A stretch of 32,614 nt of DNA, from positions 1 to 32,614 of the forward strand of contig JAOUFI010000022.1 in the NCBI GenBank assembly GCA_029858305.1. Direction: 5' to 3'. The notes below the pieces were generated by a model. The model did no database searches and was not told the DNA's origin. It saw only the letters and a list, made by a program, of their open reading frames with translations. This DNA comes from Candidatus Thorarchaeota archaeon. GTDB taxonomy: Archaea; Asgardarchaeota; Thorarchaeia; Thorarchaeales; Thorarchaeaceae. The position numbers and the translations under genes are program-made. Shown here one piece after another: positions 1-32,614 of the stretch (its first letter is position 1; each line of letters opens with the position of its first letter).

Positions 1-547
1 CTCCGCCCCCTATCCCAATAATTAGGACATCATCACCCGGTTTAATCTTGGCCTTGGTGATCATCAGTCTCCAAGCAGTCATCAGAGTTAGAGGGATTGA
101 TGCTGCATCAACCAAGTCAATTCTAGCAGTTTCAGGAATAGGTATCACATTTTGTGGATTTAATGCAATATAATCAGCGTAACCGCCTCGAGCGTGCTCA
201 CCAATAATCCCATATGAAGTACAGAGAGACTCTTCTCCACGAATACAGAATTCACATTCTCCACAATAGATACCAGGGTCTACGAGGATCTTCTGCCCAA
301 CTTCAAGGGTGCCCCTTACATCACTGCCAAGTTCCACAATCTCCCCACTGATGTCACTACCTAAAATATGAGGCATTTCGAGGTTTAGACCTGGAATACC
401 AGACCGTACAAAAAGATCGAGGTGATTCAGAGCTACCCCTTTTACTTTTACCAAGACTTGACCGGAATGAATCTTTGGAATTTCAAAATCCTCATACGAG
501 AGAACATCAGGAGGACCATGCTTGTGGAATACCGTAGCCTTCATCAT
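1..547 (-). CDS. Zinc-binding alcohol dehydrogenase / MDR family oxidoreductase (3' end runs off the window)
   Basis: Not in the ORF track. Manual minus-strand translation from ATG 547: MMKATVFHKHGPPDVLSYEDF...ALNHLDLFVRSG...PHILGSD...DPGIYCGECEFCIRGEESLC...VLIIGIGGG. Structural-Zn CxxCxxCx7C and the start of the Rossmann motif; frame open to the window edge. Confidence 0.9.
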   Translation of the reverse strand, partial: MMKATVFHKHGPPDVLSYEDFEIPKIHSGQVLVKVKGVALNHLDLFVRSGIPGLNLEMPHILGSDISGEIVELGSDVRGTLEVGQKILVDPGIYCGECEFCIRGEESLCTSYGIIGEHARGGYADYIALNPQNVIPIPETARIDLVDAASIPLTLMTAWRLMITKAKIKPGDDVLIIGIGGG

Positions 548-670
548 AATCACTTGTTAACATAGACTTTGAGCAAATTCGGACATAAAACCTCGTTTTC
601 GGGATGGACTCACAAGTGAACAACTTTAAGACCCTCAATTTTCTGGAATTCCTGCATACACCCAAATACA

Positions 671-675
671 GGTGA
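671..675 (+). promoter_or_regulatory. Shine-Dalgarno-like GGTGA site for the parvulin gene
   Basis: GGTGA 4 nt before ATG 680; a similar GAGGTGA lies at 3816-3822 before the uridine phosphorylase gene. Confidence 0.6.
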
Positions 676-679
676 TTCA

Positions 680-970
680 ATGTCTAAAGCTAAAGCAGGA
701 AAAGTCCGAGCAAGTCATATACTCGTCGAAAAGCATAGTCAAGCCCAAGCACTCATTGGTAGAATATCTTCTGGAGAGGATTTCGCAAAAATCGCTAAAG
801 ATTACAGTACATGTCCCTCAAAGAAGAAAGGTGGCGACCTAGGTTGGTTCACAAAGGGGCAGATGGTCCCAGAATTCGAGAGAGCAGCCTTTGGTCTCAG
901 CATTGGAGCAATGACAGTTGATCCTGTGAAAACAAAATTCGGGTATCATATCATTAAACGAACTGGATGA
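680..970 (+). CDS. ppiC: Single-domain parvulin-type peptidyl-prolyl cis-trans isomerase
   Basis: VRASHILV, FAKIAKDYSTCPSKKKGGDLGWF, QMVPEFERAAF and PVKTKFGYHII rotamase motifs. Confidence 0.95.
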   Translation: MSKAKAGKVRASHILVEKHSQAQALIGRISSGEDFAKIAKDYSTCPSKKKGGDLGWFTKGQMVPEFERAAFGLSIGAMTVDPVKTKFGYHIIKRTG

Positions 971-994
971 GTGGTAGTAAAAGATAGCTATACC

Positions 995-1387
995 TCATTT
1001 CCTATCTTTGCTTCGTGTCTCATTCTCTTCTATCCGAGCATTTACTATCTTGTTCACAAGTGCAGAAGGGAGTGGCTGTTCAAACGAGAAATGAATAGTT
1101 GACTTGGCTGTGTCATATGATTTTAATTCCTCCCTGAATTTATTCATGACAGAGAGACTCATTACATATAGACTGATGTGATTCTTCCAAGCAGCATAGG
1201 CTACAAGCATTCTTCCATTGTGTCTGAAGGTTGGAATCTGGTAGCTAATAATCTCGTCTGCTTCAGGTACTATCTTTTTGATATCCCTTCGAAGATTCTC
1301 CAAGGCATCCCTTGCATCCTCAGGAATGCTTGCTAGGTAACTCTCTACACTTGTTGGCGCTATTCTCTTCAACCTAGCTTCTTTCAT
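995..1387 (-). CDS. DUF1801 / YdhG-like protein
   Basis: SVESYLASIP...EIISYQIPTF...LVAYAAWKNHISLY...KSTIHF...PLP...KIVNARIEEN pattern. Confidence 0.85.
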   Translation of the reverse strand: MKEARLKRIAPTSVESYLASIPEDARDALENLRRDIKKIVPEADEIISYQIPTFRHNGRMLVAYAAWKNHISLYVMSLSVMNKFREELKSYDTAKSTIHFSFEQPLPSALVNKIVNARIEENETRSKDRK

Positions 1388-1395
1388 GGTGATGG

Positions 1396-1448
1396 ATACA
1401 GGTCAGTCATGAGTTATGCATTTCGCTCAGAACTCATCATCTCTGTAT
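1396..1448 (-). ncRNA. Candidate K-turn hairpin (box C/D-like or SECIS-like), function unknown
   Basis: Minus strand: ATACAG-AG-ATGATGA-(27 nt)-CTGA-C-CTGTAT, with a 6-bp outer stem and an alternative inner stem ATGAGTT/AACTCAT. Confidence 0.35.
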
Positions 1449-1519
1449 ACTGAAAGGACTCTGCCCGAACGGCATAGCATCTTCTAATGTACTCTTCTGA
1501 GAGTATTATTGAGAACCGA

Positions 1520-2668
1520 TTATTCTACTGAACTCTCTTTTTTCTTTGCCTTGCCCTTTGGTACTAATTCCTCAGTGACAAATCTATTCTCGCAGCGCGT
1601 GAGAACCTTTGGCAATGTTGTGTACTCCATCTGATCATCACTTAGCCTGTGAGGCTGGAAGGGTCCATGTCTACGCAGATAGTCGGCCATCTCCATTCCG
1701 CGCTGGCGACTAATATCAAATGCAACATCGTCAAAGAGATCAACGGGTCCAACAAGCATACCATCGGAAACTTGGAAACCAAGTGCAATAACTCTTGGAG
1801 GACCATCAAATCTTGTACATCGAGAGTCTTTCAATCCAACAGGAAGAAGTGGGCCAGTATGAGAACCTCTCATCCACCCAGAAACCAAATGCGGAAGTGT
1901 GAATGCTTCAAGTACTTCTCCCATTGCCGGTAGACCAGAATGTGCTCTCACAATTGCAACAGGGTCGTCTTTTCCGACATACTTACCGGCAACTGCATGT
2001 AGTTTGTCCGTGCTGACAGATGCTGCAATCATTCCATCATTTCGATAGATTTTCTTGATTGTGTATCGTCCAGTACTTCCAAGAAGTGCAAGAATGTCGT
2101 ACATTTCCTCCGGAGCCTTCATCTCAATGAAACAAGGGATATCTTTCATAATATCTTGAATTACGAACTTGAAGCCATCATGAAGGTTGGGATCAATGAC
2201 GAGCCCAGCTGTATTGAACGGGTCTGCAAATATCTTGAATAGTGGTAAATTATACGCACCAGGTTCAGTCTTGTCAGCCATGAAGACAGCAATGGGTTCC
2301 GATTTGCGTTCCTCAAATGTCATCTCTGCGGAACCAGGACCCATACCCTTCACATTCCCACTGAATGTATCAGCTAGTATGTCCTGCCCTGCTGCATAGA
2401 TTTTTTTCTTGCGGGCAAGCTCAGTGCCCTTGATGAAAGTGTCCCAAGCAAGCTTGTGGACTTCTGCATTTCCCTCTCCTTTATTGTGAGTCATAATCAG
2501 TTCTAGGTCATCGCCTGCATTAGAAACATGAAAATCATTGATGATCTTCTTTTCAACTCCCTCTTTCAGCGATTTCCGAGCCAGTTCGATCAGGAAATCA
2601 GGGACTATAACATGACCAGCTAATGACCCAATATCTGCTTTGATCACGCTAATGGTGGTCTCAACCAT
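1520..2668 (-). CDS. fbp: Bifunctional fructose-1,6-bisphosphate aldolase/phosphatase (class V FBPase)
   Basis: TISVIKADIGSLAGH, GDDLELIMTH, ADKTEPGAYNLPL, AGKYVGKDDP (Schiff-base Tyr/Lys, metal-binding Asp), GWMRGSH, RFDGPP, MEYTTLP. ATG 2668 preferred over TTG 2674. Confidence 0.97.
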   Translation of the reverse strand: MVETTISVIKADIGSLAGHVIVPDFLIELARKSLKEGVEKKIINDFHVSNAGDDLELIMTHNKGEGNAEVHKLAWDTFIKGTELARKKKIYAAGQDILADTFSGNVKGMGPGSAEMTFEERKSEPIAVFMADKTEPGAYNLPLFKIFADPFNTAGLVIDPNLHDGFKFVIQDIMKDIPCFIEMKAPEEMYDILALLGSTGRYTIKKIYRNDGMIAASVSTDKLHAVAGKYVGKDDPVAIVRAHSGLPAMGEVLEAFTLPHLVSGWMRGSHTGPLLPVGLKDSRCTRFDGPPRVIALGFQVSDGMLVGPVDLFDDVAFDISRQRGMEMADYLRRHGPFQPHRLSDDQMEYTTLPKVLTRCENRFVTEELVPKGKAKKKESSVE

Positions 2669-2812
2669 TTGCAATTTGCTCCTTCATTACCCATGTATAT
2701 TTTTTTGTAGAAACTCTGAAAAAAGAGTAGTTCCTACGAGACCTTCGACTATTCTTTATGCATATAATAGTTCTCATTCAGGGCGATGACACACAAATTA
2801 GCAGAAACTACA

Positions 2813-3700
2813 TTATAGATTCTTCATCATGTCTTTCAGACGTTTGGTCATGGCAAGAGCGTCATTCCACTCTCTCTGCCAAAGATTCCTGCCAAAAATG
2901 AGCCCAGTCGCACCCTGCTCAAGACATACCTTTGCTCGATGTACAACATCATCATCGCTCATTTTTCCGCCGCCAGAAAACAAGACCATTGTCTTTCCCG
3001 CTGACTTCACGACTTTCTTTACCATCTCTTCATAGCTTAACTCAAGTTTGTCATAAGGACTGGGCTGCTGTGCCCTTGTTTTCGAGTCGTCGACTGGAAC
3101 ATTGAGTTTAACAATATCAGCACCCAATTCATCAGCTACTCTCGCTGCATAGTCAATGGCATATAGTGAGTCCCTGCCACCCTTCTTATCTACAGCCTCT
3201 CCTCGAGGATATGCCCAAACAATAATTGGCATTCCATATCGTTCTGCATCAACCTTGACCTGCCTGAACTGGTTCAGATCAGCGACCTGACTCGGGCTCC
3301 CGATATAAAGAGTATATCCGATTGCATCGGCCCCGATCCGAACTGCATCCTCGACTGATCCTGTCATAGGGGATATTGGATCACCAGCTCCCGGGATGCG
3401 GGTCTTACCATTAATCTTCAGGACAATCGGCACTCTTCCTGCATACTTGGGTGCATACTTCTCAGCCAAACCAAGATGCAGAGCAATACCGGAATATCCA
3501 CCCTCCAGGGCTAGTTTAAACTGGAACTCTGGATTCGCTGAAGGAGGATTGGCGAAGAAGTCAACCGGGCCATGTTCAATGCCTTGATCAATCGGTAGAA
3601 TGAGTAGATGACCGTTGCCAGGGCCGTGCTCATACATCATCCTATGAAGTCTAACACGTTTTCCCAAGCTCAAATGGTGTAGTTCATCGATATTGGTCAT
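2813..3700 (-). CDS. Class I (DhnA / archaeal class IA) fructose-bisphosphate aldolase
   Basis: PIDQGIEHGP, SVEDAVRIGADAIGYTLYIGS, WAYPRG, ELGADIVK (Schiff-base Lys), FSGG, GLIFGRNLWQ. Confidence 0.92.
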   Translation of the reverse strand: MTNIDELHHLSLGKRVRLHRMMYEHGPGNGHLLILPIDQGIEHGPVDFFANPPSANPEFQFKLALEGGYSGIALHLGLAEKYAPKYAGRVPIVLKINGKTRIPGAGDPISPMTGSVEDAVRIGADAIGYTLYIGSPSQVADLNQFRQVKVDAERYGMPIIVWAYPRGEAVDKKGGRDSLYAIDYAARVADELGADIVKLNVPVDDSKTRAQQPSPYDKLELSYEEMVKKVVKSAGKTMVLFSGGGKMSDDDVVHRAKVCLEQGATGLIFGRNLWQREWNDALAMTKRLKDMMKNL

Positions 3701-3826
3701 AATACCTTACCTCAGAATTTCAGCCTTTTAGATACTACCTTTCTCCTATATGCTTAGCTAGAGCGACCATTCGCTGGATACAAAAGGGAATTCTGACTCT
3801 GTAAGAACATATTCAGAGGTGAATCA

Positions 3827-4660
3827 ATGACAAAAGCTAAAGTCTCAGCAAGGAAACCAGTCACAGAGGACAGAAAGCAGTATCATCTGGAAGTAAAAGA
3901 GGGTGATGTTGCAAAGACCGTCCTACTTCCAGGGGACCCTCAACGGGTTGAGCGCATAAGTTCTCTATGGGACTCGTTTAGAGAAGTGGCTACACATCGC
4001 CAGTTTGTCACTCATACAGGCAAATATAGAGGTGCAGACATCTCTGCATGCTCAACGGGCATAGGAGGACCGGGGATGGCAATTGTAGTTGAAGAGCTTG
4101 CTAATGTCAAGGTCGATTCCTTCATCCGTGTTGGTTCATGTGCCACTTTAAAGAAGGAAATTGAGATTGGTGATCTCATCATCTCCACAGCAGCTGTCCG
4201 TCTTGATGGAACAAGTAAGCAGTATGTACGGATGGAATATCCAGCTTCGTCTTCACATGAAACTATCCTCGCACTCATTGAGGCTGCTGAGAACTTGGGA
4301 TTCACCTACCATCTAGGAATATCAGCTTCTACTGATTCATTCTATCTGGGTCAATCACGACCAGGATATGGTGGATTCTTTCAGAGCTTTAGTACTACTC
4401 TTATCGAAGACCTTCAAAGAGCTAATGTGACAAATTTTGAGATGGAGGCAGCTACCCTATTCACTCTCGGTAACATCTATGGTTTCAGGACAGGTGCAGT
4501 ATGCGCAGTCTATGCCAATAGGGTACGCGATGAGTTCGAAGTCAAAGGGGAGATGGATGTCATCAGATGTGGTAATGAGGCGGTGAAGATTCTAGCAGAG
4601 ATTGATGCAGAAAAGAAGTCTGCAGGTAGAAATCACTGGAATCGCAAGTTAAGGCTCTAG
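3827..4660 (+). CDS. udp: Uridine phosphorylase (PNP/UDP family 1)
   Basis: QYHL, LLPGDPQRV, STGIGGP, FIRVGSC, AVRLDGTSKQY, STDSFYLGQSR, NFEMEAATLF. Confidence 0.9.
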   Translation: MTKAKVSARKPVTEDRKQYHLEVKEGDVAKTVLLPGDPQRVERISSLWDSFREVATHRQFVTHTGKYRGADISACSTGIGGPGMAIVVEELANVKVDSFIRVGSCATLKKEIEIGDLIISTAAVRLDGTSKQYVRMEYPASSSHETILALIEAAENLGFTYHLGISASTDSFYLGQSRPGYGGFFQSFSTTLIEDLQRANVTNFEMEAATLFTLGNIYGFRTGAVCAVYANRVRDEFEVKGEMDVIRCGNEAVKILAEIDAEKKSAGRNHWNRKLRL

Positions 4661-4669
4661 GTTAAGAGG

Positions 4670-6502
4670 TCAGCTTCCCTTTCCAACATAGTAATAGTCG
4701 CCAGAAGCCTTCTGCTGGGAGTCCAACTGGGATCCATCCTTGTTGACCCGGGGGCGACCAGTCTGGGGGTCTCGACGAAATGTCACACCCATCTGTTTCA
4801 GGAAGTTGTTCATACCAGTACGTAGAGTAGTGACTGACGAAGCTACGCCAGATTTTCCAGGAGTTCCATTGAACACAACCATACTATCACTAAGATAGTC
4901 GGCCATGAGAATGGAGTGTTCTACAACGAAGGCAGTCTTTAGGTTGTTACGAACCTGTCTTCGTATCGCTCGAGAGCTCGCAAGCCGCTGCTCAACATCC
5001 AAGAATGCAGAGGGTTCATCTAGAAGGTAGATATCAGCGTCGCGCGCAAGACAAGCCGCAATAGCAGCTCTCTGGAGCTCGCCACCGCTGAGCTGTTGAA
5101 TACTGTGATCAAGCAAGTTTTCAAGTTCAAGCTTCTTAATCACCCCGGTCTGGAAATCAGCTGAATCGATTGTATTTCCGCCAGCTTCACGAAGGTACAT
5201 TCTCAAGTTTCCATCAAAGTCGGCGGGGATATATTGCGGTTTGTAACTGATCTTGAGGTCAAGTCCTGTTACAGTCTTCTTTGGTGCCTCTCCTTGGTCT
5301 GGTACTAGCTCTCCTGCCAGCATACGGACAAATGTGGTCTTTCCAATACCATTAGGTCCAAGAATGCCAATGACCTGACCCTTCGATACACGACTACCTT
5401 TGACCTCAAGCGTGAAGTCTTCGAATTCCTTTCGCATGTTTCCATACTCGATCATAGTTTCAGTAGAAGTAAACTCAATGTCTTCTGTTGACATGCCCTT
5501 GAAGGAGATCGAGGTGTCTCTGAATCGCATATTCTCATCAGGAATAAAACCATCAAGGAACTGATTCACGCCCACACGTGTCCCATGAGGATGTGACACA
5601 ATTCCGTAGACTCCCGGAGTACCATAAAACAGACACACATTATCTGATACATAATCAAGAATTGATAGGTCATGTTCTACAACTACCACAGTCTTCCCAA
5701 GATCCGCCAAGTGGCGAATTGCTCTACCAACTCGCAGCCGCTCTCGAACGTCAAGATACGCAGTAGGCTCATCAAAGAAGTATATATCCCCCTCACGGAC
5801 AATGGCAGCAGTGACGGCTACCCGTTGTAATTCGCCACCACTGAGGAACTTGATAGGACGATCCCAAATCTCATCGAGGCTCATGTCGCCTCTAAGATCC
5901 TTCAGTCGCCCCGAGGAGTCAGACGATTCCAAAAGGTCACTAATGGGACGTTCAGCTATATCCTTAACCTTGGGCAGGTCTGTAATATTCTGTGGTTTGA
6001 GAATTGGAACAATAGAGCCAGCCATAATCTTCTCAAAGAACGGTTGAAGTTCAGACCCACGATATGCTCTGATGATCTCCTCCCAATCTGGGGGGGATTC
6101 CACTTGACCAAGGTTGGGTTGTAATTCTCCTGCAAGAATTCGCACTGCAGTTGTCTTTCCTACACCATTAGGACCAATCAAGCCAAGGACCATACCCTCC
6201 TTTGGAATGGGAAGCCGAAACAGTTTGAAGCCATTAATACTGTATCTATGACTTGTATCAGACTCAAGCTCCTCTGGAAGGTTGACTATGCTGATTACGT
6301 GATACGGACATTTCTTGACACAAATTGCCTCTCCAGAGCAGAGAGATTCTACGATGACTGGCGGCTTGTCTTGTCCATCGGGAAAGATGACAGTTTCGTC
6401 CCCTGTTCGCACACGAGGACAAAATCTCTGACATTCGTGAGTGCAGTCCTTAGGTCGGCACCGCTGTCTATCTAAAATAGCAATACGCATCTGATGTATC
6501 AC
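4670..6502 (-). CDS. rli: Ribosome recycling ATPase ABCE1/RLI
   Basis: N-terminal Fe-S domain, IVNLPEEL, two NBDs (GPNGVGKTT, GPNGIGKTT, LSGGELQR twice) and the C-terminal TFRRD..GRPRVNK..S.LD..QK..G.YYY hinge. Alternative start ATG 6490. Confidence 0.98.
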   Translation of the reverse strand: MIHQMRIAILDRQRCRPKDCTHECQRFCPRVRTGDETVIFPDGQDKPPVIVESLCSGEAICVKKCPYHVISIVNLPEELESDTSHRYSINGFKLFRLPIPKEGMVLGLIGPNGVGKTTAVRILAGELQPNLGQVESPPDWEEIIRAYRGSELQPFFEKIMAGSIVPILKPQNITDLPKVKDIAERPISDLLESSDSSGRLKDLRGDMSLDEIWDRPIKFLSGGELQRVAVTAAIVREGDIYFFDEPTAYLDVRERLRVGRAIRHLADLGKTVVVVEHDLSILDYVSDNVCLFYGTPGVYGIVSHPHGTRVGVNQFLDGFIPDENMRFRDTSISFKGMSTEDIEFTSTETMIEYGNMRKEFEDFTLEVKGSRVSKGQVIGILGPNGIGKTTFVRMLAGELVPDQGEAPKKTVTGLDLKISYKPQYIPADFDGNLRMYLREAGGNTIDSADFQTGVIKKLELENLLDHSIQQLSGGELQRAAIAACLARDADIYLLDEPSAFLDVEQRLASSRAIRRQVRNNLKTAFVVEHSILMADYLSDSMVVFNGTPGKSGVASSVTTLRTGMNNFLKQMGVTFRRDPQTGRPRVNKDGSQLDSQQKASGDYYYVGKGS

Positions 6503-6640
6503 ACCTGCTGAAGAGCTGTTCGAAGAGGGTTATGGTCACTATTTAGCGCTTTGGCTCTGTGAACTCTTATTTGTATGAAAATTGTCTACTTGGAAAGCCT
6601 TTTGTGCAATCCCGCATTGATTATATTTGGATTGAATAAG

Positions 6641-6874
6641 ATGAACATACTAGATAGATTCTTCGACATGTTTGGAAGAAGACGTGCACTTAGGATGGGT
6701 GCTGTATCACCACCAGATGATCTCATTGCTTACCTCTACAAAGTACGCGCTGCAACCTACCTAAAGATTACAGGAAAGACTCTTCCAAACTATAGCATGC
6801 CAGCTGAGAGTGGTGCCGAAGATATGACTCGAAACCTATCACCCTCTCGTAGACTTGCTAGAAAGGGTCTCTAG
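6641..6874 (+). CDS. Small basic hypothetical protein
   Basis: ORF in otherwise unoccupied space. ATG 6641 preferred over 6575 because a BRE/TATA-like GAAAGCCTTTTGT lies at about 6593-6605. No recognisable motif. Confidence 0.5.
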   Translation: MNILDRFFDMFGRRRALRMGAVSPPDDLIAYLYKVRAATYLKITGKTLPNYSMPAESGAEDMTRNLSPSRRLARKGL

Positions 6875-6924
6875 AAAGATGGAGTCCTCGTGACCCAATA
6901 GATTCTGTGCAGCTCTGACTCTTT

Positions 6925-6938
6925 GAAAGCATATTTAG
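6925..6938 (+). promoter_or_regulatory. Putative BRE/TATA promoter for the downstream sRNA
   Basis: GAAAGC-ATATTTAG; the TATA-like part lies about 25-32 nt upstream of the predicted sRNA 5' end (6963). Confidence 0.45.
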
Positions 6939-6962
6939 CCTTGTACCGGTCAAACATCACTC

Positions 6963-7039
6963 ATCGGGATGATGATGAATGCAGGGATGGTGAGCGAACT
7001 CATCACCGCTATGACCCGTTAAACCGCAGTCTGACCGAT
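6963..7039 (+). ncRNA. Box C/D 2'-O-methylation guide sRNA (predicted 16S rRNA target)
   Basis: Terminal stem ATCGG(6963-67)/CCGAT(7035-39); C box ATGATGA 6969-75; D box CTGA 7031-34. D guide TTAAACCGCAG (7019-29) is complementary to the recalled archaeal 16S segment CUGCGGUUUAA. Confidence 0.8.
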
Positions 7040-7078
7040 ATTACAGTTCACGAATATAATAAGGAGTAGTAGTAATAC

Positions 7079-7495
7079 TTGTCCCCATTTGTTTGTAACC
7101 ATGATGGTTCGTGTGAAGAGATTAGACTCTGTTGTACTGAAACAGAGATGACCCTATCTCGTGAGGATGCACAAAGAATTGAGTCATTAGGTTACAAAAA
7201 GGAAGATTTCCTAGTCAGAGTGATGGCAGGATTTTGTGAACTCAAAAACGTCGACGGACACTGTTACTTCTATGATCCTGAATCTAAAGTCTGCCGCATC
7301 TATGAGAATCGTCCGGAGGGGTGTAGGTACTACCCTATCATCTATGATGCTAGGAAGAGGAAGTGCATCCTTGACAAGGATTGTCCATCTGCGGTGACAG
7401 TCAGTCGCGAAGAAATCAGGAAGGTCTGCCATAGGGTGAGAAAGCTTGTAGAGACCCTTCGAGAGGAGGCTGCGCATGGTGAGAGCCCTTGCTGA
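7079..7495 (+). CDS. YkgJ-family cysteine-cluster (Zn/Fe-chelating) protein
   Basis: LCC, CYFYD...CRIYENRPEGCRYYP motif, additional C-terminal Cys. Confidence 0.85.
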   Translation: MSPFVCNHDGSCEEIRLCCTETEMTLSREDAQRIESLGYKKEDFLVRVMAGFCELKNVDGHCYFYDPESKVCRIYENRPEGCRYYPIIYDARKRKCILDKDCPSAVTVSREEIRKVCHRVRKLVETLREEAAHGESPC

Positions 7496-8333
7496 TCTAC
7501 ATATTCACTCTAACCACTCGGATGGAATCTACTCTCCAAAACAATTAGTAGATATGGCTATAGACTTGGGACTAGGAGGGATTGCTCTCACAGATCATGA
7601 TACCATTGGAGGTAATAGTGAGTTCTTAATTGAAGGCGATAAGAATGATTTAGCTTGCATCCCTGGCGTTGAGATTAGTACAGAATATCGTGGCTATGAG
7701 TTGCATCTCTTGGGCTATTATGTTCCTAGCGATAGGCCTGAACTACAGGATAGATTGACAGCCTTTAGAGACGAGAGAAACACGAGATTTCCAAAGATGG
7801 TGCAAAAACTAAGAGACCTAGGATTTGATGTAGCAGACTCAGAGGTCGAAGAGATTATGCGAACAGCAGCATCTCCTGGCAGGCCACACCTTGCAAGAAT
7901 TCTCGTTGAAATGGGTGTAGTGATGAATATTGACGAGGCTTTTGCTATGTATCTTGCAGAGGGAAAGCCTGCATACGTAAAACGAGCGCGGCCGGACATA
8001 ACAGAGGGCATCAGAATCTTGAGGGAGGTTGGAGCTGTTCCTGTGTTGGCACATCCTCTATACTACTCAGGAAGTGACCTCAGAAGCCTATTGATAGACC
8101 TTAAGGAGTCGGGTCTATTGGGAGTAGAAGTGGTCTACAATTATGAGAGAAACTCGATTCCTGAAGAAGATACAAAACAGGTAAAGAACGCCGCGAAAGG
8201 GCTTGGACTCATTGAGACCGGGGGTACTGATTTTCATGGAGACAATACACACAACGAACTTGGCAGTATGACTGTTTCCATTGAAGCTATTGCTCAACTT
8301 AGTAGAGCTGCAAGCCTCCTGCGGAACCTCTGA
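7476..8333 (+). CDS. PHP-domain phosphoesterase (TrpH/YciV-like)
   Basis: DLHIHSNHSDG, IALTDHDT, PGVEIS, LHLLGY, GRPHLAR, VLAHP, GGTDFHG. Confidence 0.93.
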   Translation: MVRALADLHIHSNHSDGIYSPKQLVDMAIDLGLGGIALTDHDTIGGNSEFLIEGDKNDLACIPGVEISTEYRGYELHLLGYYVPSDRPELQDRLTAFRDERNTRFPKMVQKLRDLGFDVADSEVEEIMRTAASPGRPHLARILVEMGVVMNIDEAFAMYLAEGKPAYVKRARPDITEGIRILREVGAVPVLAHPLYYSGSDLRSLLIDLKESGLLGVEVVYNYERNSIPEEDTKQVKNAAKGLGLIETGGTDFHGDNTHNELGSMTVSIEAIAQLSRAASLLRNL

Positions 8334-8393
8334 ACCTAGAGATGATGCAGAAACCTTAATCGCTCCTATGAGTTGTAAGAAAGTGGGATCCTA

Positions 8394-9299
8394 TTGCGAG
8401 TTATTGATGCACACGCCCACACATGGACTAGAGATATCATCAGCAAAGAGGACATACATGCAAGACAGATTGCAGCAGAGAGAGCTGGTATTGAGGCTCA
8501 GCTCGACTCCCCCCTCCAAAGATTAACGACTGCAATGGATGCAGGTGGAGTCGAACGCGCAGTGATTCTGCCAATCGATAGTGGTATCTCACAGACCATG
8601 CCCCTGAGCCTTCAAGAGAAGACGGACTGGCATACGAATGAGATTGCTGATTCTCCAAACATCGTTTCATTTGTAGGTATTGATCCTAGAAGAGGAGAAA
8701 ATGGTCTTCGAGAACTGGAACGTGCTGTCACACTCAAAGGATGTAGGGGATTGAAGCTGTATCCTCCGAACGGGTTCTACCCTGACGATGATGCATTTTA
8801 TCCATATTATGAAAAGTGTGTTGACCTAGGGATTCCAATTGTTATCCACACAGGTTTCACTTCGAGATTCAAACATGTGAAATATGCGCAACCAGTCTAT
8901 GTAGACAAAGTGGCAGCAGACTTTCCAACATTGAAGATTGTGTTAGCACATGTTGGAGTCCCATGGGTACATGAGGCGTTAATGGTTGCTTCCAAGAATC
9001 CGAATGTTTCTGTTGACGTGTCGGGATGGCAATTCTTCGCATCCAAAGTGCCAATTAGAGTGTACCAGATGATTGCAGAGGCTAAGCTGAATCGAGTGTT
9101 TCCAAGTCGAATGCTCTTCGGAAGTGATTTTCCTCTTTTTGAATATGCAATGCCCTTGAAGAAATGGGTTGACTTCTTCACCAAGCTTCGAATTCCGGAG
9201 GAGATGATAGACCAAGGATATCCTCAAGTAACAAACGATGAGATACAGATTGTAATGTATGAAAATGCTAAGCGACTCTTCTTTGGTGATAAGACTTGA
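8394..9299 (+). CDS. Amidohydrolase family 2 metal-dependent hydrolase
   Basis: IDAHAH, GLKLYP, PIVIHTG, IVLAHVG, LFGSDFP. Confidence 0.9.
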   Translation: MRVIDAHAHTWTRDIISKEDIHARQIAAERAGIEAQLDSPLQRLTTAMDAGGVERAVILPIDSGISQTMPLSLQEKTDWHTNEIADSPNIVSFVGIDPRRGENGLRELERAVTLKGCRGLKLYPPNGFYPDDDAFYPYYEKCVDLGIPIVIHTGFTSRFKHVKYAQPVYVDKVAADFPTLKIVLAHVGVPWVHEALMVASKNPNVSVDVSGWQFFASKVPIRVYQMIAEAKLNRVFPSRMLFGSDFPLFEYAMPLKKWVDFFTKLRIPEEMIDQGYPQVTNDEIQIVMYENAKRLFFGDKT

Positions 9300-9787
9300 A
9301 GACATTCATTGTCGATGCTATGCTAGGCAAGCTGGCAACATGGCTCCGCCTCACTGGGCATGATACATTTTATTCTACAAAATTGCATGATGACGATATT
9401 ATACGTATTGCACTTGAACAGGAGAGAGTACTGCTCACATCGGATGCAATTCTCGCCAGTCGCGCAAAAGAAACTGGAGTAGAAGTGATGCTTGTGAGAG
9501 GGTCAGTAGACGAAGAGGTGGCGAGTGTCTTTTTACAGTATGGAATCAAGCCAGAGGCGGACCCAGCAAAATCTAGATGTACCAAATGCAATGGTGAACT
9601 GGTTCACATTACAAAGGATGAGAAGAAACAGATTGAAGAGTTAGTCCCAGAGAGGACCTATAATTATTACCAAGAGTTCTGGTTCTGTAAATATTGCAAG
9701 AGCGTCTTCTTCCATGGTGGACAGTGGATAAATATTGATGCCTACATGGAGCGGATAGCAGAACTCATGAACACACTTGATACTTGA
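9296..9787 (+). CDS. Mut7-C RNase (PIN-like) domain protein with zinc ribbon
   Basis: FIVDAMLGKLATWLRLTGHD, RVLLTSD, SRCTKCNG, FWFCKYCKSVFFHGGQW; 4-nt overlap with the upstream gene. Confidence 0.9.
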   Translation: MKTFIVDAMLGKLATWLRLTGHDTFYSTKLHDDDIIRIALEQERVLLTSDAILASRAKETGVEVMLVRGSVDEEVASVFLQYGIKPEADPAKSRCTKCNGELVHITKDEKKQIEELVPERTYNYYQEFWFCKYCKSVFFHGGQWINIDAYMERIAELMNTLDT

Positions 9788-9788
9788 T

Positions 9789-10259
9789 CTATTCTTCTCG
9801 AATAGAAATGTCAAATTCAACAGGAATGCAATCCTTGATGGTCCTAGTCAGATGGCAGTACTCCTTCATTAATTCAATGCAACGTTTTCCTGTTTCGAGC
9901 TCATTCTCTCCAACAACGACCTCGCCAGAAATACTGATACCAGTTACAAGATATCCATTGCCATCGAAGATTGCTATAGCAGTTCCTCGAATCACGAGTG
10001 ATTTGAGATCCATCTCAAAGCGGCGCTGAAAATCAAGGAATGTGTTATTTAGGCAGCCTACCAACGAGGACACGAATAGTTCATCAGGACAGGTGCCATC
10101 ACCTCGTCCTCCAAAGGTTTCTGGAGTATCATAGATGATCTTGCGTCCTGAACTGTCTATGGCAGTACCTCCTGTACGACCATCCCACTCAGACATGGAA
10201 TGATACTCAGTCTTTTCAGGATATTTTGGCTTTACTCGCATATTCACGCGCCCGCCCAT
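9789..10259 (-). CDS. OsmC/Ohr family protein
   Basis: DTPETFGGRG..TCPDELFVSSLVGCL and YCHLTRTI (two conserved Cys). True start may be ATG 10241. Confidence 0.88.
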   Translation of the reverse strand: MGGRVNMRVKPKYPEKTEYHSMSEWDGRTGGTAIDSSGRKIIYDTPETFGGRGDGTCPDELFVSSLVGCLNNTFLDFQRRFEMDLKSLVIRGTAIAIFDGNGYLVTGISISGEVVVGENELETGKRCIELMKEYCHLTRTIKDCIPVEFDISIREE

Positions 10260-10341
10260 AACATTAGTAAATTACGATTAAGCGTTACGGTTGCGATTGT
10301 CAGGAAGCCATTTAAACGGCTATTGAAACCTATCATGGGGA

Positions 10342-11391
10342 TTGCTCATGTCTCGACGGATGAAAGCAGCCATGTACTATGGCATTGGTGATGTGCGATA
10401 CGAGGAAACGGACATACCTGAAATTGGACGGGGTGAGCTCTTGGTGAGAGTCGGAAAAGCCCTTACCTGTGGTACCGATGTCAAGACATACAAGAGAGGA
10501 CATCCGATTCTGATCAAGCATATACCAGCACTCTTTGGTCACGAGTATGGGGGAGCAATTGAAGCAGTAGGAGAAGGTGTTCGACATTTCAAAGAGGGAA
10601 TGCGCGTTGTAGCAACAAACTCTGCACCTTGTGGTGAGTGCTTCTTCTGCAAGAGAGATATGCCCAATCTTTGCGCTGAACTCAAGGATAGCCTAGTTAA
10701 CGGAGCTTTTGCCGAGTATATCCGAGTTCCTGAGGCTGTGGTCCGATGGAATACGCACCAAATACCAGATTCACTCTCCTTCAGAGATGCCGCGCTTACT
10801 GAGCCACTAGCCTGTGTGGTTCATGGTATCGAAGAGTCGAACATTAAGCTAGGAGACACTGTAGTCATCATCGGAGCAGGACCAATAGGTCAAATGATGG
10901 TCATGCTAGCAAAGAAGCATGGCGCATCAACCGTTATTGCCACAGACCTTGCTGATCTTAGACGAGATATTGCTCTGAAAGCAGGTGCAGACATTGTCAT
11001 CAATCCATCAGAGGAAGACCCTGTAGAACGTGTTAGAGAAGAAACCTCCGGAAGAGGTGCAGACGTCGTCATTGAGGCGGTGGGGCTTCCAAAACTCTGG
11101 GAACAAGCAGTGAAGATGACCCGTGATGCAGGTACTACTGTGCTATTTGGCGGAGCTGCATCGGGAACGACATTCGAAGTAGACACTGTGAGATTCCACT
11201 ACGGTCAACTCACACTGAAGGGTGTGTTTCACCTCAAACCGAGGCATGTTGAGCAAGCACTCAAACTCATCATTGCCAAAGATGTGAATCCTGACTTGCT
11301 GATATCGCATGAAATGCCTCTAGAGAAGATAAATGAAGCCTTAGAAATGATGAGCGAAGGCAAGACAATGAAGGTTGCAATATCACCATAG
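10342..11391 (+). CDS. Zinc-dependent dehydrogenase (threonine/sorbitol dehydrogenase-like)
   Basis: TCGTD, GHEYGG, CGECFFCx7C, LTEPLAC, GAGPIG, GADVVIEAVG. Start probably ATG 10348 or 10360. Confidence 0.92.
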   Translation: MLMSRRMKAAMYYGIGDVRYEETDIPEIGRGELLVRVGKALTCGTDVKTYKRGHPILIKHIPALFGHEYGGAIEAVGEGVRHFKEGMRVVATNSAPCGECFFCKRDMPNLCAELKDSLVNGAFAEYIRVPEAVVRWNTHQIPDSLSFRDAALTEPLACVVHGIEESNIKLGDTVVIIGAGPIGQMMVMLAKKHGASTVIATDLADLRRDIALKAGADIVINPSEEDPVERVREETSGRGADVVIEAVGLPKLWEQAVKMTRDAGTTVLFGGAASGTTFEVDTVRFHYGQLTLKGVFHLKPRHVEQALKLIIAKDVNPDLLISHEMPLEKINEALEMMSEGKTMKVAISP

Positions 11392-11410
11392 CCATAGACT
11401 GGTGGGCGCA

Positions 11411-11905
11411 TTGACAAAAAAGAACGATGACACCCTTCGAGGAAAGGCAGATGTCTTCAGAAATTATGCGATTGAGAGGAAACGGTCGATGAAGTTGCGA
11501 GACAATGAACGGGCTCTTCTCAAGATAATACAGGACCTCGATTCAAAATATGAAAACCTTGTTGTAACTGTAGAAGGAAATAGGGATGTTTCGGTTCTTC
11601 GCAACCTTGGTGTAAAAGCACCTATAATCAAAACACAGACTAAGCTTCCTAGGTACAGGATGATTGAACAGATTGTGGAAAGGGCAGGAAAGAGAGGAAA
11701 GGTTCTCATCCTAACAGACTACGATCAAGAGGGCAAAGAGATTTGTAACTATATAGAAAAAGAGCTTGAACTCGCAGGAGTCAAGACGCTCAAGGGCGTA
11801 CGTATTCGGATTCGTACGCTCATGGGTAATTGGAGATGTATCGAAGAGCTAGTTGCACTATTTAAGAGAAGAGACTCGCCAGAGAGCGAGTCTTCTGTGA
11901 CCTAG
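11411..11905 (+). CDS. Small archaeal TOPRIM-domain protein (UPF0292 / RNase M5-like)
   Basis: VTVEGNRDVSVLRNLG and VLILTDYDQEG TOPRIM motifs. Start uncertain; TTG 11411 avoids the overlap created by 11375. Confidence 0.85.
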   Translation: MTKKNDDTLRGKADVFRNYAIERKRSMKLRDNERALLKIIQDLDSKYENLVVTVEGNRDVSVLRNLGVKAPIIKTQTKLPRYRMIEQIVERAGKRGKVLILTDYDQEGKEICNYIEKELELAGVKTLKGVRIRIRTLMGNWRCIEELVALFKRRDSPESESSVT

Positions 11906-11908
11906 TTC

Positions 11909-12937
11909 TTACACTGATACTTGACTTCCACAGTTCGGGCAGATGAATTTGCCACCAGGAATCTCAGAACCGCAGACCCTGCACATCCTAGCCTTCTTTG
12001 CACGCATTTCATCTACCACATCAGCTGTTTGGGGCACAAGCATAAACCTGTTGTCAGTATATGTGAGTCTGAACTCCCGCGGATTTCCAGCCAGATCCAA
12101 GAGGTCAGTAGGCATTGGCAATCGATGTTTATCATCAAGACGGACAACTCTGGTCGTGTCAAGCATGTCAAGGTCGATACCAGCTTGATGAAATCCAGAT
12201 ATGACACCATCACGAAGCTCGACTGTCACATCAGCTTTCGATGCAACCTGTTGACTGTGGGTGACAATGAAGAAAGAGGTTCCAATGGTCTCATTCAATT
12301 CCTGGAATAGATCCAGAATGCGCTCTCCGGTTTCGGGATCAAGATCACCAGTAGGTTCATCGCAGAGAACAAGTCCTTTGCCTTCAGTATCAATCAGATT
12401 GACGAGAGCGCTTGCTATTGCAACCCTTGACTTCTCTCCACCGCTGAGAGTAGTTGCCTTATTCCGTTTGCGTTCTTCGAGCCCAACCATTTTTATAAGT
12501 CTATCAACTCGTTCCTTTCGAATTGCACGAGGTACGCCAGCAATCCTAGCAGCAAGTTCTACATTTTGCCATGCATTGAGATGAGGTAGCAGGTTGTTCA
12601 ATTGGAAGTGGAAACCAATGAAATTACGTCTTGCCTCTGTCAGAACTCGTTCACTTAGTTTGGTAATATCAGTCCTCAAGTTAGCCCAATACACCTTCCC
12701 CACTGTTGCCTTTGTTATTCCTCCAATAACATTGATTAGTGTCGTCTTCCCTGAACCAGAAGGACCGACTACAGCCATAATCTTACCTTCTAGAATCTGA
12801 AGTGATACACCACTGAGCGCCACGACTTCCAATTCCTGAGCCTTGTAGATCTTGTAGCACTCATTCACACTGACGACAACATCATCAGGCAAGTCACTGT
12901 AAAGGTCAAGTTCTTCTTCGATTTCGATTGTATTCAT
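11909..12937 (-). CDS. LolD/MacB-type ABC ATPase with C-terminal AbrB-like module and zinc ribbon
   Basis: GPSGSGKTT, LSGGE, LCDEPTGDLD, VTH; tail VRLDDKHRLPMP... followed by CRVC-x10-CPNC. Confidence 0.92.
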   Translation of the reverse strand: MNTIEIEEELDLYSDLPDDVVVSVNECYKIYKAQELEVVALSGVSLQILEGKIMAVVGPSGSGKTTLINVIGGITKATVGKVYWANLRTDITKLSERVLTEARRNFIGFHFQLNNLLPHLNAWQNVELAARIAGVPRAIRKERVDRLIKMVGLEERKRNKATTLSGGEKSRVAIASALVNLIDTEGKGLVLCDEPTGDLDPETGERILDLFQELNETIGTSFFIVTHSQQVASKADVTVELRDGVISGFHQAGIDLDMLDTTRVVRLDDKHRLPMPTDLLDLAGNPREFRLTYTDNRFMLVPQTADVVDEMRAKKARMCRVCGSEIPGGKFICPNCGSQVSV

Positions 12938-12947
12938 AACGACTACC

Positions 12948-15863
12948 TCACATATTTCTTAATACATCAGCAGGATTTGTGTTGCCAGCTCTACGTGCAG
13001 GGTAATAACAAGCAATTATCATCACCAAACACTCTACTGCGACTGTAGCAATCATCAATAGGAGCGGATAAGTTAGCACCTTTGGGAGAATCGGCCAGAC
13101 AGAGGATATGCCAAAGGTAAGCACGGTCTGTGTATACCCAAATAGAAAACCGAGTCCGAGGCTGATAAGGACCGAGGCGAGAACACTACCTGCAAATTCG
13201 CCAAACACCAAACTGATAATCTGTCTTTTAGTTCCACCAATGGCTCTGAAAAGAGCGTATTCAGGTTCACGTTCAATAACTGCAGAGCCCAAGAATAATG
13301 CAATTGACGCTATGCCCATGGCGGCGCATAGAATGAAACTAATCATTGTTAGTCCCTCTAAGCCTGACACGAATAGTCCGGTAACGGAGTCAGGATCAAA
13401 CTCCATCGTACCAGTGATATAGACGTCTGTAAATAGCAGTGTGTCAAGGTATGCAGTCATTTCAGTTACATCATCAGGCGAGTTAGCGCCCACTAAGAAT
13501 GTTTCAGCTGCAATAAATCCAGTTTCAAAAGATAGGTCATCCAAATTGACCAAGGCAAATCCACCAAGTCCAGGCTGAAATCCAAAGAACGCACCATATG
13601 GGACACCTTCCAAATCCCGTGTAGAGGCCATTCCAAAACCAGGCGCACTCTGCATCATCCCAACCATATAGAACATCACATAGCTATGACCCGTTAATCC
13701 TGCAACATCTATGACAATAGGATCACCAACAGAAACGTTCCAAAGTGATGCATGGTATTCGCTGAGTATTATACCATGTTCTGTGTTCTCAAGAGCTGTT
13801 AGTATGACATCATAACTTGTATCGATAAAACTTGTAGATTTGAAATTCCCAATATCCCGATAGTCAGCTGCGCGAATGCCTTCTAGGTAGAAGCCTTCAT
13901 CATCAACATGTGATAGTGCTTCAATAACTGGAGTCGATCCAGTGACTCCAGAATACCCGGGAAGTGATCCTATCCAGTAGAAAGGTTGTTCAGTTGTTTC
14001 TATCCTTAGCGTTGAGCCTAACGCATAATTCGCCTCGTTTACCAGAGTGTCCTCAAAACTTGCAGTCTGAATCATCATCATTGTGGTTGTGGTAAGTGTG
14101 AGGGTAAGAATCACGAGGAGTGGTATGAATTGCCCTTTCCTTCTCCGAAGGCTTTGTGTTAGATATAGTCGCTTCTCACCCATAATTCGAGACACTCTCT
14201 CCGAAGCACCAGCAGTCACGAGTCGCATCGCTCGTGAACCCAAATATGCCGCTGCAAACAGTAGTAGCGTAGAAACGAGAATCTCGAAGATTGCGGTTTG
14301 ACCAGCCGGATTCAGTAGAACTGGCATCACAAGGAGCACAACAAGCACTCCACCTAGACCAACAGCATAGTAAGAGAAATGGACCTCTTCGGGTATCTCA
14401 TAAGTCAATCTTGTGGTAGGCTGTCCGATCTCAGCTACATCGATTCTTCTGGAAACATGGAAGAGGTAAGCGGCAGGGAGGAACATAGCAATGAGTATAG
14501 CTAGTATCACAGCCTGTGTAGGAATTGCGAGTTCATTCAGAAAGATTTGGTACTGAGAAATATCAAAGGCGAGGAGTCCGATTGAAGATCCCATTAGTGG
14601 CGCAGTTATAATGGTGATACAAATTCCTAGGAATAAACCTGACAAAGCAAGAATCATGGACTCCCACACGAATGCGCTAAATATCTGACCAAATGAAGCA
14701 CCCTTGGATCTTAATGCACTAATTTCACCCTTCTTCTGCGAAACTGATGTCTCAGAGGTGAAAATGGTCAGCATGAGGCTCATAACCATAACAGGAAGAG
14801 CCAGAAGTATCAAAACCTGACTGGCAATGTATGTATTGATGTGCGTTTGAAGATTTTCAATATTAAATAGGCCAATCACCGATAGGGTATCGTCGCTCTC
14901 CTCGATCATTGTTTTCAGGCCTTGCATATTGACTGCTGCCTCTGTTGGACCTGCTGCGATCAAACCATCAGCGGATCCTCGAATAAAGCCCACAGGTGAG
15001 AAGAAGCCATAATTTGTGATCATCTCTACGGATTCTTCACCAAGCTCTTCAGCAGAGATGAGAACTGAATCTCTTATCCCTAATACTCCCTCAAGGTTAC
15101 CCAATGGATCCCAGTTTCGCCTGTACAATTCAGGATAAGAAAGTCCAACTATTGAAGAACGAACAATATCGTAGATGCCTACGACGGTCAGGTTACGTAC
15201 TATCTGTCTGTGAAGAAGGAGAGGATCAAATGGGCGGGTCATGACCGGAGAATAATAGGTGCGAAGTACATCGATAGCGATCTCTGAGCCGACCTCAATG
15301 TCGATGGTATCGTTGCTAACGCTGCGTGCAGTGTCCGCAAAGCGCTGCGAGACAAGAATCTCTCCAGGACCCAAGGAGAGATTGCCTTCCCAAGCAATTT
15401 CCGTGGACCAGACTTCAAGGATTTCGGGGGTTACAACAATAACCCTTCCATCCTTGATTCCTTGCGCATAATTCATTCCAGTTGTGTAGTATGCTTCCCA
15501 CTCAGGCGTTATACCATCAACTCGTAGGATACCGACAGTACTTGGTGTAATATGTGCATACTCGGTGAAAAGACTTTCCAGAGCTAGTGCTTGTGCGTCA
15601 AAGAGTCGTGAATACACCTGACTACCTGCCCCGTTCTGTATGCTAAATTGGTAGGCATTTTGGTCGAAATAGTCCCTTATTGCTAGTCTTGTGCCGGTAT
15701 TGGTCCAAGAAAAGACAGTCGTAGGAAGGGCAATACTAATAGCTAGAATAAGGGCTATTCCCATATTCCGGGTTCGATTATTTTTCAAAGAGGAGAGAGC
15801 ATAGTTGATTGGCCAGAGGCGATTGCCTCTCAAGAGTTTGGATCCATTTTTCATCTTAGCCAT
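12948..15863 (-). CDS. Large FtsX/MacB-family ABC permease
   Basis: Two FtsX repeats (EISALRSKGAS, EYALFRAIGGTKRQI), large extracytoplasmic loops, C-terminal YPARRAGNTNPADVLR. Confidence 0.92.
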   Translation of the reverse strand: MAKMKNGSKLLRGNRLWPINYALSSLKNNRTRNMGIALILAISIALPTTVFSWTNTGTRLAIRDYFDQNAYQFSIQNGAGSQVYSRLFDAQALALESLFTEYAHITPSTVGILRVDGITPEWEAYYTTGMNYAQGIKDGRVIVVTPEILEVWSTEIAWEGNLSLGPGEILVSQRFADTARSVSNDTIDIEVGSEIAIDVLRTYYSPVMTRPFDPLLLHRQIVRNLTVVGIYDIVRSSIVGLSYPELYRRNWDPLGNLEGVLGIRDSVLISAEELGEESVEMITNYGFFSPVGFIRGSADGLIAAGPTEAAVNMQGLKTMIEESDDTLSVIGLFNIENLQTHINTYIASQVLILLALPVMVMSLMLTIFTSETSVSQKKGEISALRSKGASFGQIFSAFVWESMILALSGLFLGICITIITAPLMGSSIGLLAFDISQYQIFLNELAIPTQAVILAILIAMFLPAAYLFHVSRRIDVAEIGQPTTRLTYEIPEEVHFSYYAVGLGGVLVVLLVMPVLLNPAGQTAIFEILVSTLLLFAAAYLGSRAMRLVTAGASERVSRIMGEKRLYLTQSLRRRKGQFIPLLVILTLTLTTTTMMMIQTASFEDTLVNEANYALGSTLRIETTEQPFYWIGSLPGYSGVTGSTPVIEALSHVDDEGFYLEGIRAADYRDIGNFKSTSFIDTSYDVILTALENTEHGIILSEYHASLWNVSVGDPIVIDVAGLTGHSYVMFYMVGMMQSAPGFGMASTRDLEGVPYGAFFGFQPGLGGFALVNLDDLSFETGFIAAETFLVGANSPDDVTEMTAYLDTLLFTDVYITGTMEFDPDSVTGLFVSGLEGLTMISFILCAAMGIASIALFLGSAVIEREPEYALFRAIGGTKRQIISLVFGEFAGSVLASVLISLGLGFLFGYTQTVLTFGISSVWPILPKVLTYPLLLMIATVAVECLVMIIACYYPARRAGNTNPADVLRNM

Positions 15864-15875
15864 TCATCTCACCTC

Positions 15876-18776
15876 TCACATATTTCTAAGCACAACAGCA
15901 GGCTCGGTTCTTGACGCTTCCCGAGCCGGCAAGAATGCCCCTATTACCATGGTCATTATCTCGATAAAAAGCACAATCGACAGAAATTGTATTGGAAATG
16001 AGATTGTGGCGACGAGGGTTCTTGAGAACGGACTCATGTTATTCAGTAGGATTCCCATGACATATCCAAAGACTGCACCAAGAAGTATGCTGAGCACAAG
16101 TGATGCAATCACAACACCTGTAAACTCAGAGAATACCATTGTAACAACTTGGCGTCTTGATCCCCCAATGGCACGAATTACAGCATACTCCTTCCTACGC
16201 TCCCGTACTACTGAACCAAGAGAAATTGATAGTGCAAAGATACTAAGGATAAGGGACATGACAAATCCAATAGAGAATAATCCTCCTACTGTGTTGAGGA
16301 AGAGTGCAGTATAGAGGGAGCGACTCTTCAGGTCGAACTCCTGAGGAGTATTGGGATAGACACCAGGGAGAAGACGAAGGTCTTCAATCAGGCTCGTGCG
16401 ATTGACATTGTCCTGAAGACTTGCAAGGAACAATTCTGTGGTTTGGCTATCAATCTCAGTTGCAACAAACTCCAAATTGGTGATAGCAAATCCAGCATCT
16501 GCAGCCTGATATCCAAATCCAGGACCGAGAGAGGAGGGAGGGATGTCTGTTACCGAAGCATACCCAAAACCGGGTGCACTGTAAACGACTCCAACAACGA
16601 TGAACTGAACAATCTGTGTCGCTCCCACACCACTCATCTCAAGATTAAGAGTGTCCCCTGCAGTCTTATTCCATACCCTTGCATGGTACTGACTGATGAT
16701 AATTCCATTGGGAACTGCTGCTAATGCTGTCAATATTTGAGTCGCGTCAATACCACTAAAACTGGACTGGTCAAACTTTCCTATGAATGCATATTGTTCA
16801 GGATAAAGTGCTTCTATCGTAAGTGTTTCAGAACCCAATTTTGCCCAAGTTCTCAGGACAGGCATCGCACGTTCAATTCCAGGATAAGCACCAATGGTAT
16901 CGTTGAATGAGAACTCTCTGAGAGTGCAGTCAACACGGAGATCTGCTCCAAGCGCATATTCTACCTCTCTATTCAAATCCACTCTAAGGCTCTCAGATTG
17001 GACAGCAAATGCAATAGTCGTTGACATGGTCAGTGCTAAGACAACCATCAGTGGGATAATGCGCCCCTTTCTCATCTTCAAGTAGCCAGCTGAAATGACA
17101 TTCTTCTGGCCCAATAGGAAGGACATTCTAGCAGAAACCTTTGCAAGACCAATTCGTGATACTCTGGATCCATTATATGCAATGAAGAACCATGCTGCTG
17201 TTCCAAGAGCGAGCTCCATCATAAAGAAGATTGGATTCTTTGGGAGGATGAACATCATTATGACTACTATAGCCAAGAGTAGCACGGAAGCTCCGACAGT
17301 GAATCCATGAGACTCAACCTGTTCATTCGGATCTTCGGTAGCTTCCATTAGTGAGAGTCCAATCTCTGTCTGTGCAGCCTTGCGAGCCAGATAGAGAATA
17401 AAGAGCATACTTGGTAAAACAGTAAGCCCGATAGCGCGTAATATCGTACTGGAAGTGAGTACTGTGTTGAAGATATAGTACGTGTATATTCCCCAGTCAA
17501 AGACCATGAAATTAATAGATGCAGGAATAAGTGGTGCGAATAGGATGCTGAAGATGACACCTATGAAGATTGCAAGTGATGATATTATCAGGGTTTCCCA
17601 GAGGAATATTGATGAAACTTGGGAATAACTGGCACCCTTTGACCGAATGATTCCTACCTCTACCGTCCTTGGTGCCATGAAGGTGTCTGCTGCAAAGACG
17701 GAGAAGAAGAGCGCGAGGAGTATGACAGGGAGGCCAAGAATGGAGAGGGATAATGTGGACACATAGGTATCAATGGACGTCTGCATTTCATCGATTGCAT
17801 CAGAACCGAGCCATGTGATGTGAAACCGTTCAGCAGTACGGTATATCATATTATACAGATTAGTGGCAACATTCTCAGGACCTGCAGCCGCAAGAGCTGA
17901 TGAGGACACACGTACGAGGGTAGATGGTGCAAAAAAGCCGTCTTCCGAAAGAGTGTCTGGGCTGATTGAGTTCTTCAGAACGAAGATACTATCTCGAAGC
18001 CCAAGGACAGGGTATCGTATATTTGTGATTGCCAAGTTTGCACGGTATTGTGAAGGCATTGCTTGCTCAACAATGGAGTTGCCCGTCTTGGGCTCAAAGA
18101 TTCCAACGATTGTCAAAGATGTAAGACTCACTCTGCCAAGCGTTCCAATCTGTGCTGGATTGGTCGTTCCTGTTCCTGTCAGAAGTTCAACATCAATCTG
18201 ATCGCCCAGTTGAAGTGAAACATTGAAGACATAATGAACATATGAGATAAACTGGGATGCTACAATAGTTTCACCTGGTTGAAGCTCGGATGAGCCTTGA
18301 TACCAGAACTCATTAGCTGTGACACTTAGGAATTCGTTATCGATAAAAACAACTCTGCAGTCTTTCAATCCATCACTATAGATGGTTCCTTCAATATCAT
18401 ACATCGTTGTATCCGGGAGCCCTGTCCCATTCACTAAACCAATTGTTGAATTTAGCCGATAAGTGCTCTCAACAAAGGGATCTTGCTGCATATAGCTTTC
18501 AGCCAGAGCTAAATCTGCGGGAAAACCACTTTCTGCGGATACATCAAACTGATAGGAGTGCTCACCGAGGTATTCGTAGATGCTGACATAAACACCAGTA
18601 TCAGCCCATACCATTGTTGAAGCAAAAAGACTGATGCCTAAACTGAGTGTCAATGCTAGACTGATTGCTCTAAAAGGATTGGCACGAATTGTACTGAGAG
18701 CGTACGATAGTCCATACCGGCTATTTCCCTTGGACTTTGATTTTCTAGATTTCCGTGCCGCAGCCAATCGTATCAC
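15876..18776 (-). CDS. Large FtsX/MacB-family ABC permease (paralog of the adjacent permease)
   Basis: EVGIIRSKGAS, EYAVIRAIGGSRRQV, LPAREASRTEPAVVLRNM; collinear with 12948-15863. Confidence 0.92.
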   Translation of the reverse strand: MIRLAAARKSRKSKSKGNSRYGLSYALSTIRANPFRAISLALTLSLGISLFASTMVWADTGVYVSIYEYLGEHSYQFDVSAESGFPADLALAESYMQQDPFVESTYRLNSTIGLVNGTGLPDTTMYDIEGTIYSDGLKDCRVVFIDNEFLSVTANEFWYQGSSELQPGETIVASQFISYVHYVFNVSLQLGDQIDVELLTGTGTTNPAQIGTLGRVSLTSLTIVGIFEPKTGNSIVEQAMPSQYRANLAITNIRYPVLGLRDSIFVLKNSISPDTLSEDGFFAPSTLVRVSSSALAAAGPENVATNLYNMIYRTAERFHITWLGSDAIDEMQTSIDTYVSTLSLSILGLPVILLALFFSVFAADTFMAPRTVEVGIIRSKGASYSQVSSIFLWETLIISSLAIFIGVIFSILFAPLIPASINFMVFDWGIYTYYIFNTVLTSSTILRAIGLTVLPSMLFILYLARKAAQTEIGLSLMEATEDPNEQVESHGFTVGASVLLLAIVVIMMFILPKNPIFFMMELALGTAAWFFIAYNGSRVSRIGLAKVSARMSFLLGQKNVISAGYLKMRKGRIIPLMVVLALTMSTTIAFAVQSESLRVDLNREVEYALGADLRVDCTLREFSFNDTIGAYPGIERAMPVLRTWAKLGSETLTIEALYPEQYAFIGKFDQSSFSGIDATQILTALAAVPNGIIISQYHARVWNKTAGDTLNLEMSGVGATQIVQFIVVGVVYSAPGFGYASVTDIPPSSLGPGFGYQAADAGFAITNLEFVATEIDSQTTELFLASLQDNVNRTSLIEDLRLLPGVYPNTPQEFDLKSRSLYTALFLNTVGGLFSIGFVMSLILSIFALSISLGSVVRERRKEYAVIRAIGGSRRQVVTMVFSEFTGVVIASLVLSILLGAVFGYVMGILLNNMSPFSRTLVATISFPIQFLSIVLFIEIMTMVIGAFLPAREASRTEPAVVLRNM

Positions 18777-18778
18777 TC

Positions 18779-19555
18779 CTAGTCAATTCGCGCTTTACTA
18801 GATGATTTCTTGTACACTTTCCTTGTTCCTACATCGACACCACTTGTCTTGAAGAAGTCACCAACAAGCTCATCGACAAGAACACCATCACGCAAGAGAA
18901 GGATTCTGTCTGCCATTCGAGCAGTTTCAGGATCGTGGGTTGCAGCAATGACCGCACGGTTTTGATTCTTAGCTAGTTCCCTCATCAATTGAATTATCTC
19001 GCCCCCTGTCTTATGGTCTAGATCACCTGTGGGCTCATCGCACAAGAGAACTGAGGGGTCATTGGCAAGAGCTCGGGCAAGTGCCACACGGGAACGCATT
19101 CCTCCAGACAGTTCGTGAGGCATGTGCTGGAAGCGATGACTGACTAAGACAGTTTCAAGGAGTTTCATAGCCCTCTCTCGACGTTCATCAGCAGGAATAT
19201 CATCAAGAAGCATTGGTACCTCTACATTCTCGAGAGCAGTGAATATGGGCAAGAGATGCTGATCTTGGAAGAGTACTCCAATCTTGTGACGGCGTACTTC
19301 AGACATGGCATCATCATTAAGCTTGGTGATATCCTGACCATCAACAAGAATTGTGCCAGAGGTCGGGGTGTCAAGACCTCCAATTAGGTTCAGGAGTGTT
19401 GTCTTTCCAGATCCGCTTGCACCTACAATGGCAACAAACTCACCGCGGTATACTGTGAGGTTTGTACCCTGCAACACTTTGATGACTCGGGAGCCATCTT
19501 GAAAGTCTCTCCGAACATCAATACATTCAACTGCGGCTTGCTTCTCGGTGGCCAA
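18779..19555 (-). CDS. LolD/MacB-type ABC ATP-binding protein
   Basis: GASGSGKTT, LSGGM, LLCDEPTGDLD, ATHD. Confidence 0.95.
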   Translation of the reverse strand: MATEKQAAVECIDVRRDFQDGSRVIKVLQGTNLTVYRGEFVAIVGASGSGKTTLLNLIGGLDTPTSGTILVDGQDITKLNDDAMSEVRRHKIGVLFQDQHLLPIFTALENVEVPMLLDDIPADERRERAMKLLETVLVSHRFQHMPHELSGGMRSRVALARALANDPSVLLCDEPTGDLDHKTGGEIIQLMRELAKNQNRAVIAATHDPETARMADRILLLRDGVLVDELVGDFFKTSGVDVGTRKVYKKSSSKARID

Positions 19556-19688
19556 AATGATTCACCAATCTCTCGAGGAATTATTCCCCGTTTTAAGGGA
19601 ACTGCTTCGAGCACTTTGTTTGAGCTAAGAAGTCATTTGTTTAAGAACGAAACGGCCATAAGTTGCACAGACATCATGTGAAAACAAC

Positions 19689-20186
19689 ATGCGAGTCTTT
19701 GCCATTTCAGGATATTCGGGAACAGGAAAAACGTCACTCGTTGAGCAGGTCATTAAAGCTCTTAGTGAAGAGGGATACACTGTAGTCACTGCAAAGACTT
19801 CAATTCATGATGTAAAAGAAGTCGAAGGGACCGATACATGGAAACATATCAAAGCGGGTGCTAAGACTGCCGCTATTCTTGGACCTCACAGTGCCGTCAT
19901 TCGACACGCAGTCGGAAAGAGTCTTCAAGATATTTTTGCTGGCATTGACGCGGACTTTCTCATTATAGAAGGCATGAAGGAGAGCAAGATTCCAAAAATC
20001 TGGTGTATCGGAAACACTGATGTAGACAAAGGAAAAATCCCAGAGTCAACTAAAGCTGTGGTTGGTTGGGTACGAAGGGAAAAAGGGGTGGAGTTAGAAG
20101 TGCCATTCTTGAAGACTGATGATATTGGGAAGATTGTTTCGATCGTGAAACAAGAGGCGATAGAACTATCCCAAGATAAAGCCTAG
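19689..20186 (+). CDS. mobB: Molybdopterin-guanine dinucleotide biosynthesis protein B
   Basis: ISGYSGTGKT P-loop, EGTDTWKH..AGA, DFLIIEGMK...PKI. Confidence 0.9.
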   Translation: MRVFAISGYSGTGKTSLVEQVIKALSEEGYTVVTAKTSIHDVKEVEGTDTWKHIKAGAKTAAILGPHSAVIRHAVGKSLQDIFAGIDADFLIIEGMKESKIPKIWCIGNTDVDKGKIPESTKAVVGWVRREKGVELEVPFLKTDDIGKIVSIVKQEAIELSQDKA

Positions 20187-20202
20187 CTACTTCAGGGGAT
20201 GG

Positions 20203-20273
20203 GACGGCTCAGATACCCCTAAGGTCGATCATTTGTTCACAATCTCGCAAATAAGGAGCTCATCACTGCCGCC
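20203..20273 (-). ncRNA. Box C/D guide sRNA (target unresolved)
   Basis: Minus strand: GGCGGC-A-GTGATGA(20266-60)...ATGATCG (C'-like, 20232-26)-ACCTTAGGGGTAT-CTGA(20212-09)-GCCGTC; 6-bp terminal stem (one G-U pair) in K-turn geometry. Confidence 0.7.
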
Positions 20274-20409
20274 ATGATTACCAGAATTTCTACATGTATT
20301 AGTGTTGCCATTCAGCAACTACTAAACTGAGGCAATAGAGCTTTCGAATGCACATTGACACTTGGTCAAAGGGCAATACTCTTCTTACTGAGATACTGAT
20401 TGCATCTCG

Positions 20410-21258
20410 ATGAAACATATCAGCGTGGAACGATTCAGTCTTGTCGATACTATTGAATGTGGACAGACATTCACTTGGATTAGAGAGAACGAGGGGTATG
20501 TCAATACTGATTTCGGTCAGGTGATATATGTAGAGCAACGAGAAAACACACTTTTCTACGAGACATCTAGGTCAGATTCTGTTCCATTAAAAGAGATGTT
20601 CCATCTTGATGACCCACTCGATGAGATTCAGAGAGAGATCTTGCGAGATGGTGTTATGCACGAGAGCATCGCCTTTGCACCCAATCTCAGGATAATTAAT
20701 GACTCGTTCTTTCCATGCCTCATTTCGTTCATCTGCTCAACGTGCAAGAACATCCCAGCAATCCATAGGATGATGAGTAATATCAGGAGGCGATATGGTC
20801 CAGAATATACTTTCAGAGGGAAGACCTTCTATGGATTTCCTATGGCAGAACATCTGGCTGAGGCAAGTATTAAGGATCTAGAGAGGTTAGAACTCGGGTA
20901 TAGAGCCAAGTATGTAAAACAGACTGCAGATTCAATTGTTAATGGTATTGTATCTGAAAACGAGCTCAGAAAAATGACATACTCAGAAGCACATCGGACA
21001 CTCAAATCGCTGCATGGAGTGGGTGACAAGGTTGCAGACTGTGTTTGTCTTTTTTCACTAGGCTTTCTAGAGGCCTTTCCCATTGATGTTTGGATTGAGA
21101 GAGTCATCCAAGAGCACTATGGCATCTTCACTAAGACTGGCAAGGCATATGCAAGAAAATCAGCAGCGGCAAGGGAGTACTTTGGCAGATACGGAGGATA
21201 TGCGCAAGAGTATCTCTATAATTATACAAGGTCTCAAGGACGATTCCGAGAGTGTTAG
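20410..21258 (+). CDS. 8-oxoguanine DNA glycosylase/AP lyase, Ogg1 family
   Basis: TIECGQTFTW N-terminal domain, CLISFICS..KNI, LGYRAKYV, HhH GVGDKVADCVCLF (catalytic Lys), AFPIDVW (Asp), GYAQEYLY. Confidence 0.9.
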   Translation: MKHISVERFSLVDTIECGQTFTWIRENEGYVNTDFGQVIYVEQRENTLFYETSRSDSVPLKEMFHLDDPLDEIQREILRDGVMHESIAFAPNLRIINDSFFPCLISFICSTCKNIPAIHRMMSNIRRRYGPEYTFRGKTFYGFPMAEHLAEASIKDLERLELGYRAKYVKQTADSIVNGIVSENELRKMTYSEAHRTLKSLHGVGDKVADCVCLFSLGFLEAFPIDVWIERVIQEHYGIFTKTGKAYARKSAAAREYFGRYGGYAQEYLYNYTRSQGRFREC

Positions 21259-22397
21259 AACGTCTGTTTTTTCTCCTTTGATTTTGCGTACCAAGAATGA
21301 TTTGTGATGGGAGGTTCTCGAGAGAGCTCCCATACTCTTGTACTATAGAAAGCTAGAGGATTTAGAACGTATTCACACAGAGGATCATATACCAATCCAA
21401 GATATACAGGACAGAGATTGTTGGTCTGCAGTTTCTTGCACCCTGTCGGTGTGTAGCCTGGCGTATCAGATTTCATTGACCTCTTGGATGCAATATGGTC
21501 TACCTGATATACAATCTGACGATTATCGCTATCAGGGGAGTGGCCAAATACTTTATTGACTTCATCCTCAGTCATTCCTATTCTGAGGAGAAAAGCTGCA
21601 AGAGCAAAACGGGCGTCGTGAGATAAGTTCACTTGCCCACTCATAGAGTCATCGTACATCTTCTGAATGCACGGTGGAAATGCTGATGTGACCTGTCCAG
21701 TGATTTTCAAGGGTTCAAACTTACGAAGTTTACCCTTTATCTCCACCTCGACACGTTGAACAGCTTCAGCAAACCGTTGCGGTAGTTTTGGAATATCAAG
21801 GTGGCCAAACATGATAATCTGGCGAAATCTACCTGAAACTAAACGGTTGAGCTCACGTTTTCGTATTAGAACCCAGCCTTTGTCAACATATCTATTGATC
21901 AACTTCCATTCATCAGCATGAAAGTCTGGAGCGACCTCTAGAAAATTCTCGAACCGTATTCTAAATTCAAAGGATCGTAATGGGAGAGGTAATTGAACGC
22001 GATCATGGAGATTGCCCATTGACTGAACATTCCATCCCAAGGATTCAGTACACAATGTTTCAAGAAGTTCATTGTCTTCATCTGCAAGTAATCTATTCAC
22101 TGTCTTTGATTCAGCCTCAGCCTGCAGGGCTCTGAGGCGTGGATTGTTAATCTCCTCAACAATGAGACGTGCAGCGGAGTAGACAAGTACTTTCTTTTCA
22201 TCTCTCATGTCAGGATAGGTAATTTCAGACTGCGTGATTGCTGAGTATATTCGGTTTTCAGCTTCCTCAACAAGATAGTGATTCTCAGCTCTGTTTAAGA
22301 GATCTACAAGTGCCTTCAGATCTCGTGCAAGACGCAGTGACATCTGCCTTGCTTCCCTTGAGAATGGGTATTTGAGTAACTGATGATTTCTTGACAC
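21255..22397 (-). CDS. priL: DNA primase large subunit
   Basis: KYPF, WKLINRYVDKGWV, FPPCI, LSHDARFALAAFL, YQVDHI, YTPTGCKKLQTNNLC...C...NPL (Fe-S domain). Confidence 0.93.
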   Translation of the reverse strand: MSRNHQLLKYPFSREARQMSLRLARDLKALVDLLNRAENHYLVEEAENRIYSAITQSEITYPDMRDEKKVLVYSAARLIVEEINNPRLRALQAEAESKTVNRLLADEDNELLETLCTESLGWNVQSMGNLHDRVQLPLPLRSFEFRIRFENFLEVAPDFHADEWKLINRYVDKGWVLIRKRELNRLVSGRFRQIIMFGHLDIPKLPQRFAEAVQRVEVEIKGKLRKFEPLKITGQVTSAFPPCIQKMYDDSMSGQVNLSHDARFALAAFLLRIGMTEDEVNKVFGHSPDSDNRQIVYQVDHIASKRSMKSDTPGYTPTGCKKLQTNNLCPVYLGLVYDPLCEYVLNPLAFYSTRVWELSREPPITNHSWYAKSKEKKQTF

Positions 22398-22402
22398 CTT
22401 TA

Positions 22403-22603
22403 CTACCTCTCAAAGGTTGGTCTATAATCATCTACACCTGTGTCATAGAACTTCTTTCCACAAATGGCACATTTGAACATCTCGATTCCTCTTGTCATAG
22501 CCCAAGGATTAATCACTCGCGTCACTCGAGTGCTGTTACAATTTGGACACCGCAATCCTTTCTCGTCAAACGCCCATGGGGATTTTCTTCGGTTCGATGA
22601 CAT
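22403..22603 (-). CDS. Small zinc-ribbon protein
   Basis: CPNC-x20-CAICGKKF; ends 5 nt before the priL start on the same strand. Confidence 0.75.
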   Translation of the reverse strand: MSSNRRKSPWAFDEKGLRCPNCNSTRVTRVINPWAMTRGIEMFKCAICGKKFYDTGVDDYRPTFER

Positions 22604-22635
22604 TATTCACACAGAGCCTTGAGTATTGAAGTGAG

Positions 22636-23292
22636 TTACTTCATCAATCCAACGACTAGACCACGTATATCATTAACGGCGATACCCTTTACATCCTTTA
22701 GACTGGCTGCTTCCATTAATCCTATGATATCATCTAACGAGTGTTTGCACATATGTGGATAGCGCAGTCTGGCTTGCTCATGAGACATTCCCTGTTCGGT
22801 CATCTTCCTGACGAACATCTCCTCGTTGCCGGAGATCCAGTCGTAGACAATATACTTCCCACCACTCCGCAATGTTCTGCTTGCCTGTTCCACGAGATTT
22901 TGAGGCGATGCCATCTCATGGAGCATAAACCCACAGAATGCAAGGTCTACGGAGCTATGAGGTATTGGTATCTCTACTTCATTAAAGTCTGTGACAGTTA
23001 GCTCGTAGGACACTGCAGAGGTGCGCTCATCAATGAAAATCTTGGCCTGATCAAGCATTTCCCGACTCTCATCGAGACCAATAAGTCGCGTAGCGGCAAA
23101 CTTGTTTGAGGCATCAACAAGAAAAAGACCAGGCCCGCAGCCAAAATCCACAATAACATCTCTCTTCTGAGTTCCTACTAACTCAACCAGATTTTTCCAA
23201 AATAGCATATCATACCTGCGGGAATAAGTTTCGACTATGTACTTTATCCGATCTCTGTCAGTCCAGTCAGCCTTACCAAGAGGATGAGCCAT
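22636..23292 (-). CDS. Class I SAM-dependent methyltransferase
   Basis: IVDFGCGPG, LIGLDES, SVDLAFCGFMLHE, LRSGG..IVYDW. ATG 23292 abuts the upstream stop and avoids the 53-nt overlap of the 23346 start. Confidence 0.9.
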   Translation of the reverse strand: MAHPLGKADWTDRDRIKYIVETYSRRYDMLFWKNLVELVGTQKRDVIVDFGCGPGLFLVDASNKFAATRLIGLDESREMLDQAKIFIDERTSAVSYELTVTDFNEVEIPIPHSSVDLAFCGFMLHEMASPQNLVEQASRTLRSGGKYIVYDWISGNEEMFVRKMTEQGMSHEQARLRYPHMCKHSLDDIIGLMEAASLKDVKGIAVNDIRGLVVGLMK

Positions 23293-23293
23293 C

Positions 23294-23833
23294 TTATTTT
23301 CGTCCCAATATGAAATCAGCTCTGAGGATAAGTCGTAGGAACTCATTAAGACTCTGGCGTTGTATTTCTGGGTCGCTATAGAGCTTCTTCAATTCTGCCT
23401 TTCTGTCTTCCACCGATTGAATAGTTCCCTCATTGATAAGCTTGTAAGCGGCGTTTGGTCGTTCGACCCATCGACAAAGCTCTTCGTAATCTTGGTTAAG
23501 AAATAGCAAAACTGGCGTCTTTCTTTTACCATTGACCTTGTAATGCTGATGAAACTCTACGTTCGCGTCAGCGTCAAGAATACGTAGTTGCAACTTGGTG
23601 GAAGTATCTACCATCTTTGCTAGAATTGGTAGATTCCCAGCTGTATCATTGCATCGTTCTGTTCCAATCACGAGAATCTTGATGTTATTCTGAATGCCTT
23701 TGAGTGTGTCTAGATCGGTTTCATTTAATTGAAGATCGTTGTACCTGGCCTTCATTAACTCGATATTTTCACGAGCGTTCTTCAGAAATTTTTCGTATGT
23801 TATAGCTTTATCCCACTCTGCATTCTCTGTCAT
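23294..23833 (-). CDS. Thioredoxin-like protein (Thioredoxin_9 type, CxxT)
   Basis: ILVIGTERCNDTAGNLPIL, LRILDAD, NGKRKTP (cis-Pro), RWVERP. Start ATG 23833 preferred. Confidence 0.85.
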   Translation of the reverse strand: MTENAEWDKAITYEKFLKNARENIELMKARYNDLQLNETDLDTLKGIQNNIKILVIGTERCNDTAGNLPILAKMVDTSTKLQLRILDADANVEFHQHYKVNGKRKTPVLLFLNQDYEELCRWVERPNAAYKLINEGTIQSVEDRKAELKKLYSDPEIQRQSLNEFLRLILRADFILGRK

Positions 23834-24005
23834 GTATATCAACTCGATAGATATCAAAGAATTCTCTGAGCAAAACCAATTGTGCTCAAGGGTACTATTT
23901 CATACAAAATCGAATAAAAGGATTGTTCGAGGCAGAATTCACGATAGGGAAAAATAGTTTCGGGCATCTGTTCCGCTTTTATAGACTGAATAGAACATAT
24001 ACATC

Positions 24006-24350
24006 ATGACCGTCAACATGCAAGCATACTGTGGACTTGATTGCTCAGAGTGTCCAGCACGACTTGCCTATATCAATAATGATGACGAGCTACGGCAAGA
24101 AACAATCAAAAAGTGGAGCACACCAGAATTTCCGGTCACTTCAGATATTCTCGATTGTGAAGGATGTAAGTCTGATGGGCTTCACTTTGCATTCTGCTCC
24201 AAATGCAGTGTCCGTGGGTGCGCAGATAGTCGAGGTGTCGAAACCTGCGCACATTGTGATGATTATGGCTGTGATATACTAGAAGAATGGCTCTCTCATG
24301 TTGGAGAGAAGGGTAGAGAAACTCTAGAGAAGATCAGAGCCGCACTGTAG
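24006..24350 (+). CDS. DUF3795 cysteine-rich protein
   Basis: AYCGLDCSECPA, CEGC, C..C.VRGCA..RGVETCAHCDDYGC..L. Confidence 0.9.
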   Translation: MTVNMQAYCGLDCSECPARLAYINNDDELRQETIKKWSTPEFPVTSDILDCEGCKSDGLHFAFCSKCSVRGCADSRGVETCAHCDDYGCDILEEWLSHVGEKGRETLEKIRAAL

Positions 24351-24373
24351 ATATTGTTCCAGGAGAAGACGAA

Positions 24374-25504
24374 TTGAAGAGAGCAGGTGTTGCTGGCCTC
24401 AAACTACACCCGGGCAAAGCGCCGCACTGGTTAGTGAAACGAATGATACCCATGGCCAGTGCTCTCTGCGAATTCATTGTGGACGAGTTTGGGACATCTG
24501 AACTTCTTCTGAGGTTGTCTGACCCGGTCTGGTTTCAAGCCCTCTCGAATGTTCTAGGCTATGATTGGGACAGTTCAGGTTCGACCACAGTGACATGTGG
24601 TGTATTGAGGTCTGCATTGAGCTTTGAAACTCATAACATGGTGGGTATTGGCGGTAAGGGTCTGGCATCAAAGAAGGTTCCGGAGCAACTTCGTGCTCTG
24701 GAGGACTATGGACTCGATGGCGCAGGTCTTGTTGAGATAAGTAAGGCGGTGGCAAAGGTTGACAATGCAGGGATTCAAGATGGATACCAGTTGTACCAGC
24801 ACCTTTTCTTTGTTGATAGCGAGGAAAACTGGACAGTTGTTCAGCAAGGATTAGACTATAATAACAATGATGCGCGCCGATACCATTGGACTGCAGAGGA
24901 AACTAAGAGCTACATTGACGAACCGCATACTGGTTTGATCTCAGGACAGATCAAGGATGTTGCGTTGGATATGACATCAAAGAACTCCAGTGCGTGCCGC
25001 AAAGTCAGCATCGATATTGTCAAGGAAGATCCTGCGAGGGTCAGGAGGTACTTTGAAAATATTAAATCATATGGCGAATCAACATTGATACAATGGCTTG
25101 GAGATGATGGTCAGGCAAGTACACTTCCGTCATACAAGGTAGTTCCTACGAAGATGAATTGGAACGCTGTCAGAGAGGCGTATGAAACTCAACCTGATGA
25201 CTATGAGGGTATCCTTTTCATGGATGGTTTTGGACCCGCAACTATTCGTGGTCTTTCTTTGATTTCAGAGATGATCTTTGGCACTCCGCCATCATGGTCA
25301 GATCCTGTACGTATGTGTTTTGCCTTTGGAGGAAAAGATGGTGTTCCATTTCCGGTTCCAAGGAAAGACTATGACAGAGCAATAGAGTTCATGGAGCAGG
25401 CGTTGAATGATGCAAAAATGGGGAGACGAGACAAAGTTCTCGGTCTCCAACGCTTGCGAAAGTTTGCACCACCCATACTTCGGAACGCAGAGATGGCAGT
25501 ATGA
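24374..25504 (+). CDS. DUF763 family protein
   Basis: LKLHPGKAP.WL, SDPVWFQAL..VLGYDWDSSGSTT, AKVDNAGIQDGYQLY, WTVVQQG, ARRYHW, FAFGGKDGVPFPV. Confidence 0.93.
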   Translation: MKRAGVAGLKLHPGKAPHWLVKRMIPMASALCEFIVDEFGTSELLLRLSDPVWFQALSNVLGYDWDSSGSTTVTCGVLRSALSFETHNMVGIGGKGLASKKVPEQLRALEDYGLDGAGLVEISKAVAKVDNAGIQDGYQLYQHLFFVDSEENWTVVQQGLDYNNNDARRYHWTAEETKSYIDEPHTGLISGQIKDVALDMTSKNSSACRKVSIDIVKEDPARVRRYFENIKSYGESTLIQWLGDDGQASTLPSYKVVPTKMNWNAVREAYETQPDDYEGILFMDGFGPATIRGLSLISEMIFGTPPSWSDPVRMCFAFGGKDGVPFPVPRKDYDRAIEFMEQALNDAKMGRRDKVLGLQRLRKFAPPILRNAEMAV

Positions 25505-25528
25505 ACAAACCAAAGGACTCAATTTATC

Positions 25529-26380
25529 GTGTGTATTATACGAACTGCTATGATTGAAGTTGAACCATTCAATGAACACATAACCTGTATCAAAACTGCA
25601 ACTGAACAGGATGGCTCAGCTATAATGTTCGTCTACGCATTTCTTGTTGGAGATGCACTTTTCGATGTTGGTTGTGCCAATGCAATTGATGAGGTACGTG
25701 AGTTTGCAGATCGGAATGAAATCAATCATGTATATGTATCTCACTCCCATGAGGATCATGTGGGTTGTTTAAAGATCTTTGAGGGGAGAGCAACAATATA
25801 TGCTAACGAGCTCACCCAGAAGGTCTTGCGAGCCCCTCCTCAGTATGGTGAGTTCTTCAATTACGTTTGGGGACAACCGGAGGCTGTTTCAGACTTGAGT
25901 CCCATACCAAATAGATTCTCTATTGGAGACCTTGATTTTGAGGTAATACCTGTACCTGGACACACCATGGAAATGATTGGATTCTATGAACCAGAACGAA
26001 AATGGTTCTTCTCAGCAGATGCGGTTCCATTGCCATCAAAGAAGAAGATTGCAATGCCAGATGAGAATATCCCTCAGATGGTCGCTACAATGGAAAAGTT
26101 GGTAGCCATGGATATCGATATTCTCTTTGACTCTCACAGGGGACCAATTGAATCACCTCAGAAGCACATTCAGACAAGAATTGATTACATCAAAGAAATT
26201 CAACACAAGGCTTTGGAGTTACATCAATCGGGAAAATCGATTGAGGATATACAGCAGATTCTCGAATTAGAAGGTCCTTGGTACCTAGAACTGACGAAGA
26301 GCCGATTTGGTATTGATTTCTTCATCAAATCGGTCCTCTTTGACAAGATTGTAGTCGAACAGCCCCTAACAGATTCTTAA
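25529..26380 (+). CDS. Metallo-beta-lactamase-fold hydrolase
   Basis: SHSHEDHVG, PGHT, FSADA, FDSHRG. Start may be ATG 25550. Confidence 0.9.
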   Translation: MCIIRTAMIEVEPFNEHITCIKTATEQDGSAIMFVYAFLVGDALFDVGCANAIDEVREFADRNEINHVYVSHSHEDHVGCLKIFEGRATIYANELTQKVLRAPPQYGEFFNYVWGQPEAVSDLSPIPNRFSIGDLDFEVIPVPGHTMEMIGFYEPERKWFFSADAVPLPSKKKIAMPDENIPQMVATMEKLVAMDIDILFDSHRGPIESPQKHIQTRIDYIKEIQHKALELHQSGKSIEDIQQILELEGPWYLELTKSRFGIDFFIKSVLFDKIVVEQPLTDS

Positions 26381-26405
26381 ATAGCACAAAAAGTGAATAG
26401 CATGT

Positions 26406-26723
26406 ATGTCTCTCTTAATCCCTCTAGTTATCGCAGGGATTGTTGCAGTCGTTCTTGTGATGATGATTCCGTCCCTTGTCACCCATACAATAGGGCAGCT
26501 TCTCTTGGGCAGACTGGATGACTATGAAGGTTGGTGCTACTACGGCAAGTTGCTTGAGAGAACGGGGCATCATCTTCAAGCCTACAATGCATATTTGAAA
26601 TCGATAGAAATCAATCCTGCTTATTCTGAAGCACATGAACGTCTTGATAATCTTATATTAAGAATGCAGAACTCCGGGGATTCAAAAGATTCCCTGTACC
26701 AACCGGACCTGGACTCAAATTGA
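26406..26723 (+). CDS. Membrane-anchored protein with a single TPR
   Basis: N-terminal hydrophobic helix; WCYYGKLLERTG...AYNAYLKSIEINPAYSEA. Confidence 0.8.
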   Translation: MSLLIPLVIAGIVAVVLVMMIPSLVTHTIGQLLLGRLDDYEGWCYYGKLLERTGHHLQAYNAYLKSIEINPAYSEAHERLDNLILRMQNSGDSKDSLYQPDLDSN

Positions 26724-26726
26724 GGA

Positions 26727-27878
26727 TTAGCGCTTCTTTCTTCGGAACTCGTGACGGTCAGATAATCGACGGGTCAACTTCTCATCCTCTCGCTGAGCTT
26801 TTGCAACCTTCTTCAGCTTGCTGCAGTTAATCCGAGCTGCTCTTCCAAGAACTGTGACTCGCTCAGCCTCTCTATCATCGCCCCTTGCCTTGTAGAGTTT
26901 TCTTGCCTTCTCCCATGCTTCCTCAGCATTACAGTAATCATCCATTCGTGCGAAAGCGGTTGCTTTTGCATCAAAGATGTCAGGATCATCCTTAACGAGT
27001 CCAGTGAGGTCATTGAAAATTCTAATAGCTTCATTCCATTCTTCCTGCTCCATTAGGATGAAGCCTAGATTGCGCATTGCAGTTGGGTACTGTCTTTTTC
27101 GTATCAGTGCTCTACGCAGATGTGTGACAGCATCATCAAGCTTGCCATCCTTATACGCAACCATGCCCATGGTGTTCTCAACACTTGCATTTGTCGGATC
27201 TATCTCAGAGGCTTTCTTGAGGCACTTCATAGCAGACTTATGTTTTCCTGCACGAAGGTTAACATCGCCAAGAATGAGCCAAGCCTCTGCGTTCTCCGGC
27301 TCTAACTTTGTAGCAGTTTCTGCAGACTTTAGGGCATCGGAGTGTTGATCACTCATAGCTAAAGCTATCGCCCTTCGGATAAATGCTGGTACTAGGTCAT
27401 CTTTCAGTTCAAGTGCAGTCTTGTAGCTCTGGTCAGCGTGTTTGAAATCACCGAGCTCCAACTGCAGGTCACCAATCCGAAGCCAGATCCCCCATTCATT
27501 CTGTACAGACTCACTAAGTCTTCGATAACAGTCCAGCTCGTCTTCCGAACGTCCAAGTACTCTAAGAGCAACCGCCTTATCCCTTAGAATCTCAAAATCA
27601 TCAGGATTGAGTTTTTGTGCATTTTCGAAGGCTTTGAGAGCCTCATTAGCCTTTTCCGGTCCGATTGATAATAAGATACGACCCCGGTTGGAGTGTGCTG
27701 GTGTGAGATTTGGATTCAACCGAATTGCTTGATCTAAGCAGCGAAGTGCTTCCCCCCACTCTTGTTTTTGAGCATGTAGAACCCCTTTTGTATTCCAGGC
27801 AGATGCATCACCAGGACTGCTTTTTAGATGATTGTCTACAGCTCTGAGTGTTTCGTCAAGGTTTTCCATGGGAATCAC
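26727..27878 (-). CDS. Tetratricopeptide-repeat protein
   Basis: About nine tandem 34-aa TPR units (e.g. AWNTKGVL...ALRCLDQAIRLNP) and a basic helical tail. Confidence 0.93.
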   Translation of the reverse strand: MIPMENLDETLRAVDNHLKSSPGDASAWNTKGVLHAQKQEWGEALRCLDQAIRLNPNLTPAHSNRGRILLSIGPEKANEALKAFENAQKLNPDDFEILRDKAVALRVLGRSEDELDCYRRLSESVQNEWGIWLRIGDLQLELGDFKHADQSYKTALELKDDLVPAFIRRAIALAMSDQHSDALKSAETATKLEPENAEAWLILGDVNLRAGKHKSAMKCLKKASEIDPTNASVENTMGMVAYKDGKLDDAVTHLRRALIRKRQYPTAMRNLGFILMEQEEWNEAIRIFNDLTGLVKDDPDIFDAKATAFARMDDYCNAEEAWEKARKLYKARGDDREAERVTVLGRAARINCSKLKKVAKAQREDEKLTRRLSDRHEFRRKKR

Positions 27879-27963
27879 GTTCTATGCTGTAAGTTGTACA
27901 CAAAAGGGTTGAGATGCCGCCTACGAAGAATACAAGTGCTTAATTGTCAAATCATTAGAGACC

Positions 27964-28698
27964 ATGAAACTCGGTAATATTCGTGCTATCATCTTCGATC
28001 TTGGAGGTACGCTCTACAAACCAGAATCAGATCTCTGTGGACTGACTAGAGAGTTCATGAACGATGTACGTGCTGTGGATCTTACAGAGCATTCAGACAC
28101 TCATATCATTAGAGCTCTTGTCGCACCGACCGACTGGTTATGGAATTATATGATCGAGAACAATGTACCTTCCAACTGGCAACCAACTACCGAGATATGG
28201 ATAGAGTACGACAGACTTCTACTATCATCTTTGGGTGTTGCTGAGAATCTCGATACGATAGCTGTTGCGTACCAGACTAAATGGGACAAGTTCTTTGAAG
28301 ATAGTCGACCAACCTTGCTCAGTGGTGTCAAGCCTGTACTTGAAACTCTACATGATCGAGGATTCAGACTTGGAATTGCCTCAAACAGATATACAGACCC
28401 TACGCGACTTTTGAAAGAGGACTCGATATTCCACCTGTTTGATGCAATTGAATACACGAACGTGCCTGGTTATGCCAAGCCGTCACCATACATGCTTTTG
28501 CGTGCAGCAGACAAATGCGGACTTAATCCAAGAAAGTGTGCATATGTTGGGAATATTGTGGACAATGACCTCATCGCAGCTCAACGAGCCGGTATGGTTC
28601 CAATCCTCCTGTCATGGTGTGATCCTGAAGAAGTCGAGAAGATCACTATTGACACTATTGTCATAGATAACATATCCGATCTCTTGGAAATTCTGTAA
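27964..28698 (+). CDS. HAD-superfamily hydrolase
   Basis: IIFDLGGTL, LGIASN, AKPSP, YVGNIVDNDLIAAQRAGM. Confidence 0.9.
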   Translation: MKLGNIRAIIFDLGGTLYKPESDLCGLTREFMNDVRAVDLTEHSDTHIIRALVAPTDWLWNYMIENNVPSNWQPTTEIWIEYDRLLLSSLGVAENLDTIAVAYQTKWDKFFEDSRPTLLSGVKPVLETLHDRGFRLGIASNRYTDPTRLLKEDSIFHLFDAIEYTNVPGYAKPSPYMLLRAADKCGLNPRKCAYVGNIVDNDLIAAQRAGMVPILLSWCDPEEVEKITIDTIVIDNISDLLEIL

Positions 28699-28765
28699 CA
28701 ACCATTGGAGAGAGGAATACCTTCATTATGTCTAATATTTCTCTGAAAGGGCGGGTGAATGCTCC

Positions 28766-29521
28766 TTGAAACAAAGAATCTTCGCACTTCTATTGCTAAC
28801 TGTCGTCGCTATTTCGACTATATCGATATCAGTCGAAGCACAGACTAACACACTTGAGTGGGGTGTGAGTGTCGATGATGAGTTCACCTACGTGCTTCAG
28901 AGAGCCTACTTTGTAGATCCAGCATACATGGTAGTTGTTGAAGAAGACCTCCCCTATATCACATATCTACCAGTCGGCGAAAAAGCTACAATGAGAGCGG
29001 CTGAGTTTGACGCTATTCCGAGCCTAATCAACGAATCGTCACAAATGCCCTTAGCATATTGTGACCTCGTACGAGCAAATGACTCAGTTTCCATTGCGAC
29101 CAACCAGACTGGATTTATTGTTCCGATAGGTGACTGGAACTTCCTGACAGAGATTGCTAACATTACTGGACTTCACGGAGTGACCCTCATTGATACTGCT
29201 GATGAGTGGGGTACGGTGGGCACAGGCACGTTTCAAGCGGGAGATGGGAGTATAATCTCAATCTATATTGAAGTACGCTATGAGAAGGAAAATGGAACTT
29301 TGAACTATCTAAGACATAAGTATGCTACTCTGGGCACAGACTTGATAGATGTGGTTCTTGTAAACTGGCACGATGGTATGCCCACAGTGATTGGCGCAGA
29401 GATTCAACTATCAACGATACTCATTATTGTTATCGGCGGAGTAGTTGGAATTATCATTGCCTTTATAGTAATTCAGTGGTATAGGAGCAAGAAACCGATT
29501 GTACGGAAACTAGGAGAGTGA
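28766..29521 (+). CDS. Exported protein with signal peptide and C-terminal membrane anchor
   Basis: MKQR plus hydrophobic stretch and VEA cleavage site; several NxS/T sequons; C-terminal TM helix followed by a basic tail. Confidence 0.8.
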   Translation: MKQRIFALLLLTVVAISTISISVEAQTNTLEWGVSVDDEFTYVLQRAYFVDPAYMVVVEEDLPYITYLPVGEKATMRAAEFDAIPSLINESSQMPLAYCDLVRANDSVSIATNQTGFIVPIGDWNFLTEIANITGLHGVTLIDTADEWGTVGTGTFQAGDGSIISIYIEVRYEKENGTLNYLRHKYATLGTDLIDVVLVNWHDGMPTVIGAEIQLSTILIIVIGGVVGIIIAFIVIQWYRSKKPIVRKLGE

Positions 29522-29874
29522 CATTGATGAAACCTGATAAAGAAGATATTCCAAGGATACTGTGTGCTGGAGATGATAGTGTACTCACATTCTCTGTGGG
29601 AGACAAGTTCTACTATCAGTTCCACCGTCACGGGTCAGTTGGCGAGGATGCCCAATTCACGATTAGAGACCCCTCAGTCATATCTCATGAACGAACAGAA
29701 ACAGAGTATCTGCATCCAGAAAATTTGAAAAAGCCGGGATGGACCGGGGGAGACGCGGAGAAAGGAAGATGGTACTTTAAGGCACTCAAACCAGGAGAAA
29801 CCACAATTGTCATTGAAGAAGTATTCCGGTCTGAGATAGAGAGCAGATGTACAATCAATATTGTTGTTGAATGA
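29518..29874 (+). CDS. Chagasin / I42 protease-inhibitor-like protein
   Basis: VGDKF...HGSVG...TGGD...RWYFKALKPGETTIVI...INIVVE resembles the I42 Ig-like fold pattern; 4-nt overlap with the upstream gene. Confidence 0.6.
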   Translation: MTLMKPDKEDIPRILCAGDDSVLTFSVGDKFYYQFHRHGSVGEDAQFTIRDPSVISHERTETEYLHPENLKKPGWTGGDAEKGRWYFKALKPGETTIVIEEVFRSEIESRCTINIVVE

Positions 29875-29877
29875 TAG

Positions 29878-30621
29878 TTAACCCTTGAAACCCCACAAAA
29901 ATGTGTATCCAGCGGAGTAGGTGAGTTCCTCTCCCCTGTGATAGGCATCTCTCAATTCAATCAAACCACGATTGTAGTCATCATCAGATATCTTATGGAG
30001 CATGGAATAACCACGCTTGGAAACCGTAGTGAGATAATCCTCTCCAAGTCGCACTGGCCGAAATGTGTACACTTGGGGATCAACTCGATGAAATCCCGCG
30101 GAATGCATCGAACCTTCAAGCACATCAATGTCAGGGTAGCGAACTTGGTCCACTTTTATTGTTGCAGGGAAGAATCGTGATGTCATCCGACTCTCTATCT
30201 GTCTATGGGACTGTGTGACTATACAGAGCCTCCCGGGATCTCTCAGAACTCGAAATAACTCACTGATGGCTTTATCCAAGTCAGGAAGATGATGTACAAC
30301 CTCAGTCATGAATACAAACTCAAAGGATTCGTCAGAAAAGGGAAGAGCATCAGCTGGAGACTGAAGCAGAGGGAGCGAATGAGATTTCGCAATTGCCTCT
30401 TTCAGCATGCCAAGGGATAGATCAAGACCAACCACACATGAACCGGAGGCAGCTGCTAGGAGGAGAGTGTTGTTGCCAGTGCCACATCCAACATCCAAGA
30501 CTCTGGTTTCTTTTGATAACGATATCCCATTTAGAATCTGGTGAACCATCTCAGGGTCTCCCACACGTACCTTGTCATAGACTTGTGAAACTTGATCATA
30601 GTCGATGGTCTTATCATCCAT
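29878..30621 (-). CDS. Class I SAM-dependent methyltransferase (type 11)
   Basis: VLDVGCGTG, VGLDLS.GML, ALPFSDESF, VVHHLPD, RVL..PG. Confidence 0.92.
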   Translation of the reverse strand: MDDKTIDYDQVSQVYDKVRVGDPEMVHQILNGISLSKETRVLDVGCGTGNNTLLLAAASGSCVVGLDLSLGMLKEAIAKSHSLPLLQSPADALPFSDESFEFVFMTEVVHHLPDLDKAISELFRVLRDPGRLCIVTQSHRQIESRMTSRFFPATIKVDQVRYPDIDVLEGSMHSAGFHRVDPQVYTFRPVRLGEDYLTTVSKRGYSMLHKISDDDYNRGLIELRDAYHRGEELTYSAGYTFLWGFKG

Positions 30622-30714
30622 TTCCTGTCGATCTAGAGATAGTCTATTCTCGATAAAACTATTGAGAAACAGTTCTCTCTTTCAATCTATCAAAAGAGAG
30701 TGGCAAGAAAGTGA

Positions 30715-30735
30715 CAGGGTCCTGAATGGACCCTG
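30715..30735. terminator. Perfect 8-bp inverted repeat downstream of the HxlR-like gene (terminator or operator)
   Basis: CAGGGTCC-TGAAT-GGACCCTG; on the minus strand it follows a T6 tract just after the stop codon. Confidence 0.4.
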
Positions 30736-30754
30736 ATCAAATCAAAAAAGATCC

Positions 30755-31144
30755 TTAGCAGGCAGATATGCTATCGTGGAAATTATTTTCCAGGGGAGCT
30801 CTTTCCGCCAGGTGGCGTATCTGGAGAAGGTGCCTGTAGAGCTGTTGACCTGCGTAAGTCAGGCTGTATTCTGCTTTCGGAGGAGAGTGTTCATGCACAG
30901 TCCCTTCGACAATACCAATCTGTGTGAGGTCTGAGAGACATTTTGAGATTGTGGAAACGCTTAGTTTCTTGCCACTACTCGAATCAATGCTGTTTCTCAG
31001 CTCATGTACATCGGTATTGTATGAACGCTCACCGAGCGCGATAATGAGAGGGACAGTACAGGGGCGCCCCAGATGAGAAAACATCTCAGTCAATGGGGAA
31101 GATATGTTTGATTCATTCGTTCTATTAACATTCATAATTAGCAA
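30755..31144 (-). CDS. HxlR-family winged-helix transcriptional regulator
   Basis: LSVSTISKCLSDL..IGIVE..VHEHSPPKAEYSLTYAGQQL. Confidence 0.82.
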   Translation of the reverse strand: MLIMNVNRTNESNISSPLTEMFSHLGRPCTVPLIIALGERSYNTDVHELRNSIDSSSGKKLSVSTISKCLSDLTQIGIVEGTVHEHSPPKAEYSLTYAGQQLYRHLLQIRHLAERAPLENNFHDSISAC

Positions 31145-31329
31145 TCGCCAACTTAGTATACAATTTTACAATGATTTTATTTAATACTTTACATTGCTTA
31201 TTTAGCAGTCTATGAGTTCTTTGTAGGTCATTTTGACAAACGCCTGTAAAAAAGTGAATGCAAACCGGGCTTCTAATAAATCAATATTATTCATAAGGCA
31301 CGATGACTAACGAGTTACGGTGAACTTGG

Positions 31330-31815
31330 GTGAGTAGGAAGTATGTGGATATCTCACGTGAGGAATTTGAAGAAGTCATGGCGCCATATAGGGCAAAGAC
31401 ATCCATCCGCTCAGTCGAGGGCGAGATAGTCTATCGCATACCACTGAAGAATGACCTATCCATCTGGGTATACTCCACAGTCAATCCTATGAGTGGTATG
31501 TCGCGAGAGCGGGGAGCTGATGCCATTAGAATGGTCCTGATGTATAAGAATAGTAAGGCAGTCATGAAGGAAACCAAAACACTTCGAACATCCAACTGGG
31601 CAAAGAATCTACAGGATAAAATCAAAGACATGACTGAGAAGACAACCGAGTATCTTTGTCCTTGGGGGCATCCACTCGTCAAGAGGACTGGGAAAGGTGG
31701 AAAGGGCTCATTCTATGGCTGTGCTAATTTTCCTGATTGCTCGTATACTTACAAGGGGGAGAAACGTCTCTCAGACATCTATGACCCTAAGAATATACCA
31801 CCTCGACAGGGATAG
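31330..31815 (+). CDS. Unknown N-terminal domain fused to a topoisomerase-type zinc finger
   Basis: C-terminal CPWGHPLVKRTGKGGKGSFYGCANFPDCSYT matches the zf-C4_Topoisom pattern. Confidence 0.8.
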   Translation: MSRKYVDISREEFEEVMAPYRAKTSIRSVEGEIVYRIPLKNDLSIWVYSTVNPMSGMSRERGADAIRMVLMYKNSKAVMKETKTLRTSNWAKNLQDKIKDMTEKTTEYLCPWGHPLVKRTGKGGKGSFYGCANFPDCSYTYKGEKRLSDIYDPKNIPPRQG

Positions 31816-31857
31816 TAATTGCTGAGTTCATGATCTATCTTCATTACAACTTAACGG

Positions 31858-32262
31858 TTATTTGAAAGAGTCACGAATTGGAGGTTCTAAGAGATAAATT
31901 AGGATTACAATCCTCAGCAGCATTGCCAGGAAATATGTCTGTAATTGCGTAATGTCTAGAAGCACGATAGAAACATTGAGTAGAAATCCAAAGAATGAAA
32001 TGAGAAATGAAAGCCACCATGCCCAGTACTGCTGTTTCCAGAGGCCGGCTCCCGCGATGACATGGCTGAGACCCACAAAAATGGTTCCTAATTGGAAGGA
32101 TCCAACAAGTGATATTTCTCCACCTGCTACTACGAAAGCGACTGTCCCACCTGTATACATGGCAAAAAGACCAACAACAACGTTGAGAACTGCGACTAGA
32201 TGTACTCCAGAAGGAATGACACTATATGACCGCATCTGAACTAGACCTGATGATTCTGACAT
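31858..32262 (-). CDS. Four-TM membrane protein of unknown function
   Basis: Four hydrophobic segments, GLWKQQYWAWW, YLLEPPIRDSF. ATG 32262 (GAGGGA upstream) preferred over 32295. Confidence 0.8.
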   Translation of the reverse strand: MSESSGLVQMRSYSVIPSGVHLVAVLNVVVGLFAMYTGGTVAFVVAGGEISLVGSFQLGTIFVGLSHVIAGAGLWKQQYWAWWLSFLISFFGFLLNVSIVLLDITQLQTYFLAMLLRIVILIYLLEPPIRDSFK

Positions 32263-32411
32263 TGTATTAACATCCCTCGTGTTTCTAGAACACAATCAAC
32301 TGTTGTGTGACTATTCCTAATGAAGATGACGACCTGAACGAACTCTTAGACTCGCTCTATTGGGCTTGGAGGTCCAGAATTATGGCCTATCGATTCAGAA
32401 CTTGTTCTGAC

Positions 32412-32614
32412 TCATGTTTCGTTAGCGGTCGACTCCACCTCGATAGAACCAGATAGAGCATCAGGATAGCCTCGCCGGCTCTCCATAAAACGCAGCATGA
32501 GAACGAACAGCCAGACCAATGCTGCGATGATTATCGCGGACAAGTCATTTTGAGTTTTATAGAGATATGTGAAAGCGATGAACAGTGACTGGTGAGCAAA
32601 CATTGCGACTAGAA
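32412..32614 (-). CDS. C-terminal part of a membrane protein, possibly CPBP (CAAX/Abi) protease family; 5' end outside the window
   Basis: Frame open to the window edge: LVAMFAHQSLF resembles the CPBP terminal His motif, followed by a TM helix. Confidence 0.5.
   Translation of the reverse strand, partial: LVAMFAHQSLFIAFTYLYKTQNDLSAIIIAALVWLFVLMLRFMESRRGYPDALSGSIEVESTANET

Follow-up and report, generated by a model that had tools for sequence, protein, structure and literature searches.

A 77-nt intergenic stretch in the genome of a Candidatus Thorarchaeota archaeon (Thorarchaeia, Asgard archaea) is very probably the gene of a double-guide box C/D sRNA, its D guide predicted to address C919 and its D′ guide predicted to address C1354 of the host 16S rRNA. 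The element occupies positions 6963-7039 on the plus strand of the 32,614-nt stretch of DNA analysed here (the window). The window corresponds to contig C152 in an assembly of 205 contigs and 3.04 Mb (88.9% complete, G+C content 42.8%). The original prediction, made from the sequence alone, had called it an unannotated box C/D guide RNA; its anatomy, its conservation, the covariation of its helices, its complementarity to the host 16S rRNA and the protein genes present in the genome agree with that assignment.

Anatomy of the candidate RNA

Inspection of the sequence confirmed that the stem, bulge, boxes and spacer sequences described for the element are all present (Table 1). The consensus sequences quoted in PMC7994747 are RUGAUGA for box C and CUGA for box D. 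A strict scan of the 3.04-Mb genome for box C, box D and stem returned 19 matches, against 6 in the reversed genome; five of the 19, the candidate among them, fall outside long open frames. The census is too crude to give the typical sRNA length of the lineage, and other candidates were seen on contigs C8 and C148. The folding energy of the single sequence was no better than that of shuffled sequences (z = 0.08), an uninformative result that is usual for this class of RNA.

Table 1. Features of the candidate sRNA, its surroundings and the host rRNA genes. Positions refer to the window unless a contig is named; A1 is the 29-row alignment described in the text.
Feature	Position	Strand	Remarks
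99-aa ORF	6575-6874	+	Upstream neighbour
BRE-like GAAAGC and TATA-like ATATTTAG	6925-6940	+	Block GAAAGCATATTTAGCC; putative promoter
Terminal stem, 5′ strand ATCGG	6963-6967	+	Pairs with 7035-7039, 5 bp
Terminal K-turn bulge G6968-A6969-U6970	6968-6970	+	3 nt
Box C AUGAUGA	6969-6975	+	From sequence; kept across homologues
D′ guide spacer	6976-6989	+	GCAGGGATG at 6981-6989, pairs with 16S
Alternative hairpin TGGTGAG/CGAA/CTCATCA	6988-7005	+	Arms 6988-94 / 6999-7005
Box D′ GUGA	6990-6993	+	GA kept in 27/29 A1 rows
Internal stem-loop between D′ and C′	6994-7009	+	GCG 6994-96 / CGC 7007-09; 10-nt loop 6997-7006
Internal K-turn bulge U7010-A7011-U7012	7010-7012	+	3 nt
Box C′ AUGACCC	7011-7017	+	ATGA kept in most rows
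D guide spacer	7018-7030	+	TTAAACCGCAG at 7019-7029, then T 7030
Box D CUGA	7031-7034	+	Identical in 29/29 A1 rows
Terminal stem, 3′ strand CCGAT	7035-7039	+	Partner of 6963-6967
AAGGAG ribosome-binding site of CxxCxxCC gene	7061-7066	+	From sequence
CxxCxxCC (PF03692) ORF, 138 aa	7079-7495	+	Pfam 47 bits; TTG start at 7079
16S rRNA gene	C205:137705-139206	-	One contig with 23S, about 70 kb apart
23S rRNA gene	C205:65200-68309	-	One contig with 16S

Conservation, distribution and covariation

Window positions 6900-7100 were used as a BLAST query against 60 relatives, 36 from the same family and 24 from outside it. The element was found in 28 of the 36 other same-family genomes (E values from 7e-65 to 9e-8), and nothing comparable was found in the 24 relatives outside the family. 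Matches start at query positions 57-67 and end at 137-154 (window ~6956-7053), so that the conserved block (about 6960-7039) approximately coincides with the limits of the element; in 17 listed relatives the match begins at query 19-23 (window ~6920) and thus includes the promoter block. With a covariance model derived from 29 sequences, one copy each was detected in 15 of 26 same-family genomes and none in 124 genomes from 26 other families of the phylum (Infernal, stricter filters). A less strict search of five non-carrier genomes with the model recovered one more copy (G087).

A search of the GTDB species set with a pattern combining box C and the D guide yielded 84 stretches. Among the 80 listed, 53 were archaeal and 27 bacterial; the listed archaeal matches comprise 37 Candidatus Thorarchaeota, 6 Promethearchaeota, 9 named only as archaeon or uncultured archaeon, and 1 Hermodarchaeota, and all 53 also fit the covariance model. 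The 27 listed bacterial matches are taken as chance occurrences, of which about 17 had been estimated beforehand; the model was applied to the archaeal matches only. As far as these searches extend, the sRNA family appears to be confined to one family of Thorarchaeia (Asgard archaea).

Two alignments were used to assess structure. The first (A1, 29 rows) is a MAFFT alignment of the BLAST matches that was not fitted to any model and represents the unbiased set. The second (A2, 87 rows, 57 distinct sequences) was fitted to the K-turn model and leans towards it accordingly; in 53 of its 87 rows the D guide is invariant by construction, because the search pattern had fixed it. In A1, the GATGA of box C shows no variation in any of the 29 rows, one relative having a 3-nt deletion in the ATG repeat, and the GA dinucleotides of boxes C and D are invariant. 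The stem II pairs are retained as well (G6974-C7031 in 29/29 rows, A6975-U7030 in 28/29), and the C/D terminus would be expected to adopt the three-dimensional form of a K-turn.

When the K-turn model was applied to A1, 94.3% of cells were paired and only 1 of 500 shuffles reached the observed covariation score. Sliding the 3′ partners by 1-3 columns reduced pairing in A1 to 17-44%, and the range over both alignments was 16-47%. Among the 57 distinct sequences of A2, double changes occur at 8 of the 12 pairs, and none of 500 shuffles reached the covariation score. In the terminal stem, the counts are UA 26, GC 13, UG 4 and AU 2 for pair 7-90 and CG 40 and UA 12 for pair 8-89; pairs 9-88 and 10-87 are G-C in 56/57 and 57/57 sequences. 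RNAalifold, used unaided, predicted the terminal stem only, a result that is usual for the class and lends no independent support to the internal K-turn. Conservation of boxes, guide and stem in related genomes, with covariation, had been proposed as a check on the prediction, and BLAST, A1 and A2 all bear it out.

The internal C′/D′ motif and the length of the RNA

The internal boxes had been described as degenerate. This description does not hold: a 3-bp stem at 6994-96/7007-09, which covaries, closes the motif formed by box D′ (GUGA) and box C′ (AUGACCC). The motif runs from GUGA through the stem strand GCG, the 10-nt loop, CGC and the bulge UAU to the G-A of box C′ (7013-14). Pair 6994-7009 is AU in 11, GC in 10 and GU in 7 rows of A1, with 1 other, and AU in 19, GC in 18 and GU in 18 sequences of A2, with 2 others; the adjacent pair in A2 is CG in 55 and UA in 2. 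Box C′ deviates from the consensus at positions 5-7, precisely those that pair with the D′ strand, and C7016-G6990 is paired in 21/21 and C7017-G6989 in 21/23 cells of A1 that contain letters. A joint deletion in six sequences takes away the G preceding box D′ and a C following box C′, shortening the non-canonical stem by one pair. The archaeal C′/D′ motif is described in PMC7994747 as a K-loop; the pattern of substitution seen here argues instead for a predicted K-turn with a canonical stem.

A hairpin had also been proposed for this region (Table 1, alternative hairpin). It is possible and dominates the fold of the single sequence, but it is not the conserved structure: pairing extends to only 77.3% of cells, two of its base pairs are open in 11-12 sequences, and position 2 of box D′ varies (U, C or A) with no compensating change in its hairpin partner. 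The hairpin may still form in the free RNA. The internal loop (6997-7006) contains a conserved CUCAUCA; this was set aside for now as a third antisense element, since its best rRNA duplex is 8 bp long and uses positions that differ from those of most relatives.

The layout had been likened to that of eukaryotic snoRNAs on account of its length. The range quoted for archaeal box C/D sRNAs in PMC7994747 is 50-70 nt, and the 77 nt found here lie just above it because of the internal stem-loop. The likeness thus holds for the extra length contributed by this one stem-loop and fails elsewhere, the guide spacers (14 nt for D′, 13 nt for D) being near what is normal in archaea. The window contains another conserved box C/D sRNA (~20203-20273, minus strand), present in 22 of 24 same-genus genomes searched; it is compact, with 58 nt spanning boxes C to D and no internal helix. 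The helix-closed layout therefore seems to belong to the family of the 6963-7039 sRNA and not to the lineage.

Pairing of the D guide with 16S rRNA

Positions 7018-7029 pair with host 16S 916-927 over 12 contiguous base pairs (10 Watson-Crick and 2 G-U), the best duplex that any part of the 77-mer forms with the host 16S and 23S. The D+5 position, G7026 counted from box D, faces C919. Alignment to the E. coli 16S gene, in which a sequence 17 nt short before position 515 required an offset corrected from the positions of standard primer sites, equates C919 with E. coli 952, the neighbourhood in which the methylated nucleotide had been predicted. We take E. coli 949-960 to be the 5′ strand of helix 30, and 1378-1389 to be the junction and the 3′ strand of helix 28.

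The predicted 11-nt match itself needed revision. The 11-mer taken from the archaeal consensus, CTGCGGTTTAA, is absent from the host 16S, which reads GAGCTTGCGGTTTAATTGG at the D target and has UUGCGGUUUAAU in place of the expected CUGCGG. The first paired position is thus U and not C, and the pairing survives over 12 bp. Absence of CUGCGGUUUAA from the host 16S had been named as grounds for abandoning the prediction; that sequence is literally lacking, yet pairing persists at the altered position through G-U here and through A-U in most relatives. Thirty 16S loci from the family were read, of which 24 cover the D target; 23 of the 24 are identical over the target and all have U916, the exception (G070) differing at two positions further downstream and keeping U916. 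Ahead of box D, most relatives have CAAT in the guide, which forms A-U with U916; the host and some others have CAGT there and form G-U. With either A or G opposite U916, every version of the guide fits the 16S of its own family and not the general archaeal consensus.

The D-guide stretch AAACCGCA is invariant in A1. As a measure taken by itself the duplex is modest: shuffled versions of the host's D guide equalled it in 56 of 3000 trials, and shuffled versions of the relatives' form in 90 of 3000. No better target was found among 24 parsed tRNAs, a set that is incomplete because the genome is about 89% complete. Taken from the sequence comparisons, the D guide most likely directs 2′-O-methylation of 16S C919 (E. 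coli 952).

Pairing of the D′ guide with 16S rRNA

A second guide at 6981-6989 had been put forward tentatively, pairing with 16S at about E. coli 1378-1386. With the host's own 16S, the 9-bp pairing with one G-U was recovered at positions 1350-1358, and the D′+5 position, G6985, faces C1354 (E. coli 1382). The form common among relatives, GAAGTAGGGATG, makes a longer duplex with 16S 1350-1361 (12 bp, 2 G-U) that only 22 of 3000 shuffles reach. U6980, a 1-nt insertion common to the host and its two nearest relatives, breaks this longer pairing. The distance from the D′ core to box D′ also varies by 1 nt among relatives in A1, so that D′+5 would fall on C1354 in part of them and on C1355 in the rest. 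On the rRNA side, the target ACGTCCCTGCTTCTTGC occurs in 13 of the 16S loci read and the others have point variants; in four genera an insertion of ~30 nt lies directly after CCCTGC.

For the host genome, and for it only, it is conceivable, if on balance doubtful, that the RNA works as a single-guide sRNA whose D′ half lost its function through the U6980 insertion. The host duplex is not significant alone, 1351 of 3000 shuffles equalling it, and three other rRNA sites score nearly as well; the insertion is limited to the host and its two nearest relatives, and a few distant members (L055, L086, L104, L054) have exchanged the whole D′ guide for unrelated sequence while keeping the D guide. Against this, the 9-bp core with its D′+5 pair is intact in the host, the insertion converts one U-G pair into C-G, and bulging U6980 would permit three further pairs (read from the sequence, unscored). 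Guide turnover is described for archaeal sRNAs in PMC7994747, and the replacement of D′ with retention of D is an instance of it. A D′ guide that addresses C1354 remains our preferred reading, held with less certainty in the host genome than the D guide site.

Guide-RNP proteins and a possible pairing-only role

The host encodes the proteins with which such an RNA would act. An L7Ae gene is present (TIGR03677, 137.3 bits against a cut-off of 134.6), and L30e is also encoded. Nop5/aNOP56 is represented by a 453-aa ORF (425 bits, E = 2.5e-127, under the equivalog cut-off of 452) and fibrillarin by a 232-aa ORF (268 bits), whose start overlaps the Nop5 stop in one operon.

The two predicted target sites, C919 and C1354, lie ~435 nt apart; judged by helix numbering, one is presumably close to the beginning of the 16S 3′ major domain and the other close to its end. 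The RNA might on this account serve mainly as an rRNA-folding chaperone that acts by pairing, methylation of one site or both being incidental or lacking altogether, a proposal that we consider improbable. Besides the presumed position of the sites near both domain boundaries, it draws on the 1-nt shift in D′ spacing, where the pairing core is kept, as would fit selection on pairing more than on one nucleotide, and on a precedent published in PMC4644070. Yet the D guide shows no variation in boxes, spacing or D+5 geometry, a constancy that pairing alone would not need, and fibrillarin and Nop5 are encoded; methylation and a chaperone role are, moreover, not mutually exclusive.

Putative promoter, neighbouring genes and natural loss

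The TATA-like element that had been noted upstream of the stem was located as CATATTTAG at 6930-6938, about 25-26 nt before the terminal stem. The surrounding block (6925-40) is identical in most same-genus homologues, and in more distant homologues its place is taken by other TATA-like, A/T-rich blocks with the same spacing. Genes are arranged in the order ABCE1 (minus strand), the 99-aa ORF, the sRNA, the CxxCxxCC ORF and a PHP-domain ORF. Of the 32 related loci examined, 31 have the CxxCxxCC gene downstream of the sRNA and 27 have the 99-aa ORF upstream of it. The AAGGAG and TTG start of the host gene lie 22-40 nt past the sRNA, and in most same-genus relatives the gene starts ~21 nt past it. 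This arrangement suggests that the sRNA and the CxxCxxCC gene are likely co-transcribed from the sRNA promoter. Many archaeal sRNAs are reported to be excised from longer transcripts beside genes (PMC7994747). Among the 24 listed sequencing runs that contain the host DNA, none is recorded as RNA.

Two species of the same genus (G013 and G001; 92% and 97% complete) keep the flanking genes; the copy at the syntenic site is still recognisable, but it has decayed and lost its TATA block as well as boxes C, C′ and D. The decay of the TATA block together with the boxes shows where constraint lies in the other species, and the loss indicates that the RNA is dispensable in these two.

The position of the element also bears on a regulatory reading, that of an L7Ae-binding K-turn leader which controls translation or stability of the CxxCxxCC mRNA and is no trans-acting guide. 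The element does lie in the 5′ leader of this gene, an arrangement kept in 31 of the 32 loci, and K-turns in archaeal mRNAs have been proposed to mediate regulation by L7Ae (PMC5539422). Such a leader would not need two guide-length spacers or the full C/D and C′/D′ layout; the most conserved stretches of the element are complementary to the host 16S exactly in the D+5 and D′+5 registers, and excision from longer gene-adjacent transcripts is common for archaeal sRNAs (PMC7994747). We hold this reading to be very improbable. Chance co-occurrence of short, functionless motifs, suggested at most by the shortness of boxes C and D and by the 6 strict-scan matches in the reversed genome, is already refuted by element-bounded conservation in 57 distinct sequences, compensatory changes in two helices, invariant guides, a conserved promoter and the joint decay of all motifs in two species.

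Comparison with known RNAs

A search of the whole 32,614-nt window returned no Rfam family at its gathering threshold, in line with the predicted unannotated status. A permissive search of window positions 6800-7150 gave as its best match the Giardia family GlsR16 (RF02338), and membership was rejected: the score was 20.3 bits against a gathering threshold of 100, with E = 0.032 in this 351-nt search. The likeness is at the level of motifs only and consists of box C, a D-like box and a similar internal CAUCACCGCU-UGACC stretch. A literature search returned no description of an Asgard box C/D sRNA, although the slash in "C/D" was poorly matched and the search does not establish absence in print.

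The closest parallels in function are long-range double guides. Nanoarchaeum sR17 and sR15 are described as addressing opposite strands of 16S helices 28 and 30 (PMC4644070, PMC7994747), and for Nanoarchaeum equitans sR17 and sR15 and Pyrobaculum calidifontis sR56 the 16S targets given in pan-archaeal numbering are A915/U1371, G930/G1218 and G925/G1358 (Dennis et al. 2015, PMC4644070). As described there, these RNAs and the Thorarchaeia sRNA belong to one class, use the same proteins and have guides to 16S sites that are far apart in sequence and close in secondary structure, around helices 28-30 in domain III. They differ in the exact target nucleotides (C919/C1354 here), a comparison made across different numberings, and in build: sR17, sR15 and sR56 are compact in that account, whereas the C′/D′ motif of the Thorarchaeia sRNA is closed by a stem with a 10-nt loop. 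No sequence relationship to them is detectable.

Eukaryotic box C/D snoRNAs offer the parallel in architecture. Kiss-Laszlo et al. are said to have described in 1998 snoRNAs of this kind in which D′ and C′ are joined by an internal helix. An internal D′-C′ stem-loop that would give a true K-turn and a length above 50-70 nt are common to these RNAs and the Thorarchaeia sRNA. The latter is, however, only just above 70 nt and has both guides in 12-14 nt archaeal spacing; it has an archaeal promoter of its own, lies in an mRNA leader and not in an intron, and would work with the archaeal protein trio.

Proposed mode of action

We propose that a BRE/TATA promoter of its own drives transcription of the RNA, which would probably arise as the 5′ leader of the CxxCxxCC mRNA, and that this leader would be trimmed to its protein-protected part, the sRNA. 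By analogy, L7Ae would bind two K-turns, the terminal one formed by C/D with the 5-bp stem and the internal one formed by C′/D′ with the 3-bp stem, after which a Nop5 dimer and two fibrillarins would assemble. With the D guide placed on 16S 916-927, fibrillarin would methylate the 2′-OH of C919; the D′ guide on 16S 1350-1361 would present C1354 at the fifth position.

Since the targets lie near both ends of the 3′ major domain, the RNP could also hold distant strands together during ribosome assembly. Such bridging of the two domain ends is plausible by analogy and has its precedent in PMC4644070. A bolder form of the proposal, an Asgard sRNA that clamps both ends of the 16S 3′ major domain and whose C′/D′ motif has moved from a K-loop to a helix-closed K-turn, as an intermediate between sRNA and snoRNA, is one that we put forward as speculation and regard as rather unlikely.

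Significance for Thorarchaeia

Box C/D guide RNAs are textbook components of archaea and eukaryotes, and Asgard archaea are the closest known relatives of eukaryotes. The sRNA family had not been filed before. The novelty lies in the family and in a single feature of its architecture; the class of RNA, its mechanism and the idea of a long-range chaperone role were already established, and no principle is changed. The covariance model can be used to annotate the family in Thorarchaeia genomes. In eukaryotes, Snu13 is described as binding K-turns only, and the predicted helix-closed internal K-turn bears on the origin of eukaryotic snoRNA layouts and of this K-turn-only binding. For Asgard archaea, the sRNA is a well-supported example whose two predicted sites in 16S (C919 and C1354) lend themselves to direct tests. 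The two same-genus species with a decayed copy are natural null alleles, so that rRNA methylation could be compared between carriers and non-carriers without genetics.

A second box C/D sRNA and the host modification machinery

In addition to the main guide RNA, the window holds a second predicted box C/D sRNA on the minus strand, recognized by its terminal stem (GCGGC/GCCGC type), box C (GUGAUGA), box D (CUGA) and conservation, with a span of 58 nt from box C to box D. The element is kept in 22 of the 24 genomes of the genus searched, and its conservation stops at the bounds of the element. Its D guide, CGACCTTAGGGGTAT, is invariant; the D′ guide varies by species. No convincing target was found in rRNA or tRNA, the best duplex being one of 10 bp with 2 G-U pairs on 23S rRNA.

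The 16S and 23S genes of the host are unlinked, lying on the same strand of one contig (C205) with approximately 70 kb between them. This contig also carries an operon for the core proteins Nop5 and fibrillarin, in which stop and start codons overlap. The host Nop5 ends in a Lys/Arg-rich C-terminal tail of approximately 45 residues.

Coordinates of sRNA, rRNA and core-protein features in the host (G000) and two congeneric genomes
Feature	Location	Genome	Strand	Remark
Second box C/D sRNA (predicted)	window 20203-20273	G000	minus	terminal stem, box C, box D, conservation
16S rRNA gene	C205:137705-139206	G000		
23S rRNA gene	C205:65200-68309	G000		
Nop5-fibrillarin operon	L034:964-3023 (C205)	G000		overlapping stop and start codons
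Decayed copy of main sRNA	L181:1290-1503	G013		syntenic site
Decayed copy of main sRNA	L182:1912-2125	G001	minus	syntenic site

Internal loop of the main sRNA

The loop of the internal stem of the main sRNA (6997-7006) keeps a CUCAUCA motif, with CUAUCA or CCAUCA as variants in relatives. Read as its reverse complement, this motif matches the UGAUGA core shared by boxes C and C′, and it is also able to pair with GGUGA of box D′. A search for an rRNA partner of the motif found none. In the free RNA, the loop may adopt an alternative structure.

Insertions in 16S rRNA genes and decayed sRNA copies in relatives

In four relatives (loci L128, L135, L136 and L137 of G030, G067, G074 and G029, respectively), the 16S gene carries a hairpin-forming insertion of approximately 30 nt directly after CCCTGC, which falls within the stretch paired by the D′ guide of the main sRNA in other genera and may be either a small expansion segment or a mini-intron. 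Many 16S genes of the family are far longer than 1.5 kb (2411 nt in G035, 2278 nt in G080 and 2293 nt in G015) or are interrupted at model position 828/829, and several contigs stop at model position 828. These lengths and breaks suggest large insertions, putative rRNA introns, at position 828/829, which would also break assemblies.

The CxxCxxCC gene (PF03692) downstream of the main sRNA has, in one genus, a homologue that contains an in-frame TAG (L185; G032:C59:6942-7346).

Two genomes of the host genus, G013 and G001, retain a copy of the main sRNA that can still be aligned in its middle portion but has lost its TATA block along with boxes C, C′ and D. These decayed copies are natural null alleles.

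Follow-up and report, generated by a model that had tools for sequence, protein, structure and literature searches.

The window, a 32,614-nucleotide stretch of a Candidatus Thorarchaeota assembly (G000; 3.04 Mb, 88.9% complete, 39 tRNA calls), contains two conserved intergenic loci that are predicted to encode box C/D sRNAs, here called RNA 1 and RNA 2. Both have the form given in the initial annotation: RNA 1 is 77 nt long and reads ATCGG-G-ATGATGA...CTGA-CCGAT with a 5-bp terminal stem, and RNA 2 is 71 nt long and reads GGCGGC-A-GTGATGA...CTGA-GCCGTC with a 6-bp stem that includes one G.U pair. Features of these loci, and of a third proposed locus, are listed here together with their conservation in alignments of 40 RNA 1 homologues (A3; 37 distinct sequences in pair counts) and 37 RNA 2 homologous sequences (A4).

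6925..6940, (+): RNA 1 promoter-like element, a BRE-like purine-rich GAAAG and then a TATA-like box, ATATTTA at 6931-6937, its end 25 nt ahead of the 5' stem
6963..7039, (+): RNA 1, double-guide box C/D sRNA gene (conservation, covariation)
6963..6967, (+): RNA 1 terminal stem, 5' strand ATCGG, pairs with CCGAT 7035-7039; first bulge base G6968
6969..6975, (+): RNA 1 box C ATGATGA; GATGA invariant, the preceding A and T nearly so (40/40)
6976..6989, (+): RNA 1 D' spacer (guide), 14 nt here, mostly 13 nt in relatives
6990..6993, (+): RNA 1 box D' GTGA; GA conserved
6994..7009, (+): RNA 1 internal stem-loop, GCG 6994-6996, 10-nt loop, CGC 7007-7009
7011..7017, (+): RNA 1 box C' ATGACCC (A3), preceded by T7010
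7018..7030, (+): RNA 1 D spacer (guide), 13 nt, complementary to 16S 916-927
7031..7034, (+): RNA 1 box D CTGA, invariant in 40/40 sequences
20296..20302, (-): RNA 2 TATA-like box CTAATAC, 22-28 nt upstream of the RNA 5' end
20203..20273, (-): RNA 2, box C/D sRNA gene (conservation, covariation)
20268-20273, (-): RNA 2 terminal stem GGCGGC, pairs with GCCGTC 20203-20208
20260..20266, (-): RNA 2 box C GTGATGA; TGATGA invariant in 37/37, first base nearly invariant or R
20247..20259, (-): RNA 2 D' spacer, 13 nt, variable among relatives
20243..20246, (-): RNA 2 box D' GAGA, a variant form; other genera have GUGA
20233..20242, (-): RNA 2 10-nt K-loop TTGTGAACAA; UURUGAACNN conserved in most genera (A4)
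20226..20232, (-): RNA 2 box C' variant ATGATCG; ATGA and CG invariant or nearly so (A4)
20213..20225, (-): RNA 2 D spacer ACCTTAGGGGTAT, 13 nt, highly conserved
20209..20212, (-): RNA 2 box D CTGA, invariant in 37/37 sequences
1396-1448, (-): locus 3, perfect boxes 27 nt apart

Among 86 genomes of the order other than G000, 49 gave a BLAST match to RNA 1 and 35 a match to RNA 2, in each case limited to the RNA body. The conservation of both RNAs extends over many genera within one Thorarchaeota family. As the relatives are kin, these homologue counts are not independent of one another. A pattern search for RNA 1 was positive in 58 of 85 family genomes, compared to 0 for the reversed control. 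RNA 1 was present in 15 of 26 genomes within one Thorarchaeota family compared to 1 weak match in 124 genomes outside it, and a covariance model of RNA 2 matched 12 of 26 sampled family genomes. The helices covary: 92.2% of cells are paired in RNA 1 and 91.1% in RNA 2, each with double changes at 6 pairs, and none of 500 shuffles of either alignment scored as high. When the helix registers were slid, the paired fraction fell from 91-92% to 15-52%. Terminal stem pair types include UA19/GC6/UG4 and CG27/UA6 at two positions of RNA 1, and CG29/UA5/UG3 and GC36/AU1 in RNA 2. The terminal K-turn register (stem, 3-base bulge, tandem G.A, D and then stem) is exact in both RNAs.

The two RNAs differ in their internal motifs. 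In RNA 1, the internal helix is 96.4% paired, with an outer pair that varies among GC13/AU12/GU10, and in 32 of the 37 distinct sequences box C' has a C that pairs with the first G of box D'. We infer the C'/D' K-turn register from this covarying stem; T7010 before box C' mirrors the stem-N-RUGAUGA spacing of the terminal motif. Judged from the alignment, the C'/D' motif of RNA 1 is not a K-loop but a true K-turn, which is closed by a 3-bp stem that covaries. In RNA 2, no internal stem is predicted in the K-loop. Its C'/D' motif is a variant pair, GWGA/AUGAWCG, with the G-C swapped and the 3b/3n bases covarying: G28-C47 is invariant, and the second base of D' covaries with box C' (AU24/UA5/UU8).

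Each RNA is preceded by a promoter-like box at a constant distance. The A/T-rich box upstream of RNA 1 is equidistant in the 40 aligned homologues, with an A+T content of 0.8-1.0 at -28..-25, and CTAAAAC, CTAATAC or CTATTAT is equidistant in the 37 homologues of RNA 2, with an A+T content of 0.9-1.0 at -27..-24. The upstream element of RNA 1 is probably an archaeal BRE/TATA. The initial annotation had proposed a dispersed, independently transcribed set of RNAs in a possible Asgard archaeon; promoter-like boxes at two genuine loci agree with the independent transcription in this proposal, whereas a wider set was not recovered (see below). The Asgard assignment is borne out by the genome's ABCE1, whose nearest database records are those of Candidatus Thorarchaeota. 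The genome also encodes the proteins that such RNAs require, with fibrillarin (302 bits) and Nop5 (222 bits) genes adjacent on contig C205 and two L7Ae-family matches on contig C50.

The spacers of RNA 1 point to predicted targets in 16S rRNA. Within the D spacer, AAACCGCA is invariant in 40/40 aligned sequences. Here and in the spacer comparisons below, the rRNAs of G000 stood in for the relatives' own. For all 13 distinct variants of this spacer in the 40 sequences, the best match among the rRNAs is to 16S 916-927, with 10-12 bp, and in all 13 the fifth base pairs with C919. The match of the G000 variant to 16S was equalled by 2/300 and 4/200 shuffles. The D spacer most likely directs a predicted Cm919 of 16S (G000 numbering). 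For the D' spacer, the most frequent variant in the family fits 16S 1350-1361 better than any other rRNA site (score 11; equalled by 1/200 shuffles), and 16S 1350-1362 is the best site for 12 of 18 variants (30 of 40 sequences). The G000 variant alone was not significant, since 92/300 and 81/200 shuffles were as good, and its core GUCCCUGCUU is common to two 16S sites. The most likely predicted target of the D' spacer is C1354, or alternatively C562. The counterparts of 16S C919 and C1354 in the 18S of yeast or human are not known to carry Nm.

RNA 2 is classed as an orphan because its D spacer matches no stable RNA better than chance: when 12 variants were compared with the rRNAs, the 39 tRNA calls, 5S, RNase P RNA and SRP RNA of this 88.9% complete assembly, the best matches were equalled by 32-100 of 100 shuffles. 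If this spacer has a guide target, that RNA would be expected to contain AUACCCCU in the proper register. The D' spacer of RNA 2 occurs in 26 distinct variants among 37 sequences, and its 12 bp with 16S 1442-1453 are formed only by G000-type variants (3 sequences, close relatives), a match equalled by 4-10/100 shuffles.

With a probability of about 0.82, we interpret RNA 1 and RNA 2 as separate Thorarchaeota box C/D sRNA genes and locus 3 as chance. Each RNA would be transcribed from its own TATA-type promoter, and box C and box D, clamped by the 5-6 bp terminal stem, would fold into a K-turn. The D'/C' motif would form a second L7Ae site, as a stem-closed K-turn in RNA 1 and as a 10-nt K-loop with a swapped G-C in RNA 2. 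L7Ae, Nop5 and fibrillarin would assemble on both K-turn/K-loop sites. The fifth spacer base, counted upstream from D or D', would then mark the nucleotide of the target with which it pairs for 2'-O-methylation by fibrillarin. We infer these steps of transcription, RNP assembly and methylation from sequence; a search for RNA-seq runs that contain this DNA gave none. RNA 1 and RNA 2 represent new families of a known kind, the archaeal box C/D sRNA.

Several features place both RNAs close to the archaeal double-guide box C/D sRNAs (Pyrococcus/Sulfolobus sR, Rfam RF00095). They share with these the order C-spacer-D'-C'-spacer-D, equal spacers of about 13 nt, the terminal K-turn and the presence of the protein genes in the genome, and, as in those sRNAs, the fifth-base rule would select a cytidine conserved in 16S as the target of RNA 1. 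In line with the suggestion in the initial annotation that standard annotation misses such RNAs, no Rfam family covers either one, and a search of the window gave 0 matches at the gathering score, with best sub-threshold scores of 17.9 and 20.3 bits compared to cut-offs of 41-100. Sub-threshold matches were to C/D-box families in 16 of 16 cases for RNA 2 and 8 of 11 for RNA 1, mostly SNORD and snoR families. RNA 1 and RNA 2 differ from the archaeal sR in their length of 71-77 nt, compared to 53-58 positions in the sub-threshold Rfam archaeal sR models, in their 5-6 bp terminal stems, and in their C'/D' motifs, where RNA 1 has a K-turn closed by a stem and RNA 2 combines a 10-nt K-loop with the exchanged G-C pair.

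RNA 2 was also compared with sR-tMet of Haloferax volcanii, which Joardar et al. reportedly described in 2011 as a box C/D RNA that guides formation of Cm34 in elongator tRNA-Met, and which is said to be about 75 nt long with an unconventional C'/D' motif. RNA 2 of G000 is likewise complementary over 11 bp to the anticodon arm of tRNA-Met(CAT). The complementary stretch differs in that it overlaps with both box D' and the K-loop, and C34 would fall opposite the sixth base instead of the fifth. In addition, the tRNA-Met arm is identical in G000 and five other genera, whereas the stretch in RNA 2 is variable and its pairing is lost, so that the complementarity does not track across these 6 genomes. 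Because the C34 register is wrong and the stretch varies against an invariant tRNA arm, we rejected RNA 2 as a member of the sR-tMet family.

The box motifs by themselves are no more frequent than expected. The pattern TGATGA-N20-50-CTGA occurs 8 times in the window, compared to 8.5 expected, and at least 8 times in 59/100 shuffles. Genome-wide, 540 C..D pairs were counted, 12 with a stem of at least 4 bp and 7 with at least 5 bp; 30 Markov-1 simulations gave 12.7 +/- 3.2 and 4.7 +/- 2.4, respectively, and with slid stem registers the counts were 7-17 and 0-9. Nor is there an excess in intergenic DNA: ORFs of at least 90 aa cover 90.6% of the genome, and 40 of the 540 pairs are located outside them. 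At the level of the pattern, then, the counts run against the initial annotation, which had read the motifs as a sign of a repertoire.

Counts equal to expectation are what one would see if, at all three loci, short motifs had come together by chance in intergenic DNA rich in A/T. This reading fits locus 3, which was described as a third perfect stem-closed pair: its K-turn spacing is not exact because the pair adjoining the K-turn is an A.C mismatch, and conservation amounts to short partial matches in 2 of 85 genomes. Lacking conservation, and with a stem that is out of register, locus 3 is a chance motif, and two further candidates, found as strict or complementarity matches, are not conserved in relatives either. 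For RNA 1 and RNA 2, chance is extremely improbable and is refuted by covarying stems and by an identity of 75-97% between genera that coincides exactly with the extent of the RNA; conservation and covariation, and not the motif count, set these two loci above chance. It is also very unlikely that the loci are cis-acting L7Ae-binding K-turns in mRNA leaders, with a regulatory or processing function, instead of trans-acting guides. RNA 1 is followed directly, in the same orientation, by a CxxCxxCC-domain gene (7079-7495), and the two may share a transcript because relatives carry AGGAG about 5-10 nt after RNA 1 with no oligo-T or hairpin between. A leader element leaves the invariant 8-nt D-spacer core and the exact 16S register unexplained, however, and it does not suit RNA 2, which is convergent with the 3' end of a MobB gene (19689-20186) and has no downstream same-strand gene. 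Moreover, archaeal C/D sRNAs are commonly cut from longer transcripts, according to a review (PMC7994747). Alternatively, RNA 2 could be a C/D-scaffold RNA with a non-methylation role, as a pre-rRNA folding chaperone or a non-rRNA guide, in which the conserved D spacer acts as a small hairpin or short recognition element. The spacer can form a 4-bp mini-hairpin (ACCY/GGGU) that is 98% paired in the alignment, with 3 of 4 pairs kept in G035, the sole genome with a diverged spacer; its length changes fall in the hairpin loop, which fits a putative hairpin better than a long antisense element. The orphan status of the spacer and the unusually conserved 10-nt K-loop point the same way. Nevertheless, we consider this role rather unlikely, given that a double change occurs only once in the hairpin, that 4 bp, one of them a G.U, with a 3-nt loop make a weak structure, that the target could simply be missing from an incomplete assembly with so few tRNA calls, and that orphan guides are common among archaeal sRNAs according to section 4 of PMC7994747. 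It is less probable still that RNA 2 guides methylation of no mature rRNA or tRNA and that its invariant AGGGGUAU spacer and conserved K-loop serve another job, which by analogy might be U3/U14-like pre-rRNA folding or processing, or might involve a non-rRNA target. If true, RNA 2 would represent an early non-methylation role of C/D RNPs that predates eukaryotes.

Returning to RNA 1 and RNA 2 as archaeal sRNA genes, we also consider it unlikely that they belong to a dispersed snoRNA-like repertoire between archaeal sRNAs and eukaryotic snoRNAs, as the initial annotation had suggested. The Asgard host and the promoter-like box at each RNA are consistent with that suggestion, as is the likeness to eukaryotic box C/D snoRNAs in the 5-6 bp terminal stem, the length of 70-80 nt and the D'-C' stem-loop of RNA 1. 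The stem-closed C'/D' K-turn of RNA 1 and the 13-nt spacers can be set against archaeal sRNAs, for which that review (PMC7994747) describes the C'/D' as a K-loop and spacers of 10-12 nt. These features are modest. Unlike eukaryotic box C/D snoRNAs, both retain the symmetric archaeal layout of two guides with spacers of fixed archaeal length; the genome has 1 Nop-domain match, of the Nop5 type, and the paralogous Nop56/Nop58-type pair that eukaryote-type snoRNPs carry on their C'/D' and C/D motifs was not found in it; and RNA 1 is restricted to one family. A genome scan with the full architecture gave 3 matches, of which the 2 intergenic ones are the RNA 1 and RNA 2 loci, and a target-first scan for more guides gave 24 matches, compared to 14-26 with shuffled spacers. 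The inferences of a repertoire and of an intermediate thus agree poorly with the data, because the motif is not enriched, the architecture scan yields two loci, and the three other candidates, locus 3 included, are not conserved. The genome is without sign of a large set of such RNAs, which appear to be very few per genome. This agrees with the mesophile Methanococcus maripaludis, for which section 4 of PMC7994747 gives 7 C/D sRNAs, compared to 52-128 in thermophiles.

The initial annotation described three stem-closed box C/D loci in the window. Loci 1 and 2, which encode RNA 1 and RNA 2, match that description, and the stem of locus 3 is out of register:

6963-7039, + strand: RNA 1, 77 nt, ATCGG-G-ATGATGA...CTGA-CCGAT
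20203-20273, - strand: RNA 2, 71 nt, GGCGGC-A-GTGATGA...CTGA-GCCGTC
1396-1448, - strand: locus 3, perfect boxes only 27 nt apart, with an A.C mismatch adjoining the K-turn

Real loci are told from chance matches by conservation and not by motif strength. The pattern TGATGA-N20-50-CTGA occurs eight times in the window compared to 8.5 expected, which is the chance level. The 3.04-Mb host genome contains 540 C..D pairs, with an exact-register stem of at least 4 bp in 12 and of at least 5 bp in seven; these counts are not above chance, as 30 Markov-1 simulations gave 12.7 +/- 3.2 and 4.7 +/- 2.4, respectively, and a second control, in which stem registers were slid on purpose, gave numbers similar to the real register. 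Intergenic DNA is not enriched in C..D pairs either, because 40 of the 540 lie outside ORFs of at least 90 aa, which cover 90.6% of the genome. Since the motif is at chance level in both the window and the genome, the pattern is no commoner than in simulated or slid controls, an outcome that the initial annotation itself had named as counting against it. Two of the seven genome-wide matches with a stem of at least 5 bp sit in the window, which is 1% of the genome and for which arithmetic gives an expectation of about 0.08; we ascribe this unlikely excess to both loci being real genes of a conserved syntenic block.

When each locus, flanks included, was compared by BLAST to 87 genomes of the order, matches to RNA 1 in 49 of the 86 other genomes and to RNA 2 in 35 were confined to the RNA body (query positions 25-100 of 121 and 19-86 of 104, respectively) and spanned many genera at 75-97% identity. 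Locus 3, whose search also served as a negative control for neutral intergenic DNA, gave partial matches of 25-27 nt in only 2 of 85 genomes, and with its misregistered stem and closely spaced boxes we reject it as a third sRNA. At least a dozen relatives carry RNA 1 and RNA 2 on a single contig with ~13 kb between them, as in the host, so the presence of both in one window reflects synteny and not clustering. The RNA 1 alignment comprises 40 sequences, namely the host and 39 of the 49 positive genomes, after four low-score rows that belonged to unrelated loci were discarded as spurious; the RNA 2 alignment comprises 37, after removal of one copy truncated at a contig end. The outcome is two conserved families defined with alignments, structures, and covariance models (R1 and R2). 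Neither RNA belongs to any Rfam family, and their sub-threshold Rfam matches are to generic C/D families. Judged by sequence, both qualify as archaeal box C/D sRNAs, with a putative guide function for RNA 2; the families are new and the kind is already known.

The host is an Asgard archaeon, as had been surmised: the records closest to the ABCE1 protein of the window are titled Candidatus Thorarchaeota, with identity up to 97%. The proteins expected of a C/D system are likewise present in the assembly, which is 88.9% complete. Fibrillarin and Nop5 genes are adjacent on contig C205 and two L7Ae-family proteins are encoded on contig C50; the search for Nop-domain genes turned up a single one in this assembly. 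A tRNA scan of the window found none. The genome has one 16S and one 23S rRNA gene, which are unlinked:

C205:65200-68309: 23S rRNA gene, same strand as 16S
C205:137705-139206: 16S rRNA gene, ~70 kb from 23S
C205:222956-223075: 5S rRNA gene, 84 kb further on

Among the 40 aligned sequences of RNA 1, boxes C and D vary little or not at all, and the terminal stem covaries (UA19/GC6/UG4 and CG27/UA6). Box D' (GUGA) is followed by a 3-bp stem that covaries with the three bases before N-AUGAMCC (GC13/AU12/GU10) and encloses a loop of ~10 nt. The C'/D' region repeats internally the terminal geometry, stem-N-RUGAUGA ... CUGA-stem, and this internal copy indicates that it is a true K-turn and not a K-loop. 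RNA 1 would then show that a C'/D' K-turn closed by a stem occurs naturally in an archaeal guide; the K-loop is given as the archaeal norm for this motif in passages of a review (PMC7994747). With C' placed in this way, both spacers are 13 nt long (the D' spacer is 14 nt in the host). Pairing is seen in 92.2% of alignment cells, with double changes at six pairs and an observed score reached by none of 500 shuffles, compared to 15-42% paired in slid registers.

Both spacers of RNA 1 point to 16S rRNA, the tests having used the host rRNA in place of the relatives' own. The D spacer core, AAACCGCA, is invariant in all 40 sequences. For each of the 13 distinct D spacer variants the top rRNA match is 16S 916-92x (UUGCGGUUUAAU; 10-12 bp), always with C919 paired to the fifth base upstream of box D, and at least 9 bp are retained in 39 of 40 homologues; the match of the host variant was equalled by 2 of 300 and 4 of 200 shuffles. 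The D' spacer (GAAGUAGGGAUG) is nearly as conserved. Its commonest variant forms 12 bp with 16S 1350-1361 (equalled by 1 of 200 shuffles), which predicts C1354 as the target, and of the 18 variants, 12, representing 30 of the 40 sequences, match best at this site. Another three, with 7 sequences, favor 16S 559-569 (C562), the core GUCCCUGCUU being common to both sites, and three more have diverged; the host variant alone is not significant against shuffles (81 of 200). Cm919 and Cm1354 of Thorarchaeota 16S rRNA are therefore offered as concrete predictions from RNA 1. These cytidines of the host correspond approximately to E. coli positions 952 and 1382, and neither is a known Nm site in yeast or human 18S rRNA.

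RNA 2 also has a covarying terminal stem (CG29/UA5/UG3 and GC36/AU1), and 91.1% of its alignment cells are paired, with an observed score that none of 500 shuffles attained. Of its boxes D' (G[A/U]GA) and C' (AUGA[U/A]CG), D' contributes the G and C' the C of an invariant pair, the reverse of the usual arrangement, in which CUGA has the C and UGAUGA the G. The neighboring bases covary (AU24/UA5, with 8 U.U), as predicted for the non-canonical stem of a K-turn or K-loop, and the 10-nt loop between D' and C' (UURUGAACNN) is kept in most genera.

A target of the 13-nt D spacer of RNA 2, ACCUUAGGGGUAU, would be expected to carry AUACCCCU in the right register. Among 16S, 23S, and 5S rRNA, RNase P RNA, SRP RNA, and 39 ARAGORN tRNA calls, no match of the 12 spacer variants beats shuffles (32-100 of 100 equal). 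The complement of the spacer core has 83 matches genome-wide, none in a known stable RNA, and a scan tolerating G.U pairs was unspecific (720 matches). The spacer can fold into a 4-bp hairpin that is 98% paired, with length changes located in the hairpin loop. The D' spacer is highly variable (26 variants among 37 sequences), and its 12-bp pairing with 16S 1442-1453 is found only in three sequences of the host type (4-10 of 100 shuffles as good). A helix between the two spacers is rejected, as no such pairing persists in over 68% of sequences. The D'/loop region of the host RNA has an 11-bp match to the anticodon arm of tRNA-Met, as a C34 guide would; the arm is identical in five other genera while the RNA 2 stretch varies and the pairing is lost, so the match is a coincidence. 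A role of the K-loop as a T-loop (Cm56) guide is unsupported: the pairing needs a bulge and is one base off, the loop is lost in two genera (g8 and g10), and genera without RNA 2 are likewise without Trm56. RNA 2 is thus well supported by its sequence as a C/D RNA with a conserved orphan spacer and a putative guide function. Orphan guides are described as common among archaeal C/D sRNAs in section 4 of PMC7994747.

Two observations on tRNAs arose alongside. The tRNA-Met(CAT) gene (C170:6308-6446, L193) has an intron of ~60 nt, and conservation in five other genera extends over its exons and portions of the intron (GGGGUCAA ... GAGAUGAGAA). Trm56 (PF01994, the tRNA Cm56 methyltransferase family) was found in none of 86 genomes of this Thorarchaeota family and in 4 of 4 archaeal controls. 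Renalier et al. in 2005 reportedly described Cm56 in Pyrobaculum as made by a C/D sRNP instead; a search for a T-loop guide here gave none that was convincing.

The proposal that these loci belong to a dispersed guide repertoire found little support. A scan of the genome for the full architecture (boxes C and D with a stem of at least 3 bp, a box D' at a spacing of 10-14 nt, and a box C' that precedes box D by 11-14 nt) returned three matches, of which the two intergenic ones are exactly RNA 1 and RNA 2; simulated genomes gave 0-2. A target-first scan of intergenic DNA, requiring an xUGA box, a spacer scoring at least 10 against rRNA, and another xUGA box, was at control level, with 24 matches compared to 14-26 with shuffled spacers. 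The two most promising further candidates were not conserved: C8:1018-1083, which has a stem of 8 bp and matches 23S over 11 bp, had a partial match outside the RNA in 1 of 27 genomes of the genus, and C134:8519-8562 had such matches in 2 of 27. Four other strict matches with a stem of at least 5 bp (on C40, C117, C127, and C148) all lie within ORFs of at least 90 aa, and for a Cm1402-type guide the sole non-rDNA match of at least 10 nt with a box falls within a coding ORF of C54. Nothing was found in the genome with RF00095, the generic C/D model of Pyrococcus (best E-value 1.2, with bacterial controls matched too). A large C/D set looks absent from the assembly, and weak-box sRNAs could still have escaped these scans. 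Section 4 of PMC7994747 gives 7 C/D sRNAs in the mesophile M. maripaludis compared to 52-128 in thermophiles, and the small set here looks to be in line with the few reported for mesophiles. Separately, two ~137-nt stretches of C8 (467-603 and 980-1120) share 68% identity and may be a local repeat or paralogous segments.

Among 26 sampled genomes of the Thorarchaeota family, model R1 detects RNA 1 in 15, and it gives one weak match (E 0.003) in 124 genomes of other Asgard families. Of 85 family genomes, 58 contain the box C plus D guide pattern of RNA 1; outside the family it turns up in 4 of 314, and the reversed control gave 0 matches. One of these outside matches, in another Asgard family (G235, L183:1494-1560), is a C/D-like RNA of ~66 nt whose 5-bp terminal stem is perfect (TATGA/TCATA); it has box C' AUGACC as in RNA 1, and its D spacer, UUAAAACCGCAAA, keeps the guide register of RNA 1, so the 16S cytidine targeted by RNA 1 may be a target outside Thorarchaeota as well. 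Model R2 detects RNA 2 in the sister family (E 5e-5) as well as in 12 of the 26 family genomes. Its weak full-length matches in other Asgard families (E 5e-5 to 5e-3; G001, G126, G141, G108, and G096) may be unrelated C/D sRNAs caught via shared architecture.

The initial annotation further proposed an intermediate between archaeal sRNAs and eukaryotic snoRNAs. The terminal stems and 71-77 nt length of both RNAs and the stem-closed C'/D' of RNA 1 do resemble eukaryotic snoRNAs; these traits are real but small, and the symmetric two-guide plan of both RNAs is that of archaeal sRNAs. With an archaeal plan and a set that looks small, the more exciting reading is tempered and an intermediate is not borne out. 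Our search of the literature turned up no paper dealing with C/D sRNAs from Thorarchaeota or Asgard archaea, and the word Asgard occurs zero times in the 2021 review PMC7994747. These RNAs would, we infer, bear on how the eukaryotic snoRNP system arose.

A TATA-like A/T-rich box lies at a fixed distance from the stem (~-29 to -23) for both RNAs in essentially all aligned relatives, preceded for RNA 1 by a purine-rich stretch. Downstream of RNA 1 on the same strand is a CxxCxxCC-domain gene, and in relatives AGGAG follows the RNA by ~5-10 nt, suggesting that RNA 1 may be excised from the leader of that gene. RNA 2 is convergent with a MobB gene and stands alone. A 99-aa ORF between ABCE1 and RNA 1 (6575-6874, + strand) has no Pfam match. 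Between the two sRNA genes is an operon-like block (11909-19555, - strand) with two paralogous FtsX-type permeases of ~970 aa (12948-15863 and 15876-18776) and an ABC ATPase gene on either flank.

Follow-up and report, generated by a model that had tools for sequence, protein, structure and literature searches.

The archaeal dual-box C/D sRNAs, as portrayed in the passages devoted to them in Breuer et al. (2021, PMC7994747) and Dennis et al. (2015, PMC4644070), measure about 70 nt and carry their boxes in the order C-D'-C'-D. They have a K-turn stem, an internal K-loop and two spacers of about 12 nt, combine one conserved with one fast-evolving guide, and occur in genomes that encode L7Ae, Nop5 and fibrillarin. 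Guide spacers of 10-12 nt are given in the account of Breuer et al. (PMC7994747), in which Tripp (2017) is quoted for an own TATA-like promoter in about 20% of archaeal C/D genes. For Pyrobaculum, Lui et al. (2018, PMC6009581), as quoted in PMC7994747, describe orphan guides: well-formed C/D sRNAs in which a guide has no significant complementarity to rRNA or tRNA.

Here we describe a stretch on the minus strand of a Candidatus Thorarchaeota contig that is very probably a real box C/D sRNA gene, with its own putative promoter and an orphan conserved arm. Length, box order, predicted K-turn stem and K-loop, the presence of two spacers, the contrast between a conserved and a fast-evolving guide, and the encoded partner proteins are all shared with the archaeal dual-box sRNAs. 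Unlike the norm described for that group, the spacers are 13 nt long, one over the 10-12 nt reported (PMC7994747), boxes C' and D' are non-consensus yet mutually compensating (C-G for G-C), the 10-nt internal loop is conserved, and no target is found at the usual pairing standard. A TATA-like promoter of its own, which the gene appears to possess, would be a minority trait among archaeal C/D genes (PMC7994747). The RNA resembles the Pyrobaculum orphan guides (PMC6009581) in being well formed and in having a guide that lacks significant complementarity to rRNA or tRNA; unlike in those, the orphan arm is the more conserved one and is kept across 9 genera.

Four Rfam models (SNORD18, SNORD11B, SNORD25 and snoR114) are like the locus in that box C, box D and the terminal stem align with it end to end, and unlike it in score, at 13.7-17.9 bits against gathering thresholds of 39-50 (E 0.76-8.4). 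These weak C/D snoRNA models were the only ones returned at relaxed thresholds. The Rfam search that the original prediction had proposed as a check gave 0 matches at gathering thresholds in the whole window, the best sub-threshold match reaching 17.9 bits against a threshold of 41. The likeness to Rfam snoRNAs is one of shared architecture, with no family membership. Among prokaryotes, the Asgard archaea are the nearest relatives of eukaryotes known so far; a full-text literature search returned no account of Thorarchaeota C/D sRNAs and no catalogue of Asgard methylation-guide RNAs.

The window analysed is a stretch of 32,614 nucleotides (contig JAOUFI010000022.1, positions 1 to 32,614). Homologs were sought with a 91-nt BLAST query in a same-genus set of 27 genomes, 30 homologous sequences were aligned (alignment A1), and 86 genomes of the family were scanned with a covariance model (R1). 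Features of the locus are summarized in Table 1. The minus strand from 20273 to 20203 reads GGCGGC-A-GTGATGA-(27 nt)-ATGATCG-ACCTTAGGGGTAT-CTGA-GCCGTC, which reproduces exactly the sequence, the 6-bp stem, the K-turn spacing and the distance of 13 nt between the C'-like heptamer and box D that had been put forward for this strand. The terminal stem comprises six pairs in this genome, one of them G-U, and five pairs in most relatives. Its 3' strand begins immediately after CUGA, and the 3-nt bulge expected of a K-turn consists of one nucleotide plus the first two of box C; by this spacing, as read from the sequence, boxes C and D and the terminal stem are compatible with K-turn geometry, the fold itself being predicted. 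While both spacers are 13 nt long here, the D' spacer of relatives spans 9-13 nt and the D spacer 12-14 nt. An RUGA motif inside the loop was considered as an alternative D' box and rejected, being lost in genera g10 and g6 and having a first-position A that would not pair with C6 of box C'.

Table 1. Coordinates of the sRNA gene, its parts and its neighbours in the window
Feature	Position	Strand	Remarks
Whole box C/D sRNA (predicted), stem to stem	20203..20273	minus	71 nt; edges from R1 and BLAST
Terminal stem, 5' strand GGCGGC	20268..20273	minus	pairs with 20203-20208
Box C, GUGAUGA	20260..20266	minus	UGAUGA invariant in 30/30 aligned sequences
D' spacer/guide, GCUCCUUAUUUGC	20247..20259	minus	13 nt; differs strongly among species
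Box D', GAGA (GUGA in other genera)	20243..20246	minus	G, G and A invariant (A1 columns 28, 30, 31)
D'-C' loop, UUGUGAACAA	20233..20242	minus	10 nt; length of 10 and GAA core common to genera
Box C', AUGAUCG (AUGAACG in two genera)	20226..20232	minus	UGA and CG invariant; pairs with D'
D spacer/guide, ACCUUAGGGGUAU	20213..20225	minus	13 nt; kept family-wide
Box D, CUGA	20209..20212	minus	invariant in 30/30 sequences
Terminal stem, 3' strand GCCGUC	20203..20208	minus	pairs with 20268-20273
Putative archaeal promoter, BRE-like GCAACA and TATA-like CUAAUAC	20296..20308	minus	ends 22 nt upstream of the stem
mobB-like ORF (name from the original prediction)	19689..20186	plus	convergent with the sRNA
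Ogg-like glycosylase ORF (name from the original prediction)	20410..21258	plus	divergent from the sRNA

The box motifs by themselves are at chance level. The window contains 8 instances of the pattern TGATGA-N30-55-CTGA, with 6.87 expected (8 or more in 37 of 100 shuffles), a frequency that would fit a fortuitous co-occurrence of box-like motifs, and the folding energy of -21.9 kcal/mol carries no signal (z -0.44; 60 of 200 shuffles as stable). Boxes joined to a stem of at least 4 pairs give 31 matches in the genome against 10 in a block-shuffled genome. The sRNA rises above chance because of its conservation, its covariation and its promoter; family-wide conservation, sharp edges, covariation and R1 E-values down to 1e-23 refute coincidence, the probability of which we regard as negligible.

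BLAST matched 25 of the 27 same-genus genomes at E 5.6e-9 or better, and most of these matches span query positions 14-81, which is the predicted sRNA; their edges coincide with the stem, and the flanks are unalignable. No sequence of A1 departs from UGAUGA, from CUGA or from the GA dinucleotides of the internal boxes; variation is high in the spacer following box C, and the spacer preceding box D is almost fixed. The internal boxes take the forms G[A/U]GA (D') and AUGA[U/A]CG (C'). Pairing is maintained across these sequences: the stem is closed by C-G in 27 of the 30 and by U-A in the other 3, G6 of box C pairs with C1 of box D in 30/30, and C6 of box C' pairs with G1 of box D', again in 30/30, both of these last bases being unusual and together forming a swap of the canonical G-C pair. 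Position 2 of D' and position 5 of C' form A-U in 25 sequences, U-A in 2 and combinations of the U-U type in 3. Paired cells amount to 89.6%, as compared with 25-50% when partners are slid, and the covariation score is 0.105 versus 0.067 in shuffles (reached by 4 of 500), figures that, the sequences of A1 being kin, are indicative only. The original prediction had named, among other things, a lack of conserved boxes or stem as evidence against an RNA gene; UGAUGA and CUGA proved invariant in 30/30 sequences, and changes in the stem compensated.

R1 has a single match in the host genome (20202-20273, 87.9 bits, E 4.3e-21) and finds the sRNA in 45 of the 86 family genomes and 9 of the 16 genera. 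Occurrence by genus is uneven, with 25/27 genomes positive in the host genus and 0/17, 0/7 and 0/5 in g3, g4 and g5, respectively. Beyond the family, only 4 weak matches (25-27 bits) appeared among 117 genomes. The exact C'-guide-D pattern occurs on 26 contigs among 185,579 species genomes; 19 of these contigs are labelled Candidatus Thorarchaeota and the others are from archaeal MAGs. Second copies were found by R1 elsewhere in the genomes G093, G065, G071 and G032. Tandem arrangements were observed at L118 (G065:C16) and L121 (G093:C552), where the second copies lie 60 and about 700 nt apart, respectively.

The sRNA and its putative promoter together fill the 223-nt gap between the two plus-strand ORFs, in agreement with the explanation offered originally for that gap. 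Sixteen nucleotides separate the mobB-like stop from the sRNA 3' end, and the sRNA and the Ogg-like ORF share a 136-nt intergenic region. The Ogg-like gene adjoins the sRNA in 29 of 30 related loci, four other genera included, and the mobB-like gene in 23 of 30. When upstream flanks were read by eye (n=29), a CTAWWW heptamer was seen at the same distance in 26, with an A/T-rich variant at that place in the remaining 3. The heptamer is preceded by a GACAA-like element and ends 22-23 nt before the stem, and A/T frequency peaks there at 9-10 of 10, other flank positions being unconserved. The position of the motif fits an archaeal BRE/TATA promoter with a start near 20273, and we infer that it functions as one.

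An intergenic site and a linkage to ogg that has been kept are also what would be expected if the 70 bp were no RNA gene at all and instead a DNA element (operator, terminator or part of a promoter) serving mobB or ogg. Conservation is, however, of the RNA type, with compensatory changes in the stem and in C'/D', invariant GA and variable spacers, and the promoter-like motif is rightly spaced for transcription of the minus strand. Second copies in G093, G065, G071 and G032 further contradict a DNA element for these two genes, as does G014, a genome of the same genus (93% complete) in which the ogg locus is present without the sRNA and R1 finds none elsewhere. A DNA element is accordingly a very improbable explanation, and the proposal of a box C/D RNA gene on the minus strand is upheld by conservation, covariation, R1 and the promoter-like motif. 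Since G014 lacks it, the sRNA is dispensable or replaceable.

The host encodes the proteins with which such an RNA would be expected to act: genes for fibrillarin (PF01269, 302 bits) and Nop5 (PF01798, 222 bits) are adjacent on contig C205, and two L7Ae-family genes (PF01248, 93.8 and 78.2 bits) lie on contig C50. In the mechanism that we propose, the sRNA would be transcribed independently, its terminal stem would juxtapose boxes C and D to form a K-turn, and a K-loop would arise from the degenerate C' (AUGAUCG) and D' (GAGA). On this RNA, L7Ae, Nop5 and fibrillarin would then assemble into a methylation-guide particle in which the D spacer would be an orphan guide by the usual rules and the D' spacer a fast-evolving one; the best candidate for a D target would be the 5' strand of 23S helix 74, beside the peptidyl-transferase loop.

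Counted from box D, positions 2-7 and 11-12 of the D spacer are near-invariant, and positions 1 and 8-10 vary. In the host genome an exact complement of this guide exists nowhere outside the gene itself; one mismatch allowed, there are 7 sites, about the chance number, and with G-U pairs allowed 144 sites, none in a recognisable stable RNA and the six best in or opposite ORFs. An apparent paralog on contig C119 was dismissed as the start of a gene. Searching 28 genus genomes for the exact complement of the 12-mer gave 26 matches, 23 of which are the gene itself and 3 scattered, with no recurrent site. A tRNA had been suggested as a target, and no complement of the D guide was detected among the host tRNAs (24-25 identified by ARAGORN, 30 by Rfam) or the 36 tRNA genes of G024 in their unspliced forms; 5S, SRP RNA, RNase P RNA and 400-nt pre-rRNA flanks likewise gave no match.

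The best rRNA site for the D guide is LSU 2565-2577, UUACCCCAGGGGU, in helix 74 just before the peptidyl-transferase loop, which places the N+5 nucleotide at LSU C2569 (E. coli 2441). In this duplex, six Watson-Crick pairs are followed by an A-A mismatch and then by two G-U and three further Watson-Crick pairs (11/12 paired). Taken alone, the duplex is equalled by 192/300 and 1005/2000 shuffled guides, and by 11/60 when judged by energy. In a joint score over 15 guide variants helix 74 ranks first, with 7.0 versus 5.67 for the next site, and 7 of 200 column permutations reach that value. The duplex there also has the lowest energy in both rRNAs, at -15.7 kcal/mol with this guide and -18.4 kcal/mol with the g7 variant; the commonest genus variant, judged by energy, pairs best in a bulged duplex at SSU 268-281. 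The guide positions that vary (1 and 8-10) are those without Watson-Crick pairing at helix 74, and the A-A mismatch at position 8 persists in almost every variant, an oddity if the duplex were under selection. Covariation with 23S rRNA is uninformative for the D guide, the target site being invariant in the family (22 sequences, 2 of which have one substitution). With its interrupted pairing, marginally above chance, helix 74 (LSU C2569) may be regarded as a possible target of the D guide, one about which we are more doubtful than confident.

Both ribosomal targets suggested in the original prediction fare worse. Methylation at the junction of helices 69-71 (LSU U2051, E. coli 1923), which covers the suggested helix 69-70 target, has in its favour a duplex of 10 pairs with host 23S at LSU 2047-2059, two of them G-U, and the fact that helices 68-71 are described as methylation hot spots in other archaea (PMC7994747, PMC4644070). 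Pairing there uses, however, the part of the guide distal to box D, the invariant positions 2-3 are mismatched, the N+5 pair is G-U with just one pair separating it from the mismatches, and a frequent genus variant (A for U at position 9) introduces an internal mismatch that breaks the duplex. When 15 variants were tested jointly, the junction fell outside the top 8 sites, and we consider it a most unlikely target. The second suggestion, the CCUAAGG segment (LSU 1134-1146), shows two G-U pairs and three mismatches. The accompanying statement that the target could not be settled was accurate, no clear-cut target having been found.

Nearly even chances may be given to a different reading, in which the partner of the conserved arm is a non-ribosomal or unassembled RNA (an mRNA, another small RNA or an undetected tRNA), or in which the arm is kept structurally through weak pairing with the start of the D' spacer. 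No rRNA or tRNA match reaches the usual standard, the host genome is 89% complete with just 30 tRNA matches, and 28% of guides in Pyrobaculum are orphan according to Lui (2018), as quoted in PMC7994747. For the structural version, duplexes between D' and D spacers of 40 distinct family members have a native mean of -6.3 kcal/mol versus -4.4 with shuffled D', an intramolecular effect that is small and that base composition alone could explain. The lack of a recurrent exact complement in the 28 genus genomes, and the location of near-matches in the host in or opposite coding regions at roughly the chance number, argue against a non-ribosomal partner.

The conserved arm is quasi-palindromic, and its matches, always interrupted, fall on the 23S segment UUACCCC-A-GGGGUAA (E. 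coli 2437-2451), which forms the connection between helix 74 and the peptidyl-transferase loop. With its beginning, the D' spacer complements the other half of this segment and, weakly, the end of the D spacer; possible reasons for the complementarity of D' and D are base composition, an internal helix, or a palindromic 23S segment whose two halves are each addressed by one arm. It is conceivable, if rather unlikely, that the conserved arm is not a classical guide and that the sRNA would act as a Thorarchaeota-specific folding chaperone, clamping this segment while the large subunit is assembled, or would methylate E. coli 2441. This position is not known to be a site of 2'-O-methylation.

A separate observation concerns the 23S rRNA immediately downstream. 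Right behind the helix 74 candidate, at LSU 2578/2579 (E. coli about 2450), insertions of about 140 to about 790 nt interrupt the 23S match of at least 8 family genomes (L075-L082 plus the G085 match; G061, G062, G031, G073, G035?, G028, G033, G093, G085). These are probably rRNA introns in the peptidyl-transferase loop, and their presence does not track that of the sRNA. Insertions were also seen at the 3' end of 16S rRNA. Immediately past the decoding-site adenines, AAGUCGU and AACAAGG are separated in L035, L036, L047 and L037 (the same-genus genomes G016, G003, G001 and G013) by about 30 nt that could fold into a hairpin; the host, G006, G015 and G017 are without this insertion, which may be a mini-intron. 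Among the tRNA genes of G024 (L159-L193), ARAGORN reports introns in 19/36, several of them at non-canonical positions, and one 'stop' anticodon (tta), and the genus appears to be intron-rich in tRNAs.

In the host, the D' spacer pairs best with the 3' strand of 16S helix 44 (SSU 1442-1454), immediately ahead of the conserved AAGUCGUAACAAGG; the pairs, 12 in an unbroken run, include 2 G-U (one at N+5), and 134 of 2000 shuffles reach the score. In close relatives there is some pairing to the helix 44 site, with registers shifted; in 8 same-genus sequences the strand is conserved and the guide changes, so covariation gives no support beyond the subclade. Most of the genus carries D' spacers of the CCUCCA type, for which LSU 848-858 (E. 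coli 719-729) is the best match. There is no secure D' target, the helix 44 match being neither conserved nor statistically firm.

A second type of D guide, CGGUGAGCA, occurs in G025 at the mobB-ogg locus, in genus g6 and in the second tandem copy of G065, whose tandem copies thus carry the two different D-guide types. It pairs with the A-loop at LSU 2680-2688 (E. coli 2552-2560) through nine contiguous Watson-Crick pairs, with N+5 at E. coli 2555, and none of 60 shuffles is as good; this site lies 114 nt downstream of the helix 74 candidate, and a sister guide type aimed so near it counts in favour of that candidate. In the G025 ortholog (L028:1500-1567) the scaffold is kept and the D spacer differs at 7/13 positions, now fitting the A-loop, and the change is, by its sequence, a guide swap at a fixed locus. 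In the host itself, contig C148:62127-62198 (+) holds a different C/D RNA, in which box C is degenerate and C' (GAUGAUGA) perfect, whose D guide AACGGUGAGCAG matches the A-loop at LSU 2680-2688 and which R1 does not detect. From the distribution of A-loop guides it follows that the scaffold would serve guides for the peptidyl-transferase region, which are exchanged on it. Such exchange fits the rapid guide evolution described in PMC7994747.

Further box C/D candidates were noticed in the host. One lies within the window at 6969-7034 (+), with stem flanks at about 6963-7041, AUGAUGA, CUGA and a 5-bp stem, and is presumably the 'first' box C/D RNA of the original prediction; the 12 nt before its box D pair with 16S at SSU 915-926 through 10 Watson-Crick pairs and 1 G-U (47 of 2000 shuffles as good). 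Another, at C8:1018-1083 (-), has an 8-bp stem and a D guide that pairs with LSU 619-630 (12 pairs, 2 of them G-U; 28 of 2000 shuffles as good).

As an RNA of an ordinary kind, the sRNA alone leaves knowledge of box C/D RNAs unchanged. What it adds is one well-supported family, confined to part of the Thorarchaeota, together with a covariance model that finds its members. Orphan guides are usually explained as drifting sequence. In this family nine genera have retained a guide that lacks an obvious target, and the sRNA therefore offers a concrete case in which to study the role of conserved orphan guides.
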